A stretch of 64,000 bases of DNA, from positions 4,332-68,331 of IMG/VR virus record IMGVR_UViG_3300021373_002652; one strand, written 5' to 3'. The translations under genes and the position numbers were made by a program. The DNA comes from a virus. Its lineage: Duplodnaviria; Caudoviricetes. Shown piece by piece: positions 1 to 64,000 of the stretch. Position 1 is the stretch's first letter; each line of letters starts with the position of its first letter. Under the pieces are notes generated by a model. The model was given only the letters and a program-made list of their open reading frames with translations, did not search any database and was not told where the DNA came from.

Positions 1-238
1 TAAAAAACTTTAGTTGACCTGATGTTGAACTTCCTGTTTTACCTAAATTTATTACTTTATCAAATCCAAGTTCTTTAGCTACAATATTTGGCCAACCAAA
101 TTCGTAAAATCTATTTCTATATTTTTTCCTTAGTTTTAACATATCATCAACTTTTGTGATTTGTTTATTAAAATCACCCCAACATCCATGACCTTCTGTC
201 ATAGAGCATCCCATTACAACTAAAGTATTCTTACCCAT
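1..238 (-). CDS. SGNH-hydrolase-like protein, N-terminal part (runs off the window edge; not in ORF track)
   Basis: Hand translation MGKNTLVVMGCSMTEGHGCWG...GWPNIVAKELGFDKVINLGKTGSSTSGQLKVF; paralog of 55462..56418 and 56415..57212. Confidence 0.75.
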   Translation of the reverse strand, partial: MGKNTLVVMGCSMTEGHGCWGDFNKQITKVDDMLKLRKKYRNRFYEFGWPNIVAKELGFDKVINLGKTGSSTSGQLKFF

Positions 239-242
239 ATAT

Positions 243-274
243 CAAATATACAAAAAATATTTTAATTTTCCAAG
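243..274 (-). promoter_or_regulatory. Early/host-sigmaA-type promoter (variant copy)
   Basis: Minus strand CTTGGAAAATTAAAATATTTTTTGTATATTTG; same 32-bp layout as 10 other copies. Confidence 0.6.
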
Positions 275-708
275 TCTTTTCTAAAAAACTTTCCTAATAA
301 GTTATCATTTAGAGATAACTCGTCTGCAAGTACATTATGTGAGAATTGTTCTTGTAGTTCATAGTAGGTTAAGGATTTTTTACCTTTACAGAATCTAAGA
401 ATCCTTAATTCTAATCTATCATTAATATCTTTTCTTCTATCTTCATTCAACGCCTTTTCATTTTCACTAAACCAAAGTTGTACATTTGCGTTAGATGAAC
501 GATAATCTTGCCACTTAGATTCTTTTACCACTTTTCGTTTTCTTTTGTAACCTTTTAGTGGTGGTAGTGTTCGATGTGAATATAAGGATTTTTTCCCAAT
601 ATAGTATTGACCTGTTATTCCATTTGTAATTTTGTATATGAATCCGATAGTCCCCTCGGGCATATCTGATATCTCTGTTATACATTTTCCGTTATATGTC
701 CATCCCAT
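262..708 (-). CDS. GIY-YIG-like nuclease-fold protein
   Basis: GFIYKITN...YYIGKK motif; probable start MGWTY at 708 (track start 729). Confidence 0.7.
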   Translation of the reverse strand: MGWTYNGKCITEISDMPEGTIGFIYKITNGITGQYYIGKKSLYSHRTLPPLKGYKRKRKVVKESKWQDYRSSNANVQLWFSENEKALNEDRRKDINDRLELRILRFCKGKKSLTYYELQEQFSHNVLADELSLNDNLLGKFFRKDLEN

Positions 709-1264
709 AGTTAAAAATTTTGAAATCATTATAATACCTCTCTCGTACCCAATCCTTCATCCATTTCTCAGAATATAAATGCTTGTAATATTTGTGTTGG
801 TCTAAGTTTGGATGTTTATCGTAAATTGGATTACGATTTAAATGAGGAATATTTGAATCTATACCTATTTTATTAAATAAGTATTCAACATCATTTGAGT
901 AGTTTTCATATCTACCAATATAATTCATGTGTTTATCGTTTGTACATCCTTCATGTGTATAATAAGTTTGATTTAAAAACCATAAATCATATTCATTCGA
1001 ATTTTTTAAAAAAGATTCAAAAGTCATATATCCTGTTTTTCTAATTTCATGAAAGTATGCTGATGCTATTCTTGTAAATGGATTTCTTACAAGAGTAAAT
1101 TTAAAATATTCCGATAAGTTAGTCTCTAATATTCTTAGAGAATCGTGACCAGCAGGATTTGTAGTATTTGGAATGTTTCCCAAAACTTTTGACAAACTTG
1201 TGCCTCCTGTTTTTGGAATATGAACAAAAGCCCATTTGTGATGGGCATTAATAAGTAAACCCAA
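692..1264 (-). CDS. Sulfotransferase family 2-like protein
   Basis: FVHIPKTGGTS (5'-PSB), VRNPFTRIASAY (3'-PB), YIGRYEN, YYNDFKIFNY. Confidence 0.85.
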   Translation of the reverse strand: MGLLINAHHKWAFVHIPKTGGTSLSKVLGNIPNTTNPAGHDSLRILETNLSEYFKFTLVRNPFTRIASAYFHEIRKTGYMTFESFLKNSNEYDLWFLNQTYYTHEGCTNDKHMNYIGRYENYSNDVEYLFNKIGIDSNIPHLNRNPIYDKHPNLDQHKYYKHLYSEKWMKDWVRERYYNDFKIFNYGMDI

Positions 1265-1274
1265 AATTATAGAT

Positions 1275-1457
1275 TTAGCGTGTAACTGATTCTGAATACT
1301 TTTTCAAGTTCAGTTTTCCACCTCTAGCTTTTGCTAGATTCTCTTCGTTTCTTAAATCTTTTCCACCATCTAATTCGATAGGTGTTTTATCTTTATCTTT
1401 TCCTTGTGGAAATTTTGCGAATTCAGATTTGTTGTAAAGTTCTTCAATTGATGCCAT
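1275..1457 (-). CDS. Small late protein (possibly virion)
   Basis: 60-aa ORF with AAGGAG RBS and TATTTATA motif at 1480-1487. Confidence 0.65.
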   Translation of the reverse strand: MASIEELYNKSEFAKFPQGKDKDKTPIELDGGKDLRNEENLAKARGGKLNLKKYSESVTR

Positions 1458-1479
1458 AATAAGTATCTCCTTTGTATTA

Positions 1480-1487
1480 TATAAATA
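1480..1487 (-). promoter_or_regulatory. Putative late promoter TATTTATA
   Basis: Recurrent motif just upstream of late genes. Confidence 0.55.
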
Positions 1488-1491
1488 TTAA

Positions 1492-2625
1492 TTAAGTATC
1501 GAAACGAACAATAAAGTTCATATCCATATCTGGTAAATTTTTAATTGGTGTTGGTAATTTTGCAACTGCAACCATATCTCCATCATCATCGTATAATGCA
1601 ATGGTTGTAATAAATGGTGCTAAATATGAACCTGTTGGGTCTGTTTGTCTGTATTTATCATAATCATCCCAACTTCCTGTCGATGTTCCAACAGTTCCAT
1701 AATATTCTTCTTTTCTTGATATATCTAAAATTTCTTTTATTTTTCGTTTGTGTGCTCTTCTATGTATTGATGGTTGTGATATATCAAATTCATACGGAGT
1801 TTTAAATAAAGTAACATCTACAGCAGAAGGGTTTTGTGAAAAATTAAATTCACCCGCTTTAACTTGTACAAGAACTTCTGTTTCGTGAATAGTTTTAGTA
1901 CTTCTATATTGTGCAGTATAATTTGTAATTGGGTTATCCCATAATATTACTGTACCATCTGCATAAAATACGTTTCCATATCTAGCTTCATCAATCTCTA
2001 ATTCATCAAAATCTAAAGGTACAGAAGTTTGTAATCTATTTTCTGAAAAATCTAATACCATTATATCAACAGAATCAGTATCAGTACCAAATGTTAAAAT
2101 AGCCAGACCACTTTCAACATCAAAGTTTGCAATACTTCCTGTAAATATTTCATTATCGGTATCTGTTATAGTAATATCACCTGTTTGAAAATCTATACTA
2201 TTAACTGTGTAGTTTGGATATTGTGAAACTATGTTACCACTACCATCATCTGAATATACAATCGTATTTCCATGGTCAGTTAGTAGTAATGAGTTCTTTT
2301 TTATACCTTCACCATATTTTTCTTGGTCAATTGATATAACATATGCGTTAGAACCAGTTTGTCTTTCGTTTCTAAAATTACCAATATCACTTACAACCCC
2401 ATACATTGTAAATGGATTACTATGGTCACCATAGTACTTATGTATAATCGATTTAATTAATGGATGAGTATATACATTACCCTGCTTGTTGAAAGAACCT
2501 GTTTCAAAACTTCCTGTTTCTAAAGAACCAGATATTACTTCATAATCTGAATTAGAAACAGTAAATTGTTTATAAACAGGAAAACTCTTTTTCCAAACTG
2601 CCGATTTTGGTATATTTTTTATCAT
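1492..2625 (-). CDS. Virion structural protein (baseplate/tail-collar-like C-terminus)
   Basis: C-terminal ITTIALYDDDGDMVAVAKLPTPI..VRFDT and EFNFSQNP motif shared with the upstream gene; located in tail module. Confidence 0.65.
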   Translation of the reverse strand: MIKNIPKSAVWKKSFPVYKQFTVSNSDYEVISGSLETGSFETGSFNKQGNVYTHPLIKSIIHKYYGDHSNPFTMYGVVSDIGNFRNERQTGSNAYVISIDQEKYGEGIKKNSLLLTDHGNTIVYSDDGSGNIVSQYPNYTVNSIDFQTGDITITDTDNEIFTGSIANFDVESGLAILTFGTDTDSVDIMVLDFSENRLQTSVPLDFDELEIDEARYGNVFYADGTVILWDNPITNYTAQYRSTKTIHETEVLVQVKAGEFNFSQNPSAVDVTLFKTPYEFDISQPSIHRRAHKRKIKEILDISRKEEYYGTVGTSTGSWDDYDKYRQTDPTGSYLAPFITTIALYDDDGDMVAVAKLPTPIKNLPDMDMNFIVRFDT

Positions 2626-2643
2626 AGATTCAATACTCCTTTA

Positions 2644-2651
2644 TATAAATA
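2644..2651 (-). promoter_or_regulatory. Putative late promoter TATTTATA
   Basis: Between a terminator and the AAGGAG RBS of the gene starting at 2625. Confidence 0.6.
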
Positions 2652-2660
2652 TAGTGAAAC

Positions 2661-2684
2661 AAAAAACCCCACTTTCGGTGGGGT
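2661..2684 (-). terminator. Intrinsic terminator
   Basis: Minus strand ACCCCACC-GAAA-GTGGGGT hairpin followed by a T-tract. Confidence 0.85.
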
Positions 2685-2759
2685 ATAAAGAATGATATCG
2701 TTCTTTAAGTTTTTTCGTGAACCTTTAAGTTTGCAACCCTAAGTGTTCTGTTTTATTTA

Positions 2760-3989
2760 TTAAAAGTCAAGTTTTACTTTGATTAATACTTCTTTATCAA
2801 ATGATTTAGGAATTGGTTGTGATGTTTTAGCAACTGCCAGTATCTCGTTTGAATCATTATATAAACCAATTGTACTGATAAAAGTTCTTGGGTCAGTTTC
2901 AAAACTTGATTCTGCAAATGAACCATCTGAACCAGTTACAAAAGTTGGGTTGTTAGAGAAGTTAAATTCTCTGTTTGTTGCTCTTACAAAGTAATGAGAA
3001 GTAGAAACATTTTCTGTTCTTCTTGCTTCGAAATCTCCTCCACCTACAATAGCGTTGTGTAATAAGAAATGATTCTTACCTTCTGTAGCTACAGATGTAG
3101 AAATAGAAGCTCCTTTACTATTATCCTTATCTATTGAAGTTCCGATTAAATCATGAATTGCAGTTGGATTAAGAATTACTAAACCTTGGTCAGGATAGAA
3201 TTTACCCAATCCTTGTCCATTTGAAGCAGTTGTTGTATTAACTGTTGCTTCATTTTCAGTTCCTAAATTTAATGAACCACTTGCAACATCAAATACTCTA
3301 CCAGCTTTACCAACTGTATCTGAGAATTTCTTTCCACTATCATCAATCAATGTAGAGATTCCATTAGAACCACTAATTTTCAATGACCAGTTTCCAGCAT
3401 CCATTTTCTCTTTGTAACGGGCACGAGCTACATTGATTACATAGATACTATCTGAGTCATGTGTTCCAGCTGCTGATGAAGATACAAATGTGAATTGTGT
3501 ATCATCATTATCCAATAGTATTGAACGATATTGAGCATAAGTTGCTTTACTTGCTAAAGTTGATGAATCTGAATTTGCTAATGATATAGAACCTTGACCA
3601 GTTCTGTGTCCATATGCAACTGCGTATTGTACAGCGGCTGATGTATCACTTGCTGGGTCAGTATTATATACATTTAGATAGTAGTTTGAACTTGCCTGAG
3701 AAACTTGTGTTGATGAAGTAAAGAAAGTTGATAAACTTCCAGTATCTCCACTCCACAATCCAGTCGTAACAACTTCAACTTTACCTGTTATTTGGTCAAA
3801 TTCACCAAATCGTTTATAGATGCCTTGAGCGATTGCTCCCCCACTTGCACCTAATTTATCACCACCAGTTAAATACTGATTAATGATGGATGCTAATTGT
3901 TCTGAAGTAAGAGTACCTTGATTATCAGCTAAATACGTTGATAATTCAGTTGTTAAATTTACTCCAGCTTGTCCTGCTATTTGTGCCAT
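2760..3989 (-). CDS. Virion structural protein (paralogous C-terminus to 1492..2625)
   Basis: EFNFSNNP and ISTIGLYNDSNEILAVAKTSQPI..VKLDF; Ser/Thr/Gly-rich. Confidence 0.65.
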   Translation of the reverse strand: MAQIAGQAGVNLTTELSTYLADNQGTLTSEQLASIINQYLTGGDKLGASGGAIAQGIYKRFGEFDQITGKVEVVTTGLWSGDTGSLSTFFTSSTQVSQASSNYYLNVYNTDPASDTSAAVQYAVAYGHRTGQGSISLANSDSSTLASKATYAQYRSILLDNDDTQFTFVSSSAAGTHDSDSIYVINVARARYKEKMDAGNWSLKISGSNGISTLIDDSGKKFSDTVGKAGRVFDVASGSLNLGTENEATVNTTTASNGQGLGKFYPDQGLVILNPTAIHDLIGTSIDKDNSKGASISTSVATEGKNHFLLHNAIVGGGDFEARRTENVSTSHYFVRATNREFNFSNNPTFVTGSDGSFAESSFETDPRTFISTIGLYNDSNEILAVAKTSQPIPKSFDKEVLIKVKLDF

Positions 3990-4017
3990 TTTTATTTTCC
4001 TTTTTTACTTTAATTTT

Positions 4018-4674
4018 TTATCCGTTAAACGCGGAAGCTGTTCTTACCAATCTTCTTGGGTCAGTAATTGTAACAGGAATAGTTTGTGAACCACCTGTTT
4101 CGTTTCCATAAACCGTTATAGTTGTTGTTAACGCTCTTAACAGACTTGGATTTGGAATAAACGTAAATGTTAATCCAGTTTCAATTGCTGCTGTTTGTGT
4201 AATTTCATCTCCTAAGAATGATGGAGTAGTTGCTGCTCCTGCTGCTAAACCACTACCAACAATAGAACCTGCGTTTTTATTAGCAAGTATTACTGTATAT
4301 CCTTGTTGTGTGTTACCACTTGGTGATGTAGTTGGTGAAAGAGTTACTTGACCAGATGATGGTGAAACTCTTATAGAAGGGATACCAAATTCAACTTTAG
4401 GTATCTTAGTTGTACCTTTTGGTAAAGTAACCAATTTATGTCTTAATACTTGAGTTTCATCGGGTGAAGCTTCAGTAATCGGAATTGCTTTAATTGCCGC
4501 ATCATAATAAGCACTTCCCTTTGGGTGTGCTGGTTCGTAAAGGGTGTAATCAATTTCATCATCACCCAAAGCGAACTTTGTGATGTTTAAACCATCTCCA
4601 GCTGCTAATTTCTCTCTACCCTTCTTAGTGAGAATCGCATCTACTGTGATTTCGGTGTTATTTAAATAAGCCAT
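4018..4674 (-). CDS. Virion structural protein (tail-collar/baseplate-like N-terminus)
   Basis: AILTKKGREKLA..ITKFALGDDEIDY resembles the N-terminus of P2 gpH/DUF3751-type proteins. Confidence 0.6.
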   Translation of the reverse strand: MAYLNNTEITVDAILTKKGREKLAAGDGLNITKFALGDDEIDYTLYEPAHPKGSAYYDAAIKAIPITEASPDETQVLRHKLVTLPKGTTKIPKVEFGIPSIRVSPSSGQVTLSPTTSPSGNTQQGYTVILANKNAGSIVGSGLAAGAATTPSFLGDEITQTAAIETGLTFTFIPNPSLLRALTTTITVYGNETGGSQTIPVTITDPRRLVRTASAFNG

Positions 4675-4708
4675 AATTTAAAAATTCCTTTGTTAATGTT
4701 ATTCAATA

Positions 4709-4716
4709 TATAAATA
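4709..4716 (-). promoter_or_regulatory. Putative late promoter TATTTATA
   Basis: 35 nt upstream of the gene starting at 4674. Confidence 0.55.
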
Positions 4717-4736
4717 TAACTAAATCATAAAATCGT

Positions 4737-7700
4737 TTAATCTACCTCTAAAATTGGTTCTCCACTTCCTCTACCACTATCAGAAACTTTTAATGTATTC
4801 GGATTTGTAGTAAACGTTACAACAGGTGAACCACCATCTAAAGTTGTTGCACTTGTTTGTTTAGAACCATTATAAAACGAATTTTCCAATCCAGCAGATA
4901 AGTCTCCTGTATTTCTGTAATGTGTTGGGAAATAACCATTTAAAGGTGTAACCTCCACGATATCTCCACTTACAGTTGGATTTGTTGATTCGTTTCCATC
5001 AGAACCAGTAAATGGTAAAATATTTACAATCTTTTTATATTTGGTTGTGGATACAAATTGTCTACCTTGTGATGCATCTACTGATACGTTTTCTGGTATA
5101 TCAACTTGATATGATTTTTTAAGTAAGAAAATCTTTATTCTTTCTTGAATATAATTATTATCAGAATCAAGTTTAGTTCTGATAGAGTTTCCGTTTTTAC
5201 CAAATACACCAAATCCAGCTATTGATAATGAGTCTGAATCTGTTCCGATTTGAGTAAAAGAATCAGAATCAAATTCACCTTGGATTGATTCTCCTAAATT
5301 TGTGTTATCTATTGTAAATGAAATCCCTGCCATATCAGAACCTGAATTTGCAGTTATAAATCCATTTAATGTTGTATTATCCTCAGTACCAATTGTTGCA
5401 GAAAAATCTAAATGAGTTCCTACTAAAACTTTTGAAGTATCTGTATCAATAACAGAAACAAAATCACTTGATTCACCACTTAATGATGTACTATCTGATG
5501 CAGATACTATTGTCAAGTATTGTTTATTATCAGAAGATACTCCTATATCAGTAATATCAATAACCGATTTATAATCTTTTTTAACTGCAGTAGATGGTTT
5601 CCATTGTGTTTTACTTCTTTCAAGAATATGAGGTTCTATTAACAAACCTTGACTTGTTTGAGCTCTTCCTGGTATTAATGAAATGATAATATTAAATAAT
5701 GATTGGTCTATGTATCTAATTAGTTGAATATATTCATAGATGTTTAAAGAATATCTATCGAAATAATAACCTCTTAATTGATTTAGTTTAGCGTAAGTAG
5801 GTTTATAATCATCAGAAGGGTCTCCTATATAATCATCAATATTAAACTTTCCAAATGATTTTACGATATCCATGTTAATCTCCTTTGTTGGAGAAAAGAA
5901 TAATCCTAATCTATTTGAATCGGTAGGTGATTGGTCAAATGATTTTTTAGTTGCTCTACTTTTATAATTTAAATCAGAAATTAAAGTTTGAGTTTCAAAT
6001 CTTACTTTGTTACCAACAGTGTTACCAGTTGATGGTACAACCGCCGTTACATCTCTATCATATGATTTATATTGGTATGGATATGATGAAACATTTTCAA
6101 AGTTAGATGCAATTGAAGATGTACTATATGTTCTATTAATAGATACACTTTTTATGTTAACATCTCCACTTGTATGTCTATTTTTTGGATATTCAAAATC
6201 ATGTCTTAATATTAAATCAGTTGTAGAAGCAGATACATGGTTACCATCTATAGCATCTGGTAAAAGTGTATGGTTATCTATTTTTGAATCAGATAGTGGA
6301 GTTCTCCATAACCTAAATTCATCAATTGATGCAGTTAAGTTATCACCACCAATAACCAAATCACTACCACTCTTCCAAGAACTAACTCCTGTAATTTCTA
6401 AACTTGAACTTAATTTTGTTCGTATTCTACCTTGAAACGGCTCTTGTGCATATAGATAAAATACATCATTAGAACCAGTTACTGTTTTTTGTACTACTAT
6501 TTGTGTATATTCATCATTATACAATGCTCCAAGATTCGTAGATGAAGAATATATGGTATCACTTCCACTTACTTTTAGTTCTATTGATGCAAGTGAACCA
6601 GTATCTTTATTTATATGTAAAGACCATCCATCAGTACTCATTATTGTTTGGTCTTGTCTTTGTTCTGTGTTTATTCTAATCTCAACAGAGTTAGGATAAT
6701 CATCACTAAATGGTGATGTAAATTTTTTCCATGGAACTGTAATAGCAGCTGAACCACTTAGTAGAATAGATGCTGTTCTATCTTGATAAGTAAATGTTTG
6801 TGGAGTATCTCCATCTGGGTCAGTTGGTCCACCAAATTCCATTATTGTTAATAAGGAAGCAGGTACACCATAACAACTTAAAGCCGCAGAGATTGCTCTT
6901 TTTGTACCTTTATGTTTATAGAGATATGGTAAGTTATTTAATAATCTTCTCCAAATCTCATGTTGTCTATCCTTACCACTCATTGTGGTGGTTTGATTGC
7001 CATCTATATCTTTACCAAATGCATATTCCCACAATGCTTGACCTTGAACACCCATATCAGCGTTCCACCCAAGAGATTCCAACATATGATACAACATTGT
7101 ATCATCTATACCATATTCATGTTTGTTTTCAACTCTATTACTCTTTGAAACAGCCTTAATGTGTGTGTAGATAACATCAAAGTGTTGTCCAACCATATCT
7201 GAGAATAATATAAAATCAGAATTGTTTTCATCATCTCTAATATGTTTTGGTAAATTGAAAGATAATCTTGATGTATTATATTTATCATAATCTCTCGCAG
7301 AATTTAAAATACCATTAAACCAACTAATTGTTGAAGAATCTTCTGATGAAGATATGCTGTTTAAACCAGCTCCAGGATATGAAAGTGAGGAAGATTCACT
7401 ATATAAGAATTTTTCAAATGCATCAAATCCTCTTTTTACTTCTCCAATTTTAAATTGAAGTTTTTTAGCTTCGTTTCTTGTTGCTATAGAAGATGTAAGA
7501 CTATTTACTGTATTATATTTATCTTCATAATTTTCTAATAATTTAATCTTATAGTAAAAGTTTTCAACTCGTTCACCCGCAGATGAGTATTTTATAAATT
7601 CTTTCCAATTGTAATCTTCTATACCAGCCTTTTCTAATAATAAACCTGTCCCAACTTCTTTTACTACCGAAGATTGAGTTACGAATTCTATATTAAGATT

Positions 7701-10499
7701 TTCTAAAGAAAAATCACTCGAAGATACAAATTGATTTACTACATCAGTTGAAGATGTAGAACCACTCGAAATTAAATCATCAAGAATTTGATATCCTATT
7801 TCATCACTAACATCTAAATTAAAATTTGGCGTTAATGGTGTACATTGACTAACAATATCATCTGTAATTGTTATTGTATCAATTAATGGTATGGATTGTA
7901 TTTTAGATATCCATATCTTATCATTTGTACTAACATTTCGAGGTAGTGGTTCATATAGTTTTAAAACAATAGATTTTTCTATGTTTTTATATTCTATTTG
8001 ATTTGTAGTAGGATTTGTTATCTTATCTGAAAATGTTGTTTCATCAATTCCCCATGTACCAATCAATTTATTATCACCACCACCAAGGTGTAAATAGTGA
8101 GTTAAGAATGGTGAAGTAAAATCATCAAACCCCTTTGAATTCCATTGTTTTACAAATGAAGTTCTAATATCACCAACTACTCTTCCTCTCCTAAGAGTTA
8201 AATCACCTTTATCAAATGTTATGTTAATAGTTTCAAACTTACCTGTTGCTCTTGAATCACCCTCTTCATTATATGGAACTAATAGTAATTGAAAATTAAT
8301 TATATCTCTTGAATTTCTTAAAGCTCCAAACCTTCTACCCTTTTTAATAATGTTTCTCATATTAAATTGAGCAACACCTTGTGGTTCAAATTTACCCAAG
8401 TAGTTTTCCCTTACAGGTTTACCAAGATATATGTGTATATAGTTTGTATTTACCGATTGCCATGATATGTTGAAATCAACATCAGTACCTTTAAAATCAG
8501 GTCCTTTAATTACTTGTGGATAATTAATATGTGTGATATCAGGACCAGGTAAATATGCTTTACTTTCTGCAGTAATTATACATTTTTCAATATCACCAGA
8601 ACCACCTCTTCGTGATATAGGTTGAACATATAATGTATATGTACCTGCTCCGTTTGGAAAATCTTTACCACTTAATGTAATAGTACCATTTAATGGAATA
8701 GTTTTTTTAACTTTTCCAAGTGTATAGATTACTTTATCTGCATCTACTGATTTGTATCCTATTCTAATTGCCTTTGGGTCTGATATATTTAATTGAGCAG
8801 ATGCTCTATCTAATTTAAGAGCAGGTTTAGTTGGAGGTTCAGATGCAGGTTCTTTAAATACCTGTACTTGTATATCATTATTACCAGGATATAATCTAAA
8901 ACTTGTTTCTAAACCTTTAAATTCTTTATTATTTTTTCCAGATTTAATTTGGAAACTACCATTGTGTGTAAAATCCGTTATACCATTTGCATAAAATTCT
9001 ATTCGTGGCTCGGGGTCTCCAACTTGTTGTTCAATTTCAAATATTACAATATCATCATCATCTAATACAGAACCAACTTGTCCATAATTAGTTTTCCATA
9101 AAATAGTATCATCAGTTGGAACATCTCCAATTATTCTTACCTTATAGGTTGATTCAATTTTTGGTGATTCGAGTATCTCAACATTTTTTCTTAAACTAAA
9201 ACCAACTCGTAATGCATGAGATTTAGGTCTTACAGCAACACTTGTTTTTGAAAAATTAGAATAGTCTGATGGTTGTTGTACCCACTTACCATCCACTTTT
9301 CTTTCTAATACTATTTCATAATAGTTAAATGGAATCGTACCTAACGTTAGTTTAGCTGGTTTTAATGTAGGTGATGTCTTTATAGGACTCGTACCAATAT
9401 TACCATATGGTTTTCTTATAAAACTTCTTGCAGGAACATCTCTTGGAGGTAATCCAAGCTTAGGTAAATTATCAAAATTATCATATCCATATCCACCAAA
9501 ATTGATAGTGGAAAAATTATTACGTCTATTTGAACTAGCTCCTCCAAATCCAAAATTTATATCATCAAATCCAATGGTATTTCCACCTGATGTTCTCGAT
9601 GGTCCTATATTTCCATTAAACTCTCCAAATCCAGTTCCACCTAAAAATTGTTTGTTATTACCAAGATAATCATCCATATCTCCATTGACCACTCGTGGTG
9701 GTGGAGTAACTCTTGGATTAGTAGTTCCACGCGAAGGTCTTGGTAAATTTACATCTGTTAATTCTGGTCTACCACCACTTAAAACGGGTGTAGTATCTAC
9801 TATTGGTTTAATAGTTTTTGTTATACTACGTTGTACAGAAGAAACTCTCCACTCATCTTTTGAAGTAAAGTTACTTTTTTTAACTGTAATTGTTTTTCTT
9901 TGTAATAATTCTTTTTCAGTAAAGTTTAAAACAAGTGTATGAAAATCTCCAGTTCCATTTGTTGTACCAACATCTTTACCATCAACCATTACAGTTGCAG
10001 GCCCTCTATCAGATGCAACCGTAATTTTTACAGGTGCATTTTTATCTTTAACAGTTTGTTTTATTTTTATATTTGGATATACACACTTACCATTATCATA
10101 AGTTGCGGTTGAATCATAGTTTACCGCTTTAGGGTCTTTACAACCACCCTTTACTCTTACTGGCTCTACCTCAATTGGTTTAATTGTACCTGTATTTGGT
10201 TTATCTACAATTGGTGGTAAATCTGGTTTTACAAAAATAGGTGGTTTAGGCTTTATTGGTAAATGTGAAATTTCCTCAAAAGGTTCTTTTGGTGGCCTTG
10301 GAGGATTACTTCGTACAGGTCTTGGAGATACTGTACCTCCTCTTGGTGGTGAGACTCTTCCTCCACCACCTCCACCACCTCGTAGTGAAGTAACCGCAGA
10401 TAGGGTTTCTGGCTCAAAACCCTGTGGGTTATTGCCAAACGGATTACCGAAATTATTTTCGTAATCATTAAAATCATCTTGGTCAAATCTTCTTCTCAT
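4737..10499 (-). CDS. Large baseplate wedge-like protein (gp7/P2 gpI-like core) with disordered N-terminus, PEGA-like and LamG-like segments
   Basis: IWRRLLNNLPYLYKHKGTKRAI (gpI-type KGT motif); SIDEFRLWRTPLS (LamG-like); PATVMVDGKDVGTT (PEGA-like). Confidence 0.7.
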   Translation of the reverse strand: MRRRFDQDDFNDYENNFGNPFGNNPQGFEPETLSAVTSLRGGGGGGGRVSPPRGGTVSPRPVRSNPPRPPKEPFEEISHLPIKPKPPIFVKPDLPPIVDKPNTGTIKPIEVEPVRVKGGCKDPKAVNYDSTATYDNGKCVYPNIKIKQTVKDKNAPVKITVASDRGPATVMVDGKDVGTTNGTGDFHTLVLNFTEKELLQRKTITVKKSNFTSKDEWRVSSVQRSITKTIKPIVDTTPVLSGGRPELTDVNLPRPSRGTTNPRVTPPPRVVNGDMDDYLGNNKQFLGGTGFGEFNGNIGPSRTSGGNTIGFDDINFGFGGASSNRRNNFSTINFGGYGYDNFDNLPKLGLPPRDVPARSFIRKPYGNIGTSPIKTSPTLKPAKLTLGTIPFNYYEIVLERKVDGKWVQQPSDYSNFSKTSVAVRPKSHALRVGFSLRKNVEILESPKIESTYKVRIIGDVPTDDTILWKTNYGQVGSVLDDDDIVIFEIEQQVGDPEPRIEFYANGITDFTHNGSFQIKSGKNNKEFKGLETSFRLYPGNNDIQVQVFKEPASEPPTKPALKLDRASAQLNISDPKAIRIGYKSVDADKVIYTLGKVKKTIPLNGTITLSGKDFPNGAGTYTLYVQPISRRGGSGDIEKCIITAESKAYLPGPDITHINYPQVIKGPDFKGTDVDFNISWQSVNTNYIHIYLGKPVRENYLGKFEPQGVAQFNMRNIIKKGRRFGALRNSRDIINFQLLLVPYNEEGDSRATGKFETINITFDKGDLTLRRGRVVGDIRTSFVKQWNSKGFDDFTSPFLTHYLHLGGGDNKLIGTWGIDETTFSDKITNPTTNQIEYKNIEKSIVLKLYEPLPRNVSTNDKIWISKIQSIPLIDTITITDDIVSQCTPLTPNFNLDVSDEIGYQILDDLISSGSTSSTDVVNQFVSSSDFSLENLNIEFVTQSSVVKEVGTGLLLEKAGIEDYNWKEFIKYSSAGERVENFYYKIKLLENYEDKYNTVNSLTSSIATRNEAKKLQFKIGEVKRGFDAFEKFLYSESSSLSYPGAGLNSISSSEDSSTISWFNGILNSARDYDKYNTSRLSFNLPKHIRDDENNSDFILFSDMVGQHFDVIYTHIKAVSKSNRVENKHEYGIDDTMLYHMLESLGWNADMGVQGQALWEYAFGKDIDGNQTTTMSGKDRQHEIWRRLLNNLPYLYKHKGTKRAISAALSCYGVPASLLTIMEFGGPTDPDGDTPQTFTYQDRTASILLSGSAAITVPWKKFTSPFSDDYPNSVEIRINTEQRQDQTIMSTDGWSLHINKDTGSLASIELKVSGSDTIYSSSTNLGALYNDEYTQIVVQKTVTGSNDVFYLYAQEPFQGRIRTKLSSSLEITGVSSWKSGSDLVIGGDNLTASIDEFRLWRTPLSDSKIDNHTLLPDAIDGNHVSASTTDLILRHDFEYPKNRHTSGDVNIKSVSINRTYSTSSIASNFENVSSYPYQYKSYDRDVTAVVPSTGNTVGNKVRFETQTLISDLNYKSRATKKSFDQSPTDSNRLGLFFSPTKEINMDIVKSFGKFNIDDYIGDPSDDYKPTYAKLNQLRGYYFDRYSLNIYEYIQLIRYIDQSLFNIIISLIPGRAQTSQGLLIEPHILERSKTQWKPSTAVKKDYKSVIDITDIGVSSDNKQYLTIVSASDSTSLSGESSDFVSVIDTDTSKVLVGTHLDFSATIGTEDNTTLNGFITANSGSDMAGISFTIDNTNLGESIQGEFDSDSFTQIGTDSDSLSIAGFGVFGKNGNSIRTKLDSDNNYIQERIKIFLLKKSYQVDIPENVSVDASQGRQFVSTTKYKKIVNILPFTGSDGNESTNPTVSGDIVEVTPLNGYFPTHYRNTGDLSAGLENSFYNGSKQTSATTLDGGSPVVTFTTNPNTLKVSDSGRGSGEPILEVD

Positions 10500-10519
10500 T
10501 TACCTATCCTTGTACTCTA

Positions 10520-10527
10520 TATAAATA
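10520..10527 (-). promoter_or_regulatory. Putative late promoter TATTTATA
   Basis: 21 nt upstream of the 1920-aa gene; a second copy at 10535-10542. Confidence 0.55.
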
Positions 10528-10533
10528 TTCATT

Positions 10534-12756
10534 TTATAAATAGTTTCTACCTCTAAATGGATTCGAAATAGGGCCACCAATATTATCATCTCCATCCATT
10601 CTAAAAGTGTTAGGAATATTATTAAGTTCACTTAGTATTTCTTCTACTATTCGAGAACCTCCGCCTCCTCCTCGTGAACCTCCTCCGCTTGTTATTGCTA
10701 TCGGCTTAATTGGTTCATCTACAATAGGCTCTGGTATTGGATATACACAAGAACCAATAGCTCTATAATTTGTAGCCTTAGGGTCATTACACCTTGGTTT
10801 TGGTGGTGGAGGTGGTGGTGGTGGGTCAATAGGGTCTTTTGGTCTATATTTACAACTTCCAATAGATTGATAATTAATCGCCTTAGGGTCATTACACCTC
10901 TGAGGTGGTGGAGGTGCGGATATAGTTCTTGGATAAGTACCTCCACATCCACCAACTGCGTTTATTGATAATCCAGGTACAGGAACTATTGAATCCTCAA
11001 TAGCACATAGTATAAGTGAAGCTCCTGGTTGTATTTGTGAACTTGTTTTTGTTTGTTCAAGTTTATTCTTATAAGTAAAAGATAAAGCTTGACCTGTAAA
11101 AATTTCTTCTGGACCATCTACATCTACAAGAGGTCTACCTTTTCTATAATCTCTACCTCGAGCTCTTCTCTCATCGAAAAAATCCATTTCATTTCTGATA
11201 ACTCTTGGTTTAGGAAATTTAACTCTTGTTTTTGTTGAGTTATTTACAATCTTGTATTCTACCATTCGTGGAGGTGATTTTATAATTTTTGGAACTTCCC
11301 TAACATCTCCTACGAACTTTGGTGCAACAGTATCTCTATATGTTATTTTATGTGCATCAAATTCTACACCTCGTGTTTCAACCGATTCATTATTTCTATC
11401 TTTATATTTGATGGCTCCAGTATCCGACCAAATGTAATACAATTTTGTAATTAATTTGTATTCTGGTTCCGGGTCTGGTATTGGTGGAGTATTATCAATT
11501 ACCTCTGTATCTATTTCTACATCAGTTGTTTCTACGGTAGCACCTCCTCCTAAATCTGCAAAATCTTCTACCTTTTCTTGATACTTACAACTCCCATCAT
11601 CTTTATTTGCATATTTATTAAAGTTTACAGCAGACTTATCAGTACAACCTAATACAACTGCTGCTTCAACTTCAACTTCTTTATATCTACAACTACCATC
11701 ATTTTCTTTTGCCCTTGGGTTGTAATTTAGTGCTTCTTTATCAGTACATCCTCTAACAACACCACCTATTTCACCAGGTACGGTAGATTCAAACCTCTGA
11801 TTTGCTTTTATTGTTTTAAGAATTCTTTTTACTTTATCAAAAGTAACTTGTTCATCTCTTGTTAATTCAACACTATTTTGAATTCTTCTCTTTGGTAAAT
11901 GATATTCAATTGAGTTTCTAAGAGCTTGTTCTGCAACTGATTTTATAAATTTTACTGTTAGTTCAAGTTTATCTAATTCACTTTTTGGTTTACCATATTT
12001 ATTTGATGTGATGTTCCATTCACTACCTTCAATAAAATAGTTCATGGATTCTATATACCTATCTTTAATATCGTTTAATAACTTATCAAAAGAACCAACT
12101 TTAAATTCTTTTTGAATTAGTCTCTGATATCTTCTACCATCTTTAATTCTTCCTTTACTTCTTATAAAAGAATCAACTACACTTAATATATCAATTCCTT
12201 CTATAAAGTTTCTTACATAGTAAATTGTATCATCTCTAAAGTTTCCATTTTCAACAAATAGATTATATCTTTTAACTAAATCCTTATTGGGTCTTACTGT
12301 ATTCTTAAGAGGAACAACTCGTATTTCGGTTCTTGATGGAGAAATTTCGTGTATCCACAATTTATCTTCAGAAGATTCTTCTGAACCAACTCTTCTGTTT
12401 AGTAATGTAACTTGTGTTTTAAATATACCATTTGAGTATCCAGCTTCTTTTATTAACTTTTCTAAATCAATAATAAACTCAGATGAATCATTAAATTTTT
12501 TAGTTTCTTCACTACTTGTAATTAAAAAGTACTCATTTATATTTTTATCATTAATATGAATATATCGTACAAGTTTAGCATCTTCACCTTGAGGCAGCTG
12601 GTTATCGTTTGAATCATATAGTATGAATTCAATCATATCAGAATACCCCATACCAAAGTTAGATTTTCTAATTTCCTTTTCGAAAATTTTTCTATCTTCT
12701 TTGTTTACAAGATATCCCTTTCTTTCAACTATTTCTTTAAATGTTTCTAACGCCAT
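10534..12756 (-). CDS. Virion protein with Cys-bracketed GCTD-type repeats and poly-Pro tracts
   Basis: IHEISPSRTEIR motif; GCTDKEALNYNPRAKENDGSC, GCTDKSAVNFNKYANKDDGSC, 2x RCNDPKA.NY..IGSC. Confidence 0.7.
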   Translation of the reverse strand: MALETFKEIVERKGYLVNKEDRKIFEKEIRKSNFGMGYSDMIEFILYDSNDNQLPQGEDAKLVRYIHINDKNINEYFLITSSEETKKFNDSSEFIIDLEKLIKEAGYSNGIFKTQVTLLNRRVGSEESSEDKLWIHEISPSRTEIRVVPLKNTVRPNKDLVKRYNLFVENGNFRDDTIYYVRNFIEGIDILSVVDSFIRSKGRIKDGRRYQRLIQKEFKVGSFDKLLNDIKDRYIESMNYFIEGSEWNITSNKYGKPKSELDKLELTVKFIKSVAEQALRNSIEYHLPKRRIQNSVELTRDEQVTFDKVKRILKTIKANQRFESTVPGEIGGVVRGCTDKEALNYNPRAKENDGSCRYKEVEVEAAVVLGCTDKSAVNFNKYANKDDGSCKYQEKVEDFADLGGGATVETTDVEIDTEVIDNTPPIPDPEPEYKLITKLYYIWSDTGAIKYKDRNNESVETRGVEFDAHKITYRDTVAPKFVGDVREVPKIIKSPPRMVEYKIVNNSTKTRVKFPKPRVIRNEMDFFDERRARGRDYRKGRPLVDVDGPEEIFTGQALSFTYKNKLEQTKTSSQIQPGASLILCAIEDSIVPVPGLSINAVGGCGGTYPRTISAPPPPQRCNDPKAINYQSIGSCKYRPKDPIDPPPPPPPPKPRCNDPKATNYRAIGSCVYPIPEPIVDEPIKPIAITSGGGSRGGGGGSRIVEEILSELNNIPNTFRMDGDDNIGGPISNPFRGRNYL
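10742..10899 (-). repeat. Intragenic tandem duplication (RCNDPKA.NY..IGSC.Y x2, each preceded by poly-Pro)
   Basis: ccttagggtcattacacct occurs at about 10777 and 10881. Confidence 0.8.
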
Positions 12757-12762
12757 AATCTA

Positions 12763-14052
12763 TTAGGTTTTTCTTCTTCTTCTTGCTTGCCAGTAACGAG
12801 TTTTCATTTTAAATTTCTCATTTGTAGTTTGGTTTGTCCAAATTATTTCTGTTTCATAAGTTCCCTTACCAATACCACCTCTACTGAAAGTAACTGATTT
12901 CATACCAGGTGTTGAACCACCATCAGGACTTGCTGGAATAGTAAGTGAGGTTGGAACACCATTTAACCACTTTTTATTTTTAATAACAGTTTCATTAACC
13001 TTAAGTGTAATTGGTTCAGGCCCCATATTATACCAATCATATTTAAGACCAGATAATCTACCCTTCGGTCCTTTTCTTCTATCATCCCATCGAGCTGCCC
13101 ATTCTGGTTTTCTATTTTTACTTGATGGATGGAGTGCCCAACCAACAGTACCCTTAACTTGGAATTGTCCTTTATCTTCAACTATCCCTAACAAACTTGT
13201 TTGTTTAGCCGCTTCAACTTCTTTTTCTTTTGATTCAACAACTTGTTCTGTAACCGTTGCTTGTATTTCTGCTTGTTGTTGTAAAGATTTTACAATATCT
13301 TGTTGTGCGGTCAATTGTGCTTGTAAGGTTGTAACTTGAGCTTGTAAACCTTCTACTTGTGCAGATAAAGAAGCTCTTTCAATACCTTCCTTAGTACCTT
13401 TTATTAATGCGGATTGAAAGTCTGCCAATAGTTCATTATACTTACTATTTAATTCTTCTTGAGATAAATTTAATTGTTCTACCTCACCTTCTTTAGAAGT
13501 TACTGTTCCCGTTAATGTTTGAATCTCTCCTTCAAGACCACTTATTGATGAACGTATTTGTGAATTATCAGATTGTAATGACTTTATCTGTTGTTGAGAA
13601 CCTGTAAATTGTGCAAGTAGTTTATTGTATCTTGGTAATGGTACAAACTTACCTTTTGTTTGTTTTTTTGGTTTTATTAATTCATCAACCTTAATATCAA
13701 TTGCCTTCTGCAATTCATTTTCATCATAGATAGGTCTTTCTATTCTACCAGATGTTTCCCCACCAAATGAACTTCTATCAGGATGAAAATCATTTATTGG
13801 AGGTAATTTATCAACAAAATCTGCTTTAAATCTTTTTGTAGTATCATCAAATCCTTTGATTGGTTTTTTTCCAAATGGAATTGGTCTCATTGGTTTTTGT
13901 ACAAATCTACCCCTTCCATCCAAGAAATATCCATGTGGAACTTGTTTACCATCTTTTTTTCGCACACGAATACCACCTCGTTTATCACGAGGAATAGCGT
14001 TTGAACCTTTCTTTACCAGCTCATCTATTCTAAACCTATCTTTAAGTCCCAT
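12763..14052 (-). CDS. Coiled-coil virion protein
   Basis: Long heptad-rich central region; located in tail module. Confidence 0.55.
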   Translation of the reverse strand: MGLKDRFRIDELVKKGSNAIPRDKRGGIRVRKKDGKQVPHGYFLDGRGRFVQKPMRPIPFGKKPIKGFDDTTKRFKADFVDKLPPINDFHPDRSSFGGETSGRIERPIYDENELQKAIDIKVDELIKPKKQTKGKFVPLPRYNKLLAQFTGSQQQIKSLQSDNSQIRSSISGLEGEIQTLTGTVTSKEGEVEQLNLSQEELNSKYNELLADFQSALIKGTKEGIERASLSAQVEGLQAQVTTLQAQLTAQQDIVKSLQQQAEIQATVTEQVVESKEKEVEAAKQTSLLGIVEDKGQFQVKGTVGWALHPSSKNRKPEWAARWDDRRKGPKGRLSGLKYDWYNMGPEPITLKVNETVIKNKKWLNGVPTSLTIPASPDGGSTPGMKSVTFSRGGIGKGTYETEIIWTNQTTNEKFKMKTRYWQARRRRKT

Positions 14053-14053
14053 G

Positions 14054-15121
14054 TTACTTTTCTACCGTAAATGTTAAATCTTTTTCAGTAAAATAATCTA
14101 TTTCACCACTTCTATCTACTTTGATTTCAAAGTAATAATCTCTATTTATTTCAAAATTACTTAAATCTATTTTAAAGAAATTACCATTTGAATCACAACT
14201 TACTTTTGTATAGTTATCATTAAAGGGTACAATTACTTCTTCTGTAATAGCATCTTTAACTTGATAGTAAGTTGTTGATGGTAAATACTTTACATCATTG
14301 TAGGCATATGTGTTTGAATAAGATTTTAAAGGATATCTTTCTCTACCGAATACTCGTATAGTTGGTTTACTTCCTCTTTTGTATCTTACTTTTAATCTTT
14401 TAAATGTTACATGGATATCATCTGCGGTTAGTTCAGTTAGTGAACCTGTCGAGAACGATGAATCATCCCAACCTATTCTAAGTTTTGGTTGGTATATTGT
14501 AGAAGTTTCTTTTCCAAAGAATTTTAATTGACCATAATCAACTGTATCTGATTCTTTTGAATTAGAATGTTTGATTATAAAACCTTCATTTGGAAGTGTA
14601 CCACTAATCCATGTATTGAGTGATTCTAATACATTCATTTCAATATCTTCAGTTTGATATGAGAATGATTGTGAACCTGCTGAACCTGTGTACCATGTTC
14701 CTCCCTTACCATTGAATGAACCAGTTGTTCCTGCTAAATAAGAACCATCACCCAACCAACTATCAGATTGAGCTCCTCTATTTTCCCAACTAACACCATC
14801 TGTTGTGATGTTATCAAAACGAGTACCTATTCCCATATCCCAAGATTGAGAAATAGGATATGCATAGATTGTATAATCTAATGGAATCTCAATAGCATCA
14901 CACTCTTTTAATAATAGGTGAGCAGAACTCATTGTTACTTCACCACTTGCTATAGATTGTGATAATGGGGTAGTGTTAAACTTGATAAGAGAACGAGCAG
15001 TATCTTTTAAGTTTCCATAATATGTTTTAGATACTTCTAATATTTCATCTAAACCTGTATTTTGAGTAGGTTGTTGTAAAAATATTGTTGAGTCTTTTGA
15101 TGATGTTACGAAATGATACAT
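14054..15121 (-). CDS. Baseplate-associated protein (DNRLRE-like beta-sandwich)
   Basis: KDSTI..NTGLDEILEV..RSLIKF, NEGFIIK, YQPKLRIGWDD; adjacent to the gp6-like gene. Confidence 0.6.
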   Translation of the reverse strand: MYHFVTSSKDSTIFLQQPTQNTGLDEILEVSKTYYGNLKDTARSLIKFNTTPLSQSIASGEVTMSSAHLLLKECDAIEIPLDYTIYAYPISQSWDMGIGTRFDNITTDGVSWENRGAQSDSWLGDGSYLAGTTGSFNGKGGTWYTGSAGSQSFSYQTEDIEMNVLESLNTWISGTLPNEGFIIKHSNSKESDTVDYGQLKFFGKETSTIYQPKLRIGWDDSSFSTGSLTELTADDIHVTFKRLKVRYKRGSKPTIRVFGRERYPLKSYSNTYAYNDVKYLPSTTYYQVKDAITEEVIVPFNDNYTKVSCDSNGNFFKIDLSNFEINRDYYFEIKVDRSGEIDYFTEKDLTFTVEK

Positions 15122-17133
15122 TATACTACCCTCCCTTTTAAATCCTTATTAGGAAATTTAACCTCGAATACTGAAGGGTCTACTGATGGATATACCATCT
15201 TACCTTTAGTTGCCGCTTTAATATCATAAGAGTGTTCTGAGTAGTTTCCTAAACACTTGTTGAATACTTCACATTTTGGTACTGATTGAACTCCCTCAAC
15301 ACCTGCAATTAAGATTTCAACTTCTGAAATATTAATAGGCATATTAAACGTCCAATTATCTATATCGAAATATTCTTTTAATTCTGTTATACATTTTGTG
15401 AGAACTTCTCTTTTATTGTATCCACCATAAACTCTGATTTCAAAATCTAAACCAATGTTAATAACAAACCCATCAATAATATTAATACCATCTGTTAACA
15501 TTCTATATTCACCAATATAAGTTTTTAAATTCTCCTTTACCGCTCTATTAAGAATACTTAAGTTCTTGTTTGAATTATATCCAAGAATATATAAATTTAT
15601 GGCAAAAGGATTATTAACCTCATTAGTTGTTCCCTTTTTAGTTTTTAAAAGCTTACGAACCTCATCTCTCATTTCCTGGTCAGATAGGTCTTTACCCTTC
15701 ATATCATTAATCAACCCAACAAACTCATCAAGTGATTCTGTATCTTTTAAAAGTGAAGCAGGTGAGTTATTATCTAATTGACCATCTGGTGAGCAAAATG
15801 CTTTTGCAATACCACCATACTTTGGTGGAAGAGAAAGAGCTCTCACTTGATAATCTTTACGAGTTACCGCTCTGTTTTGTGAACCAAAGTTTGCAAGTGC
15901 GTTTTCTCTGATTTCATCAATCGTTTCTTCACCTCTACCACCAGTTGCAGGTATTTCATTATCAACCGCTACTGATGATTTCATTTTGTTATAAAGAGTT
16001 GTTTCGTTTTGTGCAAAAGTTTTGGTATCATCATCAAACTCAATTCTTTTAATTGAAGTTAATTCACCCTTACCAACATTTGATTCAACACCACCACCTA
16101 CTAAGTAAGATACACTCATAGTTGTATTAGATGGGGCCTGTCCATATGATGTAGTTTTCAAAAAGTTAGCGGGGTCATACGCTGAACTCATTTTATCAAT
16201 AGAAGAGTTTAACCCCAATCCTACATTTTTTAAGTTTGGAACTAATTGTTCATCATTGGTTGTATTACCACCACCAAATACAATGCTAGTACTATTATCT
16301 TGATTTATCTTTTTAACAAATCTTTTTGAAGTTTTTAATACTCTAAGTACATTAGATACAGAATCTTTAAATTGTGCTAAATCTTTATCAGTTTGTTCTG
16401 ATACAGGATAATCAACATAAACCATTTCTTGAGCAAGATATGGAACTTCATACCACTTACCACCATTACTATCCCTAACATCATAGATATCAATTACATT
16501 TTTATCTGCAATATTAATTGATGAAAATTGTTCTGGTGAACCAAAATCAACATTTACAGTTTTAAGTTCTCCTGATACTGCTTTAACATATTTTTTTATA
16601 AGATACTGAGTTGGTTCTCCACCATTATCAGTATAGACCGTTATCTCTCTATCTGTTGCATCATTAAAATCAACGAGTTCTGTTGTTCTAAATCTTACAC
16701 TTGTTTTGGATGATTCCACAACCATACCTTGTTTAATTCTAAGGTAGTAATCAGAATCAGGTCTGTTATCTTCTCCACTACCCACTGCAGGTGCAAGTTG
16801 GTAAACGGATAGTTGTACAATAGCAGGTGCAGTAACTTTTGGTTTATATCCAAGATAGTTAGCTAATGCTATTACATTTTGTTTATCTTCCGCATATAAC
16901 ATTAATGATTCTTTTAATGAATCATCTGTATAGTAAGATAATATATCCCCAAGATAAGATGCCATTTCAATAAACATCATACCAGGTGATGATTCATTAA
17001 AATCAGAATACGTTTTAGGGAAATAGGTTTTAGAGTACTCTACTAAGTTTTTTCTAAAGGAGGCAAAATCTTTACTAAGATACTTTATATCTCTTCCTTG
17101 ATTACTTTTAAAATTTGCTGAATTTAATGCCAT
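15121..17133 (-). CDS. Baseplate wedge subunit (T4 gp6 / gpJ-like)
   Basis: DFNESSPGMMFIEMASY, LGYKPK, ATGGRGEETIDEIR, QNRAVTRKDY. Confidence 0.9.
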   Translation of the reverse strand: MALNSANFKSNQGRDIKYLSKDFASFRKNLVEYSKTYFPKTYSDFNESSPGMMFIEMASYLGDILSYYTDDSLKESLMLYAEDKQNVIALANYLGYKPKVTAPAIVQLSVYQLAPAVGSGEDNRPDSDYYLRIKQGMVVESSKTSVRFRTTELVDFNDATDREITVYTDNGGEPTQYLIKKYVKAVSGELKTVNVDFGSPEQFSSINIADKNVIDIYDVRDSNGGKWYEVPYLAQEMVYVDYPVSEQTDKDLAQFKDSVSNVLRVLKTSKRFVKKINQDNSTSIVFGGGNTTNDEQLVPNLKNVGLGLNSSIDKMSSAYDPANFLKTTSYGQAPSNTTMSVSYLVGGGVESNVGKGELTSIKRIEFDDDTKTFAQNETTLYNKMKSSVAVDNEIPATGGRGEETIDEIRENALANFGSQNRAVTRKDYQVRALSLPPKYGGIAKAFCSPDGQLDNNSPASLLKDTESLDEFVGLINDMKGKDLSDQEMRDEVRKLLKTKKGTTNEVNNPFAINLYILGYNSNKNLSILNRAVKENLKTYIGEYRMLTDGINIIDGFVINIGLDFEIRVYGGYNKREVLTKCITELKEYFDIDNWTFNMPINISEVEILIAGVEGVQSVPKCEVFNKCLGNYSEHSYDIKAATKGKMVYPSVDPSVFEVKFPNKDLKGRVV

Positions 17134-17137
17134 AATA

Positions 17138-17572
17138 TTATTCCTGTACTACCAATGTTATTTCTTGTAAATCAATTTCATTACCAACTGTAAATTTTAA
17201 ATCCAAGTTTACTTGGTTTTTATCTCTTAACTCATTGGTCATTTCTACATTAATTTCTTCTATATTAATATAAGGTAACCAAAACTCTACAGCAGTGATA
17301 ATCGTTTGTTGTATTTTATCTTCAAACTGTTCATCATCCATTTGTTCAAATAGTAATGACCTTAATCCAGAACCGAAGTTTGGCTGCATTATTCTTTCAC
17401 CCTTTGCTGTAAGTAATAAATTTCTTAAATTACTTTTTGCTTGTTCGATTGATGTAAATGCTTGTGCAAAAAATCCTCTACCATCATTTTGTATTGGTAG
17501 TGTGATTCCATATGCATAAGAATCAAATTCTTTAGAATCCTTAAGTGTTTTTCTGCCAAGTATATACGCCAT
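17138..17572 (-). CDS. Baseplate wedge gp25/gpW-like protein
   Basis: NLRNLLLTAKGERIMQPNFGSGLRSLLFE. Confidence 0.9.
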   Translation of the reverse strand: MAYILGRKTLKDSKEFDSYAYGITLPIQNDGRGFFAQAFTSIEQAKSNLRNLLLTAKGERIMQPNFGSGLRSLLFEQMDDEQFEDKIQQTIITAVEFWLPYINIEEINVEMTNELRDKNQVNLDLKFTVGNEIDLQEITLVVQE

Positions 17573-17593
17573 TAATTACTCTCCCAAGTAAAT

Positions 17594-18181
17594 TTATTTT
17601 TTAAACTTTTTTACAAGTTCTGAATTATCTCTATTTAATATTCTATCTAAACCAGGTAAACCAGTTTGAACACCCAATCCTTGTTTATTAGGACCTCTTC
17701 TTACATCTCCATAACCCATTTTTTGTGCCATCTGAGCTCTCATCATATCAGTACCACCTTGTGCACCTTGAGAGTTAAATGTTACAGTTTTATCCATACT
17801 TTCATTTACAGGTTGTTGAAAATTATCCAATACTGATTTAGTAGTTGGTGTACCTTTTCTTTGTTCTGCTGAAAATGGTTTTGTATTATTTAATACTTCA
17901 TTTAAAACAGAGTTTTTAGTGAATTTTTTTTTTGGTGTTTGTCTTTGTTCCTGTAATGCAAGTTCTGCTTGTTCAAATGGGTCTACCTCATTCACTAATT
18001 CAGGAACTTGCGTAGAGGGAACGCTGACTACACCTCCCTTCACCTCTGCTAATCGTTTCTTAACTTCTTCTTCCAATATCTTTGGAAAAGTTTTAGATAA
18101 AAAACGTTCTTGTTGTTTAGCGGTTTCCACTTCAACAAGAGTTTTAATTACTTTAATTAATTGTTTATTATTCATTTTCAA
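17594..18181 (-). CDS. Hypothetical late protein
   Basis: 195-aa ORF; TATTTATA at 18197-18204. Confidence 0.6.
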   Translation of the reverse strand: MKMNNKQLIKVIKTLVEVETAKQQERFLSKTFPKILEEEVKKRLAEVKGGVVSVPSTQVPELVNEVDPFEQAELALQEQRQTPKKKFTKNSVLNEVLNNTKPFSAEQRKGTPTTKSVLDNFQQPVNESMDKTVTFNSQGAQGGTDMMRAQMAQKMGYGDVRRGPNKQGLGVQTGLPGLDRILNRDNSELVKKFKK

Positions 18182-18196
18182 TTGTGTTTATCTTAA

Positions 18197-18204
18197 TATA
18201 AATA
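18197..18204 (-). promoter_or_regulatory. Putative late promoter TATTTATA
   Basis: 16 nt upstream of the gene starting at 18181. Confidence 0.5.
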
Positions 18205-18218
18205 TATCTTCTTTCATT

Positions 18219-18779
18219 TTATGGTACTGTGTAACCAGGGGATATCAAAACTCCAGGTGCTACTGGTGGTGGAGCTCCCGGATATATAGATACTGTATTA
18301 TACATATGTGTTGTTGTTGGTAGGTGAGATTGCATTGAACCTGCCAATCTATTCAAGAAATTCATACTATCATCTATTGGATTTAATGGGCCCATTGGTG
18401 TCCATGAACCAGGACTCAAACAAACGGCGGCGGTTGTAGTTATGTTTGATACCGCACCAGTAGCAGGTATTACTGGTGGAATTCCAACAACTAAAGTTGC
18501 ACCTGTCCAATAAACAATCACAGCTTTACCAATATCATCACCAAAGGTATGTAATCCTCCTGTTTTGGAAATAGCAATTGTACAAGCTGTATTAACCATA
18601 GCTTCCATACCTGCAGTGTTTCCAACCGCTATAGGAATAGAATTCACTGTTTGGAATCCTCTTTTAATACACATATCATACTCTTGAGTAATCTTTTTTG
18701 CGAAATCAGCGTATGCACCAATACCATCTTGATTGGTCATGTAATTATTCATTTGTTGTTTAAATGTAGTGAAAGACAT
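18219..18779 (-). CDS. Baseplate/spike-associated hypothetical protein
   Basis: Pro/Gly-rich; immediately downstream of the hub/spike gene. Confidence 0.5.
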   Translation of the reverse strand: MSFTTFKQQMNNYMTNQDGIGAYADFAKKITQEYDMCIKRGFQTVNSIPIAVGNTAGMEAMVNTACTIAISKTGGLHTFGDDIGKAVIVYWTGATLVVGIPPVIPATGAVSNITTTAAVCLSPGSWTPMGPLNPIDDSMNFLNRLAGSMQSHLPTTTHMYNTVSIYPGAPPPVAPGVLISPGYTVP

Positions 18780-18783
18780 CTTC

Positions 18784-20022
18784 TTACTCCGTATAATTTA
18801 AAGTAGATAAGAAAGTGTTTAGTCTTGATTTAATATCACTAAAGGTTGGTGCATTTGTTGGACCAGGTGATGTAGGGCCACATGGTGTTTGAAATATTTG
18901 TACATTTATAGCATCAATCAATTCTTCAAGTAATCCAAGAAGTGTTTCACCTCTTACTAAAGGTTCATCTTCAACACCATCAACATTTAAAAATATTTTC
19001 CCACTTCCACCCAAGAAAAACATATCATTATCATTTGTTGTAGTTCTATACTCTCCATTTAAATCAATGAAGGCCCCATCGTTACCATTATCAATTGTAA
19101 GTTTACTATCACATAATAGTGAAATATCTCCCTTAGAAAAGAAAATCATTTCAGAATCTTTTGATGATAATATAATTCTACCACTATTAACAAGAATCTG
19201 GTCTGTTCCTTTTAATTCATCTGGTGGTGTGTGATATACAGGTTCAGTTTCAAAAGGAACATCTTCTGTACCAGGACTGAATCCTAATAAATAATCTCCA
19301 CTTGTAATTGCAATTGTTGAACCATCTTCTATTACATTTTCTTCAGTTATTTCATATTCTTTTAAATCTTCAATAGATTTATCGTTTTGTCTATTACGAA
19401 TCAGAATAGTTGGTGCTAAAACATTTTCTTCATTATTATATCCACTAAATCTAATTGATTGACCAAACCTCGATTGTAATAATTTATCACCTTCGTAGTA
19501 TTTTAAAGGATTTATCTGTGTTGGTTCAAAATATTCACCGAGTTTATTATTTCTATCACCATCCCCTCCTGAGTTTGGAGTTCCTGTTGATGATGTTTCT
19601 CCATAATCACCAGAAGCTCCATCCGAACTTTCTACTGGTAATCCTTTTAGTTGAGCATCTTCTACAGCATTTCCTTTGTTTATATCAATGTTGTGAATTC
19701 TTTTATAGTGTAAGTTTCCACCAACCTTTACCATTTCAACAACTTCACCAAGAAGAGGCAATCCTTCATCAATATTATATGGCGGATAATCTCCTAAATC
19801 ATCTAAATCATATGATGTATCCGCTCTTAAAACTATTTTTGCAAATCCAAGTTTAGAATCTTTATCAGATACATCAGAACTAATATCACTTGGGATTGCT
19901 ATAGTTTCGAATTCACTATCATCAACATGAACAAATACAACAGTACCTGTTACATTATCTTGTCCTGTGGATTGGTAGTTATTAAAAAACGATGCGTTAG
20001 ATGTAGATATTCTTCTTGCCAT
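18784..20022 (-). CDS. Baseplate hub/central spike (gp5/gpV-like)
   Basis: PLLGEVV OB-like segment, YEGDKLLQSRFGQSIRF, beta-helix-like region, PLVRGETL..TPCGPT C-terminus. Confidence 0.7.
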   Translation of the reverse strand: MARRISTSNASFFNNYQSTGQDNVTGTVVFVHVDDSEFETIAIPSDISSDVSDKDSKLGFAKIVLRADTSYDLDDLGDYPPYNIDEGLPLLGEVVEMVKVGGNLHYKRIHNIDINKGNAVEDAQLKGLPVESSDGASGDYGETSSTGTPNSGGDGDRNNKLGEYFEPTQINPLKYYEGDKLLQSRFGQSIRFSGYNNEENVLAPTILIRNRQNDKSIEDLKEYEITEENVIEDGSTIAITSGDYLLGFSPGTEDVPFETEPVYHTPPDELKGTDQILVNSGRIILSSKDSEMIFFSKGDISLLCDSKLTIDNGNDGAFIDLNGEYRTTTNDNDMFFLGGSGKIFLNVDGVEDEPLVRGETLLGLLEELIDAINVQIFQTPCGPTSPGPTNAPTFSDIKSRLNTFLSTLNYTE

Positions 20023-20432
20023 TACTCGTTAACTTTTTGTTTAAGTTCTTCTATTTCATTTGTAAGTTCATCAACCTTTGTATCGTGTTCATCTGCAACT
20101 TCGGCAATAGTTTCATCTAATTGTTTTAGAAGTTGTTCTTTTTCATCATCACTAAGGAATCCACTATCTCCTTCTGCTTTATGTTGTGCACCAATTATCC
20201 TTTGAGCAATTGCACTCATCTTAATTAATGATTCATCGTTTCGTATTGATGAATCAATTAAATCTTTTAATATTGGACCAATTACTGCCATATCTCCAGC
20301 ATGTCTAATTATTTTTCTCATCTCCGCAATTAGTTCTGAGATTCTCTTTTTCTTGTTCTGTTGATTATCGTAGATATCTTTGAACAAACCACTTAGGTTT
20401 TTGCCAGGAAATAATTCAAAATCTGTACTCAT
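20022..20432 (-). CDS. Hypothetical helical late protein
   Basis: 136-aa ORF coupled to the spike gene; TATTTATA at 20455-20462. Confidence 0.55.
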   Translation of the reverse strand: MSTDFELFPGKNLSGLFKDIYDNQQNKKKRISELIAEMRKIIRHAGDMAVIGPILKDLIDSSIRNDESLIKMSAIAQRIIGAQHKAEGDSGFLSDDEKEQLLKQLDETIAEVADEHDTKVDELTNEIEELKQKVNE

Positions 20433-20454
20433 GATTATACCATATTATGTTGTA

Positions 20455-20462
20455 TATAAATA
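20455..20462 (-). promoter_or_regulatory. Putative late promoter TATTTATA
   Basis: Directly after a terminator, before the baseplate operon. Confidence 0.6.
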
Positions 20463-20471
20463 TGGTAAAAT

Positions 20472-20499
20472 AAAAAACCCCCACTTTAAGTGAGGGTTT
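20472..20499 (-). terminator. Intrinsic terminator
   Basis: Minus strand AAACCCTCACT-TAA-AGTGGGGGTTTTTT. Confidence 0.75.
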
Positions 20500-20534
20500 G
20501 ATTTTTAACGCGTTATGGAATTAAAAAATATTTA

Positions 20535-20765
20535 CTACTTCTTAATTATATGGTAAAGCACAAAAGCACCAACCAGTCCTAATAGACCTTCAGCACTCAG
20601 ACTTCCTAAAATGCCCATAATATTATCAACTACTGATACTTCTGGCCAAAATGGGATATCTGCACCTTTGAATAATACTTCAAGTACAACTCCTAAGGCA
20701 ATGATACTAATACCGATTTTTGTAAGTTCGTCAGCCCAAGAGCCAATTTTTTTCAAAAATTCCAT
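20535..20765 (-). CDS. Small two-helix membrane protein (holin-like, unproven)
   Basis: Two hydrophobic segments, basic C-terminus, strong AAGGAG RBS, own terminator. Confidence 0.6.
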   Translation of the reverse strand: MEFLKKIGSWADELTKIGISIIALGVVLEVLFKGADIPFWPEVSVVDNIMGILGSLSAEGLLGLVGAFVLYHIIKK

Positions 20766-20923
20766 ATGTTTCTCCTTTTGTTTTAATTAATGTTAATAAC
20801 TTTTCCATCTTGCAAAACATTGGGATATCCACAAATAACTATGGTATATATGATAAAAAAATTTTGAATATATATTCAACCCTAAATTAAAGAGATGTAT
20901 TGGGTGTTTATATATGTATGTAC

Positions 20924-20953
20924 AAAAAAACCCAACCGAAATTCGTTGGGTTT
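20924..20953 (-). terminator. Intrinsic terminator
   Basis: Minus strand AAACCCAACGAATTTCGGTTGGGTTTTTTT. Confidence 0.8.
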
Positions 20954-21014
20954 CTATTCCTAGCCACTTTATTATACGACAAGGGTTCTTTGGAATAAAT
21001 AGTAAAATAATTAC

Positions 21015-22718
21015 TTAAAGTATTGTTTTTTTCAAGATGTAATTACCAAGAACTAAAATATCCATTTCACAATTAAGGAATGTTTTAATTGCATCCTCTG
21101 GTGTTAAAACCATTGTTTGGTCTTTTAAGTTGAATGAAGTATTAATAACAATTGGATATTCATTATCCTTTTCAAGTTGTTCTAATAAGGAGTATATTCT
21201 TGGTTGAGATTTAGAATCTAAACTCTGTATTCTTGCTGATTTATCAATGTGAGTTATAGCTGGAAGTTTATTTACAAATTCATCTTTAACCTTAACCACT
21301 TGATTCATATAAGGAACAACTCTTTGATATTTAAAATATTTTACTTGTGATTCTTTTTTAACTATTGGAGCAAATGGTCTAAACCCCTCTCTCTTCTTAA
21401 TCATTTTATTTAGTCGAGATTTCATTTGAGGGTCTCGTGGGTTTGCTAATATAGAACGATTACCCAATGCTCTTGCACCAAATTCCATTCTACCCTCAAA
21501 CCAACCAATAATATTTCCATCAGTAATTTCTTTTGAAATAGTTTTTATCAATAAACTATCAACAACATACTCACCATAAACATATTTAGTATATCTATCT
21601 ATTACATTTTTAATTTCAGTTTTAGAATACTCTGGCCCAAGATATGGATTAGTATTTATTTTTCTCAACGATACATTGTTTGTATAATAGTGATGAAGAG
21701 CACATCCAATAGAAGAACCAGCATCAGATGGAGCAGGTGGAATCCATAAATTATTATATGAGGTTTGTTTTAATATCTTTCCATTAGCCGTACCATTATA
21801 AGCACACCCACCACTTAAACATAAGTTTCGTGATGGTGAAAGTTCGTAGGCATGATTTACTAAATTAAAAAAGTATTTTTCGTAAATAGATTGTACAGAT
21901 GCCGCTAAATCTTTATGTTCTTGTGTTAGTGGTTCTTCGGGTAATCTATTTTCTATTCCAAGTTCCATTCCAAGTTTTTCATTAAACATATGTGTATCTG
22001 AATACTCGTATGTAAAAAACTTCATGTTTAATTTAAAACCACCATCATAAGTATCTTCAATAATAGAAGAAAATCTATCTATGTATTTAGAAGAATCTCC
22101 ATATGGAGCTAATCCCATCATTTTATATTCACCCTCGTTTGGTTTGAATCCAAGGAAAGCAGTCATCGCTGAGTAAAACATTCCAAGTGAATGTGGGAAT
22201 TTAATAGATTTTAATTTTTTTAAGGTGTTTCTATTTCCTTCATATATCGTAGTTGTTTCCCACTCACCAACACCATCAACAGAAACAATAATAGCATTAT
22301 TATATGGTGAAGTATAATAGGAATATGCGGCATGAGATAAGTGATGTTCGTAAAAAGAAACAGTTGTTTTGTTACCAACATAAGAATTAATATCTAACAT
22401 TAAATCTTGATAAGATATTGTATTTCTTTTAACAATATTTCTTCTGTTAAAATAATTTAGTATTCCACCTTTTTTTGTAGAGGTTTCAATCCTATCTAAT
22501 TTTTCAATAGGAGATTCGTAGAAACAAATTGCTTCTAAATCATTTTTGGTAACATTAAATTCTTTTAATAACCACTTAATTGTATTATGTGGAAAGGATG
22601 AATCGTGTTTTATGCCTGTAAATCTTTCTTCTTCACATCCTCCTAAAACAATTCCATCTTTAATTAAAGAGGCGGCCGAATCGTGATAACCACAACTAAT
22701 TCCTAATATATAACCCAT
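21015..22718 (-). CDS. Carbamoyltransferase (NodU/CmcH/TobZ family)
   Basis: YHDSAA, EEERFTGIKH, EHHLSHAA, DGVGE, EYKMMGL, EFGARALGNRS, REGFRPFAP, NTSFN. Confidence 0.95.
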   Translation of the reverse strand: MGYILGISCGYHDSAASLIKDGIVLGGCEEERFTGIKHDSSFPHNTIKWLLKEFNVTKNDLEAICFYESPIEKLDRIETSTKKGGILNYFNRRNIVKRNTISYQDLMLDINSYVGNKTTVSFYEHHLSHAAYSYYTSPYNNAIIVSVDGVGEWETTTIYEGNRNTLKKLKSIKFPHSLGMFYSAMTAFLGFKPNEGEYKMMGLAPYGDSSKYIDRFSSIIEDTYDGGFKLNMKFFTYEYSDTHMFNEKLGMELGIENRLPEEPLTQEHKDLAASVQSIYEKYFFNLVNHAYELSPSRNLCLSGGCAYNGTANGKILKQTSYNNLWIPPAPSDAGSSIGCALHHYYTNNVSLRKINTNPYLGPEYSKTEIKNVIDRYTKYVYGEYVVDSLLIKTISKEITDGNIIGWFEGRMEFGARALGNRSILANPRDPQMKSRLNKMIKKREGFRPFAPIVKKESQVKYFKYQRVVPYMNQVVKVKDEFVNKLPAITHIDKSARIQSLDSKSQPRIYSLLEQLEKDNEYPIVINTSFNLKDQTMVLTPEDAIKTFLNCEMDILVLGNYILKKTIL

Positions 22719-22730
22719 TGATTTTATTTT

Positions 22731-23480
22731 CTATAAATAATCAGTATCTATATAATCATCTTTACTCCAAAATGATTTAGTTTTTTCACTTCTAAAATCA
22801 CCATATTCAAGATAGTCATTTAACATTTTTTTCTGGTGTGTTTTCATTACATTTACAACTTTAGTAATGTAGTGAGTTTTACAATCGGTCATTTCTCTAA
22901 TGAGAAGATATAAATGTTTTTTGTTAAAGTTTTCTATATGTTCACTTCTTCTAAATAATTCCAATACCGCATCTGCTATTTGTAAATCTCTTTTCTTAGT
23001 GAATACTGAGTTTAGATTTTCATCCCAATATTCTAACATAAGTTGTTTAAAATCTTTGAACTCATTATTCTCTTCTACTTCTGTAAAATCATTTTCAGGA
23101 TTCCATGTTTCTGGCATTTCTGAAAGAAGTGCGTTTTGTTTCCATCTTTTGTAGTTACCATTATTCTTTAAAATTAAATGGTTCTTTGCAATAATAGTGA
23201 AGTAAGAAAATGCTCTACCCTTACCTTCTTTAAACATATGCATTTTTTCTACCATTGTAGAAACTACTTCCGTTTGGATATCTTTTTTTGGTACATCAAA
23301 ATATGAAAACTTGAAAGTATTAATAACATTTTCCGCAAGTTTTTCGAATGGATACTTAATTCGTTCTTCATAAATTACAGACCGTATTTTTGGGTCATCA
23401 CAATTATTATATTCAACTATTGCTTCTTGTGCAGGTGTACCAAAATATATTTTGGATTTTTTTCTTCTTTTCTTTGGCAT
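22731..23480 (-). CDS. Phage sigma factor (T4 gp55-like, probably late)
   Basis: KLAENVINTFKFSYF and F..GKGRAFSYFTIIAKN region-2 signature. Confidence 0.75.
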   Translation of the reverse strand: MPKKRRKKSKIYFGTPAQEAIVEYNNCDDPKIRSVIYEERIKYPFEKLAENVINTFKFSYFDVPKKDIQTEVVSTMVEKMHMFKEGKGRAFSYFTIIAKNHLILKNNGNYKRWKQNALLSEMPETWNPENDFTEVEENNEFKDFKQLMLEYWDENLNSVFTKKRDLQIADAVLELFRRSEHIENFNKKHLYLLIREMTDCKTHYITKVVNVMKTHQKKMLNDYLEYGDFRSEKTKSFWSKDDYIDTDYL

Positions 23481-23481
23481 A

Positions 23482-23757
23482 TTATAATTCGTTATTTAAA
23501 TCTTCTACTATTTTTTTTAATTCGTTAAAGGTAACCCCAACCTCATCATCCTTTTCAAAGGCTTCTCTATTGTCTAATTTTCGCATTTTATCTAAAGAAA
23601 TACTAACCCTATCTCTAATTGAATATATTGTTTCAACAACTCTATCTTCGAGTTGTTCATTTTGGCGTATAAGGTTTCGTACACCTACCAATAATATTAA
23701 GTTTAATAATACTGAAAAACCTATAACGATATTATAGGTTGTAAATAATTCTAACAT
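23482..23757 (-). CDS. Single-pass membrane protein
   Basis: N-terminal TM helix, FEKDDEVG motif. Confidence 0.6.
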   Translation of the reverse strand: MLELFTTYNIVIGFSVLLNLILLVGVRNLIRQNEQLEDRVVETIYSIRDRVSISLDKMRKLDNREAFEKDDEVGVTFNELKKIVEDLNNEL

Positions 23758-23764
23758 AACTTTT

Positions 23765-24367
23765 TTAATTTAATTTTATATCATAACCACTAAACTTATC
23801 CATGTAAGAAGTGATTTTTGTTCCATTACCATCTCTAAACACCTTACCATTTCTAAAGTATCTTTTTACAGAACCCTGTCCTCCGAGGTGAGCCGCGGCT
23901 AATATACCACTTTCAGAAATATACATACCATCAATTGTTTCTCCATCGAATAAATCAATATACTTTTGTAGTTTTTCTTTGTTGTGATTTAATAAAGCCA
24001 TCATTGCTGAATCTTGTAGTTGTGGATTACTAAGGAATTCATTTTTAGAAACATCAAATCCTAAACCTTTTAATGTTGATTTACCGAATTGATATCTACC
24101 CATGTATCCCCATTTGTTTGTGATATCATATCTGTTACCACTTTCTCTAAATCCTATATCACTTAAGAACCTTTGTAGTTCATCATCATGATATTGTTGG
24201 ATTCTTTCTTCTTCGAGTTTTTTTAATTCTAACTCTTGAATCTTTTTTTGTTCTTGTAATTCTTGTAATGTTATTTCTGAAGCTTTAAATTCAGAATTCA
24301 TTGCCGAATCAATCATTCCAACCGATAGTAGTGAAACTATCAACGTAAATATAATGTGTTTTTTCAT
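23765..24367 (-). CDS. Lysozyme/transglycosylase-like protein with N-terminal signal or anchor
   Basis: FRESGNRY..GYMGRYQFG..ILAAAHLGG; probable start MKKHII at 24367 with AGAGGAG RBS. Confidence 0.75.
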   Translation of the reverse strand: MKKHIIFTLIVSLLSVGMIDSAMNSEFKASEITLQELQEQKKIQELELKKLEEERIQQYHDDELQRFLSDIGFRESGNRYDITNKWGYMGRYQFGKSTLKGLGFDVSKNEFLSNPQLQDSAMMALLNHNKEKLQKYIDLFDGETIDGMYISESGILAAAHLGGQGSVKRYFRNGKVFRDGNGTKITSYMDKFSGYDIKLN

Positions 24368-24397
24368 AAAGTCTCCTCTTTGATTAAACATACTTCA

Positions 24398-24429
24398 CTA
24401 ATATACGAAAAAAATTTCATATATCCAAA
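24398..24429 (-). promoter_or_regulatory. Early/host-sigmaA-type promoter
   Basis: TTTGGATATATGAAATTTTTTTCGTATATTAG. Confidence 0.75.
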
Positions 24430-24449
24430 TAAAAACGGAAAAATTTTAA

Positions 24450-24701
24450 TTATGCTTCTCCATGTGGGCCGAAGTACATCCCACTAATAACTACATCTTC
24501 ACCTAATTCTGAAGATTCTTCTTGTAGTGAATCGAGAATATTATCCATATCATCGATATTTTTTTGTATCTTAGATTCTAACTCTTTTTCTGTAATCATA
24601 CCATTCTCTAATATAACATCAATAAGTGTTTGCATGATAATATTCTGAGTTAATAATCTATCATTTAATTTTTTTATTGCCACCTTTGATATTGAGTTCA
24701 T
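24450..24701 (-). CDS. Hypothetical protein
   Basis: ORF in gene-dense strand context; start uncertain. Confidence 0.55.
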   Translation of the reverse strand: MNSISKVAIKKLNDRLLTQNIIMQTLIDVILENGMITEKELESKIQKNIDDMDNILDSLQEESSELGEDVVISGMYFGPHGEA

Positions 24702-24927
24702 CTAATAATTCCTTTATTGTGTTTGGGTCATCCTGTCCAAAAACTAAATCTCCAAATGCTTTTGTTATTGATTTGTTACCATAACCAATGGCGGATGCCA
24801 TTCTTACACAGACTATTTTGTATTCATTAATGTCCATATCATCTGGTACATCAAGCTCTACTTTATTAGCTTCTCTATTGTTCTCGATAAAATCCTTGTC
24901 TGTATATGTAAATATAAGTTTTCCCAT
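24661..24927 (-). CDS. Hypothetical protein
   Basis: 88-aa ORF in operon. Confidence 0.6.
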   Translation of the reverse strand: MGKLIFTYTDKDFIENNREANKVELDVPDDMDINEYKIVCVRMASAIGYGNKSITKAFGDLVFGQDDPNTIKELLDELNIKGGNKKIK

Positions 24928-24939
24928 GTTTTCGTTTAA

Positions 24940-25551
24940 TTATAAGATTTCCGCACCTAACTTTAACATAGGTTCTGCCTTCTTGTATTTCATAAATTCG
25001 GTATCTCCACTTGGTAATTTAACCATTACTCTTTCGTTTCTACCATATTTTTTTGCTCGAGTAATAGTTTGAGTATATCTTCTTGATGAGTCTGTAATTA
25101 GAACTCCATTTAGATGGTCTATCTCATGTTGAGCACAAACTGTTTCCAACAACCCTTCATCAGAAAAGAACTCATTAGAATCTTTCCAATCTGTTTTTGT
25201 TGGTGAAAACTCTACTATACCTAAGTTATCTGTTTCAACTTTAAATGATTTATGTCTTACTGTTTTAACTGGTTTACGAATTGATTTTGGGATAGATAAA
25301 CATTGTTCTACATAAGCAACAGTATCTTCTGATACTTCTAAAACCTTTGGGTTTATCAATACTAAAGGCTCAGTAACGTTAATTACACACGCCCTAACAT
25401 CTAATCCTATTTGGTTTGCCGATAATCCTATTCCTCCATGTTTTGTTAGTTCTTGTAATAGAGTTGTTGATATTTCATCAATCTCTACTTGAGTCATGGG
25501 AGTTGGTTCAATTGCTTTTCTTATTTTATTTGGGTCTTTAATTAATCTCAT
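24940..25551 (-). CDS. def: Peptide deformylase
   Basis: GIGLSANQIG, EQCLS (variant of EGCLS), QHEIDHLNG. Confidence 0.92.
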   Translation of the reverse strand: MRLIKDPNKIRKAIEPTPMTQVEIDEISTTLLQELTKHGGIGLSANQIGLDVRACVINVTEPLVLINPKVLEVSEDTVAYVEQCLSIPKSIRKPVKTVRHKSFKVETDNLGIVEFSPTKTDWKDSNEFFSDEGLLETVCAQHEIDHLNGVLITDSSRRYTQTITRAKKYGRNERVMVKLPSGDTEFMKYKKAEPMLKLGAEIL

Positions 25552-25766
25552 TCAAATATGTTTAATTGATTTGTAACTTTTTTTCTTGTTGAAGAAGGAG
25601 CTCCCCAACCTCTAACATAAACTGTTTTACCCTTGTCAGGTGATTCAAATATTTTTATATCTTTATGTTCTTCTAAAATTTTTTCTCTTCGTAAGTAAAT
25701 CTCTCTTACTGCTTTACCAAGTTCCATATCATTTGGAAACTCTTTTACTAATCGTTCTATATCCAT
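25548..25766 (-). CDS. Hypothetical protein
   Basis: FPNDMELGKAVR, IFESPDKGKTVY; probable start MDIER at 25766. Confidence 0.6.
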   Translation of the reverse strand: MDIERLVKEFPNDMELGKAVREIYLRREKILEEHKDIKIFESPDKGKTVYVRGWGAPSSTRKKVTNQLNIFE

Positions 25767-26239
25767 TATTCTGCTATATTTAAATATTTTTCTAATAACC
25801 ATGATGAAGATTGAATCTTATCTCCCAATCCCCATACTGATTCTATTCCATATGAATTACATACATCATTCTCTGGTGTGGTTGTTTCGGTTCTATCACC
25901 ACCATTACCAAATGCCATTACACCTTTTGGTAAATCACCATTTTCGTGTATATACTTTCTTCTTGCATGGTCGATGAAATCTATTGCTGTATCATCTCCA
26001 TGTATAAGTGGATTCATTATATAAACATAATCCACATCTCTTAAGGATTCCATTATGAAAGCTCTTTCATCTTCTTTCATAAATGATTTCCCCTTTTTTC
26101 TATGTAACCAACTATCATTATTTAATCCTATCCAAACTTCATCTGCTAACTTTTTAGCATTTTGGATACACTCGATATGGCCTTTATGAACAGGGTCAAA
26201 TCCTCCACTAATTAATATTACTTTGTATTTTTTTGCCAT
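25766..26239 (-). CDS. Cytidylyl/adenylyltransferase (HIGH family)
   Basis: SGGFDPVHKGH, GLNNDSWL.RKKG, FGNGGDR, KIQSSS. Confidence 0.9.
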   Translation of the reverse strand: MAKKYKVILISGGFDPVHKGHIECIQNAKKLADEVWIGLNNDSWLHRKKGKSFMKEDERAFIMESLRDVDYVYIMNPLIHGDDTAIDFIDHARRKYIHENGDLPKGVMAFGNGGDRTETTTPENDVCNSYGIESVWGLGDKIQSSSWLLEKYLNIAE

Positions 26240-26257
26240 TATAAACTATTTGTTATA

Positions 26258-26289
26258 CAAATATACGAAAATTATTTAACATATCCAAA
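26258..26289 (-). promoter_or_regulatory. Early/host-sigmaA-type promoter
   Basis: TTTGGATATGTTAAATAATTTTCGTATATTTG. Confidence 0.78.
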
Positions 26290-26290
26290 T

Positions 26291-27256
26291 TTATTTCCAA
26301 TTAAATCCTGCACCCATGTGTCCATATGATGCTGATTCTCCAAATATTGGTTTTCTAAGTTCTAAGAAATCTATAATTCCTTTTGGTGATAAATCATATC
26401 CTTTAATAAATTCATGTTCTCCATCAACGATTGCAGTTGCTTGTAGAGGTTGGTCATACCCAATTGCATAAGCAAGTTGAACCATAACTTCTTTTACCTC
26501 TGGTCTTTGTTCTAATATATCCACCGCAATTCTTCTTCCCATATATGCCGCACTTCTATCTACCTTTGTAGAATCCTTACCACTAAACGCTCCTCCACCT
26601 ATTGGAACTCTTGGGCCGTAATTATCTACTGCTAACTTTCTACCAGTTAATCCAGCATCAGCAGTAAACCCACCAATGTTCCAATCACCTGCAGGATTAC
26701 AATGTAATGATTCAATATGGTATTGTGGATATCTACTAAAGAATCCTCCGACTAACCCTTCTAACATTTCAGTTGGTGCATTTTGGAATGAACATACAAC
26801 TCTTAGTGAGTTACCATTCATTGTTACTTGTGTCTTACCATCATATGGATATTTATCAAATACAAATTTATTAAGTTCTCTTGATAGATAATATTCTTGT
26901 GGTAAGAATTGTTCGTTATCTCTACAAGCATAACCAATCATTATTCCTTGGTCACCTGCTCCACCAGTATCAACTCCATTTGCAATCTCTGGTGATTGTG
27001 AGTTGATATTAATGATAACATTAATTGTATCATCCGTAGTTACATCATGAACTACCTTTACAATGTTTTCTCTTGTTACTACGGCGTTTGAAGTAACTTC
27101 TCCTGTGATATAAACTTCTCCCATACCACCACAAGTTTCAATTGCACATCGTGAGTTTGGGTCTTGTTGTAGGTGTAAATCTAAAAGTGTATCTGATATT
27201 CTATCACACATTTTGTCTGGGTGCATCGGTGATACACATTCTGCTGTTCTAATCAT
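26291..27256 (-). CDS. metK: S-adenosylmethionine synthetase
   Basis: HPDKMCDRISD, GAGDQG, DAGLTGRK, GGGAFSGKDSTKVDRS. Confidence 0.96.
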   Translation of the reverse strand: MIRTAECVSPMHPDKMCDRISDTLLDLHLQQDPNSRCAIETCGGMGEVYITGEVTSNAVVTRENIVKVVHDVTTDDTINVIININSQSPEIANGVDTGGAGDQGIMIGYACRDNEQFLPQEYYLSRELNKFVFDKYPYDGKTQVTMNGNSLRVVCSFQNAPTEMLEGLVGGFFSRYPQYHIESLHCNPAGDWNIGGFTADAGLTGRKLAVDNYGPRVPIGGGAFSGKDSTKVDRSAAYMGRRIAVDILEQRPEVKEVMVQLAYAIGYDQPLQATAIVDGEHEFIKGYDLSPKGIIDFLELRKPIFGESASYGHMGAGFNWK

Positions 27257-27437
27257 AATCTATTGAATTTGTTATAAGTGTTGTTATAATGTATAAAAGA
27301 AATATTGGTGCAGGACAAAAGAATAATATAATAAATACCAATCTCCATAACAATGGGTCTGTATCAAAATATTCTCCTAAACCACCACATATACCTGATA
27401 GTATTCTGTTTGATTTACTTCTGTAAAATTTTTTCAT
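27249..27437 (-). CDS. PspC-domain membrane protein
   Basis: FYRSKSNRILSGICGGLGEYFDTDPLLWRL. Confidence 0.88.
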   Translation of the reverse strand: MKKFYRSKSNRILSGICGGLGEYFDTDPLLWRLVFIILFFCPAPIFLLYIITTLITNSIDYD

Positions 27438-27536
27438 TTACTTAATTTTTGTTGAAGTTTTTGGATTTGTGCCTTAATCTTCTGTGTTTGTGGTTTTATA
27501 AGTTTTAATTCTAAAATTTTTTTAATTATTTCTTTA

Positions 27537-27707
27537 TTATCCATTTTTTATTTGGTTTTTTAAATCTTTATATTTTTTATTCCACTTAGAAATTTCTTCC
27601 TTATAACCTTCTTTAATTAATTCTTGTTTTTCAAGTTTTAATTTAAGTTCTTTATTTTCTTTTTCGAGTTGTTGAATCTTAATCTCGTATAATCTTTTAT
27701 GTTCCAT
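27537..27707 (-). CDS. Small coiled-coil hypothetical protein
   Basis: Probable start MEHKR at 27707. Confidence 0.5.
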   Translation of the reverse strand: MEHKRLYEIKIQQLEKENKELKLKLEKQELIKEGYKEEISKWNKKYKDLKNQIKNG

Positions 27708-27708
27708 C

Positions 27709-27945
27709 TTAATTACACTTATTTTTAATTTCATTATATAGTTCATCAGCATATCCTGCTGGATTTTCTATATGTTGAGCAGTAGATTCCATTTTACCTA
27801 TTAAACAATTTTTAAAATGTTTACCACTTTTACCTTTTAATAAAGTTTCTATTGCACATGCTTTCATCCAAGTTCTTGGGTCATTCCCTTGAACTGATTT
27901 TTTAACATTGTTAATTGCTTCAATACATATTACTGGATTTGCCAT
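27709..27945 (-). CDS. Hypothetical Cys-containing protein
   Basis: 78-aa ORF in operon. Confidence 0.55.
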   Translation of the reverse strand: MANPVICIEAINNVKKSVQGNDPRTWMKACAIETLLKGKSGKHFKNCLIGKMESTAQHIENPAGYADELYNEIKNKCN

Positions 27946-27948
27946 AAT

Positions 27949-28146
27949 TTATTTGTTTTTGTTTTTCATTCCAAAGTAAGTTCCTAATATTCCTATTATA
28001 CCTGTAATTGATATTTGTATCAAATGTATAATTGATTCATCTACTGGTCTGTTTTCTTTTAAAGAAATAATAAAATCTCCTATTATTAACATTCCAAGTA
28101 AAATGATTATACCTATTGATAAAAGAAATACTATCTTATCTTTCAT
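27949..28146 (-). CDS. Small two-TM membrane protein
   Basis: Two hydrophobic helices ending GTYFG. Confidence 0.6.
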   Translation of the reverse strand: MKDKIVFLLSIGIIILLGMLIIGDFIISLKENRPVDESIIHLIQISITGIIGILGTYFGMKNKNK

Positions 28147-28147
28147 T

Positions 28148-29056
28148 TTAATTTGATAAAGGTGCTTTAATACTTGGATGTGATTGGTAATTCAAAATCT
28201 CATAATCAAATTCACCGTTTAGAATATCTACATTTGATATATTCACATATGGTAATTCAAATGAACTTCTAACTCTTTGTTCTTCAGCCTGTTCTAAATG
28301 ATTTAAATATAAATGAGTATCTCCTAAGTTTCCTATTAACTCACCTGGTTCTAAATTAGTTTCTTTACATAATAGTAGTAATAACATCCCATAAGATGCA
28401 ATATTAAATGGTAACCCTAAGAACGTATCAACACTTCTCTGATTCCATAGTAGTGATAATCTACCATCTTGAACATAACATTGGAATCCATAGTGACAAG
28501 GTGGAAGTGTCATCTCATCTATCCTTTGAACATTCCACGCATTAACCATCAATCTTCTACTATCAGGATTTTCATTAATATTTTCTATAAGATTTTTAAT
28601 CTGGTCTATTTTATATGTTGGTGATGAACCATATCTTTTACTAACACTTCTCCATTGTTTACCATAAACAGGACCAAGTTCTCCCCATACTCTTGCAAAA
28701 GATTCATCTGTTTTAATTTTATCTACAAACTCTTTAAGTGTAAGTTCATCTCTATCGAGTTCATACATACACGCTCTTTGATATTGTTTGTAAGCATCTC
28801 CATTCCAAATATTACATCCGTTATTAACAAGATATTTTATATTGGTATCTCCTTTGAGAAACCATTTCAGTTCTGTCATGATTGATTTTATTGCCATCTT
28901 CTTTGTTGTAAGAAGTGGAAATCCTTCACTCATCTTATGTCTTATTTGTTTACCGAAAATAGATTTTGTACCTGTTCCAGTCCTATCGGTTTTTTCTTTT
29001 CCATCAAGTATTATTTCTTGAAGTAATTTTTGGTATTCTAAGTCTAAGTTATTCAT
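28148..29056 (-). CDS. thyA: Thymidylate synthase ThyA
   Basis: DRTGTGT, FPLLTTKK, LPPCH, QRSVDTFLGLPFN, HLYLNH; probable start MNNLD at 29056. Confidence 0.97.
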   Translation of the reverse strand: MNNLDLEYQKLLQEIILDGKEKTDRTGTGTKSIFGKQIRHKMSEGFPLLTTKKMAIKSIMTELKWFLKGDTNIKYLVNNGCNIWNGDAYKQYQRACMYELDRDELTLKEFVDKIKTDESFARVWGELGPVYGKQWRSVSKRYGSSPTYKIDQIKNLIENINENPDSRRLMVNAWNVQRIDEMTLPPCHYGFQCYVQDGRLSLLWNQRSVDTFLGLPFNIASYGMLLLLLCKETNLEPGELIGNLGDTHLYLNHLEQAEEQRVRSSFELPYVNISNVDILNGEFDYEILNYQSHPSIKAPLSN

Positions 29057-29062
29057 ATTATA

Positions 29063-29094
29063 CAAATATACGAAATTTATTTTATATTTCCAAG
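29063..29094 (-). promoter_or_regulatory. Early/host-sigmaA-type promoter
   Basis: CTTGGAAATATAAAATAAATTTCGTATATTTG, within the 3' end of the helicase gene. Confidence 0.72.
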
Positions 29095-30459
29095 TCTTTC
29101 TATTTCTTTTTTAATTTTTATATTCCAAGGCCCCCAAGTTATGTTATCTACCATCCACTTTCTATAATATGGAGGAATAGATGCAACTGGTTTACCTTTA
29201 TATTTTCCAAAGGTCATATAAACTTTTTCTATATCACCATCTTCGTTTTTCTTTTCTGAAAGGTTAATACCTCCCTCTAAGTGGATTCCTATTTCGTGCA
29301 TTGGAATACCTGTAAGTTGCTTTTTACCTTCTCCAAACAATTCCCATTCTTCACCACCAGTATCTTTGTAATAAAGTTCTTCTACTTTACCAAATCTTTC
29401 AACTGAACCTACAAAATCCACAACTAAACAATTTTCTTTTTGTGGATGAATACGAGTTCCTCTACCAACAAACTGATACCACCAAGAGATTGATGATGTT
29501 GGTCTACCTGTAATCAAACAATCTAATTCAGGATAATCGAATCCAACTGTAAGTACATTAACTTGTACAATAACTCGTATCTGTTGATTTCTAAACTCTT
29601 CAATAATTCTTTTTCTATCTTGAGTTGGTGTTCCACCATGTACTACTGCTGATTGTGGAATCTTTCTTGCAAGTTCTGTTGCTTGTTCTATCGTTGGTAC
29701 TGCTACAAGAATTGATTTTCTATCATATACTTCTTCAACCTTCTTTACAATCTTATCACCAATGTTTTGGTTTTCATAAGAACGAGCAATAGATTCTTGT
29801 GTATATTCAGCACCACTTGAATTGTAAACTAAGGCACCTGTATCGAAATCATAAGACTGATATTCTAAAGGACTCCAATATTTTAACTTAACAATATCTT
29901 GAATCTGAGAAACATGAAGTATGTATTTAAAAAACGTTCCATGTTTAGAACGATTTGTTAACATCACCAACTTTGAATATGGGCCAGTATCTCCCATGTT
30001 GGTTTGTAATTTTAAGGGGGTAGCAGTAAGACCAAGTACATGAGATGCTTTCATACCGTCCACAAACCTTCGAAGTTGACCGGATTTGTTCCTCGGATAC
30101 CTATCACACTCATCGATTATAATCTTAGTGACCCCCATCTCTTTAAACTTATACGCTATATTGATAATAGAACCAATTGTTGCGTAAGTTACATCACCCA
30201 TTTCTTTACTTCCCATTGAAGCAGAATAGATAGATGCCTCTCCTCCGAGAGTTATAAACTTGTTATAGTTTTGTTCTAATAATTCTTTAGAAGGTTGTAG
30301 AACCAAAATCTTTTCACCAAGTTCTTTTGCAATTGCAGCGATAACAATCGATTTACCGAAAGCAGTTGGTGCTACGATAATCGATGGTTTCATTTTTGGA
30401 GTTCGTAAAAACTCAACTCCAATTGCTACTGGTTCTATTTGGTTTTCTCTTAATTTCAA
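29077..30459 (-). CDS. Superfamily 2 helicase (RadD/UvsW-like) with C-terminal FGKYKG domain
   Basis: APTAFGKS, IIDECD, LTATP, LTVGFDYP, QFVGRGTR, MTFGKYKG. Confidence 0.9.
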   Translation of the reverse strand: MKLRENQIEPVAIGVEFLRTPKMKPSIIVAPTAFGKSIVIAAIAKELGEKILVLQPSKELLEQNYNKFITLGGEASIYSASMGSKEMGDVTYATIGSIINIAYKFKEMGVTKIIIDECDRYPRNKSGQLRRFVDGMKASHVLGLTATPLKLQTNMGDTGPYSKLVMLTNRSKHGTFFKYILHVSQIQDIVKLKYWSPLEYQSYDFDTGALVYNSSGAEYTQESIARSYENQNIGDKIVKKVEEVYDRKSILVAVPTIEQATELARKIPQSAVVHGGTPTQDRKRIIEEFRNQQIRVIVQVNVLTVGFDYPELDCLITGRPTSSISWWYQFVGRGTRIHPQKENCLVVDFVGSVERFGKVEELYYKDTGGEEWELFGEGKKQLTGIPMHEIGIHLEGGINLSEKKNEDGDIEKVYMTFGKYKGKPVASIPPYYRKWMVDNITWGPWNIKIKKEIERLGNIK

Positions 30460-31046
30460 AGTCCTAAATCTTTTCTAATATCATTCTTTACAGTAGTTAA
30501 ATATTTGGTTCTTTTTTTATGAGAAACAAATGGTACTGACCAAAATTGTTTTGTTTTCATCCATCTACTGAGTTTCCATCCGAAAACGAAGGTAAACACA
30601 CCCAACACCAATCTTAGTTTGACTGAGTTAAGATATAGGGTTCTGACGGGTAGTGATGGTGCACCATGTGTAATGTAAGTTCTTACTTTCTTATCTTTGA
30701 GGAATGGTTTTGGATATGCATATAGTTTTGTAAAGTTTACAAACTTGTATGCAAAACCTGGTGTAAATACTTCATCAAAAAATACTTCCATTCTTGGTGT
30801 TAATCTGAACCACCATACAGGTGATATAAAATAAATATGAGTAGACCAAGTAACTAAATCTTGATACTTCTTAATTAAATCTGTTCTCGGTCTTGAGAAT
30901 GAATCTCTGTACAAATCAATCACTCGATATGATTGTTTATGTTTTCTCATTTGTCTTGTAGCAGTTTTATAGATACCATTCCAACAGAATGATTTCTTAT
31001 CAGGATGTCCTACTACAATTAAAATCTTTTTTTGTTCTTTTTTCAC
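30456..31046 (-). CDS. Flavodoxin-2 family NAD(P)H-dependent oxidoreductase
   Basis: VGHPDKKSF, IDLY, PVWWF, FDEVFTPGFAY. Confidence 0.85.
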   Translation of the reverse strand: MKKEQKKILIVVGHPDKKSFCWNGIYKTATRQMRKHKQSYRVIDLYRDSFSRPRTDLIKKYQDLVTWSTHIYFISPVWWFRLTPRMEVFFDEVFTPGFAYKFVNFTKLYAYPKPFLKDKKVRTYITHGAPSLPVRTLYLNSVKLRLVLGVFTFVFGWKLSRWMKTKQFWSVPFVSHKKRTKYLTTVKNDIRKDLGL

Positions 31047-31258
31047 AACTTATATTTTTTCTTATATCTTTCTACAAATGATATACCAACTCCCAATTCT
31101 AAAATTTCATTTTCTTTTGGGATGAGTGGTTTTCTTTTTGTGGTAGTAATAATATCATCAACTCGTGTGTTCTCAAATATTTCCATTATAACTTTTGAGT
31201 TTTTACGAGGGCCTTTGTGAACCACTACTATTTCTAATATTCTATTTGTATTACCCAT
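31043..31258 (-). CDS. Hypothetical protein
   Basis: 71-aa ORF in operon. Confidence 0.55.
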   Translation of the reverse strand: MGNTNRILEIVVVHKGPRKNSKVIMEIFENTRVDDIITTTKRKPLIPKENEILELGVGISFVERYKKKYKL

Positions 31259-31508
31259 TAGTTATTACACCCCATAGAATCATGATTAGTAGAATACCAC
31301 CCAATCCAATACAACCATATGTCATTACTTTTAGATTAGATTCATATTGTTTATCACTTCTACCTTGTCTACTTCTATACTGTCTTTCTTTTTTTGGTTC
31401 AAGTTCATCAATTAAAAATCCTATTCTCTCTTTTGCAATATACGGAGAATCTTCTTCTAATAATTGTTTAATCTGTTTTAAATTCTTTTTGATATATTCC
31501 TTTTCCAT
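31251..31508 (-). CDS. Hypothetical membrane protein
   Basis: C-terminal TM helix; probable start MEKEY at 31508. Confidence 0.55.
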   Translation of the reverse strand: MEKEYIKKNLKQIKQLLEEDSPYIAKERIGFLIDELEPKKERQYRSRQGRSDKQYESNLKVMTYGCIGLGGILLIMILWGVITNG

Positions 31509-31509
31509 A

Positions 31510-31674
31510 TTATAATTTATTATCGTGATGTCTTTGTTTAATCTTTTTATATTTCTTTTTAAGATTTTTTGCATCAGCATGTTTTCTCTTTTCTATCGTA
31601 TCAACAACTTCTTTTGTTTTACTTCGTTTCTCTCTTGCCGATTCTGATTTTTGTAATCGTTTTCCTCTATCCAT
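31510..31674 (-). CDS. Small basic protein (54 aa, not in track)
   Basis: Hand translation MDRGKRLQKSESAREKRSK...HHDNKL; fills the gap exactly. Confidence 0.5.
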   Translation of the reverse strand: MDRGKRLQKSESAREKRSKTKEVVDTIEKRKHADAKNLKKKYKKIKQRHHDNKL

Positions 31675-31676
31675 AA

Positions 31677-31862
31677 TTAAATAAATTTATTAATATTAAT
31701 TTTCTTTTCAATATCTTTTAATTTTTCTTTCATGTAATATTTTGCATATTCTGCCATCAGAGTATCCAACATTGTGTAATGAGAAAAAGCATCCGATTCT
31801 ATCGGTTTGTTTTCCCATTCGTTTTCACTTAACCATTCTTTGGGTTCTAACATAATGCACAT
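31677..31862 (-). CDS. Hypothetical protein
   Basis: Short ORF in operon. Confidence 0.5.
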   Translation of the reverse strand: MCIMLEPKEWLSENEWENKPIESDAFSHYTMLDTLMAEYAKYYMKEKLKDIEKKININKFI

Positions 31863-32164
31863 TCTTCATCAGGCATAATCCAAAGAAGAAAAATAATAAA
31901 GAGTATTGCCAAGATTGTTATCAATACTCTAACTGGTCTTGATTGTTTCTCTTTGTATGCTCTAAGTTTCATTCCCCATTTGTAGGAGAGTTCTCCTGCC
32001 CAATCAAACATTCTACCAACCAAATCAAATGGTGGTACTTTCATAATTGTTGCAAAAAAGATAACGAATCCTTCTAATCCATATCCTTCTTGAAACATCA
32101 TCCATATAGATAATACTAAGAAGTACCATCCTATATATTTTTGTAAGTGTTGTTTTATTTTCAT
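31847..32164 (-). CDS. Hypothetical membrane protein
   Basis: Hydrophobic segments; CxxC at the C-terminus. Confidence 0.55.
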   Translation of the reverse strand: MKIKQHLQKYIGWYFLVLSIWMMFQEGYGLEGFVIFFATIMKVPPFDLVGRMFDWAGELSYKWGMKLRAYKEKQSRPVRVLITILAILFIIFLLWIMPDEECALC

Positions 32165-33060
32165 TTTATAAATGGTAATATAGATAACTCTTTTGCCTTA
32201 GCCTCTACCATAACATCTACATCGTTACCATATAAGTTAGGTAACTTGTTGATGTAATCTGAGTGAGCCTGTGGTTTGAGTTTCTCATTGTTTTCATGTA
32301 ATTGTTTTGATTCCGAATAGTGAACTATCGGTTTAATATCTTTTGGCCAAGTAGAGATTGCCAATTCAAGTGCTTCTTGTTCTGATAACCCACCTGTATT
32401 AAATGTGTGGTGATGATAATCAAATACGATAGGAATACCAATTCTCTCATGTATGTACATCAAATCTTTTACTGAGTACATAGATGCTTTATCATCATTC
32501 TCTACTGTTAATCTTCCTTGTACTGCTGGAGAGAGTTTCTCAAAGTTCTTACAGAATCTATCCATAGCAGAAATCTTATCTCCATACACACCATTACAAT
32601 GAATGTTTAGTTTGTTATATGGTGTACGAGATAATCCCAACATATCAAATATCTTACCATGTATTTCCAAATCGGTAATAGTATTTTTTACTACATTCTC
32701 TCTTGGGGATACAAGTACGTTGAAAGGACCAGGATGTGCGGTAATACGAATACCATTAGTATTTGCATAATGTCCACACGCCTGAAGTACTGTTTCAATT
32801 CGTTTGTAGTATGGTGAGTTCTCAATATCATACTCAGAAGCCCATGGAAACATTTCAGAAGATAATCTAAAACATTTAATGTTGTTCTGATTGTTCCATT
32901 CCAATATAGTGAATAAATCTCGTGAGTTCTGTAATCCTAACTCACCAGCATATTCAACACCCTTCTCTAAGAAGGTTCTTTTAATCATTGAACGATTAGT
33001 GGTTACTTTAGGTTTTTGTTTACCTAAAGTCATGTTAATACAAGCGTATCCTAAATTCAT
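32161..33060 (-). CDS. uvsE: UV damage endonuclease (UvsE/UVDE)
   Basis: LGYACIN, FRLSS, HPGPF, LTVENDD, DYHHH, HYSES, AHSD, VEAKAKE. Confidence 0.95.
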   Translation of the reverse strand: MNLGYACINMTLGKQKPKVTTNRSMIKRTFLEKGVEYAGELGLQNSRDLFTILEWNNQNNIKCFRLSSEMFPWASEYDIENSPYYKRIETVLQACGHYANTNGIRITAHPGPFNVLVSPRENVVKNTITDLEIHGKIFDMLGLSRTPYNKLNIHCNGVYGDKISAMDRFCKNFEKLSPAVQGRLTVENDDKASMYSVKDLMYIHERIGIPIVFDYHHHTFNTGGLSEQEALELAISTWPKDIKPIVHYSESKQLHENNEKLKPQAHSDYINKLPNLYGNDVDVMVEAKAKELSILPFIK

Positions 33061-33090
33061 ATTCTTTCGTTTAAGTTTTATTTACTAATG

Positions 33091-33122
33091 TAAATATACG
33101 AAAAATATTTGAATTATCCAAG
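33091..33122 (-). promoter_or_regulatory. Early/host-sigmaA-type promoter
   Basis: CTTGGATAATTCAAATATTTTTCGTATATTTA. Confidence 0.75.
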
Positions 33123-33124
33123 CA

Positions 33125-33463
33125 TTATAGTGAAAAACTTTCTCCACATCCACAAGTTCTATTGGCATTTGGATTTGACCACTCAAACCCCTTTCCATTT
33201 AATCCACTTGAATAATCTAATTGTGAACCTAAAAGGTACATAAAAGATTGTTTATCTACAACTACATTTATACTTTCGGTTTCGAATGTTTTATCTCCTT
33301 CAAGTAAATCAGTCTTTTCACCAAATTCCATAAAGTATTGTAAACCACTACAACCACCACTTAATACACCAACTCTAAGATGATGTGTTTCTGGTGATTT
33401 ATCTTCTTCTTTTAAGTTTTGAATCAATTGTTTATTTGCGGCTTCTGTAATTTGTACTGACAT
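33125..33463 (-). CDS. iscA: A-type Fe-S cluster carrier (IscA/HesB)
   Basis: GGCSGLQY, NPNANRTCGCGESF. Confidence 0.95.
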   Translation of the reverse strand: MSVQITEAANKQLIQNLKEEDKSPETHHLRVGVLSGGCSGLQYFMEFGEKTDLLEGDKTFETESINVVVDKQSFMYLLGSQLDYSSGLNGKGFEWSNPNANRTCGCGESFSL

Positions 33464-33464
33464 A

Positions 33465-34781
33465 TTAATATGTTTTTGAGTTAAAATCTGTTGGGTATTG
33501 GCTTTTTATTTCTTCAAGTGCAGTTGTATTACCACCTCTATAATTTAACCAGTGATTTATTGCCTGTCTATCGTTTATCCATCTTTCTTTTTTGTTCCAA
33601 TCAAACCAAGGATGTAAGTAATATGGTTTACCATTAAAACTATGTTTCCAATTACCCAACTCATATGCTTTCTTTTTTTCTTCTTCAGTAATTATACCAT
33701 CTTGGTTTATATCTTCATCTATCTTACCATCTTCATCTAAATCCTCAACCATATCATTCATAACCAAATCTAATGCATGGTCCTCATCCCATTCATCATT
33801 TGTATCTTCTACGTCAGTTTCAACCTGATTATCTTCATATGAAACATCATCTAATCCATCTTGTAAAGTGTTATCTAATTCATTGGTAAGTTCTTCTTCC
33901 CATTCTTTTTCCTCATCACTATCATCATTAGAGGAATCATCTTCACCATATAGTTCTCTCTTACGAACTACTTTATCTTTTTTAACAATTCCTCTATCAA
34001 CTTTAACAGCGTTGTTAAAAGCAATTACAAGTGCAACGGCCAATGGGTCGAATACAAATATAATGATTAGGATAAACCAGTTGATAATCTGGTCCATTGG
34101 TTTGTTAAGTAATCCACTAAGATATTCTAATGGGCCTAATTCAGATGATACACCTTCCATAGATTCTAAATCTAATATTCTTAACTGAATAGATTGTAGT
34201 GAATCTGCAGCTACTTCTCTTTTCGCTTGTACCGAGCTCTTGTTTCTCTCTTCCACTTCAATACGAGATTGTGCCAACCTAAGTTCTGCAGTGGAGATTG
34301 TGGTTCTAACGCCCCCAACCACCGAGGTGTCTCGTACTTGGATTGATTGAGATTTCGCATTAGAAAGAGTACTAATGTTACTACTAATTCTTTTAAGTTC
34401 TTCATCATATCGTGTTACATCATCTTCCCAAAATTGTTCTTTCTGTTGTAGGAATGCCAATTGTTTTTCTTTTACACTATACTGATTAAATGTATCTTGA
34501 AATGCTGATGTTAGAAATCCATAGATACCTAATGATGTTATAAGGATTAGGATAACTACTGCAATACTTAGATAGATTCTAAATGATTTGTTTATCCTTT
34601 CCCAATAGTTGTAAAGATAACCAGCTGTAATTAGTTTTGCTAGTTCCAATGAACTTGCCATTATTATTACAGAAAATGCCGCTCCTGCAAATAGTTTAGA
34701 TAAACCACTTACTGAAAAGAATGCCGCATTGAATGCTACAAACAACGCAGATAATCCTAATAATAGTGTTCTGAATTTCAT
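33465..34781 (-). CDS. Multi-pass membrane coiled-coil protein with acidic tail and EF-hand-like loop
   Basis: FSVSGL..LELAKL..SLGIYGFL..ELGPLEYL..VFDPLAV; DINQDGIITEEE. Confidence 0.7.
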   Translation of the reverse strand: MKFRTLLLGLSALFVAFNAAFFSVSGLSKLFAGAAFSVIIMASSLELAKLITAGYLYNYWERINKSFRIYLSIAVVILILITSLGIYGFLTSAFQDTFNQYSVKEKQLAFLQQKEQFWEDDVTRYDEELKRISSNISTLSNAKSQSIQVRDTSVVGGVRTTISTAELRLAQSRIEVEERNKSSVQAKREVAADSLQSIQLRILDLESMEGVSSELGPLEYLSGLLNKPMDQIINWFILIIIFVFDPLAVALVIAFNNAVKVDRGIVKKDKVVRKRELYGEDDSSNDDSDEEKEWEEELTNELDNTLQDGLDDVSYEDNQVETDVEDTNDEWDEDHALDLVMNDMVEDLDEDGKIDEDINQDGIITEEEKKKAYELGNWKHSFNGKPYYLHPWFDWNKKERWINDRQAINHWLNYRGGNTTALEEIKSQYPTDFNSKTY

Positions 34782-34785
34782 AAGG

Positions 34786-34965
34786 TTATCCCCTAATTAC
34801 TATCTCTCTTACCTTTTCTAAATTTGTAAGAACTTCTCGTAGATAAATATCTGCCATTTTTGAGTCAGCAGGTCTTTCTCCTGTAACCATTTCTTTTACA
34901 ATCTTAATTCGTGTTTCCATTGATTCGATTGTATCATCTACTTTTGATTTATAAATATCTTTCAT
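34786..34965 (-). CDS. Small hypothetical protein (59 aa, not in track)
   Basis: Hand translation MKDIYKSKVDDTIESMETR...EIVIRG; TATTTATA upstream. Confidence 0.55.
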   Translation of the reverse strand: MKDIYKSKVDDTIESMETRIKIVKEMVTGERPADSKMADIYLREVLTNLEKVREIVIRG

Positions 34966-34988
34966 TTGATATGTTTTATTGTTACTAT

Positions 34989-34996
34989 TATAAATA
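34989..34996 (-). promoter_or_regulatory. Putative late promoter TATTTATA
   Basis: Directly after the hsp20 terminator. Confidence 0.5.
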
Positions 34997-35004
34997 TTAG
35001 GATA

Positions 35005-35036
35005 TAAAAAAAGGGGATTTTTCCAAACCCCCTTTT
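35005..35036 (-). terminator. Intrinsic terminator (possibly bidirectional)
   Basis: AAAAGGGGG...CCCCTTTTTTTT hairpin after hsp20. Confidence 0.75.
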
Positions 35037-35052
35037 AGTTCTTGATATGAGA

Positions 35053-35424
35053 TTAATAAGATATCTTTAAGGACTTTGCCTTCTTGTTTACTTTCTTATC
35101 AATGAGGAGAGTGAGTAACCCATTATCAAATTTAGCAGTTGTTTTTGTACCATCATAATCAGTACCAACTGTTAATACTAAATCAATATCTTGAACAAAA
35201 CGAGAAGTATCTTCTCCTTTTTTAGATTTGATTGTAATTTCCTCTTCAGTAACATCTACTGTAATATCTTTTGGATTATGTCCAATAGTGTTAATTGTAA
35301 CTTGTTGTTTACCATCATCCAATACCTCAGCATCAAATTGTGAATGTAATCGTTTAGTTGGTTTTGTTGTGTAGATATCCTTAAAGAAGTTATCTACAAA
35401 GTTTTCATTAATTGTGTAAAACAT
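35053..35424 (-). CDS. Small heat shock protein (Hsp20/alpha-crystallin)
   Basis: GHNPKDITVDV, TAKFDNGLLTLLI, C-terminal LKI motif. Confidence 0.85.
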   Translation of the reverse strand: MFYTINENFVDNFFKDIYTTKPTKRLHSQFDAEVLDDGKQQVTINTIGHNPKDITVDVTEEEITIKSKKGEDTSRFVQDIDLVLTVGTDYDGTKTTAKFDNGLLTLLIDKKVNKKAKSLKISY

Positions 35425-35466
35425 AATTTTCCTTTTTTTTTTAGTTAAACATTTACATATTATATT

Positions 35467-35549
35467 ACCAAATCTATACCAATGTAATTTGTCAAGGTAT
35501 AGTATGACATTTTGTCAGTTTTATCAAGGTATAACATGACAAAGTGTCA
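35467..35549 (-). promoter_or_regulatory. Regulatory region upstream of hsp20: two TGACA-N3-TGTCA palindromes plus a sigma54-like element
   Basis: TGACAtttTGTCA 35505-35517 and TGACAaagTGTCA 35537-35549 in a 32-bp-period direct repeat; minus strand TTGGTATAGATTTGGT at 35467-35482. Confidence 0.6.
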
Positions 35550-35876
35550 TTCTATATCTTCGTTTGTTAAACTTCTATATAATATTGCAAGTTCTTCTTC
35601 AGTTTTACATAACCCCAATCCATTTAATTCATGTATCTCAACAACAAATTCATCTTTCTCAAGTCCAAGTTCTTCTTGTTCATCATCTGCACAAGAAATT
35701 AAACATGGAGCTCTTTCATCAGGATTATCTTTTGGTAGTGGGAGTGTATAATATGTATATGATAAAGGATTTCCATCATCATCTTCACCATCCGAATCGG
35801 TGTTTTTTTCCCATTCTTGCCTTTCAAAAGTTTTTTTTGTTATTGGTATAAATGGAAACTCTATAAAGTTTGTCAT
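35547..35876 (-). CDS. Hypothetical acidic protein
   Basis: 109-aa ORF in operon. Confidence 0.6.
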   Translation of the reverse strand: MTNFIEFPFIPITKKTFERQEWEKNTDSDGEDDDGNPLSYTYYTLPLPKDNPDERAPCLISCADDEQEELGLEKDEFVVEIHELNGLGLCKTEEELAILYRSLTNEDIE

Positions 35877-36328
35877 TCTAAAACGATTTTTATAGTATCT
35901 GAAGTTAGATGTTCTCTAATTATACCTGTAACTATTAATGTATCTCCAACCATTGTGTTAATAGGAGCTATAACATTCATCACACTACCATCAATAGAAT
36001 ATGAAGCTTGGTTTGTAACCTCAACTAACTCATCTTGATATACCCAATCTAAGTTACTACTCCATTCTACTTTTAGTGGATTGTACAGTTCGTAATTATT
36101 AATCGTACCACTAATGGTGTGGATAGTTTGATTGGTATCTTGGTTTAACTCTAAGTGATAATATCCATTATCATCTATTGGTAACCTACCATCTATTTCT
36201 AAAGTTGGTTCTTCTAACACTAATACATCATCTGCTATCGAACAAGATGTTAATGTTCCCAATAACATTAGTGAATAAAGAACTAATGCAAACGTTAATA
36301 AAAAATTTATACTATCGAATTGTTTCAT
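35873..36328 (-). CDS. Putative lipoprotein
   Basis: Hydrophobic N-terminus ending LTSC (lipobox-like). Confidence 0.6.
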   Translation of the reverse strand: MKQFDSINFLLTFALVLYSLMLLGTLTSCSIADDVLVLEEPTLEIDGRLPIDDNGYYHLELNQDTNQTIHTISGTINNYELYNPLKVEWSSNLDWVYQDELVEVTNQASYSIDGSVMNVIAPINTMVGDTLIVTGIIREHLTSDTIKIVLE

Positions 36329-36843
36329 AATAAGTAATCTAATATACTATCCCAAGTTGGAAACTCATTTGGTTTGTTATCATTTTCCCAATCGTTACCG
36401 AATCTTAATAGTTTACCACTAAACTCACCCGCCCCATTCTTCAATCTATCATCAATAAGGTAATCACCCATCAACAAATCTTTTCTGTGAGTAATAAACA
36501 TTCTTTTGTGGAATATATCACCGAAGTAATCTTCTATCCAAAATCTTTTATCTGTGTTTGATTGTGGGTTACCCCATGGAGCTGAAGTAGCTATGAACAA
36601 TTCATACTTACCACTATTGTGTAGTTTCTTTACAGCTTCGATGGCTCCTTTCATTGGTGGAGCTATTCTGAATAATCCTTGGATGTGGTCAGGAAAAGTT
36701 TCATACCTCCCCTTTAAATGTGGATGACTAGCAAACCAATCTTCAATTGCTTTACCAAAATCAACTAATACTCCATCCATATCGATGTAAACTATCTTTT
36801 TTTTCAATACCTTTTGTTTTTTAATGTTATTATTATCACTCAT
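36325..36843 (-). CDS. 5'(3')-deoxyribonucleotidase (HAD, NT5C family)
   Basis: YIDMDGVLVDF, HRKDLLMGDYLIDDR. Confidence 0.92.
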   Translation of the reverse strand: MSDNNNIKKQKVLKKKIVYIDMDGVLVDFGKAIEDWFASHPHLKGRYETFPDHIQGLFRIAPPMKGAIEAVKKLHNSGKYELFIATSAPWGNPQSNTDKRFWIEDYFGDIFHKRMFITHRKDLLMGDYLIDDRLKNGAGEFSGKLLRFGNDWENDNKPNEFPTWDSILDYLL

Positions 36844-36851
36844 TTACTATG

Positions 36852-36883
36852 TAAATATACGAAAAATATTTGGATTTACCAAA
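36852..36883 (-). promoter_or_regulatory. Early/host-sigmaA-type promoter embedded in a palindrome
   Basis: TTTGGTAAATCCAAATATTTTTCGTATATTTA. Confidence 0.75.
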
Positions 36884-36911
36884 TATTTTCGTGTTTATTT
36901 TTAGTAAATTA

Positions 36912-37109
36912 CTAAGTAGTAGTAGGGTTATCTCTTTGTTCTTGAGATAGGTGAGAACGGAATCCAAGTACTGGTACATGACCTGTAATTTCGATTTCTC
37001 TTTTCTTAATAAATTGTTTAGATACTTGTAGTGTTTCTAAATCTGTTTCATTCATTACCCAATCTTTGAATAGGTAAGTTAATAGTTTACTTTTAATTGT
37101 TTTAATCAT
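36912..37109 (-). CDS. Hypothetical protein
   Basis: 65-aa ORF. Confidence 0.5.
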   Translation of the reverse strand: MIKTIKSKLLTYLFKDWVMNETDLETLQVSKQFIKKREIEITGHVPVLGFRSHLSQEQRDNPTTT

Positions 37110-37127
37110 AATTTTAAATTTAATTGT

Positions 37128-37331
37128 TTAATAAAATGTACTCATTGCGGCTCTCAAACCTTCTTTTGTTGCCAAGTGTACAGAGTCTAACCTTGGATTT
37201 AAAGTAGGATATTGTTTGTATTGTTTAACCGCTAACGTTTTAGCTCCTCTTAGGGTTTTAGCCCATACAGTATTCCAACCACCCTCTTCAAAGGTGAACA
37301 TATACTCTTTCAATTGTAATTCGTTATTCAT
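37128..37331 (-). CDS. Hypothetical protein
   Basis: 67-aa ORF, GGWNTVWA motif. Confidence 0.55.
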   Translation of the reverse strand: MNNELQLKEYMFTFEEGGWNTVWAKTLRGAKTLAVKQYKQYPTLNPRLDSVHLATKEGLRAAMSTFY

Positions 37332-37665
37332 ATTTTATATTTAAGGTTTCGTTAATTAGTTTTAAGATATCTCCACAATAACTCCAAGTGTTCCAAGAGT
37401 AGTAAGTATCAGTAGAAGTAGCGTGGAGGTTAATTGATGGAATTCTCAATCTACCACCAGTATATTCTCTCGAACCACCACTTGTGTGATATCTTAATCC
37501 ATTTGGTCTCCACTTAGTTTCACTCCAATCACAGTAATCATGTTCGATGTTTAATTCAGTAAGTAGATTAGAAACCCATCTTAGTTGTGGCATCGGGCCT
37601 TCACCATTGGATTTCTTTACTAACTTCTCGTAGTGTTTATAGTTTTTAAGGTTTTTTAACTTCAT
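37324..37665 (-). CDS. Hypothetical early protein
   Basis: 113-aa ORF directly after an early promoter. Confidence 0.6.
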   Translation of the reverse strand: MKLKNLKNYKHYEKLVKKSNGEGPMPQLRWVSNLLTELNIEHDYCDWSETKWRPNGLRYHTSGGSREYTGGRLRIPSINLHATSTDTYYSWNTWSYCGDILKLINETLNIKYE

Positions 37666-37684
37666 ATCTTAATTATTTACATAG

Positions 37685-37716
37685 TAAATATACGAAAAAA
37701 ATATGAAATAAACAAG
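37685..37716 (-). promoter_or_regulatory. Early/host-sigmaA-type promoter
   Basis: CTTGTTTATTTCATATTTTTTTCGTATATTTA. Confidence 0.72.
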
Positions 37717-37767
37717 CAAAAAGTGAATTATTTTTATTTTTTTTAAGCCTATAAATATTTTAAACTA

Positions 37768-38433
37768 CTATGCATAAGCTGCTAATAATCTTAGTATTTC
37801 ATCTAATGATTCATGTCTGTGATTATCCAATAAACTTACAGCATACACATACTTAGATTCCTTTACTTTTGGAACTTCATGTATTGCTGAATCATTAGCA
37901 AACTTTAAATCAATCTGTTGTGGGTCACCAGTAAGAATCATAGTTGATTTTTTTCCCAATCTACCTAACACCATACTAAGTTGTTGTTTCGTTAAGTTTT
38001 GAAACTCATCTACAATCACACACGCATTATCAAATGTTCTACCTCTAAAGTGGGATAACGATACTAACTCTATGTTTTCATCCGATTCCATCTTCTGTAA
38101 TATAGTTGGTTTATTGTAAACCTTTCTCATATTAGAACGAATAGGTACTAACCATGGCTCCATCTTTTCATCAAGTGAACCCGGTAAATATCCATTATCT
38201 TCATTTGATACAGTTGGTCTTGTTATTACTATTTGATTTATCTTACGAGTAAAAAACATATCCAATGCTATCTGTACTGCAAGAAGTGTTTTACCACTAC
38301 CAGCTTTACCCATTACGAAGTTATACGGATGGTATAAGATATTTGTCTTTGCCATCTTTTGTTCTTCTGATAGGGTTATTGAAAACTTTACTTTACCTTT
38401 AGGTGGGTTTTTACTAATGTTCTGTGTTGCCAT
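37768..38433 (-). CDS. phoH: PhoH-family ATPase
   Basis: GKAGSGKT, ITRP, GYLPG, RGRTF, DEFQN, TGDPQQ, HRH. Confidence 0.95.
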   Translation of the reverse strand: MATQNISKNPPKGKVKFSITLSEEQKMAKTNILYHPYNFVMGKAGSGKTLLAVQIALDMFFTRKINQIVITRPTVSNEDNGYLPGSLDEKMEPWLVPIRSNMRKVYNKPTILQKMESDENIELVSLSHFRGRTFDNACVIVDEFQNLTKQQLSMVLGRLGKKSTMILTGDPQQIDLKFANDSAIHEVPKVKESKYVYAVSLLDNHRHESLDEILRLLAAYA

Positions 38434-38968
38434 TATTCTCCTTTATAAAATTAAAATCATACCAACCCACTTTATAGCAAATGTGAATTGATTTCTCGTT
38501 CCAAGTGTCAGCGTGTGAATACAAACAATCGATTCCATCATACTCTAAAAACTTTTTTAAAGTTAAATGATACATACTAACTCCACATCCTTTTGGTTTG
38601 TTTTTGAGTTTTTGAGTAACAAACGCACCACCAACAAACATTTCATTTGATTTGAGAGGTTGATACATTTCTTCCCAAAGTGGTGTGTGGTTATGATTAC
38701 CCCACATCCAACCAATTGGAGAATTATTGTAATAAAATAAATGTACTGAGGAGTTGTGTGTTTCGAACCTACTATGTAGCATAAGTTCATCAGGAATTCC
38801 AACCCAATCAAAATCTCGTTTCATTAAATCTGAAACGTAGAGGAGCTCATGAATATAATTATTATAGTTTTCTTTGTTTATTAAAACTATATTATAATCT
38901 TCCAAGATTTCGAAAGGAACTAAACTTTCTTTCGTAAGTTTTAGTTGTATTATTTTGGTTGTATCCAT
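38414..38968 (-). CDS. GNAT-like acetyltransferase
   Basis: PIGWMW..FVGGAFV..KGCG..ADTWNEKSI..KVGW motif A/B-like pattern. Confidence 0.6.
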   Translation of the reverse strand: MDTTKIIQLKLTKESLVPFEILEDYNIVLINKENYNNYIHELLYVSDLMKRDFDWVGIPDELMLHSRFETHNSSVHLFYYNNSPIGWMWGNHNHTPLWEEMYQPLKSNEMFVGGAFVTQKLKNKPKGCGVSMYHLTLKKFLEYDGIDCLYSHADTWNEKSIHICYKVGWYDFNFIKENNGNTEH

Positions 38969-38987
38969 AAAGTAACATCTTTACAGA

Positions 38988-38995
38988 TATAAATA
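38988..38995 (-). promoter_or_regulatory. Putative late promoter TATTTATA
   Basis: 20 nt upstream of the GNAT-like gene. Confidence 0.45.
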
Positions 38996-38997
38996 TA

Positions 38998-39813
38998 CTA
39001 AATCATCCTAAATTTGTTATCGCCATCTAAAATAGATTTTACCACATCCCTACAACCTTCCATAAATTTAATTTCACCAACCCAATGGTCGTATGTTTTA
39101 TGGTTTAAGCTTTTTAAAGCAGATGCCTTTAATTTATGATATGTTATTAAATTACCAAAATGATATTGACAAACTATTAGAGAAGGTAACATTCCTTTTT
39201 TTCTAAATTCAAAAGAGGTATCTATTTTATTTAAATAAAAATCTTTAAGCTCATAGTAACCATCTAAAAGAATATCTTTAGTTTTTTGATTGTTAAATTT
39301 TATAAAACCAACGTTCCATGCAACCATATTGTGATAACTAAACTCTGGAATATATTTTTCAGTATCTGCATCTTTGAATATATCTAACATAGTATTATAT
39401 CCATTTTGCATATCGAATTTTTTACTAAGAGGACCGCCTTTTTTTGTTTCTTTATATTCAAACCAAACATCATCAGTATTTGGTGGTAGTTTTAATTTAT
39501 TTGTTAAAATGATATCACCATCAAATGTAACACAATCCAAATCATTATTCTTATGTATCCATATTTTTAAATCATCTAATAATTCAAATTGAATATTATC
39601 AATACAGATACAAGAATCATAATAACCATCAAGTTCTTTTATAGAAAGACTATCTCCGTAGAACCTAATTCCATATCCATACTTTTTCGCACGAATCATA
39701 GAAGCTTTATACATATCATATATGTATTTCTTATCAGTATGCCATGTGGTACGCATATCAGACTCTTCATCATACCAACCCATTCTATTATCGAAACTAT
39801 ATGTTAAAGTCAT
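38998..39813 (-). CDS. GT-A-like nucleotide-diphospho-sugar transferase-like protein (DUF6734-like)
   Basis: FYGD, TFDGDII (DxD), WNVGFI, Y.HW.G. Confidence 0.6.
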   Translation of the reverse strand: MTLTYSFDNRMGWYDEESDMRTTWHTDKKYIYDMYKASMIRAKKYGYGIRFYGDSLSIKELDGYYDSCICIDNIQFELLDDLKIWIHKNNDLDCVTFDGDIILTNKLKLPPNTDDVWFEYKETKKGGPLSKKFDMQNGYNTMLDIFKDADTEKYIPEFSYHNMVAWNVGFIKFNNQKTKDILLDGYYELKDFYLNKIDTSFEFRKKGMLPSLIVCQYHFGNLITYHKLKASALKSLNHKTYDHWVGEIKFMEGCRDVVKSILDGDNKFRMI

Positions 39814-40721
39814 AAGATTGTTTTTGGTTTACTAATATTTTTAATTTGTAAATTAATATCTTTTAGAAACAAACTTTTTTTATTTTTATTTTTTAGTAAC
39901 TCAGATTTTTCTAACCATACATGATAGTATTTTAAATCTATAACATCTGAGTTTTTATAGTACATCTTATGAGGTACTATTCCATATTTTATTTCTTGCT
40001 GTATTCTCTCACCATCTTCTATGTACATGAATGGTTCTAAACAAGCTACCTTTGATTTTAATTTTCTAAAAGTAAATGGTAATATTCCTTGGTCTGCCAT
40101 TAACCAAATTGATTCATCTACTTTAGTTAAATTTTTATTGTAAATTATAGATTCATGTAGTTTCCAATATTCAGATAATAAAGTTGTATTATTTATATAT
40201 AAAAAACTTGTATTGGGATATAACATACCAGTATAGTAGTATGGTAGGTTTAGTGATTTTAGTTTTGACTCATCTACATAAAATTTATTTCTTTGTAATT
40301 CCCATTGAGTATGCACACAATCATATTTTTTAAACTCATCTATGTTAAAATAATCTTTTACAATAAAATCTAAATCTAAAAAAGTAAAGGGTTCTGTTTG
40401 ATTACATATTACATATGTTTTACCACTTGTCCAAAAATATCCTTTATTAAAATTTAATTTATTAAACTCGTTTAACAAAGTAATATCAACATTATCGTAA
40501 TAGTCAACTAATCCAAGTTTTGATAAATAATCAAATCCATTTGTATCTGTATATAATGTTGTTTCCCCAACATATTTTTTTGCACTTAATGCAGATAGTT
40601 TTTGGATTTCTATTTCAAAATCATGTAGTTTAATTATTTCTTCTGGATTTCTATCTTTATTATATCCTTTTGATTCAGAAGAAAACATAGGTTCTGACCA
40701 GAATACAAAAATAGATTTCAT
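39810..40721 (-). CDS. GT-A-like nucleotide-diphospho-sugar transferase-like protein (DUF6734-like)
   Basis: LYTDTNG, FWTSGK, EPFTFLDLDF (DxD), PNTSF, ADQ, YYHVW. Confidence 0.65.
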   Translation of the reverse strand: MKSIFVFWSEPMFSSESKGYNKDRNPEEIIKLHDFEIEIQKLSALSAKKYVGETTLYTDTNGFDYLSKLGLVDYYDNVDITLLNEFNKLNFNKGYFWTSGKTYVICNQTEPFTFLDLDFIVKDYFNIDEFKKYDCVHTQWELQRNKFYVDESKLKSLNLPYYYTGMLYPNTSFLYINNTTLLSEYWKLHESIIYNKNLTKVDESIWLMADQGILPFTFRKLKSKVACLEPFMYIEDGERIQQEIKYGIVPHKMYYKNSDVIDLKYYHVWLEKSELLKNKNKKSLFLKDINLQIKNISKPKTIL

Positions 40722-41455
40722 AATAATTTATTTTTAGAAACTTTACTTGCGTGTAAGTTAAAGTTAATTACAGCTCTTTCTGATTTACCATAAAAGGGCT
40801 TTACTGAATGTACTATATCAGATGGCCATATTATTAACATTCCCTTTTTTGGTCTAATCATGTATTGTCTATCTCGTTCATGAAAAGCAAATACACCACT
40901 ATATGGATGGTCTGGTAATGGTTCACCATCACTCAAATAATATCCTCCACTAAAAGATAAATTCGTTTGTTCATCTTTACTCCAACGAGAATGATTGTGT
41001 TGGTTGTGTCCTAACCCACTTGTTGGTTTATAATATTGTAACCAACTTTCTGTTATTATTGATTCTTTTACGATGATATCAAAATCAAGAGAGTTTATTA
41101 AGTTTTTAAATCCTAATTTTATTCTATCAACAACATCTAAAACACAATCTTCAGTTCTATTTAAAAAATCATTTGGAGGGGTAAAGAACCTACTACCTAT
41201 TGGCATTTGAGAATCGGATTCTACCCAATTTTCTTTTCTATCATAATTTATATTGTAATAACTATATCTCTCATCATCATATTTTTCTGGTAGTTCTTGG
41301 CCCATTTTTTGTTGGCCTTCTGATAATACTTCCTTCCCTAAAGAAAATAATTTATCTGATAACTCATCATCATATTGTTTTATGTAGAGTGGGATTGGTG
41401 CAAGATAAAAAATATTATCTTTATCTGAAGAATAGTAACCTTTATTAAAATACAT
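40718..41455 (-). CDS. 2OG-Fe(II) oxygenase
   Basis: ESW..Y, QHNH, SGGYY, LIIWPSDIVHSV, RAVINFN. Confidence 0.85.
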   Translation of the reverse strand: MYFNKGYYSSDKDNIFYLAPIPLYIKQYDDELSDKLFSLGKEVLSEGQQKMGQELPEKYDDERYSYYNINYDRKENWVESDSQMPIGSRFFTPPNDFLNRTEDCVLDVVDRIKLGFKNLINSLDFDIIVKESIITESWLQYYKPTSGLGHNQHNHSRWSKDEQTNLSFSGGYYLSDGEPLPDHPYSGVFAFHERDRQYMIRPKKGMLIIWPSDIVHSVKPFYGKSERAVINFNLHASKVSKNKLL

Positions 41456-41614
41456 TTACGAATGTTTATCTAAAACATAAGAGAAAAAATTGCTCATGAT
41501 TCTATTAACTTCTGTTTTTTCTGCAGAAGATACAGAAACAGTATACGAACCACTATGATGATTATCAATTGATTTGTAAATTAATTTCTTTATGTCATTT
41601 TTCTGTATAGCCAT
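41456..41614 (-). CDS. 52-aa peptide (not in track)
   Basis: Hand translation MAIQKNDIKKLIYKSIDNHHSGSYTVSVSSAEKTEVNRIMSNFFSYVLDKHS; fills the gap between two genes exactly. Confidence 0.65.
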   Translation of the reverse strand: MAIQKNDIKKLIYKSIDNHHSGSYTVSVSSAEKTEVNRIMSNFFSYVLDKHS

Positions 41615-41618
41615 TTTT

Positions 41619-43328
41619 TTATGTCGAGGGTTTTAGTTTATTGTTGTGTACAATTGCAGATAAACTTGTTTGTACTTGTCCTTCTGTATCATTTGCCAAT
41701 ACATAGTTATCTTCTGTTTCAACATCTATTTCATGAAACGAACCTGTGTTAACATTTAAGATATGAACACTTGAAGTTAAAATTGGAATTAGGTTAGAAT
41801 TATCATCAAAGAAATAATGGTCATCTTCATTTATAGCTACAACATTTTTAAATTTAAATTCATTAGATGAACTTTCGTATATTAATGCAATAACATCAGT
41901 TGACATATAGTTTGATTCATCACTACCACTAACTCTTAACTCATATATTATATGGTCTGTCATTTCATGAGTATAAGGGTCTGATACTACAAGTGATGAG
42001 GTATATGAAGAATTAGCAGGTAGAGTAGGACCAGATACAGAAACGTTCATGAAGTGTGCACTTAAATCTTCATCATCTGTAATATTAGGTATATAAAATG
42101 ATTTTACAATAGAACCACTTATCACATCTTCAATATCAACAAGGTCTCCACTTGCTGATACAAGAGTTTCAGTTTCATATATACCTCTTTTTACTCTTCT
42201 TTCTTTTATATAGGAAGTTGAAAACTCATGATAATGTTTTTGAGTATAGTGCTCATCATCAGTAAATGTAAAATCAAAATCAGCATAAGTTGGTAATTGT
42301 AATACACTCTTTCCAGATACAGTTCCCAATGGTAAGTGATTCAACTCAGAACCATATACAATACCATAATGTCTTAATGAAGTTACATGATTATCTACAA
42401 TAGAACCAGTACCATATAGAAAATTAGTATAGTAAACATGAGAATCTAATTCTGAGTTACTTATGAAATCATTAATACGAGATTCATCATACTGAGAACC
42501 CGTTTCTATACTTCCTTGAACCCATACATAATTTGGTTGTAAATCAGGATTTGGATTATACTCACCAGTATCAACATCTTCCCAATATAAAGGTTCATAT
42601 CTACCACCAAGTAAAACATGAGTACCTGTAACTTCTTCCGAAGCAGATACAAAACTACCATCTACTAATCCATGAGTACCCACAATTGTAGCATTATTAT
42701 AATAACTACCAGATATTTTAACATGAGTAGGATTTGAACCAGTAACAAATTCTCCGTCTTTACGATGTCCTCTTACTTTTAAAAATGAAACTGTACTAAT
42801 TGACCATTGATTTTTTAAAACAATATCAGGATAAATACCAGGATTTGTTTTTCTTTCTAAAGTATCAACAACCATATCAGATGAAGAAATGTAAAACGGT
42901 GCACAATCACTCGAAGCGGTATATTCATTAAATAGTGATAATGAATTTACATCATGTTTAGCATATACAGAATCTACAACCGCGTTTTCATCATACGCCA
43001 TTCTAAGAATAAACTTATTACTTGCATCTGAAACTGATGTTGGGTATATTGTATCTGCAGATTCTTCATGTTCTACCCAAGTTGTAATAAAAGATGCGTT
43101 ATCTCTAATACTTTCTGAAATGTGATTTACAATCGCTTTCTGAAATTGAGGTTTATATATTACTTCAAATGTATCTATTGATTGGCTTTGTAATAAAGAT
43201 ATTAAGCCCGTATAATCTAATCCATTATCGAGTACATTAAATACATCAGTAGTATCAGTATTAAGTTCTAAAAACTTTATACCGTTATCTGTTTTTACGA
43301 AATCAGCTGAGAAAAATGTTCCCTTCAT
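41619..43328 (-). CDS. Circularly permuted ATP-grasp-like protein fused to a C-terminal Hint-like domain
   Basis: N-terminal SADF..GIKFLELNTDT, then LRMAYD, PDIVLK, SLRHYGIV; C-terminal GIYETETLV..DIEDV..G..VKS ... HEIDVETEDNYV..IVHN. Confidence 0.6.
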   Translation of the reverse strand: MKGTFFSADFVKTDNGIKFLELNTDTTDVFNVLDNGLDYTGLISLLQSQSIDTFEVIYKPQFQKAIVNHISESIRDNASFITTWVEHEESADTIYPTSVSDASNKFILRMAYDENAVVDSVYAKHDVNSLSLFNEYTASSDCAPFYISSSDMVVDTLERKTNPGIYPDIVLKNQWSISTVSFLKVRGHRKDGEFVTGSNPTHVKISGSYYNNATIVGTHGLVDGSFVSASEEVTGTHVLLGGRYEPLYWEDVDTGEYNPNPDLQPNYVWVQGSIETGSQYDESRINDFISNSELDSHVYYTNFLYGTGSIVDNHVTSLRHYGIVYGSELNHLPLGTVSGKSVLQLPTYADFDFTFTDDEHYTQKHYHEFSTSYIKERRVKRGIYETETLVSASGDLVDIEDVISGSIVKSFYIPNITDDEDLSAHFMNVSVSGPTLPANSSYTSSLVVSDPYTHEMTDHIIYELRVSGSDESNYMSTDVIALIYESSSNEFKFKNVVAINEDDHYFFDDNSNLIPILTSSVHILNVNTGSFHEIDVETEDNYVLANDTEGQVQTSLSAIVHNNKLKPST

Positions 43329-43351
43329 ATTGTACGTTTCCTTTTACTTTA

Positions 43352-43359
43352 TATAAATA
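43352..43359 (-). promoter_or_regulatory. Putative late promoter TATTTATA
   Basis: 24 nt upstream of the gene starting at 43328, before an AAGGA RBS. Confidence 0.55.
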
Positions 43360-43366
43360 TACTAAA

Positions 43367-43756
43367 CTAAAGTTTTATAGTTTTAGTTACAGATTGTCTC
43401 TGTCTTTGTCTTTTAATGAAGTTAGTTTTATACTTACTAACAAGGCTACACGCTTCATAGTTTTCTTTCTTTTCAAAAAACTTTGTGGCAATATCATAAA
43501 CTTCCATATACTCATCTTCCTTGATTAATATTGCATTTCCAGCGTTAGGATGAACAATTAATACAATTTTCTTTCTACCATTTTTATTAGCAAAGTTTAC
43601 AGCTCGTGTAAGTTCAGTAAATACTTGATTACCTCTTGATTCAAGAAATCGTTTTATCCTTGGATTATCGGAATCTTCAATAAGATATTTCCTCCAATCT
43701 ACTGTATTGAGTAATTGTGGTGTCATTATATTCTCTCCCATTTGTTTCTTTTCCAA
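43367..43756 (-). CDS. Hypothetical protein with UVR-like C-terminal helix
   Basis: ENYEAC motif; start may be MTPQ at 43726. Confidence 0.55.
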   Translation of the reverse strand: MEKKQMGENIMTPQLLNTVDWRKYLIEDSDNPRIKRFLESRGNQVFTELTRAVNFANKNGRKKIVLIVHPNAGNAILIKEDEYMEVYDIATKFFEKKENYEACSLVSKYKTNFIKRQRQRQSVTKTIKL

Positions 43757-44460
43757 ACAAAGCCATCACGAACTTCAAATGGATATCTACCTCTTCCCGA
43801 TGGTGATGTTCCTGTTTGTTCATTTCTTCTTCCAAAAAGACCTCTTCCACTTCTTCTTCTTCCACCTCCACTACCACTGTTAGAAATACTATTAGAATTG
43901 ATTCTCGGATATAATTTACCTTGAACTCTTCCTGCACTATATCTACTTCTTGATATTATTTTCCAAGCTGTACCATCCCACTCCTGATATGTTCCACGAC
44001 TAAATAAGGTTCTATTTGGATTTCTACGAACATCACCTCTTGATGGTCCTGATGTTGGTGGTGTTGGTGGTGGTGTTGATGTTGTTGTAGTTGAGTCTGC
44101 AACTGTTTCAACCACCGGAGTTGCTGTTTTTACACTTTGGGGAGGTGTTGTTTCTCTTGAAGGTTCTTGTACTTGTTCTTTTTCTTCTGGTGTTGGGATT
44201 TCTTGAGGAATGATTGAAAGGGTTCTCAATGAAGCGGCGGATGAGATTGATTCTTTATCTGCAGCTCCATATATTCCATTACCATTACCATCATGATTTA
44301 TTAGATAAGTGCAAAACTTATCAATACTTGGTGTACTTGAAATCTCATGATTTACTGTTACAGAGGCAATTTTTTCCTTTTCAGCAAATTGTTTATAGTA
44401 ATTTACTAATGAAGGAGCAATACTTTTTAGTATATCTGGATATTTACTTGAAAAACTCAT
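43726..44460 (-). CDS. Hypothetical late protein with Pro/Thr linker and Arg/Gly-rich tail
   Basis: 244-aa ORF; TATTTATA at 44466-44473. Confidence 0.6.
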   Translation of the reverse strand: MSFSSKYPDILKSIAPSLVNYYKQFAEKEKIASVTVNHEISSTPSIDKFCTYLINHDGNGNGIYGAADKESISSAASLRTLSIIPQEIPTPEEKEQVQEPSRETTPPQSVKTATPVVETVADSTTTTSTPPPTPPTSGPSRGDVRRNPNRTLFSRGTYQEWDGTAWKIISRSRYSAGRVQGKLYPRINSNSISNSGSGGGRRRSGRGLFGRRNEQTGTSPSGRGRYPFEVRDGFVWKRNKWERI

Positions 44461-44485
44461 ACTACTATAAATATAAAGATATGAA

Positions 44486-44647
44486 TTACTTGATATTTAA
44501 TCTATTAAAAGCTTTTTCAATAGAACCATCAAAATCTAATGTTCTATCTTGTTCTCTTAATTGTTTAGATAAATCAAATACTTCATCTCTAATTCCAAGT
44601 GAATGAGATTTGTATAATATTTCTTCGGTAAATTTGGATGTTGTCAT
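44486..44647 (-). CDS. Small hypothetical protein (53 aa, not in track)
   Basis: Hand translation MTTSKFTEEILYKSHSLGIRDEVF... Confidence 0.55.
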   Translation of the reverse strand: MTTSKFTEEILYKSHSLGIRDEVFDLSKQLREQDRTLDFDGSIEKAFNRLNIK

Positions 44648-44661
44648 AGTGATTATAAGTA

Positions 44662-45120
44662 TTACAACCCACCATATTCATCATCATAAAACTGAATATT
44701 TATTCCAGCTTCTTCTAACATTGAGAAACTTCTGTGGTAGTTTTCTTCCCAATGGTCTCCTTTAGTAGTAACACCTCTTTCACAAAAGATTCTTGTGATA
44801 CCAGCATTTATGATTCCTCTTGCACAATCTGAACAAGGAATTCCACAACTAAGATACATAGTAGTTCCTTTAGTAGATACTCCTATTCTTGCTGCGTTGT
44901 ATATCGCATTTCTTTCAGCGTGTTCAAACCAATAATACTTCTCTGGTCTTTCCTGTCTTTCTTTTAGATTATCTTGTAATCCTCTTGGGAATGAGTTGTA
45001 TCCAGTAGATACAATTTCTTTATCCTTACCAACAATGATTGCACCAATTTGTGTGTTTACATCTTTGGATTTAAGTTTGACTGTGTGAGCCAATGTTCTA
45101 AAGTATTCTACCCATCTCAT
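44662..45120 (-). CDS. dCMP deaminase
   Basis: STGYN, HAERNAI, PCSDCAR. Confidence 0.93.
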   Translation of the reverse strand: MRWVEYFRTLAHTVKLKSKDVNTQIGAIIVGKDKEIVSTGYNSFPRGLQDNLKERQERPEKYYWFEHAERNAIYNAARIGVSTKGTTMYLSCGIPCSDCARGIINAGITRIFCERGVTTKGDHWEENYHRSFSMLEEAGINIQFYDDEYGGL

Positions 45121-45129
45121 ATTATATAA

Positions 45130-45330
45130 TTATAATTGTTCCCAATTTGCTTCTTGTATTTCTTCACAAAACCAATAATCTCTACCCTTTACTTTAAATG
45201 CGGTATCAACCCCTAACCATTCTTTTATCATGTTTACGTTCTTACATCGTTCTACTGATATAATAGCATGAATCAAATATGGTCTATGATTTATATATTC
45301 TATCGGTCTTTTATATGAAGGAAAAATCAT
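45130..45330 (-). CDS. Hypothetical protein
   Basis: 66-aa ORF. Confidence 0.55.
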   Translation of the reverse strand: MIFPSYKRPIEYINHRPYLIHAIISVERCKNVNMIKEWLGVDTAFKVKGRDYWFCEEIQEANWEQL

Positions 45331-45341
45331 AATTTATTTAG

Positions 45342-45415
45342 AGCCTTTGGAGGGACTCGAACCCACGACCTGTTGATTACAAATCAACTGCTCTAGCCAG
45401 CTGAGCTACAAAGGC
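45342..45415 (-). tRNA. tRNA-Thr(UGU)
   Basis: GCCTTTGTAGCTCAGCTGGCTAGAGCAGTTGATT-TGT-AATCAACAGGTCGTGGGTTCGAGTCCCTCCAAAGGCT. Confidence 0.95.
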
Positions 45416-45428
45416 AATCCGTTATTAG

Positions 45429-45908
45429 TTATCCAATATGTTTTTTAACTTTGGAATTACCAAGTAGTAAATAGAAACTCCATACTAATGATACCAATAA
45501 AAGTACTATGTAAATAGGACTTTCTAAAGGACTTACAAATTGTGAAGGGTTTTCAATATCTAACCCATTCCCACTATTAGGATTCACCGCTTCTAATACA
45601 AACGATAATACAAATGTTAGTACTGTTAGTAATGTTGCTTTGTTAGGAAAGAATGCGTTGATTCTTTTATAAGTTGTTGCTAGTGAAAACCATATCATTG
45701 GTATAACTAATAACGCTCCTAATAAAACAAGAATACCAGCTAAAAGTGGATTTCCATCTGCTCCTAATATTCCTATTCCAACTCCAATAAGGATTCCGAT
45801 TGGAATAATGAATAATAGTAATGCTAATCCTCTAAGGAAATAATCTGTTCCATTAATGGTATTTTTAAATTGAAAGTACTTACCAAACTTCTCTTTTAAA
45901 TATTTCAT
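45429..45908 (-). CDS. DUF805-like membrane protein
   Basis: YFQFKNTINGTDY, SLATTYKRI, several TM helices. Confidence 0.7.
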   Translation of the reverse strand: MKYLKEKFGKYFQFKNTINGTDYFLRGLALLLFIIPIGILIGVGIGILGADGNPLLAGILVLLGALLVIPMIWFSLATTYKRINAFFPNKATLLTVLTFVLSFVLEAVNPNSGNGLDIENPSQFVSPLESPIYIVLLLVSLVWSFYLLLGNSKVKKHIG

Positions 45909-45960
45909 AATTGTGTTTTAAAATCAGTAGTTATTACTACCATTATGACTCATGTCATTG

Positions 45961-46034
45961 TGGAGGATATCGGATTCGAACCGATGACCCCTACGGTGCA
46001 AGCGTAGTGCTCTAGCCAACTGAGCTAATCCCCC
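45961..46034 (-). tRNA. tRNA-Ala(UGC)
   Basis: GGGGGATTAGCTCAG...CTACGCT-TGC-ACCGTAG...GTTCGAATCC; G3:U70 pair present. Confidence 0.95.
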
Positions 46035-46048
46035 ATTAATTTATTTTG

Positions 46049-46122
46049 CGGTCTGGACGAGACTCGAACTCGCGACCCCCTGCGTGACAGGCAGGTATTC
46101 TAACCAACTGAACTACCAGACC
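46049..46122 (-). tRNA. tRNA-Asp(GUC)
   Basis: GGTCTGGTAGTTCAG...CCTGCCT-GTC-ACGCAGG...GTTCGAGTC. Confidence 0.95.
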
Positions 46123-46228
46123 AAAAAAACTAAATATGTTAAGGTGCGGTCAATTATGATTCACAGTCCTATAAAGAGTATTCTTACTTAACTTCTGCAG
46201 AAGTGATACTCAACGCTATTTAGTTTTT
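46123..46228 (-). ncRNA. Candidate structured RNA between tRNA-Ser and tRNA-Asp
   Basis: 12-bp terminal inverted repeat enclosing two internal stems. Confidence 0.35.
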
Positions 46229-46314
<86 letters not shown>

Positions 46315-46333
46315 TACCTTTAGTGTATCCAAT

Positions 46334-46504
46334 CTACTTTTGTTTTGTAAGGAAAGTAGCTCCAATCATAAAAATTAAACTAATAGAACCAAACGCTTCC
46401 AACCAAGATAATTGTATTGTTGGATTGAAGTTTAAATTTAAACTCCAAATTAATGTTGATAATAATGTTAATACGATTATTCCTTTTACTATATCTTTAT
46501 TCAT
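46334..46504 (-). CDS. Small two-TM protein (56 aa, not in track)
   Basis: Hand translation [22 protein letters not shown]...FLTKQK. Confidence 0.5.
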
Positions 46505-46505
46505 A

Positions 46506-46853
46506 TTAAAAATTTTGTCTTAGTGCAAAAAAGTCATCTCTCATTTTTTGAATTTCTTTGATTATTGTATCATTGGTAGGTGGAATCTTTTTTATTATTT
46601 GATTCGTAAGTTTATCCATTCTCGATTTTAACTGACCTCTTAAATCAGTTTCTACATCTCTAAATGTTTGATGTGTATCTTCGAGTTCCCTATCTACTCT
46701 TTGATTAATATCTCTATCGAGTTTTATAATCGTTGTTTCAGTATCCTCTAAATAGGATTCTAAATAATCTAATCTTTCCTTTTGTCTATAAATTTGAAAA
46801 GCAAGAAGTATAACTGATATTCCTAAGAATACTATTGATATTGATGTAAGCAT
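46506..46853 (-). CDS. Membrane-anchored coiled-coil protein
   Basis: N-terminal TM plus coiled coil. Confidence 0.6.
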   Translation of the reverse strand: MLTSISIVFLGISVILLAFQIYRQKERLDYLESYLEDTETTIIKLDRDINQRVDRELEDTHQTFRDVETDLRGQLKSRMDKLTNQIIKKIPPTNDTIIKEIQKMRDDFFALRQNF

Positions 46854-46875
46854 AATTTTATAATTTAGTAGTTAG

Positions 46876-46947
46876 TAGCCCGTAGGGGAATCGAACCCCT
46901 CTTACCAGGATGAAAACCTGGCGTCCTAGCCGATAGACGAACGGGCC
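46876..46947 (-). tRNA. tRNA-Glu(UUC)
   Basis: GGCCCGTTCGTCTATCGGCTAGGACGCCAGGTT-TTC-ATCCTGG...GTTCGATTCC. Confidence 0.95.
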
Positions 46948-46951
46948 ATTT

Positions 46952-47269
46952 TTAAGATTCTTCTTCATCCTCATCTTCAAACTCTTCTAATCTAAGAAAT
47001 ATTTCTTCTTGATTTTTATCGAGTTGTTCGATGTTACGATAAATTCCTTCATTTATATTATCGTGTTTTTTATCTAATGATTCTATTGACTTTTCTATCT
47101 TAGTAACCCTTTCTTCTATTTCATCAATAGAACTGGTATATTCTTCGATTTCATCAAGTGTTTCATTTGTTTCTTTTTTTATCTTTGATATTGTTTTTAC
47201 AGAGTATATAACTCCAACAATCGATAATGTAATAACTACACCTAAGCCAAATGTTATAAATGTTTCCAT
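46952..47269 (-). CDS. Membrane-anchored coiled-coil protein
   Basis: N-terminal TM plus acidic coiled coil; same architecture as 46506..46853. Confidence 0.6.
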   Translation of the reverse strand: METFITFGLGVVITLSIVGVIYSVKTISKIKKETNETLDEIEEYTSSIDEIEERVTKIEKSIESLDKKHDNINEGIYRNIEQLDKNQEEIFLRLEEFEDEDEEES

Positions 47270-47289
47270 GTATATAAGTATATATTAGT

Positions 47290-47475
47290 TTAATAATCAT
47301 CATCAGAGAAATCACTCCACTTACGTTTGTGTTTCCCTTTTCTGTTATATTCTTTTTGTGATTTGTGAACTTTCTCAGTAGTTTTTTTGCCGATGTGGTG
47401 AGATGCTTCACCATAACTCATATCATCCCAACTTAACTTCTCTTGATAGTTGTTCTTTTTCTTTTGTTTCTTCAT
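47290..47475 (-). CDS. Small basic protein
   Basis: KVHKSQKEYNRKGKHK. Confidence 0.55.
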   Translation of the reverse strand: MKKQKKKNNYQEKLSWDDMSYGEASHHIGKKTTEKVHKSQKEYNRKGKHKRKWSDFSDDDY

Positions 47476-47635
47476 TACTTATCAATTCCATATGATATCC
47501 AACTTCTCTATTTCTAAGGTATTGTTGTTCTGTCCATTCAGGTGTCCTATCTGTAACAAACTCAATACTATAAGGAGAATCTCCTCTTCCCATTGTTCCA
47601 CCAGGTGGAGTTATTTTATATATCAGTTTTTTCAT
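47423..47635 (-). CDS. Hypothetical protein
   Basis: TDRTPEWTEQQYLRNR. Confidence 0.55.
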   Translation of the reverse strand: MKKLIYKITPPGGTMGRGDSPYSIEFVTDRTPEWTEQQYLRNREVGYHMELISNEETKEKEQLSREVKLG

Positions 47636-48062
47636 TAATGTTTGGATTTTGTTTTATTGTCTGTTTTGTTATTAAATCTTTTATCTTCGTTGTTGACCAC
47701 CCATGTGAACGAGTTGTATAAATAACTTCTATTGGTAAATCTTTACCTGTAAAATCTTCTCCGATATAATCCTCACCGAGTATTCTAATATCTGGTTTGA
47801 AAAATTCTATGAGCTTTAATAAATCTTCTTCCGTTTGATAAATATAAACCTCATCAATATATTTAATTGACATTAATGTTCTATATCTTTCATACAAAGG
47901 AATTACAGGTTTATATTTTGATTTCCTATGAAGTGAAGGGTCTTTCTGCAGGAACACTATAAATTTATCACAATGTTTCTTTGCTTCTTCAAATGTATAA
48001 ATGTAACCTGGATGTAACAAATCAAAGTTACCTGCAGTAAAACCTAATTTATTCTGTTTCAT
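47616..48062 (-). CDS. Cytidylyltransferase (TagD-like)
   Basis: AGNFDLLHPGY, LQKDPS, ILGEDY, RSHGWSTT. Confidence 0.9.
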   Translation of the reverse strand: MKQNKLGFTAGNFDLLHPGYIYTFEEAKKHCDKFIVFLQKDPSLHRKSKYKPVIPLYERYRTLMSIKYIDEVYIYQTEEDLLKLIEFFKPDIRILGEDYIGEDFTGKDLPIEVIYTTRSHGWSTTKIKDLITKQTIKQNPNINEKTDI

Positions 48063-48636
48063 TTAAAAATTCTAAATAAGCTTCTTCGATATCATATTGT
48101 AATTTAGATGTTTTTTCTCTTAACTCTTCAGTATAGAAATCATCTTCCCATATTTTATCCTCATCGATTTCTTCATCTAAATCTTCTATATCTTCCCAAT
48201 CTTTTGCGTATAAGAAAGCTCCCATCGGGTCATATGATTCATCTTCATAAGTTCCTAATATATAACAATCTTCTTTTATATCAGTAAGAACTTCTGATAA
48301 CTTTTTTAGAAACCCCTGTGGTACAGCCCAAGGTGATGTTATTACAAGGTGAATATATTCTGTATCATCATCATGGTCATATTCCGAATAAATCCATTTA
48401 GAACCTACATTGTTTCCCAACCACTCAAACTCTGGCCAAGTATTTTCAGCCTCTTGGTTTTCTTCTTTACTTAAGTTAATGTCCCAAGTATAATCCTTAC
48501 CATACAATCGATTAATCAATTCAATAGTTCTCGAATTATATTCGCCTTCCTTTGGAGTAAACAATTCTTTTAATTTGTTTGCAACGTTTATATCACCATT
48601 CTTAATGGTAACATAAGTTTCCATTTCATTTGCCAT
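48049..48636 (-). CDS. YubB/DUF1281 ferredoxin-like-domain protein
   Basis: NNVGSKW ... ITSPWAVP motif. Confidence 0.55.
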   Translation of the reverse strand: MANEMETYVTIKNGDINVANKLKELFTPKEGEYNSRTIELINRLYGKDYTWDINLSKEENQEAENTWPEFEWLGNNVGSKWIYSEYDHDDDTEYIHLVITSPWAVPQGFLKKLSEVLTDIKEDCYILGTYEDESYDPMGAFLYAKDWEDIEDLDEEIDEDKIWEDDFYTEELREKTSKLQYDIEEAYLEFLNETE

Positions 48637-48639
48637 ATC

Positions 48640-48837
48640 TTATTCTTCTGTTAGTTCAGGCCAATCACCATCTTCCATTACTTTATCGTTTACTAATTCA
48701 AACTCCACTTCATCCATAACTTCTTGTTGAAGGTCATCATCTTCTGATTTCCAATTTTGAATTTGTTGTTCTGTTAGTTCTTCTGTTTCTTCATAACGAA
48801 CTGTTGTTACAATAACTCTTCTTGTTAACTTTGCCAT
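48640..48837 (-). CDS. Small acidic hypothetical protein
   Basis: 65-aa ORF in operon. Confidence 0.55.
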   Translation of the reverse strand: MAKLTRRVIVTTVRYEETEELTEQQIQNWKSEDDDLQQEVMDEVEFELVNDKVMEDGDWPELTEE

Positions 48838-48840
48838 ATC

Positions 48841-49221
48841 TTACCAATCACCATTATCATGTAGAGATTGGAATCCACCTGTTTTTCTATATTCTTCGTT
48901 TAGGTGTCCAATCTCAACCCAATCGTCTCCGAACTTTTCTCTTGAATCAGAATACACTTTTCTATCGTGGTATCCATCTTCTAATAAAAGATTTTGTAAT
49001 TCTTCTTCGCCGTAAACTTCTTTATTAACTTCAAAGAAATCTTCAGTTCTATCCCAATCGTAAACATTTTCTTCTAAGTACTTCCAAAGTTCTTCTGTTG
49101 TACTTCCCTCATAAGGAGGTTCGCATTTTCTTAGTTTATCAACATGAACCTCAATTGGTTCTTCTGTTGCTTCCCAAATGGTGTATTTCTCACACCTTCT
49201 TACATAAAGTTTTTCACTCAT
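48841..49221 (-). CDS. Acidic hypothetical early protein
   Basis: Directly after an early promoter. Confidence 0.6.
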   Translation of the reverse strand: MSEKLYVRRCEKYTIWEATEEPIEVHVDKLRKCEPPYEGSTTEELWKYLEENVYDWDRTEDFFEVNKEVYGEEELQNLLLEDGYHDRKVYSDSREKFGDDWVEIGHLNEEYRKTGGFQSLHDNGDW

Positions 49222-49249
49222 TGTTTTTAATTTAAATTATTTGTAATTA

Positions 49250-49281
49250 CAAATATACGAAATTATTTTCATATACACAAG
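49250..49281 (-). promoter_or_regulatory. Early/host-sigmaA-type promoter
   Basis: CTTGTGTATATGAAAATAATTTCGTATATTTG. Confidence 0.75.
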
Positions 49282-49286
49282 TCTTT

Positions 49287-49883
49287 TTAATTAAAATTTA
49301 CATTCCAACTTATTGATATTCTTTTTTTATCTGTGGAATTGTATTGTAAACTCCCATGCTTTAACCAAGATGGAAATGATATCATCATCCCTTCTTGTGG
49401 TTCAATATGTATTTGTGGAGCTAATAATTCATTATCCGATTCTGGTAATAGTTTAGCTAAAGTATCAATTGGTGATTCTATTACAAACTCTCCACCTTTG
49501 TTTTCATCTATTGATATATAAAGTACAGCGGAGAATCCATTCGATACATTACCTGCTCCAATATGGTCATGTAACTCTTGAAAAGCACCATCTCCTCCAA
49601 GAGTAATCCAACAATCCTCAATATAAAATGGTTTTGGCTTGAACCCACACTCCACAATATATTCTGATGTGTGTTTTATAATTGTATCTTTTAGGTAATC
49701 AGGAAAGAATTCTTTTCCTTCTTCACAAAAAATATTTGTTCTTGTATTACACTTCCATTGATTTGTTTTAAATAAATCATCATTATCTTTAATGTATTTA
49801 GTAATATCTTTTTGAAGAGTTTTTAATACCTCCTCATCTATACTTGTATAATATACAGGTGTTGGAAATAAATTATTTATCAT
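49287..49883 (-). CDS. 2OG-Fe(II) oxygenase (TIGR02466-like)
   Basis: LFPTPVY, HDH, SAVLYI, FPSWLKH, RISISWN. Confidence 0.88.
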   Translation of the reverse strand: MINNLFPTPVYYTSIDEEVLKTLQKDITKYIKDNDDLFKTNQWKCNTRTNIFCEEGKEFFPDYLKDTIIKHTSEYIVECGFKPKPFYIEDCWITLGGDGAFQELHDHIGAGNVSNGFSAVLYISIDENKGGEFVIESPIDTLAKLLPESDNELLAPQIHIEPQEGMMISFPSWLKHGSLQYNSTDKKRISISWNVNFN

Positions 49884-50377
49884 AATAAGTTTTCTTTTGA
49901 TTTAAAGAAGATAACTAAAACCTTTCGTATTCCTCTTGTTATTTTAGTAACTTCGTGTCTGTGTTTGTGTCCATCTAACATCACATACTCACCTAAGTTA
50001 GATAACCCAATATCATTATCTTCTATTAAAAATTTACCTCCATCAAAATCATCAGTTAATAATATAATGGTAACACTTCTTAAGAAATCTTTATGTTTTG
50101 CTGAAAAATCTCCAACTCTATATTCCATTGTATATAAAGATTCAACTATGTTGTTTTTGGAAAACTTGTTGGATAACCAATTATTAAGTATTTCGTTTTT
50201 TGTATTATATACTTCGAAAAGAGTTGGGTTTAAACCACTTCCATTATTTAAAATATATGGATGAGTTTCTGTCCATTCTTCTTGTGCTTCTTCAGGTGTA
50301 AGAATTTTAGTTTGATTCAGTTGTTCTAATAAAAAACTTAATTCTTCGTTTGATAATATATCTTTAGTGTAGTTCAT
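49880..50377 (-). CDS. 2OG-Fe(II) oxygenase (prolyl-hydroxylase-like)
   Basis: YRVGDFSAKHKD, DDFDGGKF, HEVTKITRGIRKVLV. Confidence 0.85.
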   Translation of the reverse strand: MNYTKDILSNEELSFLLEQLNQTKILTPEEAQEEWTETHPYILNNGSGLNPTLFEVYNTKNEILNNWLSNKFSKNNIVESLYTMEYRVGDFSAKHKDFLRSVTIILLTDDFDGGKFLIEDNDIGLSNLGEYVMLDGHKHRHEVTKITRGIRKVLVIFFKSKENLL

Positions 50378-50380
50378 GTA

Positions 50381-50599
50381 TTAATTTGAAACTATTATTT
50401 CACCAGTATTCCAACTTGGGATATAGTATTTGAATCCATATTCATCTAACATCTCAGTAACTCTCTTTGTCATCTCAGAAGAATTACCAACTATAATTCT
50501 ACATTGAAACATCGGATTTTGTGATTGTATTAAAACAAAATCTTCAGCAGCAAATTGTGCTTCATCATGAGTAAATCCATGTAAATCTAATTCGTTCAT
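50381..50599 (-). CDS. Stand-alone Smr-domain-like protein
   Basis: ELDLHG, IIVG, NTG. Confidence 0.75.
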   Translation of the reverse strand: MNELDLHGFTHDEAQFAAEDFVLIQSQNPMFQCRIIVGNSSEMTKRVTEMLDEYGFKYYIPSWNTGEIIVSN

Positions 50600-51432
50600 A
50601 TAAGTAAACTTTTAGTTATTGTTTTGTTTTTTATTTTTTTAATCAAGTATCTAAAAAAATGATGAGAAAGTACATCATGTCCTCGTTCACCTAAATGTGT
50701 ATTTGAGTTAACTTCTTGACCAGTATCATGTGCCATTGAAAACATAGAACCATCTATATAATTTATTGCTGAGTAAAACAATGGTGTTTCGAGTTCATTA
50801 AAATATTCTTCTTTAGGAGTAATACCTTGTTCTCCTCTATATTTGTTTATCACATCACCAAGAATATATTCATTACCTTGTAATACTTCTGGTTCATATG
50901 TAAGATGGATAAGATTATCTATACTCCAAAAGAATACATCAATTCCTTTATAATCACAAATTGTTTTAATAGCGGTTTCGTATGTATGAACTTCATATGG
51001 AGATTTAATAGATGTTCTACTTTTTAATATATCACTCATTGTTGAGGATGAAATATCATTGGTATGTTTTGTGTAATCAAATAATTCTGATATAGAATGA
51101 ATTTCGGTATCTGTATAAAGATTAAATCTAAAGTTATCAGACCAATTGATTATTATACTATCACCCTTACTTATAGAATCGATATTTGTAATTACAGAAT
51201 TGAATGTATCTAAATTGGTATTACCTTTTTTAGCATAAAGTTTAAAACTACACTTTAACTTACCACATAGTTTTTCAATCCATACACTATTATTCAATGG
51301 TGTGTATGTTTTCTCATCACGATTCAATCTCAATATGTTAGTATCTAACCATTGTTTATATTTTGAAAAAACAGCAGAATCACAATACTTCCAACCCAAT
51401 GTATGTTCATCACCAAAAGCGTGTATTACCAT
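50596..51432 (-). CDS. Divergent SGNH-like protein
   Basis: AFGDEHTLG (Ser replaced by Glu), INWS..R, HLGERGH. Confidence 0.55.
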   Translation of the reverse strand: MVIHAFGDEHTLGWKYCDSAVFSKYKQWLDTNILRLNRDEKTYTPLNNSVWIEKLCGKLKCSFKLYAKKGNTNLDTFNSVITNIDSISKGDSIIINWSDNFRFNLYTDTEIHSISELFDYTKHTNDISSSTMSDILKSRTSIKSPYEVHTYETAIKTICDYKGIDVFFWSIDNLIHLTYEPEVLQGNEYILGDVINKYRGEQGITPKEEYFNELETPLFYSAINYIDGSMFSMAHDTGQEVNSNTHLGERGHDVLSHHFFRYLIKKIKNKTITKSLLI

Positions 51433-51445
51433 ATTTGTTTATTTA

Positions 51446-51823
51446 TTAAGATACTTGTTCTTTCCAAAATACTTGAATACACATAATAAGAATACACAAT
51501 CCAACTTGTACCCAAACCTTTGAAGTCATCGGTTGATTAAAGAAGTGTTGTGTTAGAATCGCATATACGATTATACCAACGGAGAATCCTAAGAATCGAT
51601 TCGCCCATAATGAGTTACCGAACCCCTCAACACCGAGTTGAGTTGATTTAAGAAACAACCAAGTGATTGGTAGAGCGGCTACATACCATCCCCACCACTC
51701 AGGTCCGAACTTTGGATATTTGAATTGTAAATTGTGTTGTAACCACGCTCCACCTTGTGCGAGGATAAACAAAAAGGATGCCATAAAAACGTACATCCAT
51801 TTAATTGTATTTGTTACTTCCAT
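51446..51823 (-). CDS. Four-TM membrane protein
   Basis: Hydrophobic helices; LW.NR..GF motif. Confidence 0.65.
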   Translation of the reverse strand: MEVTNTIKWMYVFMASFLFILAQGGAWLQHNLQFKYPKFGPEWWGWYVAALPITWLFLKSTQLGVEGFGNSLWANRFLGFSVGIIVYAILTQHFFNQPMTSKVWVQVGLCILIMCIQVFWKEQVS

Positions 51824-51827
51824 TTTA

Positions 51828-52142
51828 TTATTTTAAATATGTTGGCCCATAATAATCCCAAGAAGCCGAACCATCGAAGATATTACCTCGTGAATGTTTA
51901 GCCGGTTGACTCCAAGTAGCGGGTTTTAATAAATCCCCCACACAAACGAGAGAACCTTTCATTACACCTTCCCACATAGAAACGAATCCCCATACAGAAC
52001 CTTCATCGATAATCTTCATATATTTTTGTCCCTTCTTAATAGTTAGAGGTGTGTACTCTTTATAAGAAAAGTTTTTATCCCAATGCTCTTTTCGTTTTTC
52101 GTTAACCTCATCTAACCACATATTAAATTTTGTAATACTCAT
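51828..52142 (-). CDS. Conserved phage hypothetical early protein
   Basis: GQKYMKI..SVWGFV..GDLLKPATWSQPAKHSRGNI. Confidence 0.7.
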   Translation of the reverse strand: MSITKFNMWLDEVNEKRKEHWDKNFSYKEYTPLTIKKGQKYMKIIDEGSVWGFVSMWEGVMKGSLVCVGDLLKPATWSQPAKHSRGNIFDGSASWDYYGPTYLK

Positions 52143-52178
52143 ACTTTTATCTTTTAGTGTTATTAATTATTTACATAG

Positions 52179-52210
52179 TAAATATACGAAAAATATTTGA
52201 TATATCCAAG
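52179..52210 (-). promoter_or_regulatory. Early/host-sigmaA-type promoter
   Basis: CTTGGATATATCAAATATTTTTCGTATATTTA. Confidence 0.78.
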
Positions 52211-52418
52211 CCTTTTGTTAAAAACTTTTTTGTTTATTTTTTTAAAAACGCTATAGTTATAAGCACTCCAGACAACTTAAAAATAGAAAAACTTAAATAA
52301 AGATTAATAACCTATAACTAAGACACTAAGGACGTGTCGGTTTTTTAAAATTTTTTTCGTGTCGTTCAAAAAGGTTTTTTTGTCGTTTAAATTTTCCCCT
52401 TCTTTTCTTTTGATAGTA

Positions 52419-52574
52419 TTACCAATTCCTCAGTATATTCCATACAATGAAGGCATTTGTTATCACAGCTTGTAATACAATAAACGTCCTCCACAACGCT
52501 ACCTTATCCGCTTCTCTATCCGTTCCTTCCTTACTACCGAGTGCTCGAGCCCACGATTTCCATATTCGTTTCAT
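52419..52574 (-). CDS. Small membrane protein (51 aa, not in track)
   Basis: MKRIWKSWARALGSKEGTDREADKVALWRTFIVLQAVITNAFIVWNILRNW; pattern resembles small hypotheticals of aquatic T4-like phages. Confidence 0.65.
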   Translation of the reverse strand: MKRIWKSWARALGSKEGTDREADKVALWRTFIVLQAVITNAFIVWNILRNW

Positions 52575-52841
52575 TATCTGTGATATTTAGAGTTCCCCTT
52601 AGTAGAGTAAGTAGGTTTAAGTTTTAACCATATCCTTCTGAGTGTCTGAGTAACCCTACTCTCTATATGGGTGTGTGTTCTATCTCTATCTGAATTGGAA
52701 GTTAAGTACCAATCGATTAATCCTTCTTCTTTACTTCTATCTTCGTTATTATAGTTGTACATAGTATTATAGTTTATATCTGTATTAATATTATATTGTA
52801 TCCGTTCTTAATTATTATACTTACCGAAATTTTGTTGGGTG

Positions 52842-53075
52842 TCAATTTTTCGAGGATTTTTTTGATAGTATGTATAAATCTCTTTCGTTGTTCAATTGTT
52901 GTTTTTGATACTCATGATAAAATTGTTCTCTTCCCATATCGGCAAGGAATTTGATTCTTTCCCTTATCCCTTTCATTTCTTCGATAGTGTTGTTATCATC
53001 CTTATATTGGGATACGAGGTTTTTAATCATTTTTTTAATTCCTTTATAATGATGTGGCTTTAATTCGTATTTCAT
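52842..53075 (-). CDS. Small protein, Y..LN family
   Basis: REQFYHEYQKQQLNNERDLY. Confidence 0.6.
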   Translation of the reverse strand: MKYELKPHHYKGIKKMIKNLVSQYKDDNNTIEEMKGIRERIKFLADMGREQFYHEYQKQQLNNERDLYILSKKSSKN

Positions 53076-53436
53076 AGTCTAACGCTTTTTTTAATTCATC
53101 GTGTTCTTCTCTTAATACACATTGTAAATGGTCTGTTCCACTTAAGTAATCTATATCAACATCTTTTGTACTTTTTAAACAATAAGAACAAACCCATTGA
53201 CCTCCATACTTACTTCTAAACCAATGCTCTCTTACCCCATTAAGTATATCTCTTTCATCTTCGGTATAATAACCTTTATCCTCTATACGGGTAATTAACT
53301 CTCTTACCATGTGTGCTGTTTTTAAATCAACCTCACCCATGTTCTTTTGATTCCATGGAGATTGAGATAACCACTTATCCATATCTAACAATCCTTTTAA
53401 AGTTTTCTTATCAAAGAAGTATTTCTTTTCTATCAT
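53044..53436 (-). CDS. Small protein, Y..LN family, with C-terminal Cys/His Zn-ribbon-like motif
   Basis: KGYYTEDERDILNGVREHW; CSYC...HLQC. Confidence 0.6.
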   Translation of the reverse strand: MIEKKYFFDKKTLKGLLDMDKWLSQSPWNQKNMGEVDLKTAHMVRELITRIEDKGYYTEDERDILNGVREHWFRSKYGGQWVCSYCLKSTKDVDIDYLSGTDHLQCVLREEHDELKKALDYEIRIKATSL

Positions 53437-54361
53437 CTATAAATTTTATAATTGAATCACTAATGGCCTCATGACCTATTTTAGATGGATGTGTATCTTC
53501 ATCATTGGGATATGTATTACATTCTTTATCACCCTCGATAGTAAGTTCTGAATACTTCGTATATGCCTCTTCAATACAACCGAAGGTTTCTCCCTTGTAT
53601 AATATAGGAAGAGTTCTTTCTTTTAACCAATCCCACGCATATAGAAACTCTAAGTATTCTGTTTCCCAATGTAAGAATACACATGGTATTCCCATATCTT
53701 CTATTTTCTTACATACCGAAGTTACTTTACCCAACCACTTCATTATATGTTGTTTAAAGAAATCTTGAATATCCCACTTGTTTGACATGAGATAATCATA
53801 GAATATATTTATATCTGCTGATTCATCTTTCTCACTATCCCAATCTTCTCCATCTAACCACAAATCATAATTCATAGTTACAAAATCCTCCTTATCAGGT
53901 AACCAATGTCCATTTAATCTTATTCGATATACATTTCCTTTATGTTCAAACTGACTATAATTTCTAACAACCGATGAAAATTGAAATACTAAAAGTTTAC
54001 ACTTATCGACAGGCCATGGATAATGGAAATTATCATTATGCCATTTCCCATCATTTAAAAAACATTCTAAACAACGAAGGGATTCTTCTTCACTTCCACC
54101 ATTATTACTTTTAGCTATATGTTCTAATCCATAGTGTGTTGATACAAGATTAGGGAATCTAAGTTTTATTCTTTCCTTATCCGATTCTAAGGTTGGATAT
54201 TTTTCTTCAAATATGTATTCCTTATATGTTGGTGTTGATGGATTGGATTTATCATAATTCCACAATCCCTGTCCCCATGTAAAGGAACATCCCATGAATA
54301 ATATATAATCACCCTTTGGTTCAGGTTGAACAATATGGTTTCCGCCTTGTGTTAGTATCAT
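53411..54361 (-). CDS. SGNH-hydrolase-like protein
   Basis: MGCSFTWGQG, NGGS, FQFSSVVR, DTHPSKIGH. Confidence 0.75.
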   Translation of the reverse strand: MILTQGGNHIVQPEPKGDYILFMGCSFTWGQGLWNYDKSNPSTPTYKEYIFEEKYPTLESDKERIKLRFPNLVSTHYGLEHIAKSNNGGSEEESLRCLECFLNDGKWHNDNFHYPWPVDKCKLLVFQFSSVVRNYSQFEHKGNVYRIRLNGHWLPDKEDFVTMNYDLWLDGEDWDSEKDESADINIFYDYLMSNKWDIQDFFKQHIMKWLGKVTSVCKKIEDMGIPCVFLHWETEYLEFLYAWDWLKERTLPILYKGETFGCIEEAYTKYSELTIEGDKECNTYPNDEDTHPSKIGHEAISDSIIKFIDDRKEILL

Positions 54362-55020
54362 TCGTGTATAAATCTAATATCCTTTTTACCGATATATTTA
54401 TTTAACTTTTCTGCAGTATTTACTTTCTTACCATTTACCCAAAAGTATTGAGATGATTCTCTCCCATACAAATATGGTGAATCGTAGTTATCAATGTATT
54501 CATCTAAAGTAGCGTGAGTAAATACTTTAAATGCAAATTCCTCAACAAGAGTTTCAAATTTATACTTTTTATGAATCTTTAATAATTCCTCACCAAGATT
54601 AAATCCATTTATTGTTATACAACATGCATTTGGAAGTACATAGTAATCATCTTGTTCCCAACTAAATTGTTTTAATTGTTCTGTTACCTTTGGATTGGTA
54701 AATGTGTAGTTCTTTGGATATGAGTACAAAGGCATAGATGGTGATATTAGTTCATCTTCATCTACTGGTTTAATTTGTTTACAATCCCAATCTAAGAACA
54801 TACAATAATAAAACTCTTTAAACGCTAAATCAAGAGCAATCAACTTAAACATATAATCTGATTCAATAGTATCTTCTACAAATCGAGTTTCATATCCAAG
54901 TGATTTAAGATAGTAGAGATTATCCTTACCCCAAACATATACAACAGAATCATCAGCTGTAGTTGGAACTTCTTCTCTTATATCTTTTCTATTTCCCCAA
55001 AGTGCCCTTATTAATTTCAT
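54358..55020 (-). CDS. GT-A-like protein
   Basis: FLDWD (DxD), PNACCI, EEFA. Confidence 0.5.
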   Translation of the reverse strand: MKLIRALWGNRKDIREEVPTTADDSVVYVWGKDNLYYLKSLGYETRFVEDTIESDYMFKLIALDLAFKEFYYCMFLDWDCKQIKPVDEDELISPSMPLYSYPKNYTFTNPKVTEQLKQFSWEQDDYYVLPNACCITINGFNLGEELLKIHKKYKFETLVEEFAFKVFTHATLDEYIDNYDSPYLYGRESSQYFWVNGKKVNTAEKLNKYIGKKDIRFIHE

Positions 55021-55450
55021 CTTTTACTTGTTGTAATAACGATTCTGCTTTCCACATATCAATTTGTTTTTTACCAACATCTATTACATCTTTTAATATA
55101 GAACATAATTCGTACTCTTCTTTCTTTATGTTATGCTGTGTAAAACAGTCTAACCAATCCAATCCCCATTTATCCACAAGTAGAGCCATAGAACTATCGT
55201 CATCTATATCTGAGTTCATATATGATTTCATAAAACATTGTGTAAGTATATCTAAATCTTCACCTGTTGGAGGATTGAAAAGCTCTATGAACTCAGCAAC
55301 TCCTAAAGGCATAGGTTGTGTTGGATACTTTTCTACATCATTGATAAACATCAATCGTTGTGCTTTCTTATACACATCTAATTTCTCATCTTCAGGTTCA
55401 TCTTCGTTATCGAATCTACCAAGGTTAAATAAATCATCAAAATCGTCCAT
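54989..55450 (-). CDS. Hypothetical protein with UVR-like helix
   Basis: EEYELCSILKD. Confidence 0.55.
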   Translation of the reverse strand: MDDFDDLFNLGRFDNEDEPEDEKLDVYKKAQRLMFINDVEKYPTQPMPLGVAEFIELFNPPTGEDLDILTQCFMKSYMNSDIDDDSSMALLVDKWGLDWLDCFTQHNIKKEEYELCSILKDVIDVGKKQIDMWKAESLLQQVKDEINKGTLGK

Positions 55451-55461
55451 AATTTTTTATT

Positions 55462-56418
55462 TTATTGCCATGGGAGTTTACCATGTTTTTCAAAATATTC
55501 ATATTCGGATTCTTTCAATCCTTCGTGGTCAAACTCTATTCTATTATCTATGAGTTCTTCTCTGTTTTCTGGTACATTGGGAAATCCCTCATGATTACTA
55601 CCATCCCATATAATTTCAGGATTTGAATTAAAATCTTTTTCGTTTCTAATAAGATGAGGATGTAACTCTTTTATTTTATTAAATACATTTTCAGTCATCA
55701 ATCGATAACCTTCTCTATTTGGATGAAAACAAATTGGTGAGTGATAACGAGTATCCCACTTAGTGTGTTCACCATTAGCATGGTCAAACGGAAGTGCATC
55801 AAAAGGATTCGGGTCCATATAAACATCTGTTTTGTATATCTCTTTCATCTGTTTATCTTCTCTTAACCAATAACTCATAACCTTAAGTTCAATACCTCTT
55901 TGTTTACAGAATCCTTCTAAACATTTAACATGATGTATTTGTTCGAACAATGGGTCTAAATCTTGGTCTTGTATAATTCTACCATACGCTCCACTTAGTG
56001 TACACATTCTTTCCGGGTCTCCACACATAAATGTTTGTGGTGCACCTCCACTATAAAAAGAATATCTGATTGAATCTGTTAAATATATAACCATCAGAGT
56101 TTCATAATCATCCCAAGGAAAATCCCAATACTTATCAGTTAAAAGTTTTAGTTGATATGAAGTCGAACTTGCACACTTACCTAAGTTTATTAATTTATCA
56201 TATCCCAATTTTCTAACTAATTGTGCTGGCCAACCATTGTAATGAAAGGAACTTGTGTAAGTGTTTCTATACCAATTCTGTAAATCACTACCATGTATTT
56301 CCATTCTTCTACTTCCATCTATTGGAATACCTTCTGGTTCAAAGAATGGTTCGTTGGGGTACGCTCCATCTCCCTCTGTAAAAGAACATCCTAATGTGAA
56401 TAATAGTTTCTTTTTCAT
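55462..56418 (-). CDS. SGNH-hydrolase-like protein
   Basis: LGCSFTEG, INLGKCASST, SPICFHPNREGY. Confidence 0.75.
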   Translation of the reverse strand: MKKKLLFTLGCSFTEGDGAYPNEPFFEPEGIPIDGSRRMEIHGSDLQNWYRNTYTSSFHYNGWPAQLVRKLGYDKLINLGKCASSTSYQLKLLTDKYWDFPWDDYETLMVIYLTDSIRYSFYSGGAPQTFMCGDPERMCTLSGAYGRIIQDQDLDPLFEQIHHVKCLEGFCKQRGIELKVMSYWLREDKQMKEIYKTDVYMDPNPFDALPFDHANGEHTKWDTRYHSPICFHPNREGYRLMTENVFNKIKELHPHLIRNEKDFNSNPEIIWDGSNHEGFPNVPENREELIDNRIEFDHEGLKESEYEYFEKHGKLPWQ

Positions 56419-57212
56419 AATATATTCTTTTTGTGCTTTATAGGGTTACCATTATACTCTATTTCCACATTTGGATTTTCAGGTCCAAATTTATTATTTG
56501 TATGTTCTTGTATGCAATCAAATATTTCTTGAGATGCCAACTCATAACCAAATTCATTTGGATGGTCACATATTTTAGAAAACTGTTCACGAGTAAAATT
56601 TTTTCTATCAAAAAATAATGAACCTTTCATATCTAATATGTTTTTAGAATCGTTGGTTTCCCTTAATGGTTTTAATATATCTGGATTACTATGACCTATA
56701 TATAGTTCGAAATTATTTAATTCACAATAGTGTTCAAGAGATTTGATATAAAAGGATTGTTCTAAAACACAATCAGATACACCATTAGATACTTCTTGAA
56801 TATATGCTCGATATAATTTATCACCCCAACTACCACCATTAAAGTTTAGAACATAACCATCGTGATAAAAAGATATCCTACATGGTTCTGTTAATAGCCA
56901 AAATATAGTTACATCGTAATCTTTAAAGTTTGGTTTATTATATTTTTCAAATAATACTTTGAGTTGGCCTGAGGTTGAAGAACCTCTATATCCCATGTTT
57001 AGAACTTTATCGAATCCCATCATCTTTCCTAATTTGGCAGGAATACCTTTTGTATGAAAGTTATGTAAATTCTTTTCAACAAACCTATCATACCTATCAC
57101 CTCCTGGCCTGTAATCTGAGATTATGGTATTTGGTTCAATTAATGAATAATCATATATACCTTCACCTTCTATATAAGAACAACCTAATGTAATTAGTAG
57201 TTTCTTTTTCAT
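56415..57212 (-). CDS. SGNH-hydrolase-like protein (tandem paralog)
   Basis: LGCSYIEG, LNMGYRGSSTSGQ, SKICDHPNEFGY. Confidence 0.75.
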   Translation of the reverse strand: MKKKLLITLGCSYIEGEGIYDYSLIEPNTIISDYRPGGDRYDRFVEKNLHNFHTKGIPAKLGKMMGFDKVLNMGYRGSSTSGQLKVLFEKYNKPNFKDYDVTIFWLLTEPCRISFYHDGYVLNFNGGSWGDKLYRAYIQEVSNGVSDCVLEQSFYIKSLEHYCELNNFELYIGHSNPDILKPLRETNDSKNILDMKGSLFFDRKNFTREQFSKICDHPNEFGYELASQEIFDCIQEHTNNKFGPENPNVEIEYNGNPIKHKKNIL

Positions 57213-58123
57213 TCGTTTGGTCTTGGGAATGATAAATTTCTTTTTTCATCATATACCATATACTGATATGCTCTATCTTCGTAATCTAATATATTGTTTA
57301 ATGGTTTTTTAAATCTCCATATAAATTTTTCTTGATTAAACCACTTCCTAACATTTTTATTAGAAGCTTTATTAATTTTAGAATCTTCAAATTTAAAACT
57401 ATATTTTGTATTCAATACTTCACCTAACTTCATTTCATTAGAATCTATATCAAAATATTTTACATCATATCCCATTTCTTGAAATTCTGTACTCCAAATA
57501 ATAGCATCAGCACACCATGGTTTTGTATGACCTTCTTTTAGTATCTGACCAGTATGTATTTGATTTTGGCAATATGTAATAAAAATATCTTGTACAAAAG
57601 ATTCTAAATCATTAAGAGAAACTGGATATGAATTTGTAAATGGGAGACCTCTTTCGAAATATGCCATTACCTCTTTCAATCCATCAATATCAATTTTACA
57701 TTTAAGTTGATTTGATAATATAGTATTAATTAAAGTAACTCCCTCTCCTTCACTTGGAAATGTATTTACAAAATCTTGATATAATCCACCTGTTATCTTT
57801 TTATATGGGTCTCTGAATAAAAATAATATCTTCTTTATTTTACTCTTTCCATTAAATAGTTCTGTTAGGATTTTTAAATCTAATTTAGTTGTAGGTTTAA
57901 CTTCTTCAGTAACCCAAATATCATTACCAAATTGTTTTTGACTTGGACTTAATGTATGTTTATCCGCTCCTCTTATTGTTTCTGCAAGATGTCTTAAATA
58001 TGAAGAACCTTGTTTAGCTGTTGTTATTATTGCAGAATCTTTATATGTTAAAACATGAAGTTGTGCATATGAATATAACAACGGAATTTCTTTTCTATAT
58101 TTTATTGATATTCTATCATTCAT
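57209..58123 (-). CDS. Sulfotransferase-like (P-loop) protein
   Basis: AKQGSSYL (5'-PSB-like), FRDPYKKITGG (3'-PB-like), GH motif. Confidence 0.5.
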   Translation of the reverse strand: MNDRISIKYRKEIPLLYSYAQLHVLTYKDSAIITTAKQGSSYLRHLAETIRGADKHTLSPSQKQFGNDIWVTEEVKPTTKLDLKILTELFNGKSKIKKILFLFRDPYKKITGGLYQDFVNTFPSEGEGVTLINTILSNQLKCKIDIDGLKEVMAYFERGLPFTNSYPVSLNDLESFVQDIFITYCQNQIHTGQILKEGHTKPWCADAIIWSTEFQEMGYDVKYFDIDSNEMKLGEVLNTKYSFKFEDSKINKASNKNVRKWFNQEKFIWRFKKPLNNILDYEDRAYQYMVYDEKRNLSFPRPNE

Positions 58124-58127
58124 AATT

Positions 58128-58388
58128 TTACCACTTTCCCAATGGACATTTTGACTTGGGTGATAGAGTTTTAGCTGCTATATTACAACCACATCCATTG
58201 GTTCTATCACCAGTAATTACATGATAAGAGTATATGTAAGGTGAACAAGTATTGTTTTGTCTAATCTCACATTCATCACAATGTAATAATCTTTTCTTAG
58301 AAACCGCCTTAGTTACAGGGTCTACGGCGTTAAATTGGTCTTTAATTACATTACCCCAACCTTCTATTATTTCAACTACTTTACTCAT
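58128..58388 (-). CDS. Small Cys-rich protein
   Basis: RLLHCDEC..C..GCGCNIAAKT..CPLGKW; TATTTATA at 58393-58400. Confidence 0.7.
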   Translation of the reverse strand: MSKVVEIIEGWGNVIKDQFNAVDPVTKAVSKKRLLHCDECEIRQNNTCSPYIYSYHVITGDRTNGCGCNIAAKTLSPKSKCPLGKW

Positions 58389-58439
58389 TATATATAAATA
58401 TATCTTTTTTTGAAAGTATAGTAATTACTACACTTTGGG

Positions 58440-58513
58440 TGCTCCCAATAGGACTCGAACCTATGACCTATTCATTATGAGTGAAGTGCTCTAACCAACT
58501 GAGCTATGAGAGC
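58440..58513 (-). tRNA. tRNA with CAU anticodon (Ile2 or elongator Met)
   Basis: GCTCTCATAGCTCAGTTGGTTAGAGCACTTCACT-CAT-AATGAATAGGTCATAGGTTCGAGTCCTATTGGGAGCA. Confidence 0.9.
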
Positions 58514-58519
58514 AAAAAA

Positions 58520-58596
58520 TGGTGAACCAGACAGGATTCGAACCTGTGACCGTCTGCTTAGAAGGCAGATGCTCTATCCAGCTGAGCTACTGGTCC
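58520..58596 (-). tRNA. tRNA-Arg(UCU), CCA encoded
   Basis: GGACCAGTAGCTCAG...TCTGCCT-TCT-AAGCAGA...TGGTTCACCA. Confidence 0.95.
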
Positions 58597-58604
58597 ATTC
58601 TTTG

Positions 58605-58690
58605 TACCAAAGGCGGGAATCGAACCCGCACGAACATTACTGTTCAAGGGATTTTAAGTCCCTCGTGTCTACCTATTCCACCACTTTGGC
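58605..58690 (-). tRNA. tRNA-Leu(UAA)
   Basis: GCCAAAGTGGTGGAATAGG...AGGGACT-TAA-AATCCCT, long variable arm. Confidence 0.95.
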
Positions 58691-58703
58691 ATCTTTTACT
58701 ATG

Positions 58704-58735
58704 TAAAGATACGAAATAAATTCCGTATTACCAAA
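58704..58735 (-). promoter_or_regulatory. Early-type promoter for the tRNA-Leu/Arg/CAU cluster
   Basis: TTTGGTAATACGGAATTTATTTCGTATCTTTA, 14 nt before tRNA-Leu. Confidence 0.72.
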
Positions 58736-58763
58736 TTTTTACGTTAAATTTTTGTGATTTTTT

Positions 58764-58967
58764 TTAAAGCTTCTCTGTTACGAAGAATTTCTCATCGTAA
58801 CTATCAACTGGAGGGTTCAAGTCTAACTCTACATTCTTAATTATATGGATACCTGCCATTTTTGATACGGTCATACCCACTCCTTTTTCATCTACTCCAC
58901 CTATATGGAACGTTACTTCGGATTTATCTTCTAATATTGCGGTTACTTTATATGTTTTATACATCAT
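58764..58967 (-). CDS. Hypothetical protein
   Basis: 67-aa ORF. Confidence 0.55.
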   Translation of the reverse strand: MMYKTYKVTAILEDKSEVTFHIGGVDEKGVGMTVSKMAGIHIIKNVELDLNPPVDSYDEKFFVTEKL

Positions 58968-60279
58968 ATTCTATAAATTTTTTATATTCTTTCAGTTGTA
59001 GTGTATTATTAAGTATCATTTCAACCCATTTATCTGAACAAAATAGTCTTGATTCACTAAATGTATCTGATTTTTTATCTTTGATTCTAGCTTTTTCTAA
59101 TTTATTTAAGATATTTTCGTTTATAGAAAAGAAATCACAATCTTTTGTTAATTTATTAAACATTAAAAAGTAAAAAACCACATCAGGATGACCAGTAACC
59201 CCAACACTACACTCTATTGGCCACTCATTTGAATCCCAAGTAGATTTTTCATTAGCAAAGCGTAGTGTTTGAACATAAGAATTTGGGCCATAAGTATCCA
59301 ACATATATTCATCAACACCACCTTTATCAAAAATAGAGGTTTCATCTTCATAAGTCCAAAATTTATTAAAATCTATTTCTTTAAATTTATAATAAATGGA
59401 TGGAAAAACTTCTTCAATACCTAAGCTTTTGTTTTTTGGAAATCTTTCTTTTAATAATGACATATCATTCTTCCAATTGTTAGAGTCATGTATGTGAAAT
59501 TGTCGAATACTTTCATCAGGAAACTTATACCAACCCGAAAATTGTGAATATATTTGAGAAAAGTTGTATTTTATATTTTTAGATTTAAGAAAAAATTGAG
59601 TTTTTAGTATATTATCAATATATCTTTGAACAAAAAATTCTTGTGGGAGTGAATAAAGTGCGTTTTTATAATTAGTATATATTAATTCAAACTCATAATG
59701 TTCTTTTATTCTCGAATCGTGCCAAGATTCTACACAAAAATATTCAGTATCTTCTATTTTACCTACTGATATATTATCATCTGCATATATCTGAATGTTA
59801 TCTTGGAGATATTTAACTAAATCTGTTTCAATAGTGAAACCTTGATAAACTTCTTCTGGTGATTTATGTACTCCTTTATTAAATTGATATATTCCTTGAG
59901 AGGTATCTCCTGGAAATTTTTTCCAATTTAACCAATCAGTTGGAATTTCCATACCTTTATCAATAGGAAATGATACTCTTCCAATCTCAGAAAACTCAAC
60001 ATGACAGTAAATGTTCCAAGGTTTAGCTCCAAGTTCTAATAATTTACCAATTGTATAGATTATTGAATCTGATTGCCAATCTGAACCTTGAGATGAACCA
60101 GATACATTTATAAAAATTACTTCATCTGTTGATTCAAATAGTAATTGTTTTTTTACATCTATTCCAATATGATAAAGTTGTTCACTTTTGTTTCTTACAT
60201 TGAATAACGAATCTGTTAACCTACCATAAGAACATCCACTTTCTACAAAGAACTTTTTATTTGATAAATCTATCCCCAT
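58957..60279 (-). CDS. Large SGNH-like protein
   Basis: SGCSYG, INVSGSSQGSD, VEFSEIGR, TQFFLK, TGHP; probable start MGIDL at 60279. Confidence 0.6.
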   Translation of the reverse strand: MGIDLSNKKFFVESGCSYGRLTDSLFNVRNKSEQLYHIGIDVKKQLLFESTDEVIFINVSGSSQGSDWQSDSIIYTIGKLLELGAKPWNIYCHVEFSEIGRVSFPIDKGMEIPTDWLNWKKFPGDTSQGIYQFNKGVHKSPEEVYQGFTIETDLVKYLQDNIQIYADDNISVGKIEDTEYFCVESWHDSRIKEHYEFELIYTNYKNALYSLPQEFFVQRYIDNILKTQFFLKSKNIKYNFSQIYSQFSGWYKFPDESIRQFHIHDSNNWKNDMSLLKERFPKNKSLGIEEVFPSIYYKFKEIDFNKFWTYEDETSIFDKGGVDEYMLDTYGPNSYVQTLRFANEKSTWDSNEWPIECSVGVTGHPDVVFYFLMFNKLTKDCDFFSINENILNKLEKARIKDKKSDTFSESRLFCSDKWVEMILNNTLQLKEYKKFIEYDV

Positions 60280-60620
60280 AAGTATGCCCCATATCCAATT
60301 AATAAGTTGAGGTTTACTACAACCAAGTTCCATTGTTTAGCTAACCAAACTTGTGGTAATGATAATACCGCTCCTGCTAAGTAAGTATATGCTCCCATAT
60401 TATCATAAGGTAAAAGATAGGGAGACATCATAATAAAAGCAGTACCCATATATCCTAACCTATTACCCATCCTTTCAGCAGGTGTAAGTTGTCTTTGTTT
60501 AACCAAAAATCTCATAAAGAAAGTAACCCAAGTTCTTTCACAACTTCTACAAGTTTTCTTACTCTTGTTCTTATAGAAGAAATTAGGTTTCTTCTTTTTA
60601 CATACATTACACTTTCTCAT
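60270..60620 (-). CDS. Zn-finger plus membrane protein
   Basis: CNVC..CRSC followed by three hydrophobic segments. Confidence 0.6.
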   Translation of the reverse strand: MRKCNVCKKKKPNFFYKNKSKKTCRSCERTWVTFFMRFLVKQRQLTPAERMGNRLGYMGTAFIMMSPYLLPYDNMGAYTYLAGAVLSLPQVWLAKQWNLVVVNLNLLIGYGAYLWG

Positions 60621-60790
60621 TCCTCTTTATTGTTATCAATTAACGCTTCAATAAATCCAATAATGAAAGCAGTAAATGTTACAGGCCAGAATACTATCAT
60701 TCTGAATCTATGTCCATTGTTTTGGATATTGCCTTCGTTTAGTAAAGCCCATATAACTCCACATATTAAATAATAAGATAAATACGTCAT
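60617..60790 (-). CDS. Small two-TM protein (57 aa, not in track)
   Basis: Hand translation MTYLSYYLICGVIWALL..IVFWPVTF.. Confidence 0.55.
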   Translation of the reverse strand: MTYLSYYLICGVIWALLNEGNIQNNGHRFRMIVFWPVTFTAFIIGFIEALIDNNKEE

Positions 60791-61041
60791 TTTGTTAATT
60801 GTTTAGGTTGTTCCATCCACTTGTTAAATGGATGTGAATTAAATTCTCTTGCTATTTCTTTTAGTTTCTTTTCTTCTTCAGTATCGTGTCTTAACCAACT
60901 TGAATCCCATTCAATAGAATCCCAAAATTTAAAAACATCTCTACCACAATCTTCCCACCTCTTCATCATGATTCGTTGAGGTAACGAACCATACTCTTTT
61001 TGTTCTAATCGTGCTTCTTCAAAATCTTCTTCTGTAAACAT
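60787..61041 (-). CDS. Hypothetical early protein
   Basis: Directly after an early promoter. Confidence 0.55.
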   Translation of the reverse strand: MFTEEDFEEARLEQKEYGSLPQRIMMKRWEDCGRDVFKFWDSIEWDSSWLRHDTEEEKKLKEIAREFNSHPFNKWMEQPKQLTK

Positions 61042-61046
61042 AACTA

Positions 61047-61078
61047 CTAATATACGAAATTTATTTTACAATTCCAAA
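61047..61078 (-). promoter_or_regulatory. Early/host-sigmaA-type promoter
   Basis: TTTGGAATTGTAAAATAAATTTCGTATATTAG. Confidence 0.75.
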
Positions 61079-61096
61079 TTTATTCTTAACTAATTC

Positions 61097-61915
61097 TTAT
61101 GCTTGTTCTCCCCAAAATCTACCAGCCTTTGGTCCACCATTACATTTACCATCTGATTCACCTGGTATTTTAATCCAAAGATAAGCATCACATTTTGGAT
61201 AAGAAGTATCTGTTGAAGGAAATTCACCCAAACCTCTTCCTTGTGGATTACACCATTCATCATCTTTCGGCCCTTGTCCATTTCTTGAGGTATCGATTAC
61301 AAACCTATCTGTATCTCTCCACTTTAAAATCTTTCTACTCCACCTTATACATTCTTTGGTAGTTCTATAATTACATGAGTTAACAGAAAAACCTCTAACT
61401 TTAGGATTACTGATTTTATCTAATAACTCAGCTACCACTTTAGGTTCTAACCAATTGGAGTGTCCAACATCTATATAAAAAATACCATTACAATTATTAG
61501 TTAAATATTCGAGGGATTTCTTCATTAACTCTAATCTCCATTCTTGTTCTTCTTTTGGTAGGTGAGTAGAATGTGGTAGAGCATCTGGTTCATATATTAC
61601 TATTGGAGAATCTTCACCTACTCCTTTAGCGAATCTTTCTACATAATCCATATATCGTTCCATATCTTTAGCACCACCTTTTGAATATTGTCCAATATCT
61701 CTGTTAGGAATATTGTACATAACTAAGATTGGAAGATGTGGATGTGCTCTGTTAAGTAGCCTTCTGATACTCTTCTCCATATGTTTCTTTGGTTTCTTTG
61801 GATTATCTCCATACCAAAAAGATTGAGGTTGTTCAAATATCTCAGATGATAAAGGATATGAATCTCTGTAATTTTTGATTCTATCAAAGTCGTTAACCCA
61901 AAAAGGATATTCCAT
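61097..61915 (-). CDS. Glycoside hydrolase family 6 (endoglucanase-like)
   Basis: YNIPNRD, IYEPDAL, YIDVGHSNW, GFSVN..NY, VIDTSRNG, WCNP, DAYLWIKIPGESDG. Confidence 0.93.
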   Translation of the reverse strand: MEYPFWVNDFDRIKNYRDSYPLSSEIFEQPQSFWYGDNPKKPKKHMEKSIRRLLNRAHPHLPILVMYNIPNRDIGQYSKGGAKDMERYMDYVERFAKGVGEDSPIVIYEPDALPHSTHLPKEEQEWRLELMKKSLEYLTNNCNGIFYIDVGHSNWLEPKVVAELLDKISNPKVRGFSVNSCNYRTTKECIRWSRKILKWRDTDRFVIDTSRNGQGPKDDEWCNPQGRGLGEFPSTDTSYPKCDAYLWIKIPGESDGKCNGGPKAGRFWGEQA

Positions 61916-61918
61916 GTT

Positions 61919-62839
61919 TTATTTATAAATGAGATTATAATACTTTTTATGAATCAAAGTGTAATAGTAATAATCTTGTCCTACTACTCTTCGCATAATA
62001 TTAACTATTTGTTTATTTTCTTTATTGGAAGTATTCATGAATTGATTAGAAATTGAATTTAAAAACCTTTCATAAAAATCTCTATGTGATTGAAACGCTT
62101 CTACTCCATCTTTAAGAACTTCAGGATGATACTCAGATATTAGTTTTCGTAAATCTCCATCTGGTGAATCAATATCAATTATTCTTAATTTTGTTTTATC
62201 TATGTTTGGATTGAGTTCAAGAAAGTTATATAAAGTTTCATTATATAACATATGATGGCCTTCAACTATCCCATTTTCAGATGATTGTAGGTTTTTCATT
62301 TTATTTAAAACCAACTTATTGATATTATCATTAGATAACTCACTAATATGATATACACTACCTTTTCCAAGTATTCGTTTTAATAGTGGTGAATTGTTAT
62401 ATTCAAATTTTAATTCTTGAATAACACCACTTACCCATTTCTTGCAAGAATTTCTTATAGGTATTATTAAATCCTTTTCTGATGTACCATCTACAATTTT
62501 ATAGAATTCGTTAAATTTTACCTTTTCTTCAGGATTAATATTTTTATAAAATCCCATTGATTCATAAAATACATCACTAAAGATTGCTTGGTTATAATCT
62601 TTATTACTTAGTTCATATTGAGTTAATAGATTGTTAACTAAACTACTTCCGCCTTTCATATAAGTGAATATACCAAGTTTATCGGTTTCGTAAAATAACG
62701 GAGATATAAAATTAGGGTTTTCAAATCCAAGTGAATTATTTGGTATATCGAATATATTGTTGATTAAAGTATTGATACCTTTTTTATCATTGGATATCAA
62801 TTCTTTTCTTTCATTAAAATTGTAATCTGTTGCATCCAT
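61919..62839 (-). CDS. Sulfotransferase-like (P-loop) protein, paralog of 57209..58123
   Basis: MKGGSSLV, IRNSCKKWVSG, GH motif, IIDIDS. Confidence 0.5.
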   Translation of the reverse strand: MDATDYNFNERKELISNDKKGINTLINNIFDIPNNSLGFENPNFISPLFYETDKLGIFTYMKGGSSLVNNLLTQYELSNKDYNQAIFSDVFYESMGFYKNINPEEKVKFNEFYKIVDGTSEKDLIIPIRNSCKKWVSGVIQELKFEYNNSPLLKRILGKGSVYHISELSNDNINKLVLNKMKNLQSSENGIVEGHHMLYNETLYNFLELNPNIDKTKLRIIDIDSPDGDLRKLISEYHPEVLKDGVEAFQSHRDFYERFLNSISNQFMNTSNKENKQIVNIMRRVVGQDYYYYTLIHKKYYNLIYK

Positions 62840-62840
62840 G

Positions 62841-63005
62841 TTACGATACTAAGTGATATACAACTGACCAAAATATTATAGTTCCTACAATAGAAATCAA
62901 ACATCCAATTCTTGGGTCTCTTTTAATGTTATTAACCTCATCAATTTTCTTTTCTTCTGATGATAGTGGAAATAAAGATTTCCATTCTTTATGATTTTTC
63001 TTCAT
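62841..63005 (-). CDS. Small membrane protein (54 aa, not in track)
   Basis: Hand translation MKKNHKEWKSLFPL..GCLISIVGTIIFWSVVYHLVS. Confidence 0.5.
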   Translation of the reverse strand: MKKNHKEWKSLFPLSSEEKKIDEVNNIKRDPRIGCLISIVGTIIFWSVVYHLVS

Positions 63006-63234
63006 TTTCTCTTTTTATATGTTTGTACAAATTAGATATTGAATTCAATCTATCAGCATCTCTGCCGTAGTATTCACCACAATCTTTAAGATAGTTCAAA
63101 AACTTAAGTTCTCTTTGTAACTCCCATTGGTAAACTTTATTGTTACCTTTACAATAGTAACTATATATAGTATCAAAAAAGATATTTATCCACTTCATCT
63201 TATTCTCATCTATTCTTTGTAAATCTACTCTCAT
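62989..63234 (-). CDS. Small protein, Y..LN family
   Basis: CGEYYGRDADRLNSISNLY. Confidence 0.6.
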   Translation of the reverse strand: MRVDLQRIDENKMKWINIFFDTIYSYYCKGNNKVYQWELQRELKFLNYLKDCGEYYGRDADRLNSISNLYKHIKRENEEKS

Positions 63235-63455
63235 CTATTTTCTCTCTTCCAATTGTTATATTCATTAGCTATCATATTGAGTACTTCTGCTTGACCTTCG
63301 TAATAATGTCCTTTTTTTATTACCTCGGCAATTACCTCTCTAACTTGCATTCCTACCTCTTCGGTAAATCTGGCCATATTATCTTTTACGAAGTTATCCA
63401 TCTTCTTTAGATTCTTCAATTGTTCTTTATCTACGAATGTTGCGTTATTATACAT
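63231..63455 (-). CDS. Small protein, Y..LN family
   Basis: KGHYYEGQAEVLNMIANEY. Confidence 0.6.
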   Translation of the reverse strand: MYNNATFVDKEQLKNLKKMDNFVKDNMARFTEEVGMQVREVIAEVIKKGHYYEGQAEVLNMIANEYNNWKRENR

Positions 63456-63464
63456 TATACCATT

Positions 63465-63659
63465 TTATATCTCTATGTTCTTTTTTGTTTTAACCAATCT
63501 ACCCAACTTATTAAGTAAACCTTTTTCATAATCAGAGTACTTTCCTCTGAGTATAACTTCTTCAACAAGATATTGCCATTCGTTCTCTAATATTCGAAGT
63601 TGATTATGTAACCATTGTTTTTGTTTTAGGGTAAGTATGTATTTGTAATGTTCTTTCAT
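63465..63659 (-). CDS. Small protein, Y..LN family
   Basis: RGKYSDYEKGLLNKL. Confidence 0.6.
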   Translation of the reverse strand: MKEHYKYILTLKQKQWLHNQLRILENEWQYLVEEVILRGKYSDYEKGLLNKLGRLVKTKKNIEI

Positions 63660-64000
63660 TTAGTATATTTTATTAGTTCTATTATAATAACAATCAAGTA
63701 GTTCTTCTGCTACTTCTAATGAGATACGATTCTCATTGTACATTTTCCAAATTAATTTATTCATTATTTATCTATTTTTTAATTTTTCATCATAATATAG
63801 CTGTAATATCAGATACCATATTTCTTTAGGTAATCTGATAAAAATAACTTTAAACCATATTAAGAGAGTTTTCATATAAAATTTATAACCTCGATTTCGG
63901 TAACACTAATACTACATTCAGCACACATAAGGATAAAGAAGAATAAGAACTATGTAATTTTAAAGATAGTAAAGATATACGTCATATACATACATAACCA

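Follow-up and report, generated by a model that had tools for sequence, protein, structure and literature searches.

Which function is served by five abutting minus-strand genes of an uncultured marine phage, and how much of their arrangement is conserved? We addressed this for a stretch of 64,000 nt (hereafter the window) of the IMG/VR virus record IMGVR_UViG_3300021373_002652. The genes encode a 569-aa protein (g569), a 52-aa protein (p52), a 2OG-Fe(II) oxygenase and two glycosyltransferase-like enzymes. An earlier note, made from the sequence alone, had interpreted g569 as a permuted ATP-grasp enzyme with a Hint-like C-terminus, and the five genes as a late-expressed pathway for the ligation, hydroxylation and glycosylation of a peptide or of virion proteins, with p52 as a possible substrate or partner subunit.

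Gene block and conserved gene pair

The ORF listing of the window confirmed the five genes as one block, with junctions that abut or share 4 nt (Table 1). The motif described upstream of the first gene is present, and a second copy lies 20 nt ahead of the 184-aa gene; a motif scan of the window revealed no copies between the two. The number of bare motifs is at chance level (20 matches vs 16.9 +/- 4.1 in shuffles). Sixteen of the 20 matches are on the + strand, and 12 of these 16 precede a minus-strand ORF start by no more than 36 nt, in the extended context ATATTTATAT(A).

Table 1. Location of the analysed features in the window
Feature	Position	Strand	Description and basis
Promoter-like motif	43352..43359	(-)	+ strand letters TATAAATA, TATTTATA in gene sense, extended ATATTTATATA; 24 nt before g569 ATG
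g569	41619..43328	(-)	569-aa protein, unnamed phage family; ORF listing
g569 residues 8-93, glutathionylspermidine-synthase-like segment	43050..43307	(-)	D9, K18, E21, N23, D25, T26; hhalign
g569 residues 190-280, insertion	42489..42761	(-)	Present in the window protein; BLASTP gaps/split matches vs aligned homologs
g569 residues 385-563, degenerate Hint domain	41640..42176	(-)	Terminal H561-N562; hhalign
p52	41456..41614	(-)	52-aa partner protein; ORF listing
2OG-Fe(II) oxygenase	40718..41455	(-)	245 aa, lineage-specific; Pfam, PHROG
Putative glycosyltransferase, GT8-like/DUF6734-like	39810..40721	(-)	303 aa; family A2 alignment, hhalign
Putative glycosyltransferase, GT8-like/DUF6734-like	38998..39813	(-)	271 aa, DGD motif D98/D100; hhalign
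GNAT-like neighbour gene	38414..38968	(-)	184 aa, follows the five-gene block; own motif copy 38988-38995

The 52-aa ORF proved to be a real gene and a conserved partner of g569. Searches with the family HMM covered 80 IMG/VR loci, whose g569 homologs form 53 groups at 90% identity. In 79/80 loci exactly one p52-family ORF (~50 aa) follows the g569 homolog directly; the lone locus without it is a 1-kb stub. The p52 start lies 4 nt past the g569 stop in the window and 1-15 nt behind it in most loci. An alignment of p52 sequences showed an invariant Tyr13 and His51, a K50 that is at least 90% conserved, a variable, Ser/Thr-rich middle and a conserved helix-like stretch at the C-terminus, which ends K-H-S in the window and K-H-[S/L/T/M] in the family. 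None of 179 database relatives of p52 has a functional name or a Pfam match. Together, g569 and p52 are a conserved, phage-only two-gene module, hitherto undescribed, of which the window holds one lineage's version.

The expectation of conserved linkage among homologs thus held for the g569-p52 pair, but not for the oxygenase and glycosyltransferase-like genes, which are lineage-specific. Among the 80 loci, the complete set recurs only in a 97-99% identical contig (L001), the sole locus in which the oxygenase adjoins a g569 homolog. The 303-aa gene is found again in L001 and in one further locus (L002), whose g569 is 65% identical and from which the oxygenase is already gone. Members of the 271-aa (DUF6734-like) family occur in 16/80 loci, P4H-like 2OG oxygenases in 65/80 and radical SAM genes in 36, and 25 loci carry a SET-domain gene at +2, straight behind the pair. 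Lineages without the enzymes of the window have P4H-like oxygenases, SET-domain, radical-SAM and methyltransferase genes in their place, and in many loci the pair stands without an adjacent oxygenase or glycosyltransferase. Conserved, then, are the pair and its habit of sitting among modification enzymes of varying kinds. Since the downstream enzymes are variable or absent, a shared pathway with g569-p52 is not required.

A single pathway of all five genes would agree with their tight block without internal motif copy, with the identities of the oxygenase and the GT8-like enzymes (see below) and with the genes of the same superfamilies near the pair in other loci. The restriction of the full set to nearly identical contigs and the many pairs without such neighbours argue against it. 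Moreover, similar islands of modification enzymes occur in marine phages without g569 too, in line with the result that 0 of 50,697 phage records matched g569. We consider a five-gene pathway improbable.

The gene neighbourhood also evokes ribosomally made peptides (RiPPs), with p52 as precursor, g569 as a cross-linker in the style of graspetide ATP-grasp macrocyclases and the variable neighbours as tailoring enzymes of a bioactive peptide that is secreted or stays inside the cell. In favour of such a role, the gene of a small, conserved peptide adjoins a ligase-like gene and lies near those for radical SAM, SET, methyltransferase and oxygenase proteins, and p52 combines a conserved C-terminal stretch with a variable middle. 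However, the conserved residues of p52 are not the Thr/Ser plus Asp/Glu expected at cross-link positions, which speaks against p52 as a graspetide/RiPP precursor. In Pfam, graspetide-type ATP-grasp families were unmatched by the g569 family, and a Pfam search of the window block detected no protease or exporter gene. This explanation appears highly improbable.

Sequence features of g569

Profile searches with g569 revealed no Pfam family at E <= 1 and no PHROG match. Among the candidates scored, 420 homologs from metagenomes were detected at E <= 1e-3, with 195 representatives at 50% identity. Residues 190-280 are missing from those homologs that were aligned by BLASTP. The motifs previously pointed out were located at residues 7-26 (SADF..KFLELNTDT), 167-172 (PDIVLK) and 317-324 (SLRHYGIV). 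An alignment of 50 sequences showed 16 invariant N-terminal columns (M1, K2, G3, S7, D9, E21, N23, T24, D25, K59, R109, Y112, D119, Y122, P167 and K172).

The proposed permuted ATP-grasp fold found support in one part of the protein. Comparison of residues 8-93 with the GSP_synth family by hhalign gave probabilities of 38-72% (E 3.6e-5 to 3.3e-4, ~80 columns), whereas in one of these runs 13 control comparisons with reversed or unrelated alignments scored 10-17 (E 0.15-0.83). D9, E21, N23, D25 and T26 of g569, which are 91-100% conserved in 241 sequences with D9, E21 and N23 invariant, coincide with D, E, N, D and T of the glutathionylspermidine (GSP) synthases (73-97% conserved in 30 sequences, 97% for D, E and N). 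The protein therefore possesses an acidic/Asn block, D...E-x-N, of putative metal-binding type. Weak Pfam matches to GSP_synth were detected for 3 of 50 N-terminal domains of the family (best E 0.06) and to ATPgrasp_ST for 1 of 50. In a language-model Atlas the nearest named clusters were ATP-grasp families, where scores below 0.9 throughout make this a lead at most.

The remainder of the fold was not recognised. For residues 95-372, where PDIVLK and SLRHYGIV are located, none of the GSP_synth, RimK and GshA profiles gave a match (E >= 0.24), so the ATP-binding half of an ATP-grasp enzyme is unseen in g569. No match to the GSP_synth HMM (PF03738) reached the curated cut-off, PDB profile searches returned no ATP-grasp chains, and hhalign with E. 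coli YgiC alone or with close orthologs yielded just 3-5% probability. The method is weak at such distances, because it also missed the links of GSP_synth with RimK and with GshA. On these comparisons an ATP-grasp-type N-terminus is partly supported.

The Hint-like C-terminus, in contrast, was confirmed. Alignment of this region with true Hint domains of 25 homologs gave a probability of 97.2% (E 4e-11, 137 columns), while PDB matches to intein/BIL chains were weak (E 1e-4 to 4e-3) and no Pfam Hint model matched the g569 of the window itself. At the domain end, N562 is invariant and H561 at least 90% conserved in 63 sequences. The Cys/Ser/Thr nucleophile is absent from the domain start; its position is held by R381-G382-I383-Y384, with G382 at least 90% conserved. 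Because this nucleophile is lacking, the domain carries an insertion of ~25 residues and just 7 residues follow it, the Hint domain of g569 cannot splice; at most, an Asn-dependent C-terminal cleavage is conceivable. Some homologs contain 1-3 extra true Hint domains, canonical C...HN modules recognised by Pfam; we confirmed one locus with two further copies and one with a single one. Others end in a Peptidase_S74 domain, which is typical of trimeric phage fibres. These extra modules start right behind the conserved HN.

The modular ends raise the question of whether g569 has a structural role or is associated with the virion, as a fibre, decoration or baseplate-attached protein. Self-cleaving Hint domains (0-3 per homolog) or the S74 chaperone domain would then be folding aids, p52 a small assembly chaperone or adaptor, and the D..ExN block either a metal-binding site or a remnant. 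The lack of any enzyme profile for residues 95-372 is consistent with this, as is the promoter-like motif that g569 shares with long genes in the baseplate-wedge part of the window, for example at 10520 before a 1920-aa ORF. However, the invariant positions, mostly charged or polar, begin at residue 1 and fall within the N-terminal 190 residues, and the similarity of this region is specifically to a ligase family. In addition, g569 is flanked by dCMP-deaminase-like and PhoH genes, away from the baseplate wedge gene in another part of the window, and no PHROG structural family matches it. A structural role is rather unlikely on balance.

Neighbouring enzymes

The identity of the 2OG-Fe(II) oxygenase was corroborated by matches of the 245-aa protein above the Pfam cut-off of 27 bits to 2OG-FeII_Oxy_5 (PF13759; 32.1 bits) and 2OG-FeII_Oxy_3 (PF13640; 29.2 bits), and by a match to phrog_81 (E 2.3e-17); a match to TIGR02466 stayed below cut-off. 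The two downstream proteins, described before as paralogous DxD enzymes of GT-A type, do belong to one alignable, GT8-like family (A2) with a DGD motif in which D98 and D100 are invariant, but BLASTP detected no similarity between them (E 0.22). Alignment of family A2 with GT8 (PF01501) gave an hhalign probability of 80.7% (E 1.3e-5, 138 columns; 9 controls scored at most 22). DUF6734 was matched by 8/19 members, and by the 303-aa protein below cut-off (E 2.2e-5). Since no Pfam GT8 match of the family reached the cut-off, GT8 membership of both proteins is provisional.

The 184-aa gene has its own motif copy as reported, whereas its GNAT identity relies on weak matches: Acetyltransf_1 in Pfam (E 0.064) and, in a PDB profile search, acetyltransferases as 15 of 22 weak matches, all with E >= 0.07. 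Its family has 24 members in 24 sources, the gene of the window included. In 11 loci, other lineages among them, a member lies at +2.

Proposed function and comparison with known systems

We tentatively propose, with a probability of roughly 40%, that g569 is an amide-ligase-like enzyme that acts on or with p52 and is surrounded by variable tailoring enzymes. Its first ~90 residues would correspond to the Mg/substrate-binding D..ExNxDT segment of the GSP-synthase-type carboxylate-amine ligases of the ATP-grasp superfamily. The N-terminal region looks catalytic, and the C-terminal Hint domain appears to have lost its nucleophile while keeping His-Asn. As the presumed obligate partner, p52 would most likely be a peptide ligated to an amine via its carboxylate, at the conserved ...K-H-x C-terminus, or via a side chain; alternatively, it may serve as a small carrier or tag. 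The oxygenase and the GT8-like enzymes would be accessories of particular lineages, which may further modify this product. The ligase reading is supported by the 16 invariant columns together with the GSP_synth similarity, and the tailoring part by the protein-type modifiers that abut the pair in other lineages. It is weakened by the fibre-type Peptidase_S74 ends of some homologs.

The hydroxylation and glycosylation of collagen and Skp1, to which the block had been likened, resembles it by analogy of gene order only, an oxygenase gene being followed by glycosyltransferase-like genes; the oxygenase of the window falls into the PF13759/TIGR02466 group. The likeness of the 271- and 303-aa proteins to GT8 extends to the DxD, NxG and HxxGxxK motifs. 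With inteins, BIL domains, Hedgehog Hog domains and pretoxin HINT domains, the C-terminal 180 residues of g569 share homology and the His-Asn end, but differ from canonical Hint domains in the missing N-terminal residue and the insertion. Tandem arrays of 1-3 C-terminal Hint domains have to our knowledge not been described, and literature searches found no description.

In gene arrangement, g569-p52 is reminiscent of systems in which a ligase gene is paired with a small protein or the ligase acts on its C-terminus. LysX pairs with LysW, whose tethered product is then handled by additional enzymes, and RimK acts on the C-terminus of ribosomal protein S6. The C-termini of LysW and S6 are acidic, unlike that of p52, which weakens the case for p52 as substrate; p52 also has no zinc-ribbon cysteines, and the profile similarity of g569 to RimK is not significant (E 0.35). 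A further parallel for g569 and p52 may be YgiC/YjfC, which an excerpt of PMC12568646 cites as peptidyl-polyamine synthetases with a peptide substrate; an excerpt of PMC3249071 places GspS, RimK, LysX and TTL in the ATP-grasp superfamily. Unlike the GSP synthase family (PF03738: E. coli Gss, YgiC, YjfC), in which the block lies near residue 90, g569 has it from residue 8; the alignment covers just ~80 of the 371 family positions, Pfam searches give no match, and the remainder of the domain cannot be recognised. The g569 protein also differs in its fusion to a Hint-like domain, of which we know no example in that family. The two nevertheless align over the D-x(8-9)-[KR]-L-L-E-x-N-x-D-T block with the next ~70 residues, and in both the block sits ahead of the remaining catalytic region.

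Linkage of p52 to the g569 family

The main finding of this analysis is the small ORF p52, which encodes a 52-aa protein directly downstream of g569, the gene for a 569-aa protein with a D9...E21-x-N23 block at its N-terminus. For the analysis of synteny, 147 IMG/VR loci with a confirmed g569 homolog were collected and the best 80 of them were kept, which represent 53 distinct g569 groups at 90% identity. Gene clustering in these best 80 of the 147 loci placed a 45-55-aa ORF directly downstream of the g569 homolog in 65 loci, and a divergent one in 4 more. A profile built from 50 such downstream ORFs detected exactly one copy directly downstream of the g569 homolog in 79/80 of the same loci, the only exception being a 1-kb stub. 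The unannotated ORF, in which the earlier note had suspected a substrate or partner subunit, is thus borne out as a real partner gene. Its start lies 1-15 nt past the g569 stop in most of the best 80 loci. Members of the p52 family are 43 to 63 aa long and, in 56 of the 79 loci, end in K-H-[L/S/T/M]; their alignment showed invariant Tyr13 and His51, with Lys50 conserved at at least 90%. All 179 database relatives are called 'hypothetical protein' or are nameless, none of them has a Pfam match, and a PDB profile search revealed no solved relative of p52.

The g569 protein itself matched no Pfam or PHROG family, and the same holds for its homologs without a Hint domain. Among the candidates scored, 420 relatives or clusters were detected at E <= 1e-3, and the family comprises 195 representatives at 50% identity. 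Where these are named at all, they are called 'hypothetical protein' or, once, 'intein/homing endonuclease'. All full-length relatives start with MKGT. In an alignment of 63 sequences, M1, D119 and N562 are invariant and K2, G3, D9, E21, N23, T24, K59, R109, K172, R319, G382 and H561 nearly so. BLASTP comparison with homologs showed that the N-terminal ~190 residues and the part from residue 280 to the end are common, whereas residues 190-280 form an insertion absent from the homologs compared. In titles and abstracts of the literature on ATP-grasp, Hint and BIL proteins in phages the g569 family does not appear.

Domain relationships of g569 and the accessory enzymes

The earlier note had taken the N-terminal ExN block for the hallmark of a circularly permuted ATP-grasp ligase. 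Alignment of g569 by hhalign with E. coli YgiC alone, or with 23 close orthologs, paired just the ExN block at 3-5% probability. The YgiC relatives recovered were all at least 77% (search) or at least 86% (genome scan) identical and hence too alike, so diverse GSP synthases were drawn from 201 sampled Pseudomonadota genomes, 29 of which contributed the 30 proteins of the comparison set. With this set, g569 residues 8-93 aligned to GSP_synth family positions 92-174 with a probability of 38-72% (E 3.6e-5 to 3.3e-4). Thirteen control comparisons with reversed or unrelated alignments reached 10-17 (E 0.15-0.83), whereas the true pair scored 41. In this part of g569, the most conserved residues (D9, K/R18, E21, N23, D25 and T26) coincide with the most conserved GSP_synth positions. 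Weak Pfam matches of N-terminal domains from the family pointed to GSP_synth in 3/50 and to ATPgrasp_ST in 1/50 cases. In the protein Atlas, the closest clusters with a name were GshA, GSP_synth, YheCD/TTL and ATP-grasp_3, with scores of 0.84-0.87 that are to be read as leads only; the top one, GshA (PF08886), was rejected for want of profile similarity to g569. Residues 95-372, which include the PDIVLK and SLRHYGIV stretches highlighted in the earlier note, matched no profile, and PDB profile searches with the g569 alignment or the N-terminal domain alone detected no ATP-grasp chain. The identity of g569 as an ATP-grasp protein of the GSP-synthase type is therefore partly supported: the resemblance of residues 8-93 to GSP_synth stands, but the remainder of the proposed fold matched nothing, and neither Pfam nor PDB returned an ATP-grasp match.

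These comparisons are to be read with the reach of hhalign in mind, which is blind at superfamily distance and likewise did not link GSP_synth to RimK or GshA. RimK was also tried as a relative and rejected; its best local alignment placed g569 residues 7-29 on the RimK C-terminal ExN block, as a permutation would predict, at a non-significant E of 0.35. A passage in PMC3249071 lists GspS in the ATP-grasp superfamily beside RimK, LysX and tubulin-tyrosine ligase, and a passage in PMC12568646 cites Pederick et al. 2023 for YgiC and YjfC as peptidyl-polyamine synthetases.

The Hint-like nature of the C-terminus was confirmed by hhalign of family residues 372-564 against genuine Hint domains from 25 homologs (97.2%, E 4e-11, 137 columns); the PDB profile search with the g569 alignment gave weak intein matches only. 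In the window protein, R381-G382-I383-Y384 fills the position of the Hint nucleophile and 7 residues remain beyond the invariant His-Asn. Because of this substitution the domain, as judged from its sequence, cannot initiate splicing or N-terminal cleavage; Asn-dependent C-terminal cleavage would be conceivable. Many homologs extend past the His-Asn with canonical Hint domains, which start with C-F-x-x-G-T and end with V-H-N. Pfam detected one, two or three Hint domains in the homologs scanned, or a Peptidase_S74 domain instead. Counted by length in the best 80 of the 147 loci, with Pfam checks in six, 9 homologs carry no extra module, 29 one, 32 two and 9 three, and one is a stub. The 910-aa homolog of locus L015 displays three tandem canonical Hint domains behind the conserved core, each with a Cys start and a His-Asn end; to our knowledge C-terminal Hint arrays of this kind have not been described. 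The 911-913-aa homologs of L018, L019, L022-L026 and L045 likely carry three tandem Hint domains too, by their length alone.

The main rival to a ligase draws on the same modules. It holds that g569 is a self-processing structural protein and p52 its small chaperone, and is consistent with the S74 and Hint modules of the homologs and with the unrecognisable middle region of g569. With the GSP_synth resemblance of residues 8-93 on the other side, we consider it possible, if doubtful.

The 245-aa protein of the operon passes the Pfam cut-offs for a 2OG-Fe(II) oxygenase, which verifies its identity. The two following proteins of 303 and 271 aa, proposed as DxD GT-A-like paralogs, are not similar to each other by BLASTP, but a single family alignment accommodates both, and in it D98 and D100 are invariant. 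By hhalign this family resembles 23 GT8 proteins (80.7%, E 1.3e-5; nine controls at 22 or less each), with the motifs DxD, NxG and HxxGxxK aligned between the two. The only Pfam family touched was DUF6734, matched by 8 of 19 members, and a PDB profile search with the family gave nothing relevant.

Operon, changing neighbours and phage setting

The ORF listing agreed with a block of five minus-strand genes, which abut or overlap by 4 nt. The upstream motif that had been seen before them is present as well; its reading as a sign of late expression is conjectural.

Features of the window discussed in the text
Feature	Position	Strand	Details
g569	41619-43328	-	
p52	41456-41614	-	
245-aa 2OG-Fe(II) oxygenase	40718-41455	-	
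303-aa GT-like protein	39810-40721	-	
271-aa GT-like protein	38998-39813	-	
Motif before g569	43352-43359		TATTTATA in gene sense; first ATG (g569) 24 nt further on
Extended motif, examples	2644, 10520, 18197, 20455, 38988, 43352, 58393	+ (coordinates)	upstream of minus-strand starts
Nol-like carbamoyltransferase	21015-22718	-	phrog_1601, E 2e-118
244-aa ORF	43726-44460	-	upstream of operon; Ser/Thr/Pro/Gly-rich, low-complexity runs
Second small P4H-like 2OG-Fe(II) oxygenase	49880-50377	-	outside operon; island-oxygenase profile, E 2.7e-23

The next copy of the motif lies 20 nt before the 184-aa GNAT-like gene (start 38968). Its total in the window is at chance level (20 versus 16.9 +/- 4.1 in shuffles); 16 of the 20 copies are on the gene strand, 12 of these 16 at most 36 nt away from an ORF start, and the ORFs concerned include some from the part holding the baseplate wedge gene. 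An extended form, ATATTTATAT(A) in gene sense, precedes the starts of many minus-strand genes by 5-36 nt; it resembles a phage-specific promoter, although its sequence is the reverse complement of the T4 late consensus TATAAATA. Because of its strand bias and its closeness to ORF starts, the motif is a plausible candidate for a phage-specific promoter element. Scans for sigma-70 promoters and terminators gave chance levels only.

Conserved linkage of the five genes, as expected for a single pathway, was not observed: among the best 80 of the 147 loci, the full block was found elsewhere only in L001, where it is 97-99% identical. Already in L002, with a g569 homolog of 65% identity, the oxygenase is missing, and the 271-aa family is present in 16 of the 80 loci. 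Different enzymes surround the pair in other lineages: in 25 of the 80 loci the +2 position is occupied by a SET-domain gene, whose start often coincides with the p52 stop; 27 loci have small 2OG oxygenases (cluster 6) and 36 have radical SAM genes, and the HxD...H...R consensus revealed a family of 150 P4H-like oxygenase genes in 65. The second oxygenase of the window matches the profile of the family that fills these islands in related phages. The GNAT-like gene directly follows the pair of g569 and p52 in 11 of the 80 loci, with PhoH next in nine. Further island genes encode methyltransferases, an APS-kinase-like protein, a weakly GDSL-like family and a carbamoyltransferase (cluster 14); in other lineages the last of these is separated from the downstream pair by a few genes. 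Loci L004, L005, L017, L061 and others carry a trio of APS-kinase-like, small cytidylyltransferase-like and DUF2061 membrane protein genes just upstream of the pair, which suggests sulfate activation in such islands; one 190-aa island family looks sulfotransferase-like from its N-terminal motif alone.

As the pair occurs with varying or absent accessory neighbours, the accessory enzymes are optional. Any functional link to the pair is inferred from adjacency, and these islands may be no more than sites where genes are readily gained. The single pathway of the earlier note, in which a late five-gene operon ligates, hydroxylates and glycosylates, is weaker than the structural explanation and distinctly unlikely. 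A RiPP-like reading is weaker than the structural one, too, and most improbable.

The source viral record is 68 kb long with an estimated completeness of 39%. The window is AT-rich (~30% G+C), and holds nearly all genes on its minus strand. Its products include a baseplate wedge protein and PhoH as well as a helicase and a carbamoyltransferase. Cultured phages are only remotely related, the nearest being Flavobacterium phage vB_FspM_immuto (PhoH 48% and baseplate wedge 38% identical) and Microcystis phage Mel-JY01 (46% and 41%). The 244-aa ORF upstream of the operon, without a Pfam or PHROG match, diverges fast (88% identical in L001, 37% in L002).

DNA nearly identical to the 2-kb core is present in 14 runs of seawater or marine metagenomes, which belong to 12 studies. 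Six metatranscriptome runs contain 20-35% of the words sampled from 41400-43400, a share not counted as proof of transcription. Among 50,697 deposited phage records, neither a DNA search with the region nor a protein search with g569 revealed a match. The sole match of g569 in genomes of 185,579 prokaryote species was a 2.8-kb contig (L165), which was binned with a Cyanobium MAG and is probably phage DNA, so that the g569 family appears confined to phages. Some carriers may infect picocyanobacteria, given the binning of L165. DUF6734 was found in 0/301 sampled Pseudomonadota and, among 14 control genomes, in Bacteroides thetaiotaomicron only; together with the Flavobacterium host of the nearest cultured phage, this distribution gives a faint hint of a Bacteroidota host.

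Interpretation and comparison with known systems

The best-supported reading, to which we assign a probability of about 40%, is that g569 is a fusion of a GSP-synthase-like amide ligase with a dead Hint domain, which would work on or with p52 and be accompanied by lineage-specific tailoring enzymes. A more specific proposal, which we regard as rather unlikely, is a new type of phage tagging or carrier system. Here the ligase with its Hint-derived domain would activate the C-terminus of p52, which would then be linked to an amine, be it a polyamine, a protein lysine of the host or the virion, or an intermediate of biosynthesis. The changing oxygenases, SET methyltransferases, radical SAM enzymes and glycosyltransferases would modify the tethered product. 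The invariant His-Asn might take part in this chemistry by yielding a reactive C-terminal succinimide, or cleavage.

The g569 family is abundant yet without a functional name. Marine phages carry many orphan genes for 2OG oxygenases, SET proteins and radical SAM enzymes for which we know of no role at present; an enzyme-like protein with a strictly linked 50-aa partner amid such protein-type modifiers would offer a concrete substrate candidate. We know of no earlier case in which the GSP-synthase-type ligase family is joined to Hint chemistry, and titles and abstracts of the literature revealed no joining of this kind. If the preferred ligase reading is true, g569 would bring this ligase family together with Hint chemistry.
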